A stretch of 39,508 bases of DNA from the IMG/VR virus record IMGVR_UViG_3300017648_000003, positions 1-39,508 of that record; one strand, written 5' to 3'. The notes below the pieces were generated by a model that saw only the letters and a list, made by a program, of their open reading frames with translations, made no database searches and was not told the origin of the DNA. Below are positions 1 to 39,508 of this stretch, one piece after another. This DNA comes from a virus (taxonomy: Duplodnaviria; Caudoviricetes). Each line of letters opens with the position of its first letter. Position 1 is the stretch's first letter. A program made the translations under genes and the position numbers.

Positions 1-123
1 GGCGTTTAGCCGCTCCGTTTCCGAGTCGGTCTCCGGCTCCGCCTTCGCGCGGTGGAAATCCGCGTCGGTCTTCACCGTCCTCCGCCGGGAGCGGGCCGCG
101 TCCGCCATCCCGCGAACGTCGAC
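1..123. repeat. Terminal direct repeat (circular-contig overlap), left copy
   Basis: Bases 1-123 are identical to 39386-39508, and an ORF reads in frame across the join. Confidence 0.95.
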
Positions 124-1038
124 CAGGTTGTAGCGGTTTTTGATCCACGCCTTCAGGAGCGTGAAGAGAAGCCCGACAGTACGGGCTTCTCCCCAGGCGA
201 TCGCGTAATCCAGAGTCGCGTCCAGCATGTCGAGCGCGGCGTCCTCGGCGGCGCCCGTCTTCTCACGCCAGTAGTCGACGTACCCGGCGAGCGTCTTGCC
301 GAGCGCCGGGGTGTCGTCCGCCGGGAATGCGGCGCGGGCCTTGGCCGTCAGCAGGGGGAGCGTGACGCGATCCGCGGGAGGGCGACGGATCGGTTCGAGG
401 TTCCGCCGCCAAGGATTCGTTGTGGGCGATTCTGGGGCCTTTGGCGCGGGCGGCGGTCCCGCGGGTTCCGGGGTCGGGAGCGAAGCGGAAAACGACAACG
501 ACGCCCCTCTGTCGTCTGTCGTCTTTTCTCTGTTTTCCTTATAGAGGGGGTCCGGGGGGGTGGTCATTTCTGACCTGCATAGTGGTCGCGGATGACCAAC
601 ATGGTGGTCATTTCTGACCTGCATAGTGGTCGCGGATGACCGCCCTGAATCCTCCGGAAACAGTGGGAGCTGGTCTTCAAATGACGGCTCGCGGGCGATC
701 CGAGGCCGGCCAGACAGGAGAGTAAACGCCATGCACGTCGCGCGGCGGCCAGCCAGCGCGGGAAGGCGGACCACATAGCCGGCGTCTTGGAGGTTCTTGT
801 AGGCCCGCTGTACTTTTGACACTGAACAGTGCAGGGATCGCGCTGTTTCCCGAAGGGTGGGAAATCGTTCCGGCGTTTTGCGGAGCCAGGAGGTGAGCCA
901 GCCGAGCAGCCTGACGGCGGCGTCGGAGAGCTGCGCGTCCTCCCACATGGGTTCCGGTGCCAACGTGAACGGCCAAGGCTCATCCAATGGCACCGGCGGA
1001 CGCTGGGCGCGGCGTGTGCGCAAAGCGAGCGACGACAT
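1..1038 (-). CDS. Replication initiator (N-terminal wHTH, lambda O-like organisation), 5' part; continues across the join to 38555, 622 aa in the circle
   Basis: Manual translation from ATG 1038 (MSSLALRT...LSDAAVRLLGWL...FPTLRETARSLHCSVSKVQRAYKNLQDAGYV) has no stop down to base 1 and is in frame with ORF 38555..39493; iterons lie mid-gene. Absent from the ORF track because it runs off the contig end. Confidence 0.8.
   Translation of the reverse strand, partial: MSSLALRTRRAQRPPVPLDEPWPFTLAPEPMWEDAQLSDAAVRLLGWLTSWLRKTPERFPTLRETARSLHCSVSKVQRAYKNLQDAGYVVRLPALAGRRATCMAFTLLSGRPRIAREPSFEDQLPLFPEDSGRSSATTMQVRNDHHVGHPRPLCRSEMTTPPDPLYKENREKTTDDRGASLSFSASLPTPEPAGPPPAPKAPESPTTNPWRRNLEPIRRPPADRVTLPLLTAKARAAFPADDTPALGKTLAGYVDYWREKTGAAEDAALDMLDATLDYAIAWGEARTVGLLFTLLKAWIKNRYNLVDVRGMADAARSRRRTVKTDADFHRAKAEPETDSETERLNA
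559..641. repeat. Iterons / probable replication origin
   Basis: Exact 39-bp direct repeat (559-597, 603-641) made of four 22-bp-spaced units, each with GGTC-N6-GACC dyad symmetry, inside the rep gene. Confidence 0.8.
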
Positions 1039-1055
1039 TGATTAGTTTCCTAGGC

Positions 1056-1092
1056 GCCGGTCGCGGGTCGCTCACTTTTGCAGGGTGGGACC
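1056..1092 (-). promoter_or_regulatory. rep leader stem-loop (loop CCUGCAAAA), putative antisense-RNA target
   Basis: GGTCCCAC-CCTGCAAAA-GTGAGCGACC lies about 20-55 nt upstream of the rep ATG; near-identical copy at 39237-39266. Confidence 0.65.
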
Positions 1093-1321
1093 GCTCGGGC
1101 GCGTAAACGGGTTTTTCGGTCTCAGGTCTCGGTTGCTTCCGCCCCAGGCCTTGCTGGGACGGTCGGTCTCATTGATACATCGTTGGGTCAAGACTAACAA
1201 GACTGGAGCCCCCCTCCCCTACCCTTTACCGGACCAGTCGGCGCGGAAAAGGCGACCGGGAGGCCCCGGCCCGCAAACTTTGGCGGGCCGGTTTTGCGGC
1301 CGGCGGCTTAGGTGGCCGATA

Positions 1322-2083
1322 TCAGCCACCTCCGCCCCAGCCCGGGGCCGGGTGGCGGGTCAGCTCGCGATACAACCAGTCGACCTGGTCGCGGTCGAGC
1401 TCGACGATCCGGCCCATGTTGTGTTGCTTCGCGAGCGACAAGAGCCGCTCATCGTGGCCGTGCTTCCGGCTCCAGCCCATCAGTTGCCGGCCGTCGGTCG
1501 GGGCGTCCGACCGCCCGCCCGACCGGGACGGGGGACCACCGGAGCCGTTGCGGCGCGGGGGCGGGCCGTCGTAGCCGTTGTGCTCTCCCCCGCCGCCGCG
1601 AACCGGCGGGGGTTCCGGCGCCGGGGCCGACCGGCCAGCCATTCGCGTGATTTGGGCTTCGGCCTCCGGGTGAGCGCGCTGCATCCGCTTGATTTGACCG
1701 CGGACCATCCGCTCCAGCGACCCGTACCAGATTCGCCCGTGCTGGATCAGGGCGTCCGGCGTCTTGACCAGATCGTCGTCGATTTCGATTTCCAGCTCCG
1801 CCCCCGCGCCGTCCGATCCGTAGCCGGGCGCCCCGACCTTCCGATGGATGCAAAGCTTGAGTTTCATCAGCTTCACCCGTTCCGTTCCCGTGTTCCGTTC
1901 TCCGGATCGACCGGCCCGTTGCCCACCGATCCACCGTTCCCCGCATTCCAGGCACTTCCACCGCGTGACCCAGCCGATTCGGCGGTCCTTATGCGGCGGC
2001 CGTTTGACCGCCTGGCCGGGGCAGGTTGACCCCGGCTGGCGATCCGAGTGTTTCCAGGGCCCGCGGGGGGCGTCAATCATCAT
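1322..2083 (-). CDS. Planctomycete-type conserved protein (KLKLCIHRKVGAPGYGSDGAGAELEIEID motif), possibly with an N-terminal Zn ribbon; alternative starts 1876/1867
   Basis: Motif resembles the RKVGxPxYGSxGAxxxLExEL family I recall from Planctomycetota mobile elements; ATG 2083 overlaps the upstream stop. Confidence 0.6.
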   Translation of the reverse strand: MMIDAPRGPWKHSDRQPGSTCPGQAVKRPPHKDRRIGWVTRWKCLECGERWIGGQRAGRSGERNTGTERVKLMKLKLCIHRKVGAPGYGSDGAGAELEIEIDDDLVKTPDALIQHGRIWYGSLERMVRGQIKRMQRAHPEAEAQITRMAGRSAPAPEPPPVRGGGGEHNGYDGPPPRRNGSGGPPSRSGGRSDAPTDGRQLMGWSRKHGHDERLLSLAKQHNMGRIVELDRDQVDWLYRELTRHPAPGWGGGG

Positions 2084-2507
2084 CCCGGTCCCGGTCCGAG
2101 CCGACGCGGGGGTCCTTGACCACCCGGACGGCCTCGACCGACCGGCGGGGCATGTCGCGGAACGAGCCCAACTCCCAGAGCTGATAGGCCGCGTCGTCGG
2201 CGAGCTCGTCATCAGGGCCGGTGGCGATTCGCAACGCGATGTTGATCAGATTCACCCGGGCCGGCCGCCAGGGGGCGGGGCTCGTCTCCGCCGGGGCGGT
2301 GATTGCCTCGAGCGCCGCCGCCGCCAGAATCGCGGCTTGGCCGCCCAGACGGTCGACCGCCTTGACCAACCGGCGAAGGTCGCGGGCCGCCTGGCAGCCG
2401 CGGCAGCGGCCGGAATCGCGGTCGGCGGCCGGTTCCTCCCGGCAATCCCGACAGGCGGGGACGGCGTCCGTGTTGGCGAAGAGCGGGGTTTGTAGTAGAG
2501 TGGACAT
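2073..2507 (-). CDS. Zn-finger (CxxC...CxxC) hypothetical protein
   Basis: CRDC/CRGC pairs; AAAGGAAAG RBS before ATG 2507. Confidence 0.7.
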   Translation of the reverse strand: MSTLLQTPLFANTDAVPACRDCREEPAADRDSGRCRGCQAARDLRRLVKAVDRLGGQAAILAAAALEAITAPAETSPAPWRPARVNLINIALRIATGPDDELADDAAYQLWELGSFRDMPRRSVEAVRVVKDPRVGSDRDRDDD

Positions 2508-2582
2508 TGTCTTTCCTTTCGCGTGAGGTGAGAGCGAGAGCACTCCAGGGCCTCGGACGGTGGCTGCCGTCCGGGGCCTTTT
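2508..2582 (+). ncRNA. Putative cis-antisense RNA covering the RBS of the 2073..2507 gene
   Basis: TTGGCG(2473)-17 bp-TAGAGT(2496) promoter; 12-bp hairpin 2549-2578 followed by TTTT. Confidence 0.55.
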
Positions 2583-2597
2583 CCATTTCCGGGCCGG

Positions 2598-2924
2598 TCA
2601 GGCCCCTTGGGCGAGCGCTCCGTGGTAGCCGGAGTCGAAGGCGACCAGCTCGTCGAAGTTCGGGAACCGGCCCAGCGTCGTCTCGATCGCCTCCAGGGCG
2701 GCGAGGCGGGTCGCGTTCTGCCAGCCGTAGGGCAGCCCACAGGCGGGGTCATTGGCCCGGTTCACCGCGTCGGCGCCCGCCCGCCAGCCGATCACTCGGA
2801 GGGCGTGGGCGATCTTCTCGGTCGGCACCTGGTCGCCGAACCGGCCGGCCAGGCTCAGCGTCGAATCGGCCAGGGCCTCGGCTTTGCGGTCGCGGGCAAC
2901 TCGGGGCATGGTGGCGGTCGTCAT
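2598..2924 (-). CDS. Hypothetical protein, first gene of the leftward early operon
   Basis: Protein-like ORF directly downstream of the promoter at 2968-2997. Confidence 0.65.
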   Translation of the reverse strand: MTTATMPRVARDRKAEALADSTLSLAGRFGDQVPTEKIAHALRVIGWRAGADAVNRANDPACGLPYGWQNATRLAALEAIETTLGRFPNFDELVAFDSGYHGALAQGA

Positions 2925-2967
2925 CGTCTGGGGCTCCGTGTTTGGGGTTCGTTTGACTGACGAGACC

Positions 2968-2997
2968 ATCTTACCGCCGTTGCTACTCAGTAGTCAA
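2968..2997 (-). promoter_or_regulatory. Leftward sigma70-type early promoter
   Basis: TTGACT-18 bp-TAAGAT; palindrome CTACT-C-AGTAG (2983-2993) overlaps the spacer. Confidence 0.65.
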
Positions 2998-3004
2998 TAC
3001 TCCT

Positions 3005-3022
3005 GTGAAGATTTTTCTTCAC
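3005..3022. promoter_or_regulatory. Operator-like inverted repeat between divergent promoters
   Basis: GTGAAGA-TTTT-TCTTCAC. Confidence 0.55.
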
Positions 3023-3024
3023 GG

Positions 3025-3053
3025 TTGCCGGTGTCAGTGGACAGCGGTATCAT
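3025..3053 (+). promoter_or_regulatory. Rightward sigma70-type promoter
   Basis: TTGCCG-17 bp-TATCAT upstream of the RHH gene. Confidence 0.6.
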
Positions 3054-3105
3054 TCTGGGTGGCGGCGGTAGATTCGGTTACAATCCCCACCGGAGCGCAT
3101 GACGA

Positions 3106-3351
3106 ATGACAGTTGCAATCCTGAGTCGGAAAATGGCCGAACCGAAAACAACCTCCGTGAAGCTGACAATGGAAGCCGTCGAGGCGGCTCGAATCGCGGC
3201 GGCGTTCCGTGGAAAGACCCTCTACGAATACGCCAGCGAGGTTCTTCTAGCGGCGGCAAACCGCGATATTGAAGAAGGCTACCGAGAGCGGCAGGCGGGC
3301 AGTCCGGCCCGGCCGAAGAAGGGCGGGAAGGGGAAAGTGGAATCGGGCTAA
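3106..3351 (+). CDS. Ribbon-helix-helix (Arc/Mnt/CopG-like) regulator, candidate repressor
   Basis: TTSVKL ribbon followed by two helices separated by G (AAAFRG-KTLYEYASEVL); divergent from the early operon. Confidence 0.7.
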   Translation: MTVAILSRKMAEPKTTSVKLTMEAVEAARIAAAFRGKTLYEYASEVLLAAANRDIEEGYRERQAGSPARPKKGGKGKVESG

Positions 3352-3463
3352 CCGCCACGCCGATTCAATGAACGGATGGCCATTTCGAACTTGAAGTCGC
3401 TGGTAGAATCGCGCATAATCCGTGCGCGTTTTGACAGGTTCTGCGGCTCCGAGGTCGAAATTT

Positions 3464-4093
3464 ATGTTCCAGACTGCCCTGTTCCCGGAAGTGGAAATCC
3501 CCGAAGAGGAGTTGAATCGGCGGCTTTCGCCCTACTACCCCAAGCTTTGGGATATTGTCAATCATCCCTTTGAGGATTTAAAACGGCGGCGGGCATCCGA
3601 CGCGGGTTTCAGGGTGCTGGACGAAGGCGAGTCCGCTCAATGGTTGCGACCCCAGATTATCGAACGCGCGAGGCACACCTTTCGCGACGATGATTCGGTG
3701 AGCGTTATCAAGAGGCGCAATCAGTATTACCTGGCCTTTGGCGACGACTTCTTGGTCGTTCCCAAAAAGCTGAGGCGCGAGCACTTAAGGAATCGTCTTA
3801 CCTTCAGCAGCTACAACACAAACCAGAACTCCAAGTTTTGGTTGCAGCAAGAAATCGAGGGCTTGCCTGATCTCCCCCGGTTGATCATTGGCTATCTGTT
3901 CATCCGGGAGATGACGGAAATTCAAACCTGGGTCGCCTACCCGCGTGGGAAGTCCGACGGCCTGTATATTCTGGTGCCGGATCAGGGAGGAGTCATCGGG
4001 CTTGCCGCGTCCGAAGTGGACGACGATCGGTTCGATGAAGACCTGGGGTTCCAGGTCAAGCCAAAGAGGAAGGCGTTGCCGGAAACGGGTTGA
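3464..4093 (+). CDS. Putative toxin of a RosmerTA-like pair
   Basis: KKL...FSSYNTNQNSKFWLQQEIEG...LIIGY pattern that I associate with genes upstream of XRE-M78 fusions; lower GC; 3 nt from the next gene. Confidence 0.55.
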   Translation: MFQTALFPEVEIPEEELNRRLSPYYPKLWDIVNHPFEDLKRRRASDAGFRVLDEGESAQWLRPQIIERARHTFRDDDSVSVIKRRNQYYLAFGDDFLVVPKKLRREHLRNRLTFSSYNTNQNSKFWLQQEIEGLPDLPRLIIGYLFIREMTEIQTWVAYPRGKSDGLYILVPDQGGVIGLAASEVDDDRFDEDLGFQVKPKRKALPETG

Positions 4094-4096
4094 GAC

Positions 4097-5146
4097 ATGA
4101 GGAAATTCAATTCCGATATGCTGGTGTTGGCGAGAGATCGCTTGGGGCTTTCGCAGTCCGCTCTCGCGAAGATGACCGGGATTGGACAGGCCAGGATCTC
4201 CCGATACGAGTCAGGAATGCTGGCTCCGCCGGGCGAGCATCTGGAGAAGTTCGCGCGGGCGCTTGACCGCCCGCTCTCCTTTTTTTTTCTGGGCGAGCGA
4301 GCCTACAACGCGAGCGCCACTTATCACCGAACGCGCAGGAGCCTCACGGTTGGAGAGGAACGCCAGATCCAGGCTCAAGTGAATGAGATGCGGATTCACG
4401 CATCGGTTCTACTTAATGAGGCCGAGATCGAGAGCCGCTACAGCTTTTACCGGCTGCCGCTGGATGACGGTGGGCCGGAGAAGGCGGCTCAGATCCTCAG
4501 GCGACTCTGGCAACTGCCGACCGGTCCGATCCGATCCGTGGTGGGCTCCATTGAACGGGCCGGCGGCCTGGTGTTTCGGTGCCCGTTCGACACCGACAAA
4601 ATCGACGGCGTTAGTCAATGGCCGCTGGATTCGGACCACGTTCCCCCGGTCCTGTTCGTCAGGGACGATGTTCCGGGCGATCGCCAGCGGTTCACGCTTG
4701 CCCATGAGATTGCCCACGTGGTTCTACATCATCTTCCGACCGACGATCCGGAGGGCGAGGCGGATCGGTTCGCCAGCGAGTTCCTCATGCCCGCCGAAGA
4801 AATCGAAACAGAGCTTTCGGGTCTTACGCTCAGAAAGGCGGCCGCCCTCAAGTGCTACTGGAAGGTGTCGATGGCCGCCATCATCCGGCGGGCGTTCGAC
4901 CTCGGGAAGATAACCGAGCGGCAGTATCGATACTTCAACGCCGAGCTTTCCCGCTTGGGGTATCGGAAGTGTGAACCGGCCCCAATACCGCCCGAAGAAC
5001 CTCGGATGCTGCAAGAGATCCTCAGGGTCCATCGCGTGTCGCACGGTCGAAGCACCGATGAGCTGAGCGAGCTGATGGGTTTGTACGCGGACCAGTTCAC
5101 GGGGATTTACGGCCATGACGGGCCGAGGCTTCGAATCGCCGGCTGA
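4097..5146 (+). CDS. XRE HTH plus ImmA/IrrE (M78) metallopeptidase fusion
   Basis: N-terminal HTH (LSQSALAKMTGIGQARISRYESG); RQRFTLAHEIAH and EADRFASEFLMP motifs. Confidence 0.92.
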   Translation: MRKFNSDMLVLARDRLGLSQSALAKMTGIGQARISRYESGMLAPPGEHLEKFARALDRPLSFFFLGERAYNASATYHRTRRSLTVGEERQIQAQVNEMRIHASVLLNEAEIESRYSFYRLPLDDGGPEKAAQILRRLWQLPTGPIRSVVGSIERAGGLVFRCPFDTDKIDGVSQWPLDSDHVPPVLFVRDDVPGDRQRFTLAHEIAHVVLHHLPTDDPEGEADRFASEFLMPAEEIETELSGLTLRKAAALKCYWKVSMAAIIRRAFDLGKITERQYRYFNAELSRLGYRKCEPAPIPPEEPRMLQEILRVHRVSHGRSTDELSELMGLYADQFTGIYGHDGPRLRIAG

Positions 5147-5166
5147 AGCGGAGAGGCGGTGCAAAG

Positions 5167-5445
5167 GTGAGTGAAAACCCGGGAGAGGCGTTCGAGCGGC
5201 ACATGCGGGAGCCCGATCCGGTCCCGAAACCGGGCACGGAGGAGCATTTCGAGTCGTTCCGGGAGTTCTTGGAGGAGTTGTTCGGCGTCGACGCCCACCT
5301 GGTCGAACTGGTCCCCGGCGAGCCCGAACCCGGCGAACCGGAGGGGTTTGTCCGGATGAAGATGCGGGGGCCTCAGGAGATGATCGAGCGGGTCCACGAG
5401 GAAATCATTCGGCGGAGCGAGGAACAGGAAGGCGGTGGGGAATGA
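5167..5445 (+). CDS. Acidic hypothetical protein
   Basis: GAGG RBS, Glu-rich, ATGA overlap with the next gene. Confidence 0.65.
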   Translation: MSENPGEAFERHMREPDPVPKPGTEEHFESFREFLEELFGVDAHLVELVPGEPEPGEPEGFVRMKMRGPQEMIERVHEEIIRRSEEQEGGGE

Positions 5446-5747
5446 GCGGCCAGCGCGTGGAGATTCCCGGCGTCGGCGAGTGTTACGAGGCTGACAAGTC
5501 GACGATCGTGGTCATGACCCCGCAAGACGACGCGCCGCCGGAGGTCCGGGGTTGCGTTGTGATGTCGGTAGAGGGTCCAGCGCTGGCGTTGCCGATGACG
5601 ATGACCTACGACGACCCGGCCGCCTTGGATCGGACGATCTCGCGGTTGATCGCGGCCCGGGAGGCGGCCTGGGGCGTCAAGCCGGACTGCCAGTGCCCGA
5701 AGTGCCGGGCCCGGCGGGCGGCTGAGTCCGGGGAGGCGGGTCGATGA
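5442..5747 (+). CDS. Hypothetical protein (C-terminal CxCxxC)
   Basis: ATGA-coupled on both sides. Confidence 0.7.
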   Translation: MSGQRVEIPGVGECYEADKSTIVVMTPQDDAPPEVRGCVVMSVEGPALALPMTMTYDDPAALDRTISRLIAAREAAWGVKPDCQCPKCRARRAAESGEAGR

Positions 5748-6076
5748 ATCCGTGCGGGAATTGCGGCCGGGCCGTGGTATCGCTGGTGGTCACCAGCGAT
5801 GAATGGAACGCGATCTGTTGGGAATGCCAGGAGGAGGGCCGGAGGATGCCGTCTCCCGAGTCGGCGGAGGCGGTCTGGAACGAGGCGAACCCGATCCCGG
5901 AGCCGATCAGCCCGGAAGTCGCGTCCCAGATCAGTGTCCGCGCCGTCGCCGCCGTGGCGGTCAGCGCGATCCGGACCGCGGAAGCGGACGGCCCGCTGGA
6001 CGACAGGTCGGCCCGCGCCGCCGTCCGGAAGGCGATCGGTGGTTACTTCGCGGCCCTTGCCAGGCCCGGCCGATGA
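5744..6076 (+). CDS. Lar-like Zn-binding protein
   Basis: PCGNCG...CWEC...AEAVWN pattern resembling the Lar restriction-alleviation family. Confidence 0.5.
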   Translation: MNPCGNCGRAVVSLVVTSDEWNAICWECQEEGRRMPSPESAEAVWNEANPIPEPISPEVASQISVRAVAAVAVSAIRTAEADGPLDDRSARAAVRKAIGGYFAALARPGR

Positions 6077-6219
6077 CGGCCAACTGGCTCCGCGCCGCCC
6101 TGGCCGTGGCGGCGGCCCTGATCCCGTCCGTCCGCCGGGAGCTGGACCGGGACGACCGACGGCGGGAGGCGGCCCGGGAGCGCGCGTTCAGCCGGGAGCG
6201 GCGTCAACGGCGGCGCTGA
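6073..6219 (+). CDS. Small protein, hydrophobic N-terminus and Arg-rich tail (48 aa)
   Basis: ATGA overlap with the previous stop. Confidence 0.45.
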   Translation: MTANWLRAALAVAAALIPSVRRELDRDDRRREAARERAFSRERRQRRR

Positions 6220-6422
6220 AACAGGCCGCCCAGCAGGCGGGCGGCGCGGACGACGAGCCGCTCCGGGAACCGGGGGAGCGGGATCGAGGCGACGTGCTCG
6301 CCGTCGAGCCGGAGCCGGCCGAGGGCCTTGCAGCGGGCCTCGGCGTCGGCCCAGTCGCGGGCGTGGATCTCCAGACCCCACCGGGCTCCGTCCCAATCGT
6401 AGTGGCAAAGGTACCGTTTCAT
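6204..6422 (-). CDS. Small phage protein (MKRYLCHYDWDGARWGLEIHA...)
   Basis: Protein-like composition, AGAA/GGA purine run upstream, head-to-head with the YegP gene. Confidence 0.65.
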   Translation of the reverse strand: MKRYLCHYDWDGARWGLEIHARDWADAEARCKALGRLRLDGEHVASIPLPRFPERLVVRAARLLGGLFQRRR

Positions 6423-6452
6423 GGGATTTTCTTGGGGAGGCATGGGATTCTG

Positions 6453-6626
6453 ATGTGTTTTGCGATCTACAAGGACGCCAAGGGCGAATTCCGCTGGCGG
6501 CTCTGGGCCGCCAACTCGAAAATCATCGCCACATCCGGTGAAGGGTATCACAACAAGTCCGACTGTGAGCACGCGATCCAGCTCATCAAGGACGGCGCGG
6601 CGAAAGCTGCGGTTATCGAGGTTTGA
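6453..6626 (+). CDS. YegP/DUF1508 family protein
   Basis: FAIYKDAKGEFRWRLWAANSKIIATSGEGY signature; GGAGG RBS. Confidence 0.9.
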   Translation: MCFAIYKDAKGEFRWRLWAANSKIIATSGEGYHNKSDCEHAIQLIKDGAAKAAVIEV

Positions 6627-6746
6627 CCCGGGGCGGCCCGATCGCGGGCGCTGAATATTCCCGGGGGCGGCGATGTATATTCCGGTCGCGGGGCATAATT
6701 GGGCGTGATCGCTTGACGCCCAGCCACCCGACCGGAGACCGCGCCG

Positions 6747-7025
6747 ATGTATTTCAGCAGCGCCGAGGCCAAAGAGGAGTTGGACCGAATCGTCGTCGAG
6801 GCCCTGGGGCCGCTCGCCAGCGAAGCCGCGCCCGAACGGGTCGAGCTGGCCGGCGAGGCGCTGGCGGCCGGACTCCGGGCGTTCCACCGCCGGCTCCACG
6901 CCCCGGACCCGCCCCCGAAGCAATGCCCCGGCCCGGAAGCCAGTCCGGACACCGCCGCCGCGGCCCCGGATTCCGACGGCTGGTCGAACAAGCGCGGCCA
7001 GGCCCCGGAGCCGGCCAGGCGCTAG
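6747..7025 (+). CDS. Hypothetical protein
   Basis: GGAG RBS, helical N-terminus. Confidence 0.55.
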   Translation: MYFSSAEAKEELDRIVVEALGPLASEAAPERVELAGEALAAGLRAFHRRLHAPDPPPKQCPGPEASPDTAAAAPDSDGWSNKRGQAPEPARR

Positions 7026-7086
7026 CCCCGTCCGGTCCCCGCCGTCCGGTCTGGTCCCGGCGCCCCGGTTCCGCTAAGATCCGCCG

Positions 7087-7224
7087 TCCGCCCGCTTCGG
7101 GCGGCGACCGGCCCGGGCGTTTTTTGCTGGCGCCCCGGCCGCAACGGAGTCGCCCGTTCGGCTGATCCGAGCCGTTCGGCGTCAATCCGCCCGGGTGGTT
7201 CGGGGACGGCCGCCCGGGCGTTTT
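7087..7224 (+). ncRNA. Putative multi-hairpin sRNA A
   Basis: TAAGAT -10 at 7075 (weak -35); hairpins ccgcccg/cgggcgg and gggcgtt-TTTTGCT-ggcgccc; terminal hairpin 7188-7220 plus TTTT. Confidence 0.45.
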
Positions 7225-7242
7225 CGCGCGCCCTCGGCGCGC

Positions 7243-7329
7243 AAAAAAAGCCGCCGCCGGCCCCCCAGGTGAGAAGGGGCCGACGGCGGCGAAACGGCCG
7301 GGGTGGGCGCTAGCAGCAGCCCGGCCAGT
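7243..7329 (-). ncRNA. Putative sRNA 1 with its own promoter and intrinsic terminator
   Basis: TTGACC(7364-7359)-17-CAAAAT(7341-7336); two hairpins; T7 tail. Confidence 0.65.
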
Positions 7330-7451
7330 TATCCCATTTTGCCCGCGCGTCGCATCTTGGTCAAATGCAACCGGGCATGAAATTCCGCCGCCGATCCCCG
7401 GGTTCCGGAGGCGGGCGGCGGTCGATGTGTCTGGAGGGGCGGGCCCGCGCG

Positions 7452-7516
7452 AAAAAAGAGCCGCCGGCCGCCTCCGGGGTTGCCAGAAACGGCCGACGGC
7501 GGGAGCCCGTGAAGGC
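7452..7516 (-). ncRNA. Putative sRNA 2 with its own promoter and intrinsic terminator
   Basis: TTGACC(7551-7546)-17-GACAAT(7528-7523); long hairpin, loop CAACC; T6 tail. Confidence 0.65.
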
Positions 7517-7576
7517 GGGGGCATTGTCGCCCCCGGGTCCGCGGCGGTCAAGCCGGGAGGGCGGGCTCGGCGCGCG

Positions 7577-7657
7577 AAAAAAAACCGCCCGCCCCGGGCA
7601 TCGCTGACGGGACGGGCGGCCACGATCGGAGCCGCCCCGTCGCCGGGGCGCCCGCGC
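7577..7657 (-). ncRNA. Putative sRNA 3 with its own promoter and intrinsic terminator
   Basis: TTGACT(7692-7687)-17-CACAAT(7669-7664); GCGA-tetraloop hairpin plus terminator hairpin; T8 tail. Confidence 0.65.
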
Positions 7658-7706
7658 GGGGGCATTGTGGACGGGCGGCCGGCCGGAGTCAAGCGGGGGA
7701 GAGCCG

Positions 7707-7832
7707 ATGGACTGGGGCCTGGTGGTCGGGATTCTGGTCCACCTAGCCGGCTGGAGCTGGTACGTCCGCCGCTGTCTCAGGGCGGACCGGGCCGCGCTGG
7801 AGCGGCGGGCCGGGAACGGAGGCGCGGGTTAG
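7707..7832 (+). CDS. 41-aa single-TM peptide (MDWGLVVGILVHLAGWSWYVRRCLR...)
   Basis: GGGGAG RBS, hydrophobic helix plus basic tail; stop overlaps the convergent stop at 7829-7831; below the ORF-track size cutoff. Confidence 0.55.
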   Translation: MDWGLVVGILVHLAGWSWYVRRCLRADRAALERRAGNGGAG

Positions 7833-8992
7833 CCCTCGACCTGGAAGATGTAGTTGACGACCGGGGCCGGTTCCCCGCCCCCGCCCGGCGGGTCCGCCCG
7901 CTCGAGACAGCCCGCGGCGCACGGGTCGGGCCGCTCGCGTCCGAGCATGTCGACGGTCAGGCCGTCCGGTCGCGGGCCGAAGGCCAGGACGGGGCTGTTT
8001 TCTTGCGGCTCGTACATCGGACGCAAAGGCAGGTCGGCGAAGCCGGCCGCGCCGCGCGTCAGCGCGGGGTACAGGTCGGTCCGCGAGTTCACCCCCGCGT
8101 CCACGTTGGACCGGGGGGTCCCGTCGTAAAAGATATTGTAATCTTCATCTACCGACCCGTTCGCGCTCGCCGAAACGCCCGTCTGACACGCCACAAATAA
8201 ACACATGCGAACGGTTATGATTTTGGGCGACGACGTCCAGTTGTACGCCCGGACGGCCGAGCCTCTCGCGCCGGAGAAGGTGCAGCAAGTCACCTCCACG
8301 CCCGTCGGCCCGCCCGCGTCGGATGAACCGATGCGCTCGACGATGACCGCGCCGAAGGCGGACGACGCCGCGCCGCCAAGGAAGAGGCAACTGCGAATGG
8401 TCACGTTGATCGCGTAGTCCGTCGGGGCGTTGGAGCGGAGCACGCGCACGCCGTCTCCCGACGAGGCGTCGATGATGCAGCGCTCAATCGTCACGTCGGT
8501 CGTGTTGCCCGCGAGCGTGACGCCGTATTTGACCGGGTACGAGTTGAGAACGCAGTCGCGGATGTTGATCCGAGTCGAGTCGCCGATGTACACCGCCGAC
8601 CCCGCGCCGCTTGATCCGCCGACGAGCGACAACTTCTGGATCGTGATGTCGGATTTCGTGTTCATCGCGATCGCGGACGCGGCGATCGGCGTGTTGTCGG
8701 CCGACCACGCCCGGATTTCCGGCAGTCCGATCCCGCCCACGCCTCCCGCCGCGGCGAACAGCGAGCCGTCGTCGTCGCCGAGAATCGTCAGCGGCGCGGA
8801 CTCGGACGGCGAAACGGCCGTTGAGATGGCCTCCCGGAATAAGTCGCCGCCCCGGAGGATCACCCGGTTCGGCTCGGCGGCCGACGCCCCGCCGCCGGAG
8901 CCGATCGCCTTGTTGACGGTCGCCCACGGGTTGGTCGCCGAGCCGTCGCCCGTGGCGTCGGAGCCGCCGGCGGCCACGAAATAATCAGCCAT
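7829..8992 (-). CDS. Right-handed beta-helix (pectin-lyase-like) tailspike/depolymerase candidate
   Basis: YFVAAGGSDATGDGSATNPWATVNKAI N-terminus; repeated xTIxxCxx rungs; last gene of the tail operon. Confidence 0.75.
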   Translation of the reverse strand: MADYFVAAGGSDATGDGSATNPWATVNKAIGSGGGASAAEPNRVILRGGDLFREAISTAVSPSESAPLTILGDDDGSLFAAAGGVGGIGLPEIRAWSADNTPIAASAIAMNTKSDITIQKLSLVGGSSGAGSAVYIGDSTRINIRDCVLNSYPVKYGVTLAGNTTDVTIERCIIDASSGDGVRVLRSNAPTDYAINVTIRSCLFLGGAASSAFGAVIVERIGSSDAGGPTGVEVTCCTFSGARGSAVRAYNWTSSPKIITVRMCLFVACQTGVSASANGSVDEDYNIFYDGTPRSNVDAGVNSRTDLYPALTRGAAGFADLPLRPMYEPQENSPVLAFGPRPDGLTVDMLGRERPDPCAAGCLERADPPGGGGEPAPVVNYIFQVEG

Positions 8993-9233
8993 CGACGATC
9001 CCCTTGTACAACATCACCATTGGGGCCGCCGCTTGGTCGACGAACGCGGCGAGCTTCCCGGACTCCAATTGCTCCAGCAGGTCGGACATCAGGACCGCGT
9101 TGCCGCCGGTGCAGTCCACGCGGACCTCGCTCGTCTCCGGATCGCGAAAGCCAATCTCGATCAAATAATCACTCTTGACCGTGATTGTTTTTTCGCCCGG
9201 GATCGGCGTGATCTTGTAGGGGTTCAGGTCCAC
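8985..9233 (-). CDS. Hypothetical tail-region protein
   Basis: AAGGGG RBS plus GTG 9233; overlaps the next start. Confidence 0.65.
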   Translation of the reverse strand: MDLNPYKITPIPGEKTITVKSDYLIEIGFRDPETSEVRVDCTGGNAVLMSDLLEQLESGKLAAFVDQAAAPMVMLYKGIVDG

Positions 9234-9244
9234 GCGATCGCCCC

Positions 9245-10252
9245 TTAAATCAGGACGTAGGTAAGCTCGCCGCCGACCGCGACCGCCGCCGACAGGTTGA
9301 GGTTCAGGGCCTCCCCGGCGGCGGTTTCGAACAGCCCCCAGGGGGACGGCGCGCCGCCGGCCGCGGCGTATTTGGTCAGCGGTCGGGGCCCGGTCAGGTC
9401 GGTCGAACCCGACCGCCACTTGGCCGTCACGTCGCCACCCGCGGCGAAGCCCCAGCGGAGCACGCGGATTTTCTTGCCGGCGACGGCGTCGACGATTTCG
9501 TTGTCCCCGGAGGCCGACGCGGCGATCTTGGCGAACAGCGGCGTCAGGGCGGTCGCGCCGTCGTAGACGGCGGATCCGTCGAGTCCGGCGGCCGTCCGAC
9601 CGATCAGGGCGGTCCCGGCGGCCAGCTCGACGGACCAGTCGCCGTACTGGCTCGCGGACACGGGGCCCTCGACCCCGACGGTCGCGCCGGAGGCGAGGCC
9701 GACGACGGTTCCGGTCGCGAGCGCGACGGTTGCATCCTCGGCGAGATTGACCGTCCAGGAGCCGCCCTGGTTGACGGTCGCGGGCTCGACGATCACGACG
9801 GGCAGGCCGTGCGCGGCGTCGACGACGCGGACGGTGGCGGGGTCGGTCGACTCCAGGTAGCCCGCCAGGCCCGCCGGCCAGATGTCGCCGTTGTCGTCGG
9901 TGACGCCGGCGACGGCGTTGCCCATGCGGATCCGCGCGATCAGCTCGGCCAGCTCGGTGAAGTCGCCGGCGGTGGGGACGTTGGCCACCAGGTCGCCGGC
10001 CAGGACCTCGGCGTCGTCGTAGCCGTCGGCCGTGCCGTCGATCGTCAGCGCGTCGCCCTCGACGCCGATGCATTTGAGGATCGTGAGCGGCGAGCCGTCG
10101 CGGAAAATCGACAGCCGCAGCGGAGCCGCCGGCGACGGCGAACCGAACCGCGCGCCGTCGTCGGTTCGGAGGGTCAGCGTTTCGCCGCCGATCTCGCGGC
10201 CCGCCGCGGCGTTGCCGATGGCGTTGTTTACGTGCCAGTACAAGTCGGGCAT
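9245..10252 (-). CDS. Tail/virion-associated beta-rich protein
   Basis: G/A/T-rich composition and position in the tail operon. Confidence 0.65.
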   Translation of the reverse strand: MPDLYWHVNNAIGNAAAGREIGGETLTLRTDDGARFGSPSPAAPLRLSIFRDGSPLTILKCIGVEGDALTIDGTADGYDDAEVLAGDLVANVPTAGDFTELAELIARIRMGNAVAGVTDDNGDIWPAGLAGYLESTDPATVRVVDAAHGLPVVIVEPATVNQGGSWTVNLAEDATVALATGTVVGLASGATVGVEGPVSASQYGDWSVELAAGTALIGRTAAGLDGSAVYDGATALTPLFAKIAASASGDNEIVDAVAGKKIRVLRWGFAAGGDVTAKWRSGSTDLTGPRPLTKYAAAGGAPSPWGLFETAAGEALNLNLSAAVAVGGELTYVLI

Positions 10253-10262
10253 TGCAGGTTTC

Positions 10263-10616
10263 TCACCAGTGGCCTCGGGGGCAGGATTCGGAGCCGAGCC
10301 AGGGCTTCACGGCCGCCAGGCAGCCGCAGGCCCGGCAGCGGTCGGCCGCCGCGTCGTACAGGCCGGACGGGCAGGCCAGGCAGACGGCCCGGCGGCGGCG
10401 GTACTCCCTCCAGCGGACCAGGCGGAGGCCGGACCGGAGGAACCGGCCGGCCGAGCGGGCCAGGTTGCGGAGCTGGGTTCGGAGCGGGGGATAGGCGGGG
10501 GGAGCGGGGGCGGCGGGCGGCGCGGCGGCCTTCAAGCGGGCGACGTTCGCGGCGTGGCGGCGCTGGATCTCCGTGCCGCGCTCGGCCCATTCGGAAAGTG
10601 GCAGGCGGTTACTCAC
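10263..10616 (-). CDS. Cys-rich DUF6171-like protein
   Basis: RRAVCLACP...RCRACGC...K......CPRGHW pattern. Confidence 0.7.
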   Translation of the reverse strand: MSNRLPLSEWAERGTEIQRRHAANVARLKAAAPPAAPAPPAYPPLRTQLRNLARSAGRFLRSGLRLVRWREYRRRRAVCLACPSGLYDAAADRCRACGCLAAVKPWLGSESCPRGHW

Positions 10617-11379
10617 TGATCGCGAACTCTAACCCGGGAGGAAATCCAAGCAAGCCGGTCGTCCAATCCATTTCCCCCGCGGCGGAAACCACCGGCCCCC
10701 AAGAGATGCTCACGCCGTTTTTTTGCGCGCCTCCGAGGTTCGGAAGCGGCATCGGATTCGGGTAGTAGACGGATGCGTCGCTGCAAGGATCGATAAGTCC
10801 TTTGCCTGTCCCCCATGAAACGTTTATATTTAGTGTGCATGTTATGCCGATGCTTATATTGAACTTGATCGGCTGCGCGGAGTCGCAACTCGGAGGGGAT
10901 TCCGGGTCGGGCGGGGGCAGATAGACGGGGCTCGCGTTGGATTGGGTAAACGGGGTCGCTTGCCAGAATCCGCCCGACCCTCTTGTCACGACGTAGGTGC
11001 CGTCGCCAAGCGTGACATACAGCGTTCCCGAGACGGGATCTTGCCCGGCGCAAACGCAAAAGTAACCGTCGGCCGGAGTGAGCGCGAAGTGATTGCCCTG
11101 CGTTGACGGGTTCCAAGTGCGCGTGATGGCTTTGTACTTTGGCCGAGACGCGGGAGGGGTGAGCGTGACGTTGTGCAGGGCCGCGCTGGGCGGCAGGTAA
11201 AACCGCGCCTCGCCGTTTTCATCCGTAACGCCATCGAAATAGACCACGCCGAGGCGTTCCACCTTGAAGCCGGCGCCGGGGATGCGGAACCCGTTCGCCG
11301 CGGTCGATCCGCACCCGCCAATCGTGACGGTCCTGTTCGGCGGCGGCCCGCCGCAGCAGCATCTCCGCCGCGTCATCAT
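10609..11379 (-). CDS. Cys-rich tail fibre / receptor-binding candidate
   Basis: Starts MMTRRRCCCGG at an ATGA overlap; C-terminal half is visibly lower in GC. Confidence 0.6.
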   Translation of the reverse strand: MMTRRRCCCGGPPPNRTVTIGGCGSTAANGFRIPGAGFKVERLGVVYFDGVTDENGEARFYLPPSAALHNVTLTPPASRPKYKAITRTWNPSTQGNHFALTPADGYFCVCAGQDPVSGTLYVTLGDGTYVVTRGSGGFWQATPFTQSNASPVYLPPPDPESPPSCDSAQPIKFNISIGITCTLNINVSWGTGKGLIDPCSDASVYYPNPMPLPNLGGAQKNGVSISWGPVVSAAGEMDWTTGLLGFPPGLEFAISE

Positions 11380-11798
11380 GATCCGCACTCCAGGGGCGCG
11401 ACCAGCCAGACGCCGAACGGATCGCGTTCGGCCCAACAGTAGAGGCCGGACGCGATTCCGACCCCGGCCGACATCTCGGAATCGGACGGGTTCTTCACGT
11501 CGATCCGGTCGCCGGTCGTCTCGATCACGTCGTCTTCGGGTCGGATCCAGCACAGGTCGACCTGACCGGCCCCGGCGGTGGCCCCGTCGCGGGGCGGGAT
11601 GTCGCCGACGGCCTTGCATAGGTAGCGGTCGTTCGTCCGGACGGCGGCGATTTGCAGGCCGCCCCGCCCGGATCGGACGGCCAGGCCGGTCCCGCCCCGG
11701 ACGTTGGCCAGCCGACGGACCTCGGTTTCCAGGGCGTTGAGCCGCTCGGCCGTCAGGACCTCGCCGGCCCGGAACGGGGATTCGACGTATGATGGCAC
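11376..11798 (-). CDS. Tail tip protein
   Basis: FRAGEVLTAERLNAL motif common in tail proteins; position. Confidence 0.6.
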   Translation of the reverse strand: MPSYVESPFRAGEVLTAERLNALETEVRRLANVRGGTGLAVRSGRGGLQIAAVRTNDRYLCKAVGDIPPRDGATAGAGQVDLCWIRPEDDVIETTGDRIDVKNPSDSEMSAGVGIASGLYCWAERDPFGVWLVAPLECGS

Positions 11799-11800
11799 GA

Positions 11801-12691
11801 TTACGCTTCCGTCCGCTCAAGCTGGTCGAAGATTTCCGTGAAATCCTTGTACCGGAAGATCCGCCGGGGGGTCGCCGCGCCCTTGTCCGACCGGCGGCGG
11901 ACCAGGACCGGAGTGCCGTCGGGCTTCGGCAGGTGATTCCAGGTGACCCCCGGTTCCGGGGACACGCTGAAGATCAGTTGGAGTTGCTGGGACAAGCCGT
12001 TCTGGGTCGCCTCGACCTTCGTGGTGAAGTCTGAGAACAGCAGCTCGCCCCGGCCGACGCCCAGGACCTCCGCGTCGTTCAGGCTGTTCAGGTACGGTCG
12101 GACCAAAGCCCAGGGCAGATAGGGGACGCGCGGGAAGGTCAGAACGAGCTGCGTTTCGTTGGTCGGAATCCCGTTGTCGCCGGGGACGGGCTTTTCGTCA
12201 TCGTCGTAAATGAATGAGCCGTCTTTGATCGTCTCCATCTTGCCGGCGGCCCGGATTTCCTGCGTGCAGACCGTCAGGGGATTGTCCGGGTCGAGCTGAT
12301 GAAGGTTGTACGGGTCGTCGGTCGAGAGGACTTGAGCCTGGCGGGGCGTGGAGAATTCGACCCGGACGATCGCGTGCGTGAAGAACTCGCCCGGAGAGAG
12401 CCCCTTGTTCGCCCCCAGCGGCGAGCCGTTGGCTCCGCACGGCTCGATGCCGAACGAAGTCGCGTAGAGGTTCGCCCCGGAGGCGGCCGGGAAGCGGTAC
12501 GGAGCCCGGTAGGTGATCGGACCGACCGTCGTCGACGACGACAGGCCGAAGATTTCGTCGGCGAAGAGGAACGCCTCGGACCAGGGCAAGAGGTAGGGAA
12601 CGGTGGCCCGGTAGCCGGAATCCACGTCGCCGGAGACCTGGTAGCCCTTGGCCAGGATCTTATAATTGTATGCGGAAATATCGGCGGGCAC
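11801..12691 (-). CDS. Distal tail / baseplate hub candidate
   Basis: Immediately downstream of the tape measure; beta-rich. Confidence 0.6.
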   Translation of the reverse strand: MPADISAYNYKILAKGYQVSGDVDSGYRATVPYLLPWSEAFLFADEIFGLSSSTTVGPITYRAPYRFPAASGANLYATSFGIEPCGANGSPLGANKGLSPGEFFTHAIVRVEFSTPRQAQVLSTDDPYNLHQLDPDNPLTVCTQEIRAAGKMETIKDGSFIYDDDEKPVPGDNGIPTNETQLVLTFPRVPYLPWALVRPYLNSLNDAEVLGVGRGELLFSDFTTKVEATQNGLSQQLQLIFSVSPEPGVTWNHLPKPDGTPVLVRRRSDKGAATPRRIFRYKDFTEIFDQLERTEA

Positions 12692-12699
12692 GAATCACC

Positions 12700-14238
12700 T
12701 CAACCCAACACGGCGAGTTTGGGCTTTTTGAGTTCGTCAGCGATTTCCCCGGTGTTTTCGGCGGTCTTCTCTTGGGCGGCGAGCTGCTTTTTCGCGGTGT
12801 CCTGTTCGCCGAAAATCCCGCCCCGGAGCTTGGCGGCGAAGTCGGCGGCGCCGAGGATCTGGTGTTTGAACTCCCCGCCGCCGGCCGCCCCGGCGGCTCC
12901 GGCCAGGTCCGCCCCGGGCTCGACGGCGGCCTGGTTGCGGGCGTCGAATATCCGCTGCGCGCGGTCGGCCTCGCGGGCGGCCATCCGTTCGCCGGCGGCG
13001 TCGATCTCGTCTTGAAGCGAGATCAGGTCGCCCCGGAGCAGCTCGGGAAGTTGCTCCGTGGTCGCCTCGAAACCGGCCAGGATGGGCGTCCATTCGAACT
13101 GGAATCCGCCGGCCGGGTTCTGGATCCATTCCCAGACGGCCGCGAACAGGTTGCCGAGGTTGGTTCCAAGATTCTGGAAGGCCGTCCAGGCGCCGACGGC
13201 CGCGTCCCGCATCAGGTTGACGAAGTTCCGGCCGAACCACTCCGCCAGCGTGAGCAGGTTGGGGAAGGCGACGGACAAGGGCGCGTAGATATAGTTTTGG
13301 AACGCCTCTTGAATCGTCAGGCTGTAGATCGTCCAAACGTCGGCCAGGTTGCGCCAGACGACGCCGATGGTCTCGACGCCGGCGACGATGGCGGCGGTGA
13401 AGCTTTCGAAGTACCCCTTCAGCGCCTCCCATCCCCCGGAGAGCGAGCCGACCAGCTCGTTGCCGAGGTTCAGCAGCGCGTTCAGGGCCGGCTCCAGCGT
13501 CGTCCCGACCTCGACGGCCATGTTCGTCAAGGTCCCGGTGAACCGCCGCCAGGAGTTGGCGGAGCCGTCGGCCGTCCGCTCCAGGTCGCCCTGCTGATCG
13601 GTCGTCTTGGCCATGATCAGGCTCAACGTCGCCTGTTTCTTGGCGGCCTCGTCCAGCTCTTTCGACGAGTTGATCAGGCCGAGCCGGAGCGCCTCTTGTT
13701 CCACGGCCGCGGCGTTGATCATCACGTTGAACCGCTCCAGCGGGTCGAACTCGCCCCGGAGCGCGGCGTTCAGCGCGGTGAAGACCTCGGCGTCGGAGGC
13801 GTTCCCAAACGACGCCATGTCCATGCCGAGCTTGGCCAGCCGGTTGCCGATCTCGGCGGCCTCGCCGGCGGCCACCCCGGCGGCCTTGAAGCTGGCCCCG
13901 AAGCTGGACGCGGCGTCCAGGTAGACCTGTTTGACCGTGCCGAATCGGTCGGCCATCGCGTCGGCCTGGTCGAGGATCACGCCGGCGGTGTCGCCGAAGA
14001 TCGCCTCCACCTTGCTGGTGGTTTCGGCCAGGTCGACGGCGCCGGAGATCCCGGTCTGGAAGAACCCGTAGATCGCCGACGCGGCCGACTGGATCAGCCC
14101 GGAGGCCAGGTTGCCGACCGTCGCGGCCACGGCCACGTCGAGCCGGGACAGCTCGCCGCGGACTCCCGCCAGCTCTTGCTTGACGCTGGCGTCCTTGGCC
14201 GTCAATTCAACAAATAGCGATGCGAGCTTAAAGGCCAC
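12700..14238 (-). CDS. Tape measure protein (512 aa)
   Basis: LASLFVELTA N-terminus, ALRGEFDPLERF and GDLERTADGSAN motifs, Ala-rich with spaced Trp; follows the chaperone genes. Confidence 0.9.
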   Translation of the reverse strand: MAFKLASLFVELTAKDASVKQELAGVRGELSRLDVAVAATVGNLASGLIQSAASAIYGFFQTGISGAVDLAETTSKVEAIFGDTAGVILDQADAMADRFGTVKQVYLDAASSFGASFKAAGVAAGEAAEIGNRLAKLGMDMASFGNASDAEVFTALNAALRGEFDPLERFNVMINAAAVEQEALRLGLINSSKELDEAAKKQATLSLIMAKTTDQQGDLERTADGSANSWRRFTGTLTNMAVEVGTTLEPALNALLNLGNELVGSLSGGWEALKGYFESFTAAIVAGVETIGVVWRNLADVWTIYSLTIQEAFQNYIYAPLSVAFPNLLTLAEWFGRNFVNLMRDAAVGAWTAFQNLGTNLGNLFAAVWEWIQNPAGGFQFEWTPILAGFEATTEQLPELLRGDLISLQDEIDAAGERMAAREADRAQRIFDARNQAAVEPGADLAGAAGAAGGGEFKHQILGAADFAAKLRGGIFGEQDTAKKQLAAQEKTAENTGEIADELKKPKLAVLG

Positions 14239-14241
14239 GGT

Positions 14242-14454
14242 CTACTCGCCGTAAAGGTCGTGAAGGTCGTCGAGGCTTTGGATCGGAATCCCGCCGGCGT
14301 GGGGGTCGGTCGGGTCGGATCGGTCCAGCGCGTTCAAGAGTTGCGAGAGCGTGTAGCGGCCCCACTCCCACTTCCGCATGCGGAGCCGTTGCTCGGCGGC
14401 GCGGACGATCAGCGGCCAGGGGCAGCCGTCGGCCCGGCCGCCGGGTCTTTTGGG
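14242..14454 (-). CDS. Tail assembly chaperone GT extension (-1 frameshift product)
   Basis: C CCA AAA heptamer at 14454-14448 shifts into KRPGG...WEWGRYTLSQL. Confidence 0.75.
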   Translation of the reverse strand, partial: PKRPGGRADGCPWPLIVRAAEQRLRMRKWEWGRYTLSQLLNALDRSDPTDPHAGGIPIQSLDDLHDLYGE

Positions 14455-14942
14455 AGTCCGGTTCCGGACCCGCCCGCCCGTTCCGGGTCGGGCGCGCCGA
14501 AGAGGACCGCGAAGATCCGGGCGGCGGTTCGGGCGGCCGAACGGTCGCGGGCCGCGTCCCGGAGGAGCGTCTTGTACAGCCGGACGGCCTCGGCCCGGGA
14601 GATTTGGGGCTGGTGGATGCTCAGGCCCTCGCAAAACGCCTCGGTCTGCCCCGGCTCGCCGGATAGCAGGGCCTTCGCCCCGGCGGCGGTCCCCAGGATC
14701 GGCGGCCAGCTCAGCGCGTCGTCGTAGGCCCGGTCCAGGAGCGCCCGGCGGTCCTCCGGGTTGAGCCCGGCCAGATGCGGCTTCACGGCGTCGATCGGGT
14801 TGGGGACGGCCTGTTTGATCCAGGCTTGGAGCCGGCCCAGCGCGTCGAGCGGCAGCTCGCTGAACTGGTAAAACCGGCCGCCGATCGAGACGGTCAACTG
14901 CGGCGCGTCGGTCAGTTGGTCGAGCGTGAGTTCGGGGTGCAT
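14409..14942 (-). CDS. Tail assembly chaperone G
   Basis: Between tail tube and tape measure, with a slippery site near the 3' end. Confidence 0.75.
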   Translation of the reverse strand: MHPELTLDQLTDAPQLTVSIGGRFYQFSELPLDALGRLQAWIKQAVPNPIDAVKPHLAGLNPEDRRALLDRAYDDALSWPPILGTAAGAKALLSGEPGQTEAFCEGLSIHQPQISRAEAVRLYKTLLRDAARDRSAARTAARIFAVLFGAPDPERAGGSGTGLPKDPAAGPTAAPGR

Positions 14943-15012
14943 CGGCGGGGCTCGCGGGCGGGGTTGGGACGAGACGGATCGGGGACGGTCGGGCGGACGG
15001 GCGGGCGGCGGA

Positions 15013-15414
15013 TCAGGGGGTGGGATCGGCGGGCAGCGTCCAGACGCCCTTGCCGACGAACGACGCGGTGACTTTGACCCCGTCTTTAACGGCGCTCTTG
15101 ATCGACAGCTTGGTGATCAGGGCCGACCCGGTCAGTTCGACGGACGCCGTTTTGTTGACGTAGAGGTGGAGCGTCACGGCGGAGCCGACGGCCAGGCCGA
15201 GGGTGGCGCCCGTCGGCGGCGTGGTTTTGCTCCAGAGGAAATCAAACGAGCCCTCGACCCGTTTGGTCGCGGGGGAGGTGTCGTCCCAGCCGGAATCGGC
15301 CGTGGTGGTCGAGTCGTAAGTGTTGACCGAAACGTCGGCCGACCAGCCGGAAACCTCGGCGTCTTGGGTTCCGACTTCGACGACGCCGTCGACGCCGGAA
15401 TAGTTGCTGGACAT
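15013..15414 (-). CDS. Major tail (tube) protein
   Basis: SGVDGVV...WSAD...DSTT...GW...GSALIT...FVGKG pattern of siphovirus tube proteins. Confidence 0.85.
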   Translation of the reverse strand: MSSNYSGVDGVVEVGTQDAEVSGWSADVSVNTYDSTTTADSGWDDTSPATKRVEGSFDFLWSKTTPPTGATLGLAVGSAVTLHLYVNKTASVELTGSALITKLSIKSAVKDGVKVTASFVGKGVWTLPADPTP

Positions 15415-15456
15415 GGGGGTTGCTCCAGAGGGAGGCGGGGCGGAATGAGGCGGGCG

Positions 15457-15975
15457 TTATTCGGAGTCGGAGTCGATCGAGTGGGCAATTTCCAGGTCGA
15501 AGGTCGCGACCCAGCAGTCCCGGCCGCCCAGGCCGAGCCCCTCGCCGAGGCCGGTGGTTTGGCCGCCGGGCAGGACGTGCTGGACGGGCTCGCCGTCGAC
15601 GGACAGCCGGGCGTTGAGGACGGCCTTGCGGACGGCCTTGCGGATGGCGACGGCCTGGGCGTCGGTCTCGGCGTGGATCGAAATCTGAACCAGCGAGTCG
15701 AGGATCGCGCCGTCGGTCGTGCGGCCGTCGCGCTCGGTCTCGGCGGCCAGGAGGTAGGTCGCGTAGGGCTCCGCCGTCGTCTCCGGGGCCTCCGCGTGCC
15801 AGACGAGCCCGTCGGAAACCAAGGCCCGAAGATCGGTCTGATCGGCCCACCAGGCGGACAGGGCCTCCAGCACCGACCCGCCGTCGTACAGGACCGGCTC
15901 CGGCGGTTCGGGGCCGGACGGGGGCGGCGCGTTGAAGCCGAGCGGGGAATTGAAGGCCCAGGGCGCGTTGAACAC
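15457..15975 (-). CDS. Tail terminator (DUF3168-like)
   Basis: APE...PYATY...VQISIHA motif and synteny. Confidence 0.75.
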   Translation of the reverse strand: MFNAPWAFNSPLGFNAPPPSGPEPPEPVLYDGGSVLEALSAWWADQTDLRALVSDGLVWHAEAPETTAEPYATYLLAAETERDGRTTDGAILDSLVQISIHAETDAQAVAIRKAVRKAVLNARLSVDGEPVQHVLPGGQTTGLGEGLGLGGRDCWVATFDLEIAHSIDSDSE

Positions 15976-15988
15976 GGTCGCGTCGTCC

Positions 15989-16381
15989 TCAGTCGTTGGA
16001 GCCGATCAACAGTTGGCCGACCTTGCCCCGGACCTCAAGCGCCGCCCGCCGGAGCCAGGGCCGGGGCTTGAGCCCCCGCTTGGTTCCCAGCTCAAGATGC
16101 TTGCCGTATTCGACGTTGGTTCCCACCCGGGCCGTCAAGCTGGCGTCGTCGACTTCGTAAGCGACCGACGCGCGGAGCCGTCCGGTTTGCTTGTGGGGCG
16201 GCTCGCCGGGCTTGGACCGAACGACGGGGCCGATTTGCTTGCCTTTTTCGCGGCCGGTCCCGGGGACCGACAGCAGCTCGGCCGCCCGCTTGCGGATCGT
16301 GATCGCCGCGCGCGAGAGCGCGCGGGCGGCCTTGCTCCGGACATGCTTCTCCGCCCCGTCGCCGTTCCACTCGACGCTCAC
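15989..16381 (-). CDS. HK97 gp10-like tail completion protein
   Basis: SKPGEPP..QTGRLRAS...VGTNVEYG..LELGT...PRPWLR. Confidence 0.88.
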   Translation of the reverse strand: MSVEWNGDGAEKHVRSKAARALSRAAITIRKRAAELLSVPGTGREKGKQIGPVVRSKPGEPPHKQTGRLRASVAYEVDDASLTARVGTNVEYGKHLELGTKRGLKPRPWLRRAALEVRGKVGQLLIGSND

Positions 16382-16749
16382 GCGCGAATCCTCTCGCAAT
16401 CGACCTGAAACAGTCGATCAAGTGAGTTGACGTTGATCACGCCCTGAATGGCGTGAACGGTCCCGTCGACCGTGATCCGGTGGCGGGTGGTGATCCCGCC
16501 GGAGTCGGCCAGCGGATCGGCGGCGAAGTAGATCGTGGCCGTCTCGACGTTGCGGCGGGCGTTGTCGCGGGCCAGTCCGTGGGCGGCCAGGAAACTGGAC
16601 CGGGGCCGGACCAGGCAGGGAACGCCGTCGGCGACGACGGGCCAGGCCCCGGAGCGGTTGGCCCCTCCAAGCGCCGTTTGCGGCGGGACGGACCCGGTCG
16701 AGGCCTCGACGCTGATCGTCGCCGATTGGGTGAGGAAATCCTCGATCAT
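16378..16749 (-). CDS. Head closure / head-tail joining protein
   Basis: ATGA-coupled to the adaptor; synteny. Confidence 0.7.
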   Translation of the reverse strand: MIEDFLTQSATISVEASTGSVPPQTALGGANRSGAWPVVADGVPCLVRPRSSFLAAHGLARDNARRNVETATIYFAADPLADSGGITTRHRITVDGTVHAIQGVINVNSLDRLFQVDCERIRA

Positions 16750-17330
16750 CCCAGGCCCCCCGCGACGTAGGGGGCCAGCATGTTGGCCACGAAGTCGGAA
16801 ATCGGGCTCCGGGCGTCGTCGGCCAGCGTATAGGAATAATCGCCGATGGATTCGGATCGGTAGACGCCGGAGGCCCGGGCGGCCTCGGCGAACCGCCGGA
16901 GGGTCAGGATCGTGGCCCGCTTGACCGGGCCGGGGATCGGGTCGAAGCCGCCGTCGTATTCGACGACGACGTTTCCCTTGCCGGTCGGGAACGCGGGCGC
17001 GAACCAGGGATCGCCCCGGCCGGGCCCGCGGAGCAGCTCGCCGGTGCCGGCGTCGACCGTCCACGCCTCGCCGTCGGCGTTGTCCAGGGCCTCGCCGTTG
17101 ATCGAGACGGCCAGGACCTCGGCGACGGGCCGGACGGACAGCCAGACCCGGGGCCGGTTCCGGCCGTCGAGGATCTCGGTTCGGACGGCCCGGGCCAGGT
17201 CGCGCCGGCAGTGGTCGCGGACGGCCGCGCTGGCGTCGGCGATGAGGGCCGTCCGCTCGCTCTCCGGGAGCTTCAAGAGCCCCGGCCAGGCGGCGGCGGC
17301 CTCATCCTCGGTAACGTAGATTTCGGGCAC
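16746..17330 (-). CDS. Head-tail adaptor (gp6/gp15-like)
   Basis: VVVEYDGGF..IP..VKRA...SESIGDYSYT motif. Confidence 0.85.
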   Translation of the reverse strand: MPEIYVTEDEAAAAWPGLLKLPESERTALIADASAAVRDHCRRDLARAVRTEILDGRNRPRVWLSVRPVAEVLAVSINGEALDNADGEAWTVDAGTGELLRGPGRGDPWFAPAFPTGKGNVVVEYDGGFDPIPGPVKRATILTLRRFAEAARASGVYRSESIGDYSYTLADDARSPISDFVANMLAPYVAGGLG

Positions 17331-17387
17331 GGATCAGCCTCGGTTTGGTCGGTCGGTCGATCGGTCGGTCGGTCGGCCTGGTCCCGC

Positions 17388-17831
17388 TTACGGGACCGAG
17401 ACGAGAACCGGCGGGACGGCGTCGACCATGTTGGCGCCCGCGTCGGGCGGCTGGACGCCGGCCCGGCCGAGCAGAGCGAAGCCGCCGTTGACAACCGCGT
17501 TGGCGGTCCCCCGGGTGACCACGGCCCGCAGGAACCGCTTGGTCGGCCGGTGGATCTCGGCCGACCAGACGCCCTTGTTGGACGCCGAGTCGGGCACGGA
17601 GACGGCGGAGCCGGCGATGTCGGCCATATCCGAGCCGTCGGACTCGTCGCCGGCCTGGATCTTGATCCCGGTGACCGCCCCGGCCGTGATCGCGCCGAAG
17701 CTGACCAGGAACGCGACCGACTCGAACCCGGCCGCGTCGATCGTCTTGCCGTTGACGGCGGTTTGCCCGGCGGCGGCCGGCTCGACGGCGATGTCCGCGC
17801 CGAGCGTCCGCGTGATGTTGTGATGAAACAT
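17388..17831 (-). CDS. Capsid decoration/cement protein candidate
   Basis: NGKTIDAAGFES...KRFLRAVV; directly after the capsid gene. Confidence 0.65.
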   Translation of the reverse strand: MFHHNITRTLGADIAVEPAAAGQTAVNGKTIDAAGFESVAFLVSFGAITAGAVTGIKIQAGDESDGSDMADIAGSAVSVPDSASNKGVWSAEIHRPTKRFLRAVVTRGTANAVVNGGFALLGRAGVQPPDAGANMVDAVPPVLVSVP

Positions 17832-17893
17832 GAAGAGCCTCGAATGGAATGGATGAACGGGCGAAGTCGGGATTCGGTCGGTCGGCCGGACGC

Positions 17894-19327
17894 TTAGGCG
17901 GCGGCGGCCAGGATCTTCAGGCGGAACGGCTCGACCGTCTTGCCGCCGAACCGGACCCGGCCCACCAGCTCGATCTGGTTCGCCTTGGCGCGAGTCTGGT
18001 CCAGGACCTGGATCGAGAAGCCGATCCGGTTGACCAAGTAGAAGCCCCGGAGGTCGCCGTAGATCAGCGGGAACGAGCCGGCCGAGACGTTGGGCATGAA
18101 GGCGGAGAGAACGATCGGGTCGCCGTAAAGGACGCGCCCGCGGGCGGAGGCGATGCCCTGGTCCCCGGTTCCGGCCGAGAACAGCGGCCGCTTCTGGTCG
18201 TCGCGGAGCTTGCGGATCGCCCGGTACCCGCTCTTCTTGTTGGTCACCCACGCCGTGTTGGCGCTCTCGTATTGGGGCGGAAGGGCGGTTTGCAGATCGT
18301 CGAGCGAGTCGACCGTGATCGACCCGGCCGAGCCGGACTTGATCACCTCGGGCTTCAGCGGGTCGGTCCCGTCGTTGGCGACGTTCGCCCCGAACAGGAT
18401 GCCGGTCGGCTCGCCGATCCCGCTCCCGTTGAGGATCATGTCCTCATAGAGCAGGTCGATCACCTGGTTCAACTCGGACTCCAGCCACGCCTGGATCGGA
18501 AACGCGCTGTCCTCGACCAGGTTCTTCGTGACGGGCGCCGAAAGCATGAACGTGTGGACGGGGATTTCGACGTTGCCGAGCAGCTTCGTGTCGTCGACGC
18601 CGTGCATCGCTCCAGTGCCGTCGGACGGGATCTCGCCGGTTTTGGTCGGCCGGAAGGCGGTGGTGTACTTGTCGTCCGCGCTGTACTGCTTCCGCGGCAT
18701 GATCAGCGTGTCGCGGCCGGTCGTCAGGTTCTGGACCAGGCCCCGGAGCTGGGTCGGCGCGGGCTCGCGGCCGATGATGCGGTTAATCAGCTCGGCGGGG
18801 GCGAAGACGCCGCCCTGGTCGTCGATCGCCTCCATCAAGGTTTTGGTGGACAGGTCGATCTGGCGGGCACCCTTGCGGAGGTACTGCGCGAAGGCGAGCT
18901 TGTACTCAAACGAGTTGAGGAGCTCCCACCGCTTCGCGCCGAAGGTGCCCGGCCCGGCCTCGTCGAGCACGCTGGCCCGGCCGTCGGCGTCCCGGCCGAA
19001 CGTGACGTGGCCGGCCGCCTCCGCGCCCTTGTAGCTGAACGACCCGGCGCCCGGCGGCGGGCCGGCGGCGGGGCTGTTCAGCCACTTCTCGCCGGCCGCC
19101 TTGCGGCCCCGGAGGGCGTTGGCCCGCTCCAGCTCGGCCTGGCGGGCCTCGATCTCCTTGCCGATCTCGTCGCGCTCGTTGTAGAGCTTCTCGGCCTTCG
19201 TGAGCAGCTCGCCGCTCGACTTGGGGTCGTCAAGGATCGCGTCGGCGGCCTTGGCCTTCTCCTCCCACTTCTGGCGGAGGGTGGTCAACTTCTCGTCGTT
19301 TTGGGTCGTGGTGTGAACGGCGGCCAT
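17894..19327 (-). CDS. Major capsid protein, HK97 fold with N-terminal delta domain
   Basis: GGVFAP, LNGSG.GEPTGI, LYGDPIV, YGDLRGFY, RVRFGG motifs. Confidence 0.95.
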   Translation of the reverse strand: MAAVHTTTQNDEKLTTLRQKWEEKAKAADAILDDPKSSGELLTKAEKLYNERDEIGKEIEARQAELERANALRGRKAAGEKWLNSPAAGPPPGAGSFSYKGAEAAGHVTFGRDADGRASVLDEAGPGTFGAKRWELLNSFEYKLAFAQYLRKGARQIDLSTKTLMEAIDDQGGVFAPAELINRIIGREPAPTQLRGLVQNLTTGRDTLIMPRKQYSADDKYTTAFRPTKTGEIPSDGTGAMHGVDDTKLLGNVEIPVHTFMLSAPVTKNLVEDSAFPIQAWLESELNQVIDLLYEDMILNGSGIGEPTGILFGANVANDGTDPLKPEVIKSGSAGSITVDSLDDLQTALPPQYESANTAWVTNKKSGYRAIRKLRDDQKRPLFSAGTGDQGIASARGRVLYGDPIVLSAFMPNVSAGSFPLIYGDLRGFYLVNRIGFSIQVLDQTRAKANQIELVGRVRFGGKTVEPFRLKILAAAA

Positions 19328-19433
19328 GATGTGGGGCCTCTCGGGGGGTTCGGTGGGCGCGCGGAATCGGCCGGACGCCGAAACGTCGGCGCCGGGGATG
19401 ATCGGTCGGGATTCGGACGGACGGGGCGGGCGG

Positions 19434-20363
19434 TCAGACGGGCGGAAGGGCGGACCGGCGGCGGAGCGAGAGCCGCTTGCGGCTGGTCTCGTCTTCGTCT
19501 TCACCCTGGTCGTCGTCGGGTTCGGTCTCGGGTTCGTCCTCGGCGTCGGGGTCGAACTTGTTCAGGTACTTGCGCATCTCGCCGGCCAGGGCGGTGGTCG
19601 CCTCGCCGTGGGCCTTCAGGGCCTTGGACAGCTCGCCCAGCGATTTGACGTGCGCGCCGGATGACTTGCCGTGCTCGTCGAGAGCGTCGGCGAAGGTCTT
19701 CAGGCCGGCGAAGTTGGCCCGGGACATCGCCCGGCCGGACTTGGTCGAGAGGCCGAGCCACTCCTTGACGGCCTCGATCAGCGAGGTTTTTTGCGGTTCG
19801 GACATGGGGGCCTCGGTGGGGGCCGCGGCGGACTTGACCGACGAGACGCCGGCCCGGGGGTTCGCCGGCACGTTGACGAACGAGAATTCAAAAATGTCCA
19901 GCTTTTTGAGCCGGCAAATCTGCCGGCCGTCGATTTGCTCAAGCGCGTAATCGGCGACCCGGTAGCCGATCGAGCATTTGACGCTCTTGCCGGCGGCCAT
20001 CCGCTCGCGGACGACGGTGCGGCAGGCCTGGGCCTCCGGGGTCGAGTGAAACCGGCCGGCGATCTTCAGGCCGGTCCCGTCCTGCGTGGCCGAGTCGATC
20101 CAGGCGACGGGGAGCTGGTCCCCGCGGTGGTTGACCAGGCCGCAGCCGTCGGCGACGAATTCGGCGAGGTTGGCGAACGCCCCGGGGTCGATGATGTCGC
20201 GGTGGCGGTCGACGTTGCCGAACACCGCGGCGTACAGCTCGAACGAGCCGTCGGGCGCGTCGTCGTCGGCCTTGAAGCGGAAGTCGAACGTCTTGTGGCG
20301 GAGCGCGGCGGGATCGGCCCGGCCGTCGGCGACGGCGGGCGGCGCGGTGGCCGGAGCGGGCAT
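19434..20363 (-). CDS. HK97 prohead protease (S78) with C-terminal extension
   Basis: YAAVFGNVD..DII.PGAF, NH, SIGY, EFSFVNVPANP motifs. Confidence 0.92.
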   Translation of the reverse strand: MPAPATAPPAVADGRADPAALRHKTFDFRFKADDDAPDGSFELYAAVFGNVDRHRDIIDPGAFANLAEFVADGCGLVNHRGDQLPVAWIDSATQDGTGLKIAGRFHSTPEAQACRTVVRERMAAGKSVKCSIGYRVADYALEQIDGRQICRLKKLDIFEFSFVNVPANPRAGVSSVKSAAAPTEAPMSEPQKTSLIEAVKEWLGLSTKSGRAMSRANFAGLKTFADALDEHGKSSGAHVKSLGELSKALKAHGEATTALAGEMRKYLNKFDPDAEDEPETEPDDDQGEDEDETSRKRLSLRRRSALPPV

Positions 20364-20435
20364 GGCGGGGAGCCTCGGGTGGGGACGGCCGGACGGCCGG
20401 ATGAGACGGGGTCGGGCGGGCGGGCGGGCGGGCGG

Positions 20436-22364
20436 TCAGTCGTAGTACGGGGCCACGCCGTCGGCGATTTCTTGCAGGGTTCGGCGGTCGACGCGAGGGC
20501 GGTCGCGGATGATGTCGCTGATTTCGCCCCGGCCGGGGGCTCCGCGGAACTCGCGCTCCAGCTTGCGGACGGCCTCCATCCGCTTGTCGTCGTCGGCCTT
20601 GCGGTCCAGGTCGATGTGCTTGTCGCGGTCGGTCATGGGTGGCGTTCTCCGCGTCCAGCCGAGCTTGTCGAAAACCGCCTTGATCTCGGCCTCGACCGGC
20701 TTGAAGTCCTCGGCGGTCCAGTGGTGGGGGCTGTTCTCCCCCTCGCGCGTCCTCTTGTCGGCCAGGTCTTTCTTCAGGGCCGCGGAACCGCCGTCCCGGC
20801 AGACCCAGAACGAATAAGCCCGCGCCCACAATTCCTCGGGCGACAAAAGGTATTCGGCGTACTCGACCGCGTCTTTGGCGAGTTCGATCCGTTTATTGTA
20901 CTCTTTCCAAAAGTCTTCGTCTCCCTTCCCGGCCTCCTCCAGCCGGGCCTTCTCCTTTAGCAGCCGCTTCAGCTTTTCGCGCCACTTGTCGAGGCGATCC
21001 TCGATCCAGGCGACGGTTTTCGACTTGCGGACGGCCGCGTCGAACTGCGCCAGGTCGGGATTCACGCCGTCGAACACCTCGCGCTTCGCCCGCCGGCTGA
21101 TCGTGGCGTCGATCCAGTGGCCGAATTCGTGGGCCAGCGTGTGGCCGGCGAAGGCGACCTCGGTCCGGGTCGTGACGAGATCCTCCCGAGAGCTGTAGAA
21201 CCCAAAGACGAACCCCTTGCCCTTGAACCGCCGGTCGTCGACCTCGGGCCGGTAATCCCGGACCTTCAGCCGGTTCAGCCCCATCTCCGCCGGCATCCCG
21301 TGCAGGGTCGCCATCGCCTTCAAGGCGGTGTCGGCGGCCTTCTCCACGTCCTCCGGCGTTCCGGCCAGGGTCACGACCTGTTCGGCGGGCTCGACGACTC
21401 CCGGAGCGTAGGGTTTCGGCTTCCGCTTCCGCGGGGCCGGGGTCGGCTTGGGACGCTTCGGCTTCGGGGCTGGTTTCGGGTCTGGTTTCGGGTCCGGTTC
21501 GGCCGGCTTCGGCTCGGTCGGTTTCAGATCCGACCCGGTCAGGGTTTGGGACCAGGCCGGTTCCGGGTCCGTGTCCAGGACTTCGAGCACGGAACACGCG
21601 CAGTGCGGGTGCAGCGGGGGGAACTTCACCGCCCCGTAAACGGGATCGGGGCTCGTAACCGCGAACGGCTGGCCGAGCTTGACGAATCGGGCCTTCTCGG
21701 CGACCGCCAGGCACTCCGGGCAGGCGTCGGACGAAAGGAGCCACTCCCAGCCCCGGACGACTCCGGACTGGACGGCGGCCTGTTCCTGGGCCGCGTGGAC
21801 GGCCCGGCTGGTCTCCGATTGGGCGATCCGCCGGGCCCGCCAGGTCTCGGCCCCGTCGAAGATCCGGCCGACCCGCTTGGTCAGCTTCTCCAGCGACTCG
21901 CCTTGTTCGACGACGCCGGCGTGAAGTTCCTCCCGCGTTTTCTTGAGGGCCTGGTCGAGCGCCAGGCTGGTGGTTGCGTTCGTCCGCTCGCAAAACGTCA
22001 GGGCCGCCGCTTCGATCACCGCGGCGGTGTGGGGGTTGACGACCGACCATTCGTCGGGGTCGAGGCCGACCCGGGGGGCGAACTTCGCCGCGGCCTTGGA
22101 CCAGGTCAGCTTCAGTAGCGGCGTCATCCGTTGGGCCATCGGCAGCGCGCCGCCGCCGAAGTCGTCCAAGGGCGGCCAGGCGTCCGGGAGCCCCGGCCGG
22201 TCCTGTTTCCGGCCCGTCCGGAGGAACTCCAGCACGACGGAGCGCTGGCGGCGGAACGCCTTCACCAGCTCACGGCGGAGCGGCTCGCCGGTCGGCAGTT
22301 TAAAAGTGTTGGCCTCGCCCCGGAGCCGACGCCGTCGGCGGCCCTTGTCGGTCAGTACCGCCAC
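20436..22364 (-). CDS. MuF (SPP1 gp7-like) minor head protein fused to a zincin metallopeptidase-like domain
   Basis: RARRIAQSET, CPEC, PPLHPHCAC (MuF); Pro/Lys linker; AHEFGHWID...EELWARAY. Confidence 0.88.
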   Translation of the reverse strand: MAVLTDKGRRRRRLRGEANTFKLPTGEPLRRELVKAFRRQRSVVLEFLRTGRKQDRPGLPDAWPPLDDFGGGALPMAQRMTPLLKLTWSKAAAKFAPRVGLDPDEWSVVNPHTAAVIEAAALTFCERTNATTSLALDQALKKTREELHAGVVEQGESLEKLTKRVGRIFDGAETWRARRIAQSETSRAVHAAQEQAAVQSGVVRGWEWLLSSDACPECLAVAEKARFVKLGQPFAVTSPDPVYGAVKFPPLHPHCACSVLEVLDTDPEPAWSQTLTGSDLKPTEPKPAEPDPKPDPKPAPKPKRPKPTPAPRKRKPKPYAPGVVEPAEQVVTLAGTPEDVEKAADTALKAMATLHGMPAEMGLNRLKVRDYRPEVDDRRFKGKGFVFGFYSSREDLVTTRTEVAFAGHTLAHEFGHWIDATISRRAKREVFDGVNPDLAQFDAAVRKSKTVAWIEDRLDKWREKLKRLLKEKARLEEAGKGDEDFWKEYNKRIELAKDAVEYAEYLLSPEELWARAYSFWVCRDGGSAALKKDLADKRTREGENSPHHWTAEDFKPVEAEIKAVFDKLGWTRRTPPMTDRDKHIDLDRKADDDKRMEAVRKLEREFRGAPGRGEISDIIRDRPRVDRRTLQEIADGVAPYYD

Positions 22365-23725
22365 GCCTTCGCCCCGTCGGTTTCGGATTCGGTTTCGGTC
22401 GGTTCGGTCGGTTCGTCGTCGTCGACGCCGGGATCGGTCGGCCCGGCGGCGGCCTGGATCTCGGAGAAGTACACGTCGCCGGAGCCGTCATCGGCGTCGT
22501 AGCCGAGTTGCTCTCGGGCCTCATTGCGGGTGATCAGGTCGGCCTTGAAGTCCTCGCGGGTCCGCGCGTGCAGCGAGTCGAGCGACTCTTGCAGCTCCTG
22601 GACGTGCGAATAATCGTAGGCGACGACCAGGTCGAGCGGGTCCGACGGCGGGGTGACCCGGCCGCCCACCTGGATCGACTCGCCGGCCAGGCCGTCGCGG
22701 ACGGCCTCGGCGGTCAGTTCCTGCACGGCCACGATCGTCCCCCAGCTCGTGCGGTTGGCCTCGGCCAGGTTGGCGTAGGTCTTGTTCGGGTCGGACAGGC
22801 CGAGCGACATGGCGGCCGTGCCGACGGACGCGGCCAGCCGGGCCTGGGCGGCCTGGGGCAGCTTGTCCAGCACCAGCTTGTCCGGGCTAAACCCGACCTC
22901 GACGACCTTGTACCGGCCGGCGAACACGGCCGGTCGGCCCGCGTCGTCGCCGGAGACGGTGTCCATCCACCGATCGGCCATCCGGTCGGCCTGAGCCTGG
23001 TCCGCCGGCCCGCGCTCGTCGCCGTCGGGCACGATCGCCACCGACGGCACGCCGCTGTTCTTCAACAGGGCGGCCGTGTAGGTGGACTCGTAATTGATCG
23101 TGCAAACTTCGCGGAGGTTGGCCTTGAGGGCGGCCATCCCCAGCCGTTCGTTGCGGGGGTCGATCCCGTCCCGGATGTGGATGATTTCCGAGCGGTCGAC
23201 GTAGTGGTGGAAGCCGTCGACCGTGATCCGGTAGCCGTCGATGAACTCCGATCGGTCCGCCGGCCAGGTCGGCTCGACGCGGTAGTGCGGGATCCACCAG
23301 AGCTGGCAGACCCGGCCGCCGTTGTCGCGGACCTTGTGCAGGTAGGCGTTGCCGTCGACCTTCAGCGAGAGCGCAATCGCTTTCTCCAACGTCCGGCGGC
23401 CGTAGTACGGGTTCGGCCGGTTCCACAGGTCGAGAATGCCGTGCCGGGGGAGCTCGACCAGGTTGCCGCCCCGGCCGACCCGGGAGACGACCAGCCGGGG
23501 CCGGGCCACCCGATCGCCGATCCAGGCCAGGCCCAGCGCGACGACGGAGTTGGCCCACGGGTCGCCGGCCTCCCGCTCCCAGTCGAACCGGGCGCCGGGA
23601 AACAGCAGCCGGACCCGGCCCCAGCCGGTCCCGCCCATGCCGGGCCAGACGCCGCCGGTCAGGCGCGCGAACGCCCCCCGGAGGGACGACGCGACGGCGG
23701 AAAAGGAGTTGCGGGGGCTTGGCAT
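22352..23725 (-). CDS. Portal protein (HK97 family)
   Basis: RPNPY, DGNAYL, IIHIRD, ITRNEARE motifs. Confidence 0.93.
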   Translation of the reverse strand: MPSPRNSFSAVASSLRGAFARLTGGVWPGMGGTGWGRVRLLFPGARFDWEREAGDPWANSVVALGLAWIGDRVARPRLVVSRVGRGGNLVELPRHGILDLWNRPNPYYGRRTLEKAIALSLKVDGNAYLHKVRDNGGRVCQLWWIPHYRVEPTWPADRSEFIDGYRITVDGFHHYVDRSEIIHIRDGIDPRNERLGMAALKANLREVCTINYESTYTAALLKNSGVPSVAIVPDGDERGPADQAQADRMADRWMDTVSGDDAGRPAVFAGRYKVVEVGFSPDKLVLDKLPQAAQARLAASVGTAAMSLGLSDPNKTYANLAEANRTSWGTIVAVQELTAEAVRDGLAGESIQVGGRVTPPSDPLDLVVAYDYSHVQELQESLDSLHARTREDFKADLITRNEAREQLGYDADDGSGDVYFSEIQAAAGPTDPGVDDDEPTEPTETESETDGAKAWRY

Positions 23726-23737
23726 GATCGGTTCCGG

Positions 23738-24097
23738 TCAGGCGGACGGGCGGGTCTTGAGAAGCGCCAGCAGCGATTCGTTGGTCGCCTTCAGACTCTT
23801 GATATGGGCCTCGGCTTGCGCGAGCGCCCCGACCGACCCGGTCCCCTCGGACGGCCGGAACCCGAGCGACCAGAGCCGGTCGACCAGAGCCTGAACGTGC
23901 TCCCGGTGCAGCGAGAACGTCGGCCCCTCCGGCGGCGGCCCCCCGGGGTCGATCGCCCGCAGCTCGACCGGGGCCGCAACGGCCGCAAGGCCGGCGTCGT
24001 CGGGCGAGCGCTCGGCGAGGTAGAAATCGACGCCGTTTTTCATCGGGCTGTCATGCGCGACCAGACCGATTCGGCGATACGCGGGGAGAATGAACAC
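23738..24097 (-). CDS. Hypothetical protein
   Basis: Protein-like ORF between terminase and portal. Confidence 0.65.
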   Translation of the reverse strand: MFILPAYRRIGLVAHDSPMKNGVDFYLAERSPDDAGLAAVAAPVELRAIDPGGPPPEGPTFSLHREHVQALVDRLWSLGFRPSEGTGSVGALAQAEAHIKSLKATNESLLALLKTRPSA

Positions 24098-24130
24098 GGA
24101 TCGGCTCCGGTGTGACGGTCGGACGGACGG

Positions 24131-24367
24131 TCAGGCGGACGGACGGAAGCGGCCGGAGACCGCCTGGCCGTCGGGCCGGCGGTCGGGTTCGGGACCGCAG
24201 CGGCAAAACAGTTCGCGGGGCCAATGGCCGTTGGGCAACAATGGCCGTGGCGGGGGCGGCGGAGGCGGCGGCCGTCGGGACCGGATGACCTTCCTGAGCC
24301 GCTCGTGTTTCGGCTCGGCTTCGAACCAGCCGTCGGCGATCAAATCCGCTTCGGTCGGCCCCATCAC
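24131..24367 (-). CDS. Small Pro-rich hypothetical protein
   Basis: Start overlaps the terminase stop. Confidence 0.45.
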   Translation of the reverse strand: MMGPTEADLIADGWFEAEPKHERLRKVIRSRRPPPPPPPPRPLLPNGHWPRELFCRCGPEPDRRPDGQAVSGRFRPSA

Positions 24368-25584
24368 CAGATCCCCCGGAACGATTTCACTTCGCTCGAC
24401 CCGTAAACCGCCAGGGCCAGGGCCATCACGCAGTCATCGTGCATCCCCTCGGGGGCCGACGTGCGCCAGTTGCGCGCCTTGGTCATGACGTACTCGTAAG
24501 CCACCAGCTCCGCCTCTTGCTCCGGGATGTCCATCAGTCTCAGGGCGCCGCGCTCCAGCGCCATCGCGAGCCCGTCAATCAACGGCCCCTTCGACGCGGC
24601 GGTGAAGACGTAGGGCTCGACCCGGAGGCCCGCGTCCCGGAGGCGTTCGAAGATCGGGTCTCCGACTCCGGTGGAGTCGACGAACACAGTGGCCCGGTAC
24701 CGCTCGGCAACGGCCCGGATGGCGGCGATTTGCCGTTCCCATGAAATCTGGTTGAACCGCTCGAAATAGACCTGCCGGCCGGTGTTGTCGACCACGCACA
24801 GGACCGTGAAGTCCTCCAGCCGGGCCAGGTCGACGCCCAGCGCGTACGCGCCGACGTTCCGGGCCGGCTCCGGGACCGTCCGGCCCCGGTCGATCGCGTC
24901 GGTAACGCAGCGAAACACGCCGCCGGCGTCCTCCAGGAACCAGGCCAGGAACTCTTGCTGAAAGACCCGTTCGGGCAGCTCCCGGCGGGCCTGTTCGATC
25001 TCGGCCGGGTCGATCCAGGGGTTCTGGACCGTCGGCAGTTGCCAGGACTGGTAATCGGGCTGAAGCGGGTCGGCCCCCCGGGTCCAGAGCTTCCAAAAGA
25101 AGTCCCGGCCTTTCGGGGTGGAGTAGAAGTCGGCGTCCCCCTTGAAGTCGGCCAGGGTCGGCCGGATCGCCTGTTGCCACGCGACCTCGAGATGGCGGGC
25201 CTTGGCGGCTTCGTCGACCCCGACCCGCTTGTACTTTCGGGACCGGCCGGCGTCGTGGTCGTCGAGGGTCCAGAAGTCGATCCGGCCGCCGCCGACCAGG
25301 TGGATCTGACGGTCGGTCGAATTCGAGCTGGTGGTGACCGGCTTCAGGATCCGGCGGAAATCCTCCCAGGCGGCCAGCAGGTACTTATAGTTCGGGGCGA
25401 ACCAGGCGGCCGGGAACCCGGCCAGGGCGGGCTCGACCAGGCGGTTGACTCCGATCGTCGTCTTGCCCCACCGCCGGCCGCAGGCGTGGATCCGGTATCG
25501 GGCCGTCGACCGGAGAACCTCAGTCTGGCCCCGGTGCGGCCTCGGCAGCGTGAGGCGGATCTCCGTCTGCATACTCGACGACAA
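24364..25584 (-). CDS. terL: Terminase large subunit
   Basis: GRRWGKT Walker A, VGVDEAA Walker B, STPKG, GVDLA and HDDCVMALALA nuclease motifs. Confidence 0.95.
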   Translation of the reverse strand: MSSSMQTEIRLTLPRPHRGQTEVLRSTARYRIHACGRRWGKTTIGVNRLVEPALAGFPAAWFAPNYKYLLAAWEDFRRILKPVTTSSNSTDRQIHLVGGGRIDFWTLDDHDAGRSRKYKRVGVDEAAKARHLEVAWQQAIRPTLADFKGDADFYSTPKGRDFFWKLWTRGADPLQPDYQSWQLPTVQNPWIDPAEIEQARRELPERVFQQEFLAWFLEDAGGVFRCVTDAIDRGRTVPEPARNVGAYALGVDLARLEDFTVLCVVDNTGRQVYFERFNQISWERQIAAIRAVAERYRATVFVDSTGVGDPIFERLRDAGLRVEPYVFTAASKGPLIDGLAMALERGALRLMDIPEQEAELVAYEYVMTKARNWRTSAPEGMHDDCVMALALAVYGSSEVKSFRGIW

Positions 25585-25963
25585 CCTTCACTTCGCCGGA
25601 GTGCTCCGTGGAGACCCGTTCGCGGAACTTGTTCGGTCGATGGGCCTTCAAGAGGAAGATCATCAACGTATCGGAATACTCGCGAACGAATCCGGCCCGT
25701 TTCCCCCTGTAGAAAACCGGCTTCCGGGTCCCGTCCAGCGCCCGCCGACGGGCCTCCGCCTCCAGGGCGTCGACGGCCTGGTCGAGGGCGGACTCCCAGG
25801 CGGCCCGGAACTCCTCGTCTCGGTTGCGGTGGTCGTAGGCGGTGTCCCGGTGGATCCCGGCGATCGCGGCCGAGGCGGTGACGTTGGCGGTCTCGGCCAG
25901 GGCGTCCAGAAACCGGACCCGCCAGTCTTTTTCAGGCGTCGGAATCGTCGGATCGACGGTCAT
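25520..25963 (-). CDS. terS: Terminase small subunit
   Basis: FLDALAETANVTASA HTH, LEAEARRRALDG, YSDTLMIFLLKAHRP. Confidence 0.9.
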   Translation of the reverse strand: MTVDPTIPTPEKDWRVRFLDALAETANVTASAAIAGIHRDTAYDHRNRDEEFRAAWESALDQAVDALEAEARRRALDGTRKPVFYRGKRAGFVREYSDTLMIFLLKAHRPNKFRERVSTEHSGEVKVVVEYADGDPPHAAEAAPGPD

Positions 25964-26225
25964 GATTCGGGCTCGGCCGGATGACGGGATGCCGGGTCAG
26001 AGGATCGTGCGGAGTCGGCGGTGGCGGGTCGGGCAGGCACCGCTCAAACACGCCGATCGCCAGGACCGTCGCGCGACCGGCCACGAAAAGCGGGAACACG
26101 ATCAGCAGGAGAAGCGCCGCGAAGGGCAGCGCGCACAGCGTGACCAACCCCCGGACGACCGGGGCCAGCCTCGCGGGCGGGACGGGGACGGGGACGGGCC
26201 GGCGGGGTGGGCCAGTGCGGCTCAT
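25932..26225 (-). CDS. Membrane protein
   Basis: Long hydrophobic stretch; ATGA-coupled. Confidence 0.55.
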   Translation of the reverse strand: MSRTGPPRRPVPVPVPPARLAPVVRGLVTLCALPFAALLLLIVFPLFVAGRATVLAIGVFERCLPDPPPPTPHDPLTRHPVIRPSPNHDRRSDDSDA

Positions 26226-26518
26226 GCCTTGGTCTCATGGATCCGGGGCGGCCGGCTCCGCGCGGCCAGAACGGCCTGGCCGGCGATCGCGTCGAGAAAC
26301 TTTTGCTCGCGCTCCATCGCCCGCCGCTCCTTCTCTGTTTCCAGGTTCGCGCGAGCGATCTCCGCGCGGCGGGCCAGGTACCAGCCGAGGGCGGTCGACA
26401 GAGCCGAGCCGAGCGTTACGATCGCGCCGACGGTCGAGGGGTTGCGGGCCCACTCCAGGAGCGCGGTCAGCGAAAACCCGCCGGCGGCTCCGGTGGTCGC
26501 ATAGAGGGGATTTTGCAT
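26222..26518 (-). CDS. Holin-like membrane protein
   Basis: One or two hydrophobic helices followed by a charged coiled-coil. Confidence 0.55.
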   Translation of the reverse strand: MQNPLYATTGAAGGFSLTALLEWARNPSTVGAIVTLGSALSTALGWYLARRAEIARANLETEKERRAMEREQKFLDAIAGQAVLAARSRPPRIHETKA

Positions 26519-26630
26519 GATCGGTCGGCTCCGGCGGTTCGGGCGGTCGGTTCGGCGGCCCAGCTCGGCCCGGCCGCCCCGGGGGAGGAAGTGAAGCCCC
26601 GAAACGGCGGGCCGGGCGCGGGCGGGAGGA

Positions 26631-27149
26631 TCAGCGGACGGGGCGGTACCCGGGCGGGCACGGGGCCCCCGCGGGGATGTAGTAGTACACCGGCTCGGGC
26701 TGCTGTACGTACTGGACCGGCTCGACCGGCGGCGCTTGAGCCGCCGGCTGAACGGCCGGAACCGGCGCCGCCGTTGGCGCCTTGCCCTCGGGCTCGGGCA
26801 ACCAATCGGGACGGGCCGGTTCGGGCGGTTTGGGGGCGGGTTTGACGGGCTCGACCGGGGCGACGGGGGCGGGCGCGGGCGGCGCGTCGGGCGACCAGGC
26901 CGGGAGTTGCGTCCCCGCCAGCAGGGCCAGAATCGCCAGCAGGGCCGTGATCCAGGGCGACCGCTTCGGCTCGGCCGGTTCGGGACCGGCCGGCGGGGCC
27001 GGGGCGGACGGGCCGGCCAGCAGGCTCGCCAGGTCGATCGGGCCGGCGGGCGCCTTGAGCCGCGCGGGCCCCTCGATCACCAACAGCCGGCCGAGGCCGG
27101 GGATCGCGTATTCGCCGGGCGGTACCGGGATGTCGGTCGGATCGGGCAC
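26631..27149 (-). CDS. Pro-rich single-pass membrane protein
   Basis: KRSPWITALLAILALLAG TM segment with Pro/Ala-rich flanks. Confidence 0.6.
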   Translation of the reverse strand: MPDPTDIPVPPGEYAIPGLGRLLVIEGPARLKAPAGPIDLASLLAGPSAPAPPAGPEPAEPKRSPWITALLAILALLAGTQLPAWSPDAPPAPAPVAPVEPVKPAPKPPEPARPDWLPEPEGKAPTAAPVPAVQPAAQAPPVEPVQYVQQPEPVYYYIPAGAPCPPGYRPVR

Positions 27150-27250
27150 GGTCGGGCCTTTCCGGCGGGCGCGCGACTTACGGGCCGGCCGGTCTCCGAG
27201 GAAACCGACCGGCCCCGCGCGTCACGGGGAGTGTGGGGGGATAGAGGCGG

Positions 27251-27448
27251 TTACTTGAAAAGCACCGCCCGGACGGCGCAATCCTTGGCCTCCAGCAGCT
27301 TGCGGAGGGCGGTCGTCTTCTCCGGGTTGTCCGGGAGCGTCAGGTCGATCTCCCGGGCCAGCTCGCCGAACGGCTGGCTTATCACCCGAAGATGATCGGG
27401 GAGATGCTCGTAGGCGAAGAACTGCCGAAGATAATGGCGCTTGTCCAT
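27251..27448 (-). CDS. Small helical-hairpin protein, Acb2/Tad1-like sponge candidate
   Basis: FFAYEHLP.HL..IS.PF..LA...LP..PEK..ALRKLLEAKDCAVRA conserved phage family; sponge assignment is from recalled resemblance. Confidence 0.6.
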   Translation of the reverse strand: MDKRHYLRQFFAYEHLPDHLRVISQPFGELAREIDLTLPDNPEKTTALRKLLEAKDCAVRAVLFK

Positions 27449-27664
27449 GCGGACTCCAAAGCAACCGGCCGGCGGGCCGACCCGAAGGCCGACCCGCCGC
27501 GCCCGGTCGCGAGGGTATGGAGGGGTGGCGGGGGCGGTCCATGGCGCGCCCCCGCCAAGGGGCGTGCTTCGGGAGTTTGGAGGCCGCCGCCGCCGTCGCC
27601 GGCCGGTCGGGGGCGACCCTGCGAGGGCCGGCGGCGGCCTCCAAAAGCCCGAAGCGGGCGGGAT

Positions 27665-28090
27665 TTAGGCGGCCCCCCGCCGGGCGGCTCGACGTTCCCG
27701 GCGCGTCTTCGCGGCGGTCTTCGGAGCGGCTCCGGCGGGGGGCCGTGGCTCGGGCTTGGGGTCGGTTCGGGGGTCGCGCTTCAAGTACGGATGGCCGTCG
27801 AACCCGGACTGGTGGCAGCCGTCGACCGGGCAGTACAGGCGCGACCCGGCCGGGATCGGCCCCTTGTGCGCGCACGTCGATTGCGGCGTGAACGGCGCGA
27901 TCGGAAACAGCGGCGTGATCCACGCCAGCCAGGGCGGAACGTCGGCCTCGTAGCGCGCGGCGGCCTCGGCCTCGCGGGCGGCCTTGAGCCGCCGCTCGAC
28001 GTGCCGGGCGGTCGTGCGGTGTTTCCGGGCGATCTCCGCCGCGGTCGAGCCGGATTCGAACTCGCGCAGCCACTCGTAATCGCTGGCCAT
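27665..28090 (-). CDS. HTH plus Cys/His Zn-binding protein, candidate late regulator
   Basis: GSTAAEIARKHRTTARHVERRL HTH; CAH...CPVDGCH. Confidence 0.65.
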   Translation of the reverse strand: MASDYEWLREFESGSTAAEIARKHRTTARHVERRLKAAREAEAAARYEADVPPWLAWITPLFPIAPFTPQSTCAHKGPIPAGSRLYCPVDGCHQSGFDGHPYLKRDPRTDPKPEPRPPAGAAPKTAAKTRRERRAARRGAA

Positions 28091-28136
28091 CAGCGCGGCG
28101 CCGCGCAGCCGCTCCGGCCGGTCGGCGGCCACGGGA

Positions 28137-28379
28137 TCAGGCCCGGCGCGGGTGGAGCAGCGACTTGAGCCGCCGCGCGACCCGCAGGTGATAGGACACG
28201 GCGGCCCCGGCGGCGACGGCCCCGGCCGAGTCGGTGGGCGAGAGCGGCAACGGCCCGCCGGCCAGGTGGTTGGCGATGACCGCGACAATGGCGGTCAAGA
28301 GCGGCCACAGGTCTTTGGCCAACGGCCCCAATTTCTTCGCGGCGCTCCAAACGGCGAGCGCCGTGGTGATCCAACCCAT
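28137..28379 (-). CDS. Small membrane protein, first gene of the late operon
   Basis: GGGGGA RBS; amphipathic and hydrophobic helices. Confidence 0.65.
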   Translation of the reverse strand: MGWITTALAVWSAAKKLGPLAKDLWPLLTAIVAVIANHLAGGPLPLSPTDSAGAVAAGAAVSYHLRVARRLKSLLHPRRA

Positions 28380-28426
28380 AAGTCCCCCCTTGCGCTTGTG
28401 TCCCCTCGGTCGCGCTTCGCGCGCGT

Positions 28427-28456
28427 CCTAGTCAGTAATGCCACATCTTTCCCGAT
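28427..28456 (+). repeat. Left inverted repeat of a putative invertible segment
   Basis: 17-bp core AGTAATGCCACATCTTT (28434-28450); 25/30 match to the reverse complement of 28900-28929. Confidence 0.85.
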
Positions 28457-28521
28457 CCCGCCCCGGCCGGGCGGGCCGCCGGGCCGGGGAAACCGCTTCG
28501 CGGCCGGGGCCCGGCGCGGTT

Positions 28522-28547
28522 TAAGGTCGGAAAAATTTCCGACCTTA
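28522..28547. promoter_or_regulatory. Perfect 12-bp palindrome (operator or hairpin)
   Basis: TAAGGTCGGAAA-AA-TTTCCGACCTTA. Confidence 0.7.
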
Positions 28548-28853
28548 CGCGGCCGGCTCCCCCACCCGTAGAGACAGCCAAAGCCCGAAGTCGGGATCGA
28601 ACACGGCGGGGCAATCGGGCCGGTCCCGGCTCAGCCGGTACTCGATCGGATCGACCGACCCCGGAAACCGGACGGTGAAGCCCCGGCGCCAGCGGGGGAG
28701 CGGTTTGGGCCGGTTCGGATCGGCCCGGGGCGGCCAGGCGGACGGGGGCTCGTCGGGGCGGACGACGCGCAAACGGGGCGCGGAAGAACGCGCGGAACGA
28801 CGCGCGGGGCGGTCGGCGTTGACCATCGGGGTGACTCGCGGGGTGTGCGTCAA
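28545..28853 (-). CDS. Hypothetical protein inside the inverted-repeat-bounded segment
   Basis: C-terminal half is protein-like; extended -10 TGgTAAGAT (28885-28877) upstream; start uncertain. Confidence 0.5.
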   Translation of the reverse strand: MTHTPRVTPMVNADRPARRSARSSAPRLRVVRPDEPPSAWPPRADPNRPKPLPRWRRGFTVRFPGSVDPIEYRLSRDRPDCPAVFDPDFGLWLSLRVGEPAA

Positions 28854-28899
28854 AGTCGCCTAACAACGTACAACCCATCTTACCATGCGTGTCCACCGA

Positions 28900-28929
28900 A
28901 TCGACAAAGATGTGGCATTACTAGGTAGG
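28900..28929 (-). repeat. Right inverted repeat of a putative invertible segment
   Basis: Core AAAGATGTGGCATTACT at 28906-28922. Confidence 0.85.
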
Positions 28930-29123
28930 GAAAGCGCGCCGCGCCGGTCGGCGCGGCGCGCGCCCCGATCCCGCCCCCAAACCACCTCCCGAATTGCGTT
29001 GCCAGCCGGCGACGAACCGCCCGTCCGCCGCTCCCCGGAGCGTAGCCAGCCGGCGACGGCCCCGCCCGTCGCCAGTGGGCAACGCTTTTTCACGTCCGTC
29101 CGGTCAAAGAGAGGTTTCGAGCC

Positions 29124-29828
29124 GTGTCCGAATCCGCCGTGATCTACGTCCGCGTCTCGACCGACGAACAGGTCGAGCACGGGGTCAGCCTCCGCGCGCA
29201 AGAGGAGGTTTGCCGCCGGTTCGCCGAGGCCCAAGGGTGGCCGGTTATGGCGGTTATCCGAGAGGAGGGAATCTCCGGCGGCGTCCCGCTCGCGGCCCGG
29301 CCGGGGTTGGTCAAGGCGATCGAGGGCCTCGGCAAAGGCGACAGGATCGTCATCCTCAGACGGGACCGAATCTTCCGGGCGGATCCCTATGACAACGCCG
29401 TGATCGAACGGGCCGTCGCGGCGCGCGGGGCGCGGGTCGTCTCGACCCAGGGAGAGGGAACGGCCTCGGATTCCTCCGGGGACATCTTCACCCGTCGGAT
29501 TCTCGACGCCGTCGGCGAGAACGAGCGGCTTCGCCTCCGGGAGCGGACCCGCGAGGCCCTGAACTCGAAGCGCGCGGCGGGGGAGAGGATCGGTCAAATC
29601 CCCTACGGGTTCCGATTGGCGGCCGACGGCGTTCACTTGGAACCCGACCCGGCCGACGCCGGCCTGGCCGAAACCGTCCGCCGGCTCCGGGCCGAGGGGA
29701 GCTCCCTCCGGTCAATCGCCCGCGAGCTGGCCGCGCTGGGGTATCGGGGCAAAAACGGGGGCGGGACCGTCCCGCTCACGACGATCCGACGAATCCTTGG
29801 GAGTCTCAGCCCGTGTCCAAAGACCTGA
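29124..29828 (+). CDS. Serine recombinase (resolvase/invertase catalytic domain plus short recombinase DNA-binding domain)
   Basis: YVRVSTDEQ, RPGL, RRDRIFR, ER..RERT, PYGF, SLRSIAREL. Confidence 0.93.
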   Translation: MSESAVIYVRVSTDEQVEHGVSLRAQEEVCRRFAEAQGWPVMAVIREEGISGGVPLAARPGLVKAIEGLGKGDRIVILRRDRIFRADPYDNAVIERAVAARGARVVSTQGEGTASDSSGDIFTRRILDAVGENERLRLRERTREALNSKRAAGERIGQIPYGFRLAADGVHLEPDPADAGLAETVRRLRAEGSSLRSIARELAALGYRGKNGGGTVPLTTIRRILGSLSPCPKT

Positions 29829-30031
29829 TTTCCGACCAGCTCCGCGCCGCCCTGGCCGCCGACAAGCGGAGCCTGTACGCGATCGCCGCCGCCGCGAACG
29901 TCCCCCGGTCGGCGGTGTGCCGGTATGCCTCCGGGGAGCGGTCGATTTCGCTCGAAACGGCCGCCGCCCTGGCCGAGGCCCTCGGCCTCCGGCTGGTCCA
30001 GAACCGCCGGCGGACGGCCCGCAAAACCTGA
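29813..30031 (+). CDS. XRE-family HTH protein
   Basis: SLYAIAAAANVPRSAVCRYASGERSISLETAAALAEALGL. Confidence 0.88.
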   Translation: MSKDLISDQLRAALAADKRSLYAIAAAANVPRSAVCRYASGERSISLETAAALAEALGLRLVQNRRRTARKT

Positions 30032-30221
30032 ACCCCACCCCTCCCCCGCGGGGCGGGGCGGCCAAGGAACAGTTCGGGGCCGAAGTGTTCCCAGCGTCTC
30101 GCGCAACGAACCGGGGCGCGTCTTGCGCGGGCGCCGAAACGCGGCTGGACGGAATCACCCCGGAGTACCGATAAACCGGGCATACGGGCGGGAGCCCGGA
30201 GAAGCGCAAGGGAGTGTGAAC

Positions 30222-30500
30222 ATGTCGGCGCGTAAAACAAAAAAACGCCAAGGCGCCGAAGCGCCTGGGCGTTGCCGCAAGACCATCCATCTGCCGGCCG
30301 AGCAGGCGAAGCTACTGGCCGCCGTGGCGGGTTGGCTGGAAATGACCGAAAGCGACTTTGTGAGCGAAGCCCTAACCCCAGCGCTGAAAGGCTGGTACGT
30401 CGCTAACCGACCAGGCCGGCAGCCCGGGGAGCCGCCGTCCGAAGGGCCGCCTTCATCGCCTCTCGACGGGTCCGGGCCACCGCCTCCATCCCCAGGATAG
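30222..30500 (+). CDS. RHH-like DNA-binding protein
   Basis: RKTIHL ribbon plus two helices (…TESDFVSEAL); GGAG RBS. Confidence 0.65.
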   Translation: MSARKTKKRQGAEAPGRCRKTIHLPAEQAKLLAAVAGWLEMTESDFVSEALTPALKGWYVANRPGRQPGEPPSEGPPSSPLDGSGPPPPSPG

Positions 30501-30675
30501 AGGCGGGCGTGAATCCCGCGTCGAGCATCCCGCCGATCCGGGCCTTCAGCGAGCCCGGACATTCGGGCCGGGCCGCGTGGGCGGCCTCCAGGATGTCGAG
30601 AATCTCCCGGTCCCGGACCAGGCCCAAATACTCGGCCCGGCTGATCCTGACCTCTTCGCGCGTCAATCCGTCCAT
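30403..30675 (-). CDS. Hypothetical protein
   Basis: GGAGA RBS before ATG 30675; convergent overlap with the RHH gene. Confidence 0.6.
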   Translation of the reverse strand: MDGLTREEVRISRAEYLGLVRDREILDILEAAHAARPECPGSLKARIGGMLDAGFTPASILGMEAVARTRREAMKAALRTAAPRAAGLVG

Positions 30676-30908
30676 GCTATTCTCCGTGGGTTCGTTGGTC
30701 CGCTTGGGTAAACCTTCCCGGTCGGGTTGCCGTCCCGATCGGGCAAGATGGGGCAGGGGAGTGGCCCCCCCGGCCCGAATGACCGGGGCCGCCGCCTCGG
30801 CTTTTCCGCATGGACGCGGGGTCAAGTCGGCGGCCCAAGTCGGTCGATTAGGAGACCACCGCGGCGTCGCGGTCGTCTCCCTTGCACGCTTCCAACGGCC
30901 CGGCGGGC

Positions 30909-31151
30909 TCATCCCCCGTCGGGCCGTTGCGGTTTCGAACGGCCCTCGGGCAATTCGGGCGGAGCTTCCATCGGAGCCAGCCCCGATTCGTTCAGGTAAA
31001 CCCAGGCGCGTGGCTCCGACGATCCGATCAGGTGAACCCAAAGGTCCACCTGATCCCCGGCCGGAGTCCGCCCGGCCCACCGCCGGCAGAGCACGCCGTT
31101 GACCAGCTCGATTTCGTTCGTCGCCTCGATCGTCAGCTTGCAATACATCAC
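30909..31151 (-). CDS. Small phage protein
   Basis: AAGGAG RBS; KLTIEAT...NGV.CR.W.G.T..G pattern. Confidence 0.7.
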   Translation of the reverse strand: MMYCKLTIEATNEIELVNGVLCRRWAGRTPAGDQVDLWVHLIGSSEPRAWVYLNESGLAPMEAPPELPEGRSKPQRPDGG

Positions 31152-31158
31152 GGCTCCT

Positions 31159-31449
31159 TTATTCGTGTTCGTCCGGCCGGAAGATCGACGGCGGGGCGGT
31201 GACGGTATCCGAGGCGTCGTCGCTCAGTGCGTCGAGAATCGCGTTGTTCCGCGCCAGCGCGGCTTCCGTCGCCCCGGCGGTCGAGTCCCGAAAGAGAATC
31301 ATCCCGGCGGCGGCTTCGGCGGCCCCCGCCTGAAACCCCGCGGTGAACGCGACCTCAAGCAACGCGCCCACCCCATCGCCCGGGCCGACTCCGCCGAACG
31401 CCTGGTCGCTGAACTCCTCATAGCGCCGGCGGATCATTCGGTTGATCAC
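31159..31449 (-). CDS. Hypothetical protein (LLxxAFxAG motif)
   Basis: GTGA-coupled to the upstream gene. Confidence 0.6.
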   Translation of the reverse strand: MINRMIRRRYEEFSDQAFGGVGPGDGVGALLEVAFTAGFQAGAAEAAAGMILFRDSTAGATEAALARNNAILDALSDDASDTVTAPPSIFRPDEHE

Positions 31450-31709
31450 TTTCCACCTCCCTCCCCAAGCTTGCGGTGGATCTCCGCGAGCGCCTTTTCG
31501 GCCACCCGCTCGGTTTTGCGACTCGTCTCGGCGGAAAACCGACAGCCGGCCAAAACCCCCGCGGCGAACGCCGTCGCGAGCAAGTCGCTCCACGCCGGGT
31601 TTGGATGTTGCTCAAACGTCTTCCCGACATACTCGTCAAAGCATCTCGATGCATAGTCGCCGAACGCGCCGGCCAAGTCGTCTTCGTCCCGCTCCCTCTC
31701 GTTCACCAT
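31446..31709 (-). CDS. Hypothetical protein (LLxxAFxAG motif)
   Basis: Start overlaps the upstream stop. Confidence 0.6.
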   Translation of the reverse strand: MVNERERDEDDLAGAFGDYASRCFDEYVGKTFEQHPNPAWSDLLATAFAAGVLAGCRFSAETSRKTERVAEKALAEIHRKLGEGGGK

Positions 31710-32188
31710 GCGAACCCCCGCTGAACCAGCTTGTCGTTCGTCTCCGGAATCGGCTCCGGCTCCGGCGGCGGGACGGGGGCCTCGTCGGCCCAGGGCACGT
31801 CCGCCGGCTTCGGTTGCGGCCAGGCCCGCGACCACGCGAGGCCCGGCGGTCGGTAATCCGGGAACGGCCCGGACCCGACCCAAAAATAGGCTCCCTCCCC
31901 GCCGCCGTTGCAGCGGTAGAAGCCGGTCCGTCCTTGCGGCGGACCCGGCTCGCCGAACTCCCGGACCAGGTCGGCCCGGGACTCGACCCACTGGATCGCC
32001 TCCCGCTCGGCCTTGGCCTCCGCCTCGGCCTCCTTGAGCGCCGCCCGCTCGGCCGCCTTGGCGGCCCGGAGCTCGGCCCGCTCCTCTTTGGTCAGCGGCC
32101 AGGGCTCAAGCCCGGCGAACGCCCGGAGCGTCTGGCTCAGCGGCTCGCCCTGAACCCGCTTCAGGTGGATTTGCTTCATCGCTCCCAT
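31703..32188 (-). CDS. Hypothetical protein with coiled-coil
   Basis: GGAGG RBS, EAK-rich helix. Confidence 0.65.
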   Translation of the reverse strand: MGAMKQIHLKRVQGEPLSQTLRAFAGLEPWPLTKEERAELRAAKAAERAALKEAEAEAKAEREAIQWVESRADLVREFGEPGPPQGRTGFYRCNGGGEGAYFWVGSGPFPDYRPPGLAWSRAWPQPKPADVPWADEAPVPPPEPEPIPETNDKLVQRGFAW

Positions 32189-32414
32189 CGACGGCTTCCT
32201 CCTCCCCTTCCGGCCAGGCCGGCTCGATGTCCACCAGCTCGACGGCTCCGCCTCGGCAGACCACGCCCCCGATCACCTCGCGCGCTCCATCGGCCCGGAC
32301 GCCGTAAACGTTGAAGGTCGCGTTGGCGCCGCGCCGCGGCTCCCAGCCGGCGAGCAGATCACGGATCCCCGACCAGGTCCGCCCGCCGGCCCAAAGATAT
32401 GCGTAGCGGCTCAT
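32106..32414 (-). CDS. Hypothetical protein
   Basis: ATGA overlap with the VRR-NUC stop. Confidence 0.55.
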   Translation of the reverse strand: MSRYAYLWAGGRTWSGIRDLLAGWEPRRGANATFNVYGVRADGAREVIGGVVCRGGAVELVDIEPAWPEGEEEAVDGSDEANPPEAGSGRAAEPDAPGVRRA

Positions 32415-32851
32415 GGGTCATCCTCCGGCCAGTAGACGAGCGAATCCTCGTCGTCGTCGATCCGAACCCGATAGCCCGTTTTGAGCAGCCGGAGAACCTC
32501 CATCGCGTGCTCCGGGGAGTCGGCCCAGAACCCGAACCCGCCGTTGGCGTTGGTGCGCCTCAGGCGGTCGAGCTGCTTTTCCCACCGCTCGCGGGCCTTG
32601 CCATAACAACGCCGCGGCTCGAAGCCCTCCCGCTTGCACTCGATGTCGACCTTGAGCCCCTTCCGCTCGCCCCAGGCCGGGCCGGTCATCCCGGTCAGGT
32701 CCGAATTCCCCGGCCGGCCGAACGGGACGTATTGGCCCCGGTCGTTGGTTCGGCCGCCGGTGTTTTGCCGCTCGATCTCGACACCGAGCAACCGGCAAAC
32801 GTCGGCGACGGCGGACAGGACGGTGGATTCGGGCAGTCGGCGGGCCAGCAT
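32411..32851 (-). CDS. VRR-NUC / PD-(D/E)XK nuclease (Holliday-junction resolvase-like)
   Basis: PESTV, GNSDLTG, DIECKREG, Q...GG motifs. Confidence 0.85.
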   Translation of the reverse strand: MLARRLPESTVLSAVADVCRLLGVEIERQNTGGRTNDRGQYVPFGRPGNSDLTGMTGPAWGERKGLKVDIECKREGFEPRRCYGKARERWEKQLDRLRRTNANGGFGFWADSPEHAMEVLRLLKTGYRVRIDDDEDSLVYWPEDDP

Positions 32852-33042
32852 CAGAACAGCCTCGGTTGGCGCTCGAGGATTTGCTCGACCATCGCGTCAA
32901 CCCGGGCCTCAAGCGCCTTGGCCTCCCGGAGCGTGGTCGGCTTGCGGTCCCGGCTGAAGAACTCGCGTTGTTTCGCGCGCATCTCCTCAACCTTGACGGC
33001 CAGGGCGCGAAGCCTCATTTCATCGTTTGTGATTGTGCTCAT
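32851..33042 (-). CDS. Small helical phage protein
   Basis: MRAKQREFF...AKALEARVD...QPRLF; coupled on both sides. Confidence 0.7.
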   Translation of the reverse strand: MSTITNDEMRLRALAVKVEEMRAKQREFFSRDRKPTTLREAKALEARVDAMVEQILERQPRLF

Positions 33043-33725
33043 CGGTCCCACCTCCCTCCGGCCCGTTCGAACCCGCCGCCCGCCGTCGGCCGGATCTGGA
33101 ACAGCCCTTGAGCGCCCACCAGCGGCGCGGGCTCCGCCAGCGGCTGAACGTCGGCCAACAGCCAGGCCCAGCGGCCCGGCCCGAAGTCGCCGAACGCCCG
33201 CTCGGTTTCGCCGACGGCCGGGCCGCGGGCGAAGGCGTCGACGCAATCGACGACGTTGCCGACGGCGAGAACCGCCCCCAGCGGCAGGAAGACCGGCGGC
33301 CGGCGGCCGAGGAAGTACCGGCCCTCCGCCAGCGGGATTTCGATCCCGGCCGCCTCCAGAGCCGACCGGAACGGCTCCTTGGCGCAGAGGACGGCCAGCT
33401 CGCGGTTCCAGACCTTCGCCGCGTGGATCGCCAGCGGCCCCCGGTGGCCGGTCGGCCAGCCCCGGGTTTCGTAGCGCTTGGCCCCGATCGCGATGAGCGA
33501 GGCCCACGGCTGGTGAAGGGACAGGCAGAGGATGCGGTCGGTTCCGGTGGTCGCGCCCGCGAGCAAAGCCGCCTTCCTGGTGGGCATTGCCGTGAGGACC
33601 TGGCCGCTCTCGCGATCAACAAATTCCACGGCGGCCCCTTTGGCCCTCCAGTGACCGCCGCGAGGCCAATTGCCGATCATGTGCTTGTTGAGGTAATCGA
33701 GAATCTCAATTTCGGTTATCGCCAC
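33039..33725 (-). CDS. ASCH domain protein with N-terminal extension
   Basis: LSLHQPWASLIAIGAKRYETRGW..HRGPLAIHAAK...GAQGLF. Confidence 0.92.
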   Translation of the reverse strand: MAITEIEILDYLNKHMIGNWPRGGHWRAKGAAVEFVDRESGQVLTAMPTRKAALLAGATTGTDRILCLSLHQPWASLIAIGAKRYETRGWPTGHRGPLAIHAAKVWNRELAVLCAKEPFRSALEAAGIEIPLAEGRYFLGRRPPVFLPLGAVLAVGNVVDCVDAFARGPAVGETERAFGDFGPGRWAWLLADVQPLAEPAPLVGAQGLFQIRPTAGGGFERAGGRWDR

Positions 33726-33964
33726 GCCTTGCTCCTTTCGCGTCCCGTCTCACCCCCGATCTTATGCAGGTTGCCGCATGGGACGACGTACAGCCGCCCG
33801 TCCAGCTCGACGCCGTGATTGCGGGGCTTGCCCTTGCTCACGATCACGACCTTGACCAGCGCGTCTTGCAGGGGCGCGACCGAGGCGCGAGTCCCAATCC
33901 TCGCCAACATCACCCGGCTGTATCCGACGCGGACGATCTGGCCGGGGCGGGGATTGGCCATCAT
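33716..33964 (-). CDS. Small beta-rich (SH3-like) protein
   Basis: Coupled to both neighbours. Confidence 0.65.
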   Translation of the reverse strand: MMANPRPGQIVRVGYSRVMLARIGTRASVAPLQDALVKVVIVSKGKPRNHGVELDGRLYVVPCGNLHKIGGETGRERSKAWR

Positions 33965-35409
33965 CTCCCACCCCCGTCCTGAATCGCCCGGACCGACCCC
34001 GCCGGGTCGGCCGGATCGGCGTCCCCCACCGCGATCGACCCGTTGCCCATGTGCAGCGAAACCAGCCGCCCCCGGCTCGCCGACGGGTCGGCCTGGTCGC
34101 GGACGGTCCCGAAGTCCGCGACCCAGAAATGCAGCCAGGGCGGCCCGAACGGACTGGCCGCGGCGGTCGACCGGAAGCCGCGGGACTCGACCCGACCGTG
34201 GGCGTCGATCACCAGCTCGACCGCGCCGGTCCAGGGGTCGACGGGCAGCCGGGATCGGGGCCGGTCCCCCGCGGGCAGGTTCCAGCCGGTCGCGTCGATC
34301 ACGATCCCCGCCGGCAGCTCGACCGCGCCGGTGGACGCGGGGACCGGCCGACGGCGGATCGCGTACCGCTCGCCCCAGACCAGATCCCCGGGAACCGTGG
34401 CGCCCGTCGCCGGGTCGATCTTGCGCGGGCTCCGCTCGACCCCGACCCAGGTTTCAGGCTCCCATTCGTCGGCCTCGTCGGTCAGGCCGTCCAGATCGTT
34501 GTCGAGCCCATCGAACCCCTCATCCGTCAGCCCGTCGCGGTCGTCGTCGCGGCCGTTGACCAGGTAGAGGAATTCCAGCGGCCCGTCCCCCCGGTCGAGA
34601 GGGGAGGCCGCCCCCGGCTCCCCCCAATTGACGAACAGATCCGGGTTGCGGTCGCTCCCCCAGACGGTGGGGCCGACGACCGTGTACGTGGTCCCCCGGA
34701 ACTCCACTCGATCCCCCACCCGGACGTTCCACCACCAGTTCGTCGGGTTCGCGCGGATCCGGCCGTCCGGGGGAGCGCCGGGGCTCCGCATCCAAAACGA
34801 CTCCTCCAACACGAGCGGTCCCGCCGGCGGGTTGAACCCGGCCGGGTAGCGGTCGGTTTCGGGAATCCGGTTGGAGACGGCGGCCTTGCCCTCCAGGTAG
34901 CTCCCCGCGTCGGCGAGGGGGATCAGCCGCGAGTAAACCAGCGCCGCGTCCGGATCGATCCGGCCGTCGGCCAGCCGGCGGACCGGAAGGGCCGGATCGG
35001 GCTCCAGCCGGACCCCGGCCAGGGCCCCGCCGGCGGCCCGGTCGCGGGCGGCGACCAGGGCGACGTGCACGGCCTGCGCGCCGAGGGTGAGCCGGCGGTC
35101 GGCCAGCGAGTTGAAGACCGCCGGGATCGCCAGCGCGGCCACCAGGCCGACGATCAGGACGATCACCAGCAGCTCGACCAGCGTGAAGCCGGCCCGGCCC
35201 GACGCCGATGCCTTGGCCGAGCAGTCCGGGCAGACGTAGACCGTCCGGCCGTCCACCCGGGATTGCCGCCAGTCGGGCCAGACCTCCCGGGCCATCTCGG
35301 CGATCGACGACGCGGCCCAGCTCGTCTCCACGGCGAGCCCCGGAGACAGCTCGCCGCACCCGACGCATTGAATGTGGATTTCTCCACCGGCGCGCTTGGA
35401 TTCGCTCAC
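33961..35409 (-). CDS. Zn-ribbon plus type IV prepilin-like (N-methylation) protein with DxDxDG repeats
   Basis: CVGC...CPDC, then RAG|FTLVELLVIVLIVGLVAALAIP class III signal; NGRDDDRDGLTDEGFDGLDNDLDGLTDE; GTG 35409 overlaps the upstream stop. Confidence 0.85.
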   Translation of the reverse strand: MSESKRAGGEIHIQCVGCGELSPGLAVETSWAASSIAEMAREVWPDWRQSRVDGRTVYVCPDCSAKASASGRAGFTLVELLVIVLIVGLVAALAIPAVFNSLADRRLTLGAQAVHVALVAARDRAAGGALAGVRLEPDPALPVRRLADGRIDPDAALVYSRLIPLADAGSYLEGKAAVSNRIPETDRYPAGFNPPAGPLVLEESFWMRSPGAPPDGRIRANPTNWWWNVRVGDRVEFRGTTYTVVGPTVWGSDRNPDLFVNWGEPGAASPLDRGDGPLEFLYLVNGRDDDRDGLTDEGFDGLDNDLDGLTDEADEWEPETWVGVERSPRKIDPATGATVPGDLVWGERYAIRRRPVPASTGAVELPAGIVIDATGWNLPAGDRPRSRLPVDPWTGAVELVIDAHGRVESRGFRSTAAASPFGPPWLHFWVADFGTVRDQADPSASRGRLVSLHMGNGSIAVGDADPADPAGSVRAIQDGGGR

Positions 35410-35615
35410 AACCCACCCCCTTTCCAGGACGACAACCAAAGCTCCAGGTAGCCCGCCTCTTGCAAATAGGCGAGGTGGCCGTGGATCAGCAGGATGATCG
35501 CGAAGATCAGCAGCCCGGCCGCCCGCCGGGCCGGCAGCGGATCGCGCCGCCAGGGCCGCCAGCAGCCGAGCGGGACGAGGGCGGCGAGAGCCATGCAGAT
35601 ATGCAAAGTGATCAC
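35406..35615 (-). CDS. Small two-TM membrane protein (69 aa)
   Basis: GTGA-coupled; two hydrophobic segments. Confidence 0.6.
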   Translation of the reverse strand: MITLHICMALAALVPLGCWRPWRRDPLPARRAAGLLIFAIILLIHGHLAYLQEAGYLELWLSSWKGGGL

Positions 35616-36631
35616 TTTGAGGCTCCTTTCGGGCCGATGTATTCGGGCTCGGCTTCGGCCAGGTTCAGGACTTGACGGACGGCCTCGCACAGCTCGCGGT
35701 CGGCCAGGGTCGGGATCAGGATGCTCGACCAGTTTTTGGAGGCGGGAAACCAGAGGGCGGGGTGGTCTCCGCCCCGGATGACGTATTCGCCGTCGGGCGT
35801 GACGTGCCGGGCCGGGTTCGCGGGCCAAATTTCCCGGAGCGCGTCGAGCAGGTCGGCGTCTCCGATCCATCCCAGATCGAAAAACTCCTCCCAGACTCTG
35901 TTGTCGACGCCGAAAATCGCTCTGGACACGATCGACCGCAGCGAGACCTCCCGCTTGTCCGGGTCACGCTCGACGATCGCCTTCATCTCCGCCGATTGCC
36001 GGTTGGCCTCGGCGATCGCCCGGTCGGTCGCGTCCCGTTTCCGGGGCCGCTTCGGTTCGGCCGGCTCTTTGCCGCCGGCGGCCCGGAACTTGGCCAGGGC
36101 CGCGCTGGCCTTGGATAGCGCGCCGATGGGGACGCTGTACTCACCCTTGGGACGACAGCTCAGCGCGTCGTCCAGGTCGCCGAGCGTGGCCAGGCCGCCC
36201 GCCCGCATGTCCGCGATTTGCTTCGCGTTCAGCTTCCACGGCGAGAGCGCTTCGAGACCCATCGACCGCCAGGTCTGGCCGCCATCGGCCGACCTCGAGG
36301 TGGCCTTTTCCGCCGTTTCGGCCGCCGGGCCCGACCCGCCCGCGGCTTCCCGGAGCGGTTTGGCGGTTTCGGTGTCCGCCATCGAGGAGCGCGGTTCGGT
36401 CGGCCCGCGCTGGCGCTCGTCGGCGGTCTCGATGTACTCGATCAGCGGATCGCGGCGCTTGCCGGTCTCGATCTCGTCGAGGATCTCCTCAATGAGCAGC
36501 TCGACCTTGCGGCGGACGGTCTTTTTCGCGACGACCTCCCGCTTGGCCTCGGCCTCCGCCTCCGCCGCCCGGGCCAGCTCGATCCGGGCCGCCCGCAGCT
36601 CACTGATTAGCTCATGCTCACGATTACCCAC
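35612..36631 (-). CDS. Hypothetical protein with N-terminal coiled-coil
   Basis: 339-aa ORF with protein-like composition; GGAGG RBS. Confidence 0.75.
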   Translation of the reverse strand: MGNREHELISELRAARIELARAAEAEAEAKREVVAKKTVRRKVELLIEEILDEIETGKRRDPLIEYIETADERQRGPTEPRSSMADTETAKPLREAAGGSGPAAETAEKATSRSADGGQTWRSMGLEALSPWKLNAKQIADMRAGGLATLGDLDDALSCRPKGEYSVPIGALSKASAALAKFRAAGGKEPAEPKRPRKRDATDRAIAEANRQSAEMKAIVERDPDKREVSLRSIVSRAIFGVDNRVWEEFFDLGWIGDADLLDALREIWPANPARHVTPDGEYVIRGGDHPALWFPASKNWSSILIPTLADRELCEAVRQVLNLAEAEPEYIGPKGASK

Positions 36632-36935
36632 GTCGCCCTCCCTTCCGCCTCACGATCAGCCGCCAATCCACGCCCCCGTCCAGCCGGACGGCCAGCGTCC
36701 AGCGGCGGGCGATCCGGCCGCTCCGCCAGAGGGTCAGCCAAAAGCCCCGGCCCGGGTGGCGGGACGCCCACTCGTCGATGTCGGCCGGGTCCAAAAACAC
36801 GCCCAGAAAACGCCCACGGCCGTCGGCGATCTGGAACCAGACCGCCCGCCGCTTGCCGCCGTTGGGCCGGCCCTTCCGCCGCCGCCGCTTCCGGGGGCCG
36901 TCCCAAAAGCCCCCGGGCGGGCCGACCCGGCTCAC
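36624..36935 (-). CDS. Basic Trp-rich hypothetical protein
   Basis: GTGA overlap with the upstream stop. Confidence 0.55.
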   Translation of the reverse strand: MSRVGPPGGFWDGPRKRRRRKGRPNGGKRRAVWFQIADGRGRFLGVFLDPADIDEWASRHPGRGFWLTLWRSGRIARRWTLAVRLDGGVDWRLIVRRKGGRRG

Positions 36936-37612
36936 GGCCGGTCTCCGGCCAGGGCGACCATCGCGGCCGTCAGGCGGTCGATCCGCGCGTCGGCGTCGTC
37001 GCGCAGCGCGATCGCGACCCAATCCAGCACGTTGGCCGCCAGGTCGCCGACGAATCCGCCCTCCGCCCGAAACGCCGCGGCCGCCCCGGCCAGGGCCTCG
37101 TCCGGCCCGACGGCCGTGACGACCAGGTCGAGCGGGTCCGGGGCGTCGGTCTCATCGGGGATCGGGCCGAACCACAAAACGCCAGGCCGCGGGCCCGCGG
37201 CCGCGAAGACCCCAACGCCATTCCCGTCCAGGCAATGGACGTTGAGCGACCATCGCGGCCCCACCGATTCAAGCCACCGCCCCGGCCGATCCGGCGGCTC
37301 CGCCCGCCAGACCAGGCCGGCCGGCGGGGCGGGCGGGGTCAGCACGTCGGCCAGCGCGAAAGTCCGGTACGCCCGCCGATCCACGTCATAGGCGTCCAAG
37401 AGCCATTGGGGCTCGGGGCGCCATTCGGTCGAGCCAAACCGCGCGTCCACCGGAATCACGCGGCGGCGCTCGACGGCCCCCCGGTGGTTGCGGTAGGTGA
37501 ATTCCACCGGCGGAACCCCTTGGTATTTGTCGGTCGGGTCCGTCGGCCCGTCGGTCGGCGGGTTCCAGCCGGCGGCCACTTCCAGCTCCTGTTTCGTCGC
37601 GTCGTCAATCAT
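36932..37612 (-). CDS. WYL-domain protein (no HTH) with C-terminal extension
   Basis: FTYRNHRG...RRVIP...FGSTEW.PEPQWLLDAYDVDRRAYRTFAL. Confidence 0.8.
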   Translation of the reverse strand: MIDDATKQELEVAAGWNPPTDGPTDPTDKYQGVPPVEFTYRNHRGAVERRRVIPVDARFGSTEWRPEPQWLLDAYDVDRRAYRTFALADVLTPPAPPAGLVWRAEPPDRPGRWLESVGPRWSLNVHCLDGNGVGVFAAAGPRPGVLWFGPIPDETDAPDPLDLVVTAVGPDEALAGAAAAFRAEGGFVGDLAANVLDWVAIALRDDADARIDRLTAAMVALAGDRP

Positions 37613-37701
37613 CTCGTTCGCTCCCGGGTTTGAGGTTGTGTATACGTCTTCACGGATCGCCCCGGCCGGTCTCCCGGCGGCCGGGACGGGCCAGGTCACG
37701 G

Positions 37702-37860
37702 TCAGGCCGGTCGGTCGTCGTCGTCGGGCCGAACCCGGGCCATCTCGGGCCGGGCCTCGTCGGCCGCCGCGGCGTCGATCAGCAGCGCCACCGCCACCGC
37801 CGCGACGTACAGGATCAGGACCGCCGCCAGGACGTAGGCTACGCAAGTGAGCGCGGACAT
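37702..37860 (-). CDS. 52-aa single-TM peptide
   Basis: MSALTCVAYVLAAVLILYVAAVAVALLID..., manual translation. Confidence 0.6.
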   Translation of the reverse strand: MSALTCVAYVLAAVLILYVAAVAVALLIDAAAADEARPEMARVRPDDDDRPA

Positions 37861-37983
37861 ATGGTTGAGCCCTCACGGATTGGGTTGGGGTTGCCCCGGC
37901 CGCCGTCGGCCGGGCGGATCGGGCGGAACGGGTCGGGCGGGCGGTCAGGCGACGACGGCCAGCCGGGGACAGCGGGCGGGCGG

Positions 37984-38919
37984 TCAGGAAGAGCGGCGGA
38001 AGGCCACCTTGTCGGCCGCCGGGCGAAGGACCTCCACGTCCTCCTCGTCGTACCAGTCCTGCGTCCGCACGTTGGTGTGACGCAGCAGGGCCTTCAGCTC
38101 CAATTGGCTGAATCCCCAGGATTTTGCGTGGGTTCCGATCGTTTTTCGGAACGCGAGAATCGTCAGGTTGTCGACCCCGGCCCGCTTGCCCAGCTCCTTG
38201 ACCTGGTCGAGCGGTTTGGTGCCCGGGGCCCCCGAGGTCCACGGCGTCTTGAGCCGCTTGCCCGGGAACAGCCAGTTCGACCCACAGCGGGGGAGCCAGA
38301 GCCGGAGCACGTCCCGGAGCGGCGGGGCGATCGGCAGCTTCGCGGCCGACTTGACCGTCTTGGGGTGCCAGCATTCCTTGGGCTCGACCGTCAGGACCCG
38401 CCGCTCAAGATCCACGTTGTGGGCCTCCAAATGCAGGGCCTCCATCTTGCGGAGCCCGGCATACGCATAGACGTACACAAGCGCCTGCAACCGTCCCGCC
38501 TCCCAGGACCCCATCGCCGCCTCGGCGTCGGCCTGGTCGAGCACGCGGGCGATCTCATCCGAGCCCCGGTGGGTCGGCGCGGATCGGGCCGACTGTTTTT
38601 TGTCCGACCGGACCCACTGACCCGGGGGGCGGAACTCGAACGGGCTCGACCCGAGGAATCCCTTGCCGACCGCGAACTTCGCCGCCGTCGCCATGCACCG
38701 AAGGAGGCTGGCGACCCGAGCGGGGGAGCGGTCCTTGTGCCTCGCGACCCAGGCCGCCACCGCCTCCTCGGTCAGGGCCGCCGTGGTCCGAAAACCCGGC
38801 AGTTCGCCGAATTCCCGGAGAATCTGCCTTACCTGGCGATACGTCGCGGGCTCCCTCATCGGGGGCAGGTAAAGGCTCAAGTAACGGACGGTGAACGTGT
38901 CCCACGGAATTGGGCGCAT
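37984..38919 (-). CDS. int: Tyrosine integrase (311 aa, no evident arm-binding domain)
   Basis: GLRKMEA (R), PKT (K), LAFRKT (HxxR variant), LLRH, WYD (Y); adjacent to a tRNA-derived attP. Confidence 0.93.
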   Translation of the reverse strand: MRPIPWDTFTVRYLSLYLPPMREPATYRQVRQILREFGELPGFRTTAALTEEAVAAWVARHKDRSPARVASLLRCMATAAKFAVGKGFLGSSPFEFRPPGQWVRSDKKQSARSAPTHRGSDEIARVLDQADAEAAMGSWEAGRLQALVYVYAYAGLRKMEALHLEAHNVDLERRVLTVEPKECWHPKTVKSAAKLPIAPPLRDVLRLWLPRCGSNWLFPGKRLKTPWTSGAPGTKPLDQVKELGKRAGVDNLTILAFRKTIGTHAKSWGFSQLELKALLRHTNVRTQDWYDEEDVEVLRPAADKVAFRRSS

Positions 38920-39508
38920 GACTATTCCCCGCTTGCGGTTCCGTCGCTACAGTGGAGTCCGACCGGGGCAATGTAAGCCGCGAATGAGTCGCGGACTCTA
39001 TATCCGTGGGTTTTTCGCGCGGGGGATGCGCGGAGCATGCTTCGACTGATGGAATTTCGTGTAAAACAGGCCGGTCGGCGGGGGATGGGGGATTTAAGCG
39101 CGAGGACTTCGAATCCGAAGGTTGAAGGTTCGAATCCTTCCAGGCGCGCTGCGGGTTTCCGCCCGAGAATCCTTGCCGTGAATAACCGTTCACAGTAGGA
39201 TTCGACGGCGGGAGTTCGCATGCGGATTGGTTTCCGGCCGGTCGCGAGTCGCTTTTGCAGGGTGGGCTCGCGGCCGGTTCTTTTTGCGCGCCGGCCGCGC
39301 CGATCCGATCGAGGTCCGCCAGGGCCTCCAATCGTTCCCCCGCCCGGCTCGGCCGGGTCAGTCGTTTCAGCGCGGCCAGGGCCTCGGCGTTTAGCCGCTC
39401 CGTTTCCGAGTCGGTCTCCGGCTCCGCCTTCGCGCGGTGGAAATCCGCGTCGGTCTTCACCGTCCTCCGCCGGGAGCGGGCCGCGTCCGCCATCCCGCGA
39501 ACGTCGAC
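38555..39508 (-). CDS. Replication initiator, 3' part (reads through attP and overlaps int out of frame)
   Basis: In frame with the ORF from 1038 via the terminal repeat; first stop at 38555. Confidence 0.6.
   Translation of the reverse strand, partial: VDVRGMADAARSRRRTVKTDADFHRAKAEPETDSETERLNAEALAALKRLTRPSRAGERLEALADLDRIGAAGAQKEPAASPPCKSDSRPAGNQSACELPPSNPTVNGYSRQGFSGGNPQRAWKDSNLQPSDSKSSRLNPPSPADRPVLHEIPSVEACSAHPPREKPTDIESATHSRLTLPRSDSTVATEPQAGNSHAPNSVGHVHRPLLEPLPAPDEGARDVSPGKADSPGIRRTAGFSDHGGPDRGGGGGLGREAQGPLPRSGRQPPSVHGDGGEVRGRQGIPRVEPVRVPPPGSVGPVGQKTVGPIRADPPGLG
38922..39221 (-). CDS. Possible leader ORF spanning attP, ending 2 nt before the int ATG
   Basis: 99-codon ORF; no recognisable family. 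Confidence 0.3.
   Translation of the reverse strand: MRTPAVESYCERLFTARILGRKPAARLEGFEPSTFGFEVLALKSPIPRRPACFTRNSISRSMLRASPARKTHGYRVRDSFAAYIAPVGLHCSDGTASGE
39104..39148 (+). other. attP core: 3' half of tRNA-Arg(TCG)
   Basis: GGA-CTTCGAA-TCCGA anticodon arm, GAAGG-TTCGAAT-CCTTC T arm, CAGGCGC-G acceptor 3' strand; no D arm or 5' acceptor strand upstream. Confidence 0.9.
39208..39285 (+). ncRNA. Putative antisense sRNA (loop UUUUGCAGG)
   Basis: TTGCCG(39173)-17-TAGGAT(39196) promoter; hairpin 39238-39277 plus TTCTTTTT; matches the rep leader at 1056-1089. Confidence 0.7.
39386..39508. repeat. Terminal direct repeat, right copy
   Basis: Identical to 1-123. Confidence 0.95.

Follow-up and report, generated by a model that had tools for sequence, protein, structure and literature searches.

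A predicted antisense RNA at the attachment site of a family of temperate tailed phages and its putative target in the replication gene leader

The window, that is, the whole 39,508-nt stretch of DNA that was analysed, represents the circular genome of a temperate phage, 39,385 bp long, followed by a 123-nt terminal repeat. The genome encodes terminase, portal, capsid and tail proteins, a tyrosine integrase and, at 4097-5146, a repressor-like protein that joins an XRE repressor to a Peptidase_M78 domain of the IrrE/ImmA-like type. A Planctomycete is the probable host, judging by one NCBI-named integrase homologue (P0083); searches of viral contigs with rep or int as single protein gave no match, and a scan of a genome collection returned two distant Chloroflexota matches only. 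The genes and sites that define the region around the attachment site are the following.

1-1038, minus strand: 5' part of rep, an O-like replication initiator with an N-terminal winged helix (phrog_270, E 5e-4; PF13730, E 4e-6)
38555-39385, minus strand: rep frame continued over the circular join; it covers the sRNA gene and promoter as well as attP and reaches into int
559-641, no strand assigned: four 22-bp iteron-like repeats within rep, likely origin (repeat search)
37984-38919, minus strand: tyrosine integrase, marker of the phage family
39104-39150, plus strand: attP, the 3' half of tRNA-Arg(UCG), between rep and int (sample contigs, P0001)

In the circular form the rep frame is 622 aa long, and the repeats that it contains form a layout which we take to be lambda-O-like. 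The integrase gene and all the late genes lie on one strand, and attP sits between them and the early/rep operon, so that integration separates the two groups. In other parts of the genome, two 45-nt inverted arms (28412-28456 and 28900-28944; 76% complementary and AT-richer than the genome) surround 443 nt, and the segment 28412-28944 is possibly invertible or a small mobile element; a prepilin-type N-methylation motif is present in the ORF at 33961-35439, with a similar one in a related contig (L144, 4411-5670).

The attachment site was located from the junctions that it forms with the host. Contigs from soil samples carry the host tRNA 5' half joined ahead of 39104, and the database protein P0001 is this same Rep reading into the host tRNA 5' half, i.e., the prophage form. 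Taken together, these junctions and P0001 identify 39104-39150 as attP and place the sRNA region beside rep at attL, which supports the linkage of sRNA and rep in the prophage that had been proposed from a sequence-only reading of this DNA. That reading also placed the sRNA within the same ORF as rep, which holds for the window and eight relatives but not for the family as a whole. The rep frame is open through the sRNA, the promoter and attP in all six tRNA-Arg(UCG) loci whose sequence includes att (the window, L005, L006, L089, L090 and L093), and it is constant relative to the tRNA, though the distance from the tRNA to the stem takes all three phases. Among 30 Rep homologues, three further ones have the same tRNA-antisense frame and one has a different frame, and in the 12 loci with other tRNAs the rep frame does not cross att. 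Because stop-free windows of 77 codons account for 24–38% of the sequence of these tRNA-Arg(UCG) loci and the phages are related, the conservation of a rep frame through attP is suggestive and not proven; a peptide signature for the sRNA overlap matched 6 of the 30 Rep homologues and is too crude to use. If the frame is translated through attP, integration would swap the C-terminus of Rep, the residues after the att core being 82 and host-encoded in the prophage form (P0001) versus 182 in the circular form.

Some relatives show peculiarities in this region. In L005 and L093 the rep frame ends just a few bases from the start of the integrase gene, a hint that the two may be translationally coupled. 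In L089 rep appears as two overlapping ORFs (1723-3888), the second of which crosses attP, and a PAPS-reductase-like gene lies between attP and int. In L004 (1943-2018) ARAGORN reports a whole tRNA-Arg at attP, the 5' half of which is phage sequence.

On the plus strand, directly behind attP, lie the features of a predicted small RNA gene.

39150-39220, plus strand: extended inverted repeat that lies between attP and the start of the sRNA, with the promoter inside it (folding)
39173-39201, plus strand: predicted sigma-70-type sRNA promoter, 8/12, with a palindrome in its 17-nt spacer (own scan)
39208-39285, plus strand: predicted sRNA, 78 nt, from promoter to terminator, just behind attP (folding, own scans)

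The predicted RNA is made up of a 5' tail block (39225-39235), a stem (39236-39250 with 39265-39279), a loop region (39251-39264) and a U-rich end. The promoter and terminator that were claimed to bound this RNA are both predicted by our own scan, the promoter with a score that is matched or beaten by 0.7% of control windows and the terminator as a GC-rich stem of 15 bp that leads into a U-rich tail, but a stock promoter/terminator scanner run on the window listed neither. In the minimum-energy fold, G-U pairs close most of the loop and leave 3 nt (mean unpaired probability 0.35), so the 9-nt loop of the sRNA is one conformation and not the predicted optimum. The fold of 39150-39295 as a whole is more stable than expected (z -3.47; 0/200 shuffles as stable), and the inverted repeat over the promoter, which includes the palindromic spacer and is also there in several relatives, may serve as an operator or as a terminator of the rep transcript. 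As for known RNA families, an Rfam search of the window at E<=5 gave two chance-level matches only, away from the sRNA, and one of 16 family loci at gathering score gave tRNA matches only; the parallel with the P1 C4 and P4 CI RNAs, drawn from the sequence-only reading, finds no counterpart in the form of a C4/CI family match in Rfam.

Part of this element is repeated in the rep leader. Local alignment of 1056-1089 with 39237-39266 reproduces the near-identical repeat claimed earlier, with 29/30 matches and an indel of 4 nt. The true repeat-to-repeat distance, read from two metagenome contigs of this phage (L085 and L086) that cross the circular join, is 1200 nt, in agreement with the claimed spacing of about 1.2 kb. 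A further block, overlooked at that time, aligns the 5' tail of the RNA (39225-39235) with the ribosome-binding site of rep (1040-1050) at 10/11 positions. The three-block alignment reaches a total score of 49, compared with a maximum of 31 in 30 shuffles (255-nt query) and with 33 on the opposite strand. The exact 15-mer by itself is ordinary, given that 103 distinct 15-mers recur in this GC-rich genome; the unusual features are the three-block arrangement and its recurrence among relatives. The limits of the pairing blocks were taken from automatic alignment and are possibly a few bases short. Because both copies lie on the plus strand and rep on the minus strand, an RNA transcribed from the att copy on the plus strand is antisense to the rep leader, and the complementary sites there are two.

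1055-1102, minus strand: target site 1, stem-loop predicted in the rep leader, with 1076-1084 as its apical loop (alignment, folding)
1040-1050, minus strand: target site 2, in the Shine-Dalgarno region of rep, able to pair with the 5' tail of the sRNA (one G-U pair)

At site 1, leader positions 1056-1071 and 1075-1089 are complementary to the 5' stem arm and loop of the sRNA; site 2 stops 1 nt short of the rep ATG, and its tail score of 17 is equalled by 1.4% of random windows. The exposure of the complement in a leader loop, another of the earlier claims, is predicted with reservations: positions 1076-1084 form a 9-nt loop in the predicted folds of 1036-1110, 1030-1140 and 1036-1180, but the leader cut differently takes another minimum-energy fold, still with a 9-nt mostly unpaired run, and the hairpin is no more stable than shuffled sequences (z -1.17; 27/200 equally good). 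The leader fold rests on single-sequence predictions, since the leaders of the family align poorly and yielded no consensus structure. The cofolding gain of the window sRNA is 31 kcal/mol with its own leader versus a mean of 7 with 14 others.

Related loci were gathered in two ways, with a pattern for tRNA halves and by aligning 64 integrases, and 19 of them (the window and 18 relatives) were chosen by eye for a terminator-like hairpin behind the tRNA half, which in L142 lies at a prophage end. L085, L086, L088, L094 and L095 were left out as duplicates of the window or of members, and L011, L013 and L091 for having no DNA beyond att; L143 gave no convincing match. In L087, L092 and L096 the tRNA half is followed by unrelated DNA with no significant repeat, and the layout was not found in the distant-integrase loci L099, L101, L102, L108 and L109. 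Two of the four loci with the tRNA-Arg(UCG) pattern are members, and the other two (L001, L003) are outside the counts. The tRNA-Arg(CCG) pattern gave 31 loci, of which three are members (two duplicates and the new L135) and two are too short; L112, L125 and L131 beat shuffles without the family layout and 23 did not beat shuffles. The repeats of L112 and L125 lie behind the tRNA-Arg(CCG) half, and L112 has duplicated stems and a tandem unit. Integrase loci L021-L084, L097, L098, L100 and L103-L107 fall outside the analysis. Given that the integrases of the window and 14 members are 29–64% identical and that the att tRNAs differ, the member phages are not near-copies of one another.

The covariation of the two loops, which had been named as a check, is found in this set and supports the sequence-only reading: in 16 of the 19 loci the phage's own loop recurs on the same strand at a second site, 1.0–7.3 kb away and about 20–40 nt before a start codon, while the loops differ between phages. 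In 15 of the 19 the copy is on the same strand and 1.0–3.0 kb away, with at most 2 of 200 shuffles as good in each case. The sixteenth case, L012, has no copy in its first 4.4 kb, but in DNA added later a copy stands at a distance of 7.3 kb, accompanied by a tail match; its loop is 29 nt from an ATG and the gene behind it is a helicase/primase, which makes L012 a blind confirmation. As regards the other three, the contig of L090 stops 555 nt on, no loop copy was found in the parts of L014 that were searched, and L018 has an 18-nt exact copy, inverted, within a second integrase gene (L144 2995-3012, G007, versus L018 4589-4668), antisense to the mRNA of that integrase and with no tail match. 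Behind att in L009 / L122 there is, besides the loop copy, a strong opposite-strand match (score 74–83), i.e., an inverted repeat.

The specificity of these pairs was evaluated in several ways. As a fraction of the maximum, the loop match score is 0.84 for a phage's own target versus 0.27 for the targets of other phages; by cofolding gain the own leader ranks first in 13/15 and second in 2/15, and by whole-RNA duplex energy it is the best in 14/15, rankings that are partly circular because it was the loop that served to locate the targets. Independent of the loop search are the comparisons of flanking stems, tail, start codon, wobble pairs, sRNA promoters and terminator stem. In the unshared flanking stems, the 10 nt past the matched block are identical at just 1–6 positions, so that the repeat is not a recent duplication. 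A tail block is present within 42 nt beside the loop copy with p<=0.014 in 9/15 loci and, more weakly, with p 0.05–0.22 in the other 6/15. The start codon is 22–38 nt from the loop in 14/15, and L135 has instead an in-frame GTG inside the tail block. Transitions between the copies yield G-U pairs in 12 cases versus A-C in 4, in the sRNA:mRNA orientation (p 0.04; a modest bias), and the target loops of L005, L006, L015, L093 and L012 contain an A that the sRNA complement lacks, so that a bulge recurs on the same side of the duplex. A YUNR word occurs in 15/19 of the sRNA loop regions and YUUG in 10/19, counts that stand without a chance control.

Replication genes of unrelated types (O-like initiator, primase/helicase, DnaB-like) follow 14 of the 16 sites, seven directly and seven behind an ORF of 44–93 aa or an HNH gene, although many of the rep family matches are weak (E 1e-3 to 1e-9); the target genes of L005 and L010 had no family match, and neither did the short ORFs of six relatives in PHROG. 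On the RNA side, a promoter-like site of at least 8/12 precedes the sRNA in 13/18 loci versus 2.2% of controls, and the predicted RNAs are 64–109 nt long. The terminator stem covaries, with 83.7% of cells paired, two-sided changes in 8/12 pairs and 0/500 shuffles reaching the covariation score, in rows that were chosen for having a hairpin. A promoter of rep itself scores at least 8/12 in 6/14 relatives versus 4.3% of controls, and 5 in the window phage. Evidently, direct repeats change jointly across 16 phages, keep their position relative to a start codon and have replication genes behind them.

The notion that these repeats act as DNA, where the binding of proteins or recombination would loop or excise the rep cassette, is consistent with their flanking rep near attP, where sites for the integrase, the excisionase and Rep are expected in general. 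It is very improbable in view of sequences that are wholly different among phages with related integrases, a spacing of 1.0–7.3 kb, matches limited to the loop and tail of a promoter- and terminator-bounded hairpin, a fixed distance to the start codon and the G-U bias. The hairpin could also be no more than a terminator supplied by the phage to the restored host tRNA, the second copy being a neutral local duplication; it is indeed the first terminator-like structure past the tRNA in 17/18 loci, according to a crude scan. This account, which leaves unexplained the promoters proper to the hairpin, the unshared stems, the 16 lineage-specific loop copies at replication gene leaders and the case of L012, is hardly credible.

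It is proposed here, with a probability of about three in four, that the att-side element is an antisense RNA encoded in trans, whose loop pairs with that of the rep leader and which covers the ribosome-binding site there. An RNA of about 78 nt would be transcribed toward rep from the promoter at 39173-39201, and kissing between its loop and that of the rep leader would be the first step. The 5' tail would then be laid over the Shine-Dalgarno region and translation of rep would stop, the tail block on the ribosome-binding site being probably the contact that represses. In phages with a short ORF ahead of rep, translational coupling would pass the repression on, and in the window phage and a few others, in which the match extends down the 5' stem arm, a longer duplex may form.

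The same pair of RNAs might lead to a different outcome: premature termination of transcription or cleavage of the mRNA, in the manner of P4 CI, or opening of the leader with activation of translation in the manner of IsrK. According to PMC4825925, P4 CI acts on replication genes by terminating their transcription, and IsrK acts on a coupled leader ORF by activating it; in seven family members a short ORF or HNH gene lies right before the replication gene, and folding predicts partial pairing of the ribosome-binding site in several leaders. Such outcomes are nevertheless unlikely, as the tail is matched by the Shine-Dalgarno or start-codon region, which a duplex at that place would mask. In 15 loci no consistent intramolecular partner of the leader loop was found near a start codon, so that there is no pseudoknot pattern of the IncI type.

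With repression by loop pairing as the preferred reading, a likely purpose may be suggested: an sRNA kept beside rep at attL would prevent leaky Rep from firing the prophage origin within the chromosome. Induction would override the sRNA: the early mRNA, which is abundant, crosses the sRNA gene in antisense and, having a perfect full-length complement in the window phage, could soak up the RNA and set a threshold. Diverged loops would define phage-specific incompatibility or immunity groups, with possible exclusion of phages that have the same loop. RNA control of rep would be at most one layer, as the phage also encodes the XRE/Peptidase_M78 repressor-like protein.

Antisense RNAs that control plasmid replication are cis-encoded opposite the leader and hence fully complementary to it, and CopA reportedly acts through a leader peptide. 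The phage RNA, as predicted, resembles R1 CopA/CopT, RNAI/SLI of the I-complex plasmids and RNAII of pMV158 in being a hairpin RNA with a 5' tail and predicted loop-loop recognition of a stem-loop in the rep leader, and the target is likewise the leader of the replication initiator or its leader ORF (14/16 phage sites). It differs from the CopA/RNAI type in that its gene lies 1–7 kb from the leader (1200 nt, with a three-block partial match, in the window phage), so that the pair must change at two loci, and in that complementarity is confined to the loop, upper stem and tail and the carrier is an integrating tailed phage; unlike RNAI of the I-complex, it has no consistent leader-loop pseudoknot partner by the rep start in 15 loci. 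The CopA/CopT-type parallel drawn earlier thus fits the target, a replication gene leader, but not the position of the gene, which is not cis-encoded at that leader. According to two accounts, plasmid antisense RNAs have YUNR-type loops, block translation of rep or of a leader ORF, and set incompatibility through loop changes (PMC4485353, PMC10724649).

The predicted layout, with convergent transcription over direct repeats, dispersed complementarity that covers the translation start and RNAs that overlap at their 3' ends, is shared with RNA I/RNA II of pAD1 par and with SprA1/SprA1AS of S. aureus (PMC7472228, PMC4147584, PMC4825925). In contrast to pAD1 par and Fst, the target is a 622-aa initiator-like frame rather than a small hydrophobic toxin, and kissing is predicted at a leader loop copied kilobases away and not at a shared terminator. 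Among phage RNAs, P1/P7 C4 and P4 CI are also phage-encoded, trans-acting antisense RNAs (here predicted) with targets near the ribosome-binding site, and the specificity of this type gives heteroimmunity (PMC12197685); P4 CI silences the replication genes in the lysogen (PMC4825925). P4 CI is processed from the transcript that it controls and acts by termination, and C4 targets an antirepressor mRNA, whereas the sRNA described here would have an opposite-strand gene of its own at attP and a single-hairpin fold, with no Rfam match. Since the repeats are direct and not inverted, sRNA and target lie on opposite strands and, unlike in P4 CI, cannot belong to the same transcript. Finally, an attP inside an ORF with a C-terminus changed by integration is known from mycobacteriophage BPs (PMC4557955), where the gene is a repressor that loses a degradation tag; here it is a replication initiator that would be translated through attP. 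No description of the att-side antisense element was found in the literature searched, which included few subscription journals, an entry in a motif catalogue being possible. The family-wide RNA module, as predicted from these genomes, appears to be real and is apparently undescribed, and the function proposed for it is based on comparative evidence.

A tentative and rather doubtful extension connects the two consequences of integration. In a crude scan no hairpin-plus-U terminator lies between the tRNA and the sRNA stem in 17/18 loci, and transcription of the host tRNA could for this reason enter the sRNA in the lysogen. Integration might then switch replication doubly, with the sRNA produced as a 3' trailer of the host tRNA only in the lysogen and with the C-terminus of Rep swapped, which would amount to an integration-dependent, RNA-based immunity directed against the initiator, with 16 natural loop pairs that are mutually orthogonal.

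If the proposed reading is true, temperate phages run a plasmid-like incompatibility RNA on their replication gene, moved from the leader to the attachment site, and a prophage has plasmid-style RNA control of its replication. Since a change in the RNA then calls for a matching change in its target at another locus, the family amounts to a natural experiment on which parts of an antisense pair matter: complementarity is kept in the loop, upper stem and tail and lost in the lower stems, and the module persists after the replication gene has been swapped for an unrelated one. It would also add an RNA layer to prophage silencing and heteroimmunity, with a simple signature by which such systems may be found, and would provide a ready set of orthogonal translational repressors.

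Follow-up and report, generated by a model that had tools for sequence, protein, structure and literature searches.

Tandem promoter-hairpin-terminator units behind the late genes of a temperate siphophage: predicted small RNAs resembling an att-side family of antisense RNAs, and a plausible library against competing elements

An array of three units between convergent genes

The window, a stretch of 39,508 nucleotides analyzed here at its full length, represents the complete circular genome of a temperate soil siphophage with a terminal repeat of 123 nt and with terminase, portal, capsid, tail, and integrase genes. A related prophage occupies the same tRNA-Arg(TCG) gene that supplies the att core of the phage (Table 1) in the genome of a Planctomycetales bacterium, from which we inferred a Planctomycete host. 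Directly after the tail and late genes, and in the same direction as the last of them, follows an array of small units that faces a convergent block of accessory (moron) genes. A search with the last late gene, which encodes a beta-helix protein, returned one relative, where the gene stands in a different context and without units.

The array consists of three tandem minus-strand units, termed U1, U2, and U3, each of which combines a promoter, a hairpin, and a T-run, as the initial annotation of this DNA had proposed. Matches to the promoter pattern TTGAC(C/T)-17-(C/G)A(C/A)AAT start at 7692, 7551, and 7364. Between positions 6400 and 8000 these three matches compare with a shuffle mean of 0.1; across the whole window exactly the same three were found against 0.11 expected, and none of 100 shuffles reached three. 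A terminator-like hairpin with a T-run lies behind each promoter, and the T-runs are followed by the (C)GCGCG motif already described in the initial annotation (7571-7586, 7446-7460, and 7238-7251). Counted over the whole window, units with both promoter and terminator number five in the real sequence and 0-1 in each of 12 shuffled windows. The fold z-scores are -4.9 for U1, -5.1 for U2, and -2.3 for U3, and the array hairpins outrank all other terminators of the genome. The plus strand of U2 folded no better than shuffles (z -0.7), and the minus strand is therefore the structured one. The array itself is a real feature of this genome, whereas its RNAs are predicted from the sequence.

The stem common to the U1 and U2 hairpins and the promoter tail common to U2 and U3 were both found where they had been proposed, and the repeats of the array are 67-82% alike. 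These two paralogies, together with a decayed fourth hairpin (Ux), point to an origin of the units by tandem duplication and divergence. The earlier description of differing loops stands in part: folding corrected the U1 loop to seven nucleotides, and the U3 loop proved to be variable in a relative (see below). The apexes of U2 and U3 hold GCAA and GCGA, which may be ordinary stable caps. Ux, a convergent candidate unit (U0), and a 41-codon ORF are features of the locus beyond those in the initial annotation.

Table 1. Features of the array, its surroundings, and the related RNA units in the window
Feature	Position	Strand	Remarks
Replication-gene leader hairpin and RBS region	1040..1089	-	ATG at 1038, HTH_36; complementary to the att-side RNA
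Cis-antisense RNA unit over start codon (2507) and RBS of an early gene	2473..2586	+	Early gene on minus strand; second class of similar units
Candidate convergent unit U0	7052..7226 (approx.)	+	Weak -35, TAAGAT -10, hairpin with T-run at 7120
U1 predicted RNA, ~87 nt	7243..7329	-	5' hairpin, 17-bp hairpin with CUCACCU loop, T7
U1 promoter TTGACC-17-CAAAAT	7336..7364	-	Pattern match
Ux, degenerate fourth hairpin	7385..7421	-	Paralog of the U1/U2 stem; without T-run, without good promoter
U2 predicted RNA, ~65 nt	7452..7516	-	18-bp hairpin with many G-U pairs, 5-nt loop, T-run
U2 promoter TTGACC-17-GACAAT	7523..7551	-	Paralog of U3 promoter, 43 nt, 72% identical
U3 predicted RNA, ~80 nt	7577..7657	-	5' hairpin, then terminator hairpin and T8
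U3 promoter, sigma70-type TTGACT-17-CACAAT	7664..7692	-	Pattern match
ORF of 41 codons	7707..7832	+	Hydrophobic N-terminus, RBS; back to back with U3 promoter
Last late gene, beta-helix protein	7829..8992	-	Array follows it in the same direction
Integrase	37984-38919	-	att core lies between it and the att-side RNA
att core, 3' part of tRNA-Arg(TCG)	39105..39148	+	Between integrase and att-side RNA
att-side RNA gene TTGCCG-17-TAGGAT, hairpin, T-run	39173..39286	+	In-genome model for the units, outside the array; RNA start ~39208

No convincing gene overlaps the units, in agreement with the initial reading. The long ORFs across the array do not have the codon-position GC pattern of phage genes, and a 2-nt insertion at 7119 in the relative would frameshift the 312-codon ORF that crosses it. 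Plus-strand promoters scoring at least 8/12 were not found within the array. The start of the 41-codon ORF lies 15 nt past the U3 -35 box, and its codon-position GC (0.76/0.59/0.88) is gene-like; the homolog search for it was empty, and its Atlas leads all scored below 0.9. The U0 candidate comprises a long rod hairpin that ends in a T-run at 7221 and is part of a conserved block. The rod (7086-7226, plus strand) has internal loops at regular spacing, with a z-score of -3.2 for the whole, and gave three weak matches in 121 genomes. The sole RNA run, X7, which is available as contigs, has contigs at 5000-5416 and 6357-6771 and leaves the array uncovered; contigs drop short RNAs, and their lack over the array is therefore no evidence either way. 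Of the two covered stretches, the first runs over the end of the HTH-peptidase M78 gene and the ORF after it, the second over the DUF1508 gene; both may reflect DNA carry-over.

Comparison with databases assigned the array to no described family. Rfam gave no match at gathering level in the window and only sub-threshold matches over the array, so that the units match no Rfam family, and the C4 model (RF01695) had no match in 6900-7900 at E values up to 5. The best CRISPR-DR match over the array reached 16 bits against a cut-off of 35, and no Cas Pfam domains were detected among the 67 ORFs of the window; with repeats that differ as stated above, the array is not a CRISPR array, as the initial annotation had stated. 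BLAST of the array against 50,697 phage and 72,556 plasmid records returned nothing, and against 121 host-family genomes short GC-rich matches only. Among 12 of the latter that were inspected, most fall within coding frames that share the orientation of the unit, and one matches the U2 centre at 24 of 24 positions inside an ORF. Two IMG/VR matches to the exact promoter-tail pattern, both in low-GC coding DNA, were dismissed as chance, and two U1-like hairpins (in L197, and in L337 behind enolase) as host terminators.

Several other features of the phage genome were recorded. A 223-codon ORF without a family match precedes a gene with HTH_3 and Peptidase_M78 domains (3422-5146, plus strand; promoter of its own at 3391), likely an accessory or defence-type pair. 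Within 28996-29086 and 29124-29828, a serine recombinase of the resolvase/invertase type is encoded on the strand opposite to its neighbours, with a 31-nt direct repeat and a hairpin just upstream. The 39-nt direct repeat inside the replication gene at 564-630 is a possible origin iteron. The product of 33961-35439 (minus strand) carries a prepilin-type N-terminal methylation motif, which is typical of Planctomycete proteins.

The att-side RNA and its predicted replication-leader family

The RNA unit next to the att core had been put forward as a parallel to the array with a clear target, and this target was supported computationally. Its match to the leader hairpin of the replication gene in the same genome exceeded all 200 shuffles (0/200), and the cofold energy of -28.8 kcal/mol was the top value of about 2,240 genome windows. 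Predicted pairs of an RNA and a leader of its own element were identified in nine phages and integrated elements, each with its own sequence. Among 28 units tested, the own-leader match stood at 0/200 shuffles in the window, G003, G004, and G061:C521, and the first hairpin of the G104 element matches its own leader by inspection. A covariance model was built from 10 att-side hairpins, excluding U1-U3, and was searched in 121 host-family genomes. Of 18 model-found units, four have a significant own-leader match, namely those in G097 (26/27 positions), G100 (27/29), and G104:5492343 (18/18), all at 0/200, and in G061:C227 (20/23, 2/200). Two others have partial leader matches below significance (L290 and L283), three matched tandem tRNA-linked copies only, and nine gave no match. 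An att-side unit of the G006 prophage had its best match (3/200) inside an ORF and hence was not counted.

The pairs share a common layout. The RNA lies beside att wherever att is visible (in G003 no integrase was found), and the complementarity of about 18-30 nt is centred on the RNA loop and directed to a hairpin that shortly precedes a start codon. The matched leader hairpin ends about 27-40 nt before the ATG, closer in the window, and the distance from RNA to leader in integrated elements is 1.2-3.6 kb. In six of the nine cases the gene behind the leader is of replication type (primase, helicase, or initiator domains): HTH_36 in the window, AAA_25 in G004, G104e, and G061e, D5_N in G061:C227, and DnaB and DUF3987 in G104c. 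In the Pfam scan, which took in neither G003 nor G097, no replication-type domain was detected after the G100 leader. In a 10x10 cofold table that includes the partial G104 pair, each RNA bound best to its own leader (-7.5 to -28.8 kcal/mol), with cross-talk mainly among three RNAs that have a common UCUCA apex. The RNA/leader pairs are, for the most part, predicted to be element-specific. The target-leader loops are GCAA or GAGA in four of the first five pairs; their assignment as GNRA tetraloops was abandoned, since folding gives loops of 3-9 nt and later pairs have other loops. On four loci with att-side or related units Rfam detected nothing but tRNA, and the family was not found described in any database or literature searched.

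Three further loci were noted in the course of this survey. At least four elements with att-side RNAs reside in one genome (G104:C1, at 2900703, 2921904, 5492343, and 6078888); three of these RNAs have the UCUCA apex, and two of the three are predicted to cross-bind each other's leaders. Tandem tRNA genes in L294 (G114) and L300 (G115) are each followed by paralogous hairpins with different loops, which score with the antisense model and are probably plain terminators. In a distant phage of lower GC content (L212:7463-7520), a strong promoter-hairpin unit has the same 12-nt apex as the att-side RNA of the window.

The array units have the architecture of the att-side family, with their own sigma70 promoter, a length of 55-90 nt, and a terminator hairpin with T-run, and U1 shares its UCUCA apex with four att-side antisense RNAs. 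When the covariance model, trained without the array units, was run on 99 kb, its two best non-training matches were U1 (29 bits, E 6e-5) and then U2 (22 bits), and U3 scored lower at 19 bits; this model consists of 7 base pairs only and also retrieves tRNA terminators. An apex motif defined post hoc occurs in 15 of 33 units and in 4 of 37 background terminators, and is present in U1 and U2, not in U3. The sharing of apexes (7-8 nt) between U1-U3 and other units does not clearly exceed background (91, 15, and 24 of 500 shuffles). U1-U3 have neither a leader complement in their own element nor a position adjacent to att, the two other hallmarks of the family.

Target searches and orphan units in related phages

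Complementary sites for U1, U2, and U3 in their own genome were equaled by 72, 16, and 70 of 200 shuffles, respectively, and the best cofold energies of -8.7, -9.3, and -14.1 kcal/mol were reached at GC runs, compared with -28.8 for the control. None of the 10 known leaders was bound by U1-U3 (all weaker than -4.3). Nine base pairs spotted by eye between the U1 loop and the RNA at 2473 were discarded, as this pairing was missing from the top cofold matches. Exact scans of IMG/VR yielded 11, 71, and 13 matches, none of which was found on inspection to lie in a leader hairpin. Pattern scans of 121 or 391 host genomes gave 2, 5, 2, 15, 13, and 45 matches, close to the 4, 6, 0, 8, 16, and 28 of the reversed-pattern controls, and none of them convincing. 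All of these matches except 15 of the 45, which came without a locus, were inspected, with no leader hairpin among them. Complementary leaders of competing phages or elements, as proposed in the initial annotation, were not found in these searches. The scans were exact or nearly so, and the collections hold about 20 related records, mostly fragments; with so few records and mostly unique specificities, the negative outcome is of limited weight. The stems of the array are very stable, and the predicted binding of U1 to anything is close to nil (mean -0.1 kcal/mol).

Units without a partner in their own element occur outside the array as well. In G003 and in the G104 element, a paralog with an altered loop lies directly behind the cognate RNA, and no partner was found within the available sequence. 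Foreign-target searches with these two orphans were also empty, and a pair of an orphan and a foreign leader was not seen for any orphan. L018, whose tail protein is 58% identical and of which half the genome is available, has four unrelated promoter-hairpin units after the tail genes, two of them in tandem. G004 has a single unit at the syntenic place, with an 81-codon hydrophobic ORF back to back. A tandem array with strong promoters directly behind the tail genes was not seen in G001, G003, G005, the G006 prophage, and L027, five of the loci that extend beyond these genes, and L014 has an identical copy of the array that is not independent. A second class, represented in the window by the unit at 2473, covers the start of an early gene; such cis-antisense units were also found in G001, G003, G004, G005, the G006 prophage, and a G061 element, and clear cases account for 7 of the 32 units listed. 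L027:13733-13779 and L196 at about 12994-13040 have in common a 47-nt hairpin unit with two differences, both at the loop.

The closest comparison was provided by runs X9 and X10 of one other study, in which the relative is represented by single contigs at a depth below 5. The block 7070-7603 is 99% identical to the window, with 3 substitutions in 534 nt and one 2-nt insertion, whereas 16 substitutions and 9 indel rows fall within 106 nt of flank on that contig (block versus flank, p 7e-11). This low divergence suggests either a recent exchange of the block or strong constraint on its sequence. The loop of U3 differs at three positions (7604-7606), and all four changes in its stem (7588, 7611, 7612, and 7616) keep the pairing, the 7588/7616 pair being changed on both sides. 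The loops of U1 and U2 are unchanged. The variation anticipated at the syntenic locus was thus observed for the number and sequence of the units and for the U3 loop, but not for the U1 and U2 loops, which are identical in this one close relative. The three-unit block probably moves between phages.

Possible functions and relation to known systems

Since U1-U3 are built like the att-side RNA, yet have no partner in their own genome, we favor the explanation that they are orphan antisense RNAs of the att-side type directed against leaders of other phages or integrated elements, and would give it somewhat less than an even chance. According to the proposed mechanism, the antisense RNA would be made in the lysogen, its loop would meet the loop of a leader, and the duplex would then extend and either block translation or cause attenuation, so that an element with the matched leader could not begin replication. 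Additional copies with altered loops, inserted into an exchangeable slot behind the tail genes, would bring elements with other leaders under the same block. More tentatively, we propose that temperate Planctomycete phages and integrated elements govern replication leaders through a protein-free RNA lock-and-key system of many specificities, and that some carry an exchangeable, loop-diversified cassette that silences competitors, which would amount to a multi-specific library of RNA-only heteroimmunity without Cas. For the array as such, a library against competitors, as suggested in the initial annotation, is plausible: architecture, family, and variation can be seen in the sequences, whereas expression, pairing, and targets of the units are inferred, and no complementary target turned up anywhere searched.

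Other explanations start from the same observations. The units could be expressed decoys or short-seed regulators that mimic leader loops, titrate antisense RNAs made by resident elements, attach to a defence protein or an RNA-binding protein, or seed-pair with host mRNAs. The apexes of U2 and U3 resemble the purine-rich loops of target leaders more than the pyrimidine-rich antisense loops, the near lack of predicted U1 binding is in line with a decoy, and prophage anti-sRNAs offer precedents (see below). We consider this rather unlikely, however, as the two antisense RNAs of the phage itself were no standout partners in the genome-wide cofold scan, no evident protein partner adjoins the array, and the U1 apex is identical to that of antisense RNAs. 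An unlikely account, too, is that the units are cis-antisense leader modules and partly relics, in which U3 would control the leader of the 41-codon membrane-type ORF, in the manner of a type I toxin-antitoxin system or as moron control, and U1, U2, and Ux would be duplicates that lost their genes. Such a role agrees with the RBS and codon GC of this ORF, the likewise back-to-back ORF in G004, the common occurrence of units over early-gene starts, and the decayed appearance of Ux. In the clear cases, however, the RNA or its promoter includes the start codon, whereas the U3 RNA does not cover the RBS; U1, U2, and units A-C of L018 have no gene opposite. The consensus promoters and perfect stems that U1 and U2 keep, nearly invariant in the relative, also argue against relics, as do, against the module itself, the 41-codon ORF without a homolog and the array without a plus-strand promoter.

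The position of the array exactly between convergent transcription units would also suit a stack of terminators that insulates the late operon from the moron block, the promoters being incidental or silent. The strength of the hairpins as terminators and the sole RNA library without a contig on the array are consistent with this function. It was nevertheless judged improbable, given that one terminator would suffice and that three near-consensus promoters with an exact spacing of 17 bp precede the terminators by 60-90 nt, far above the chance expectation. The same promoter-hairpin geometry is repeated in L018 with unrelated sequence.

If orphan antisense RNAs do block other elements, the array would represent a programmable, protein-free form of interference between phages, in which the exchange of a loop of about 10-25 nt alters the specificity and a mobile cassette serves as its carrier; the immunity of the P1-C4 and P4-CI type would then extend from self-control to attack on rivals. 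Even without such blocking, the predicted pairs of element-specific antisense RNAs and replication leaders constitute a family in Planctomycete prophages and integrated elements. These nine natural pairs, mostly orthogonal by prediction, could become regulatory parts for a phylum that has few tools.

A literature search, mostly without subscription papers, returned no such RNAs in Planctomycete phages and no arrays of orphan antisense RNAs. The nearest described systems are phage-encoded regulatory RNAs. The C4 RNA of P1 and P7 blocks the antirepressor mRNA and sets an RNA-determined heteroimmunity (PMC12197685), and the c4 and c4-a1b1 motifs are recorded for Proteobacteria (PMC2864571). The likeness lies in a phage RNA (RF01695) whose loops pair in trans with a leader near the RBS and whose sequence differences set heteroimmunity. 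C4, however, acts on the antirepressor mRNA of the phage that encodes it, whereas the leaders matched by the att-side RNAs precede replication genes and U1-U3 are without an own target. C4 is folded as a cloverleaf, in contrast to the single terminator hairpin found here. U1-U3 fall outside C4, with no Rfam match and no target in their own genome, hence none in an antirepressor leader.

The CI RNA of satellite phage P4 is an antisense RNA that terminates the replication transcripts, shutting off the replication genes of the element in the lysogen by pairing with their leader; it derives by processing from the very transcript under its control, and its pairing partners seqA and seqC flank it on both sides (PMC4825925). 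The att-side RNA, in contrast, has its own promoter, lies 1.2-3.6 kb from the leader, and is accompanied by extra orphan copies. U1-U3 differ from P4 CI in that every unit carries a separate promoter and T-run, and complements flanking the units did not score. STnc6030 of prophage BTP1 is likewise an instance of RNA-only superinfection exclusion encoded among late genes, described as a 786-nt cis-antisense RNA that acts on its own phage type (PMC7067206), whereas the array units are 65-90 nt long and have no overlap and no self target. The prophage anti-sRNAs AgvB and AsxR, which pair with known host sRNAs (PMC12197685), supply the precedent for decoys mentioned above. They are, like the units, short and independently terminated phage RNAs and serve as the model for that rival explanation. 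Both are encoded near late genes. A small guide library acting between viruses is known from virus-borne mini-CRISPR arrays. In contrast to these, the array has no identical repeats with spacers and no Cas gene, and each of its units carries its own promoter and terminator.
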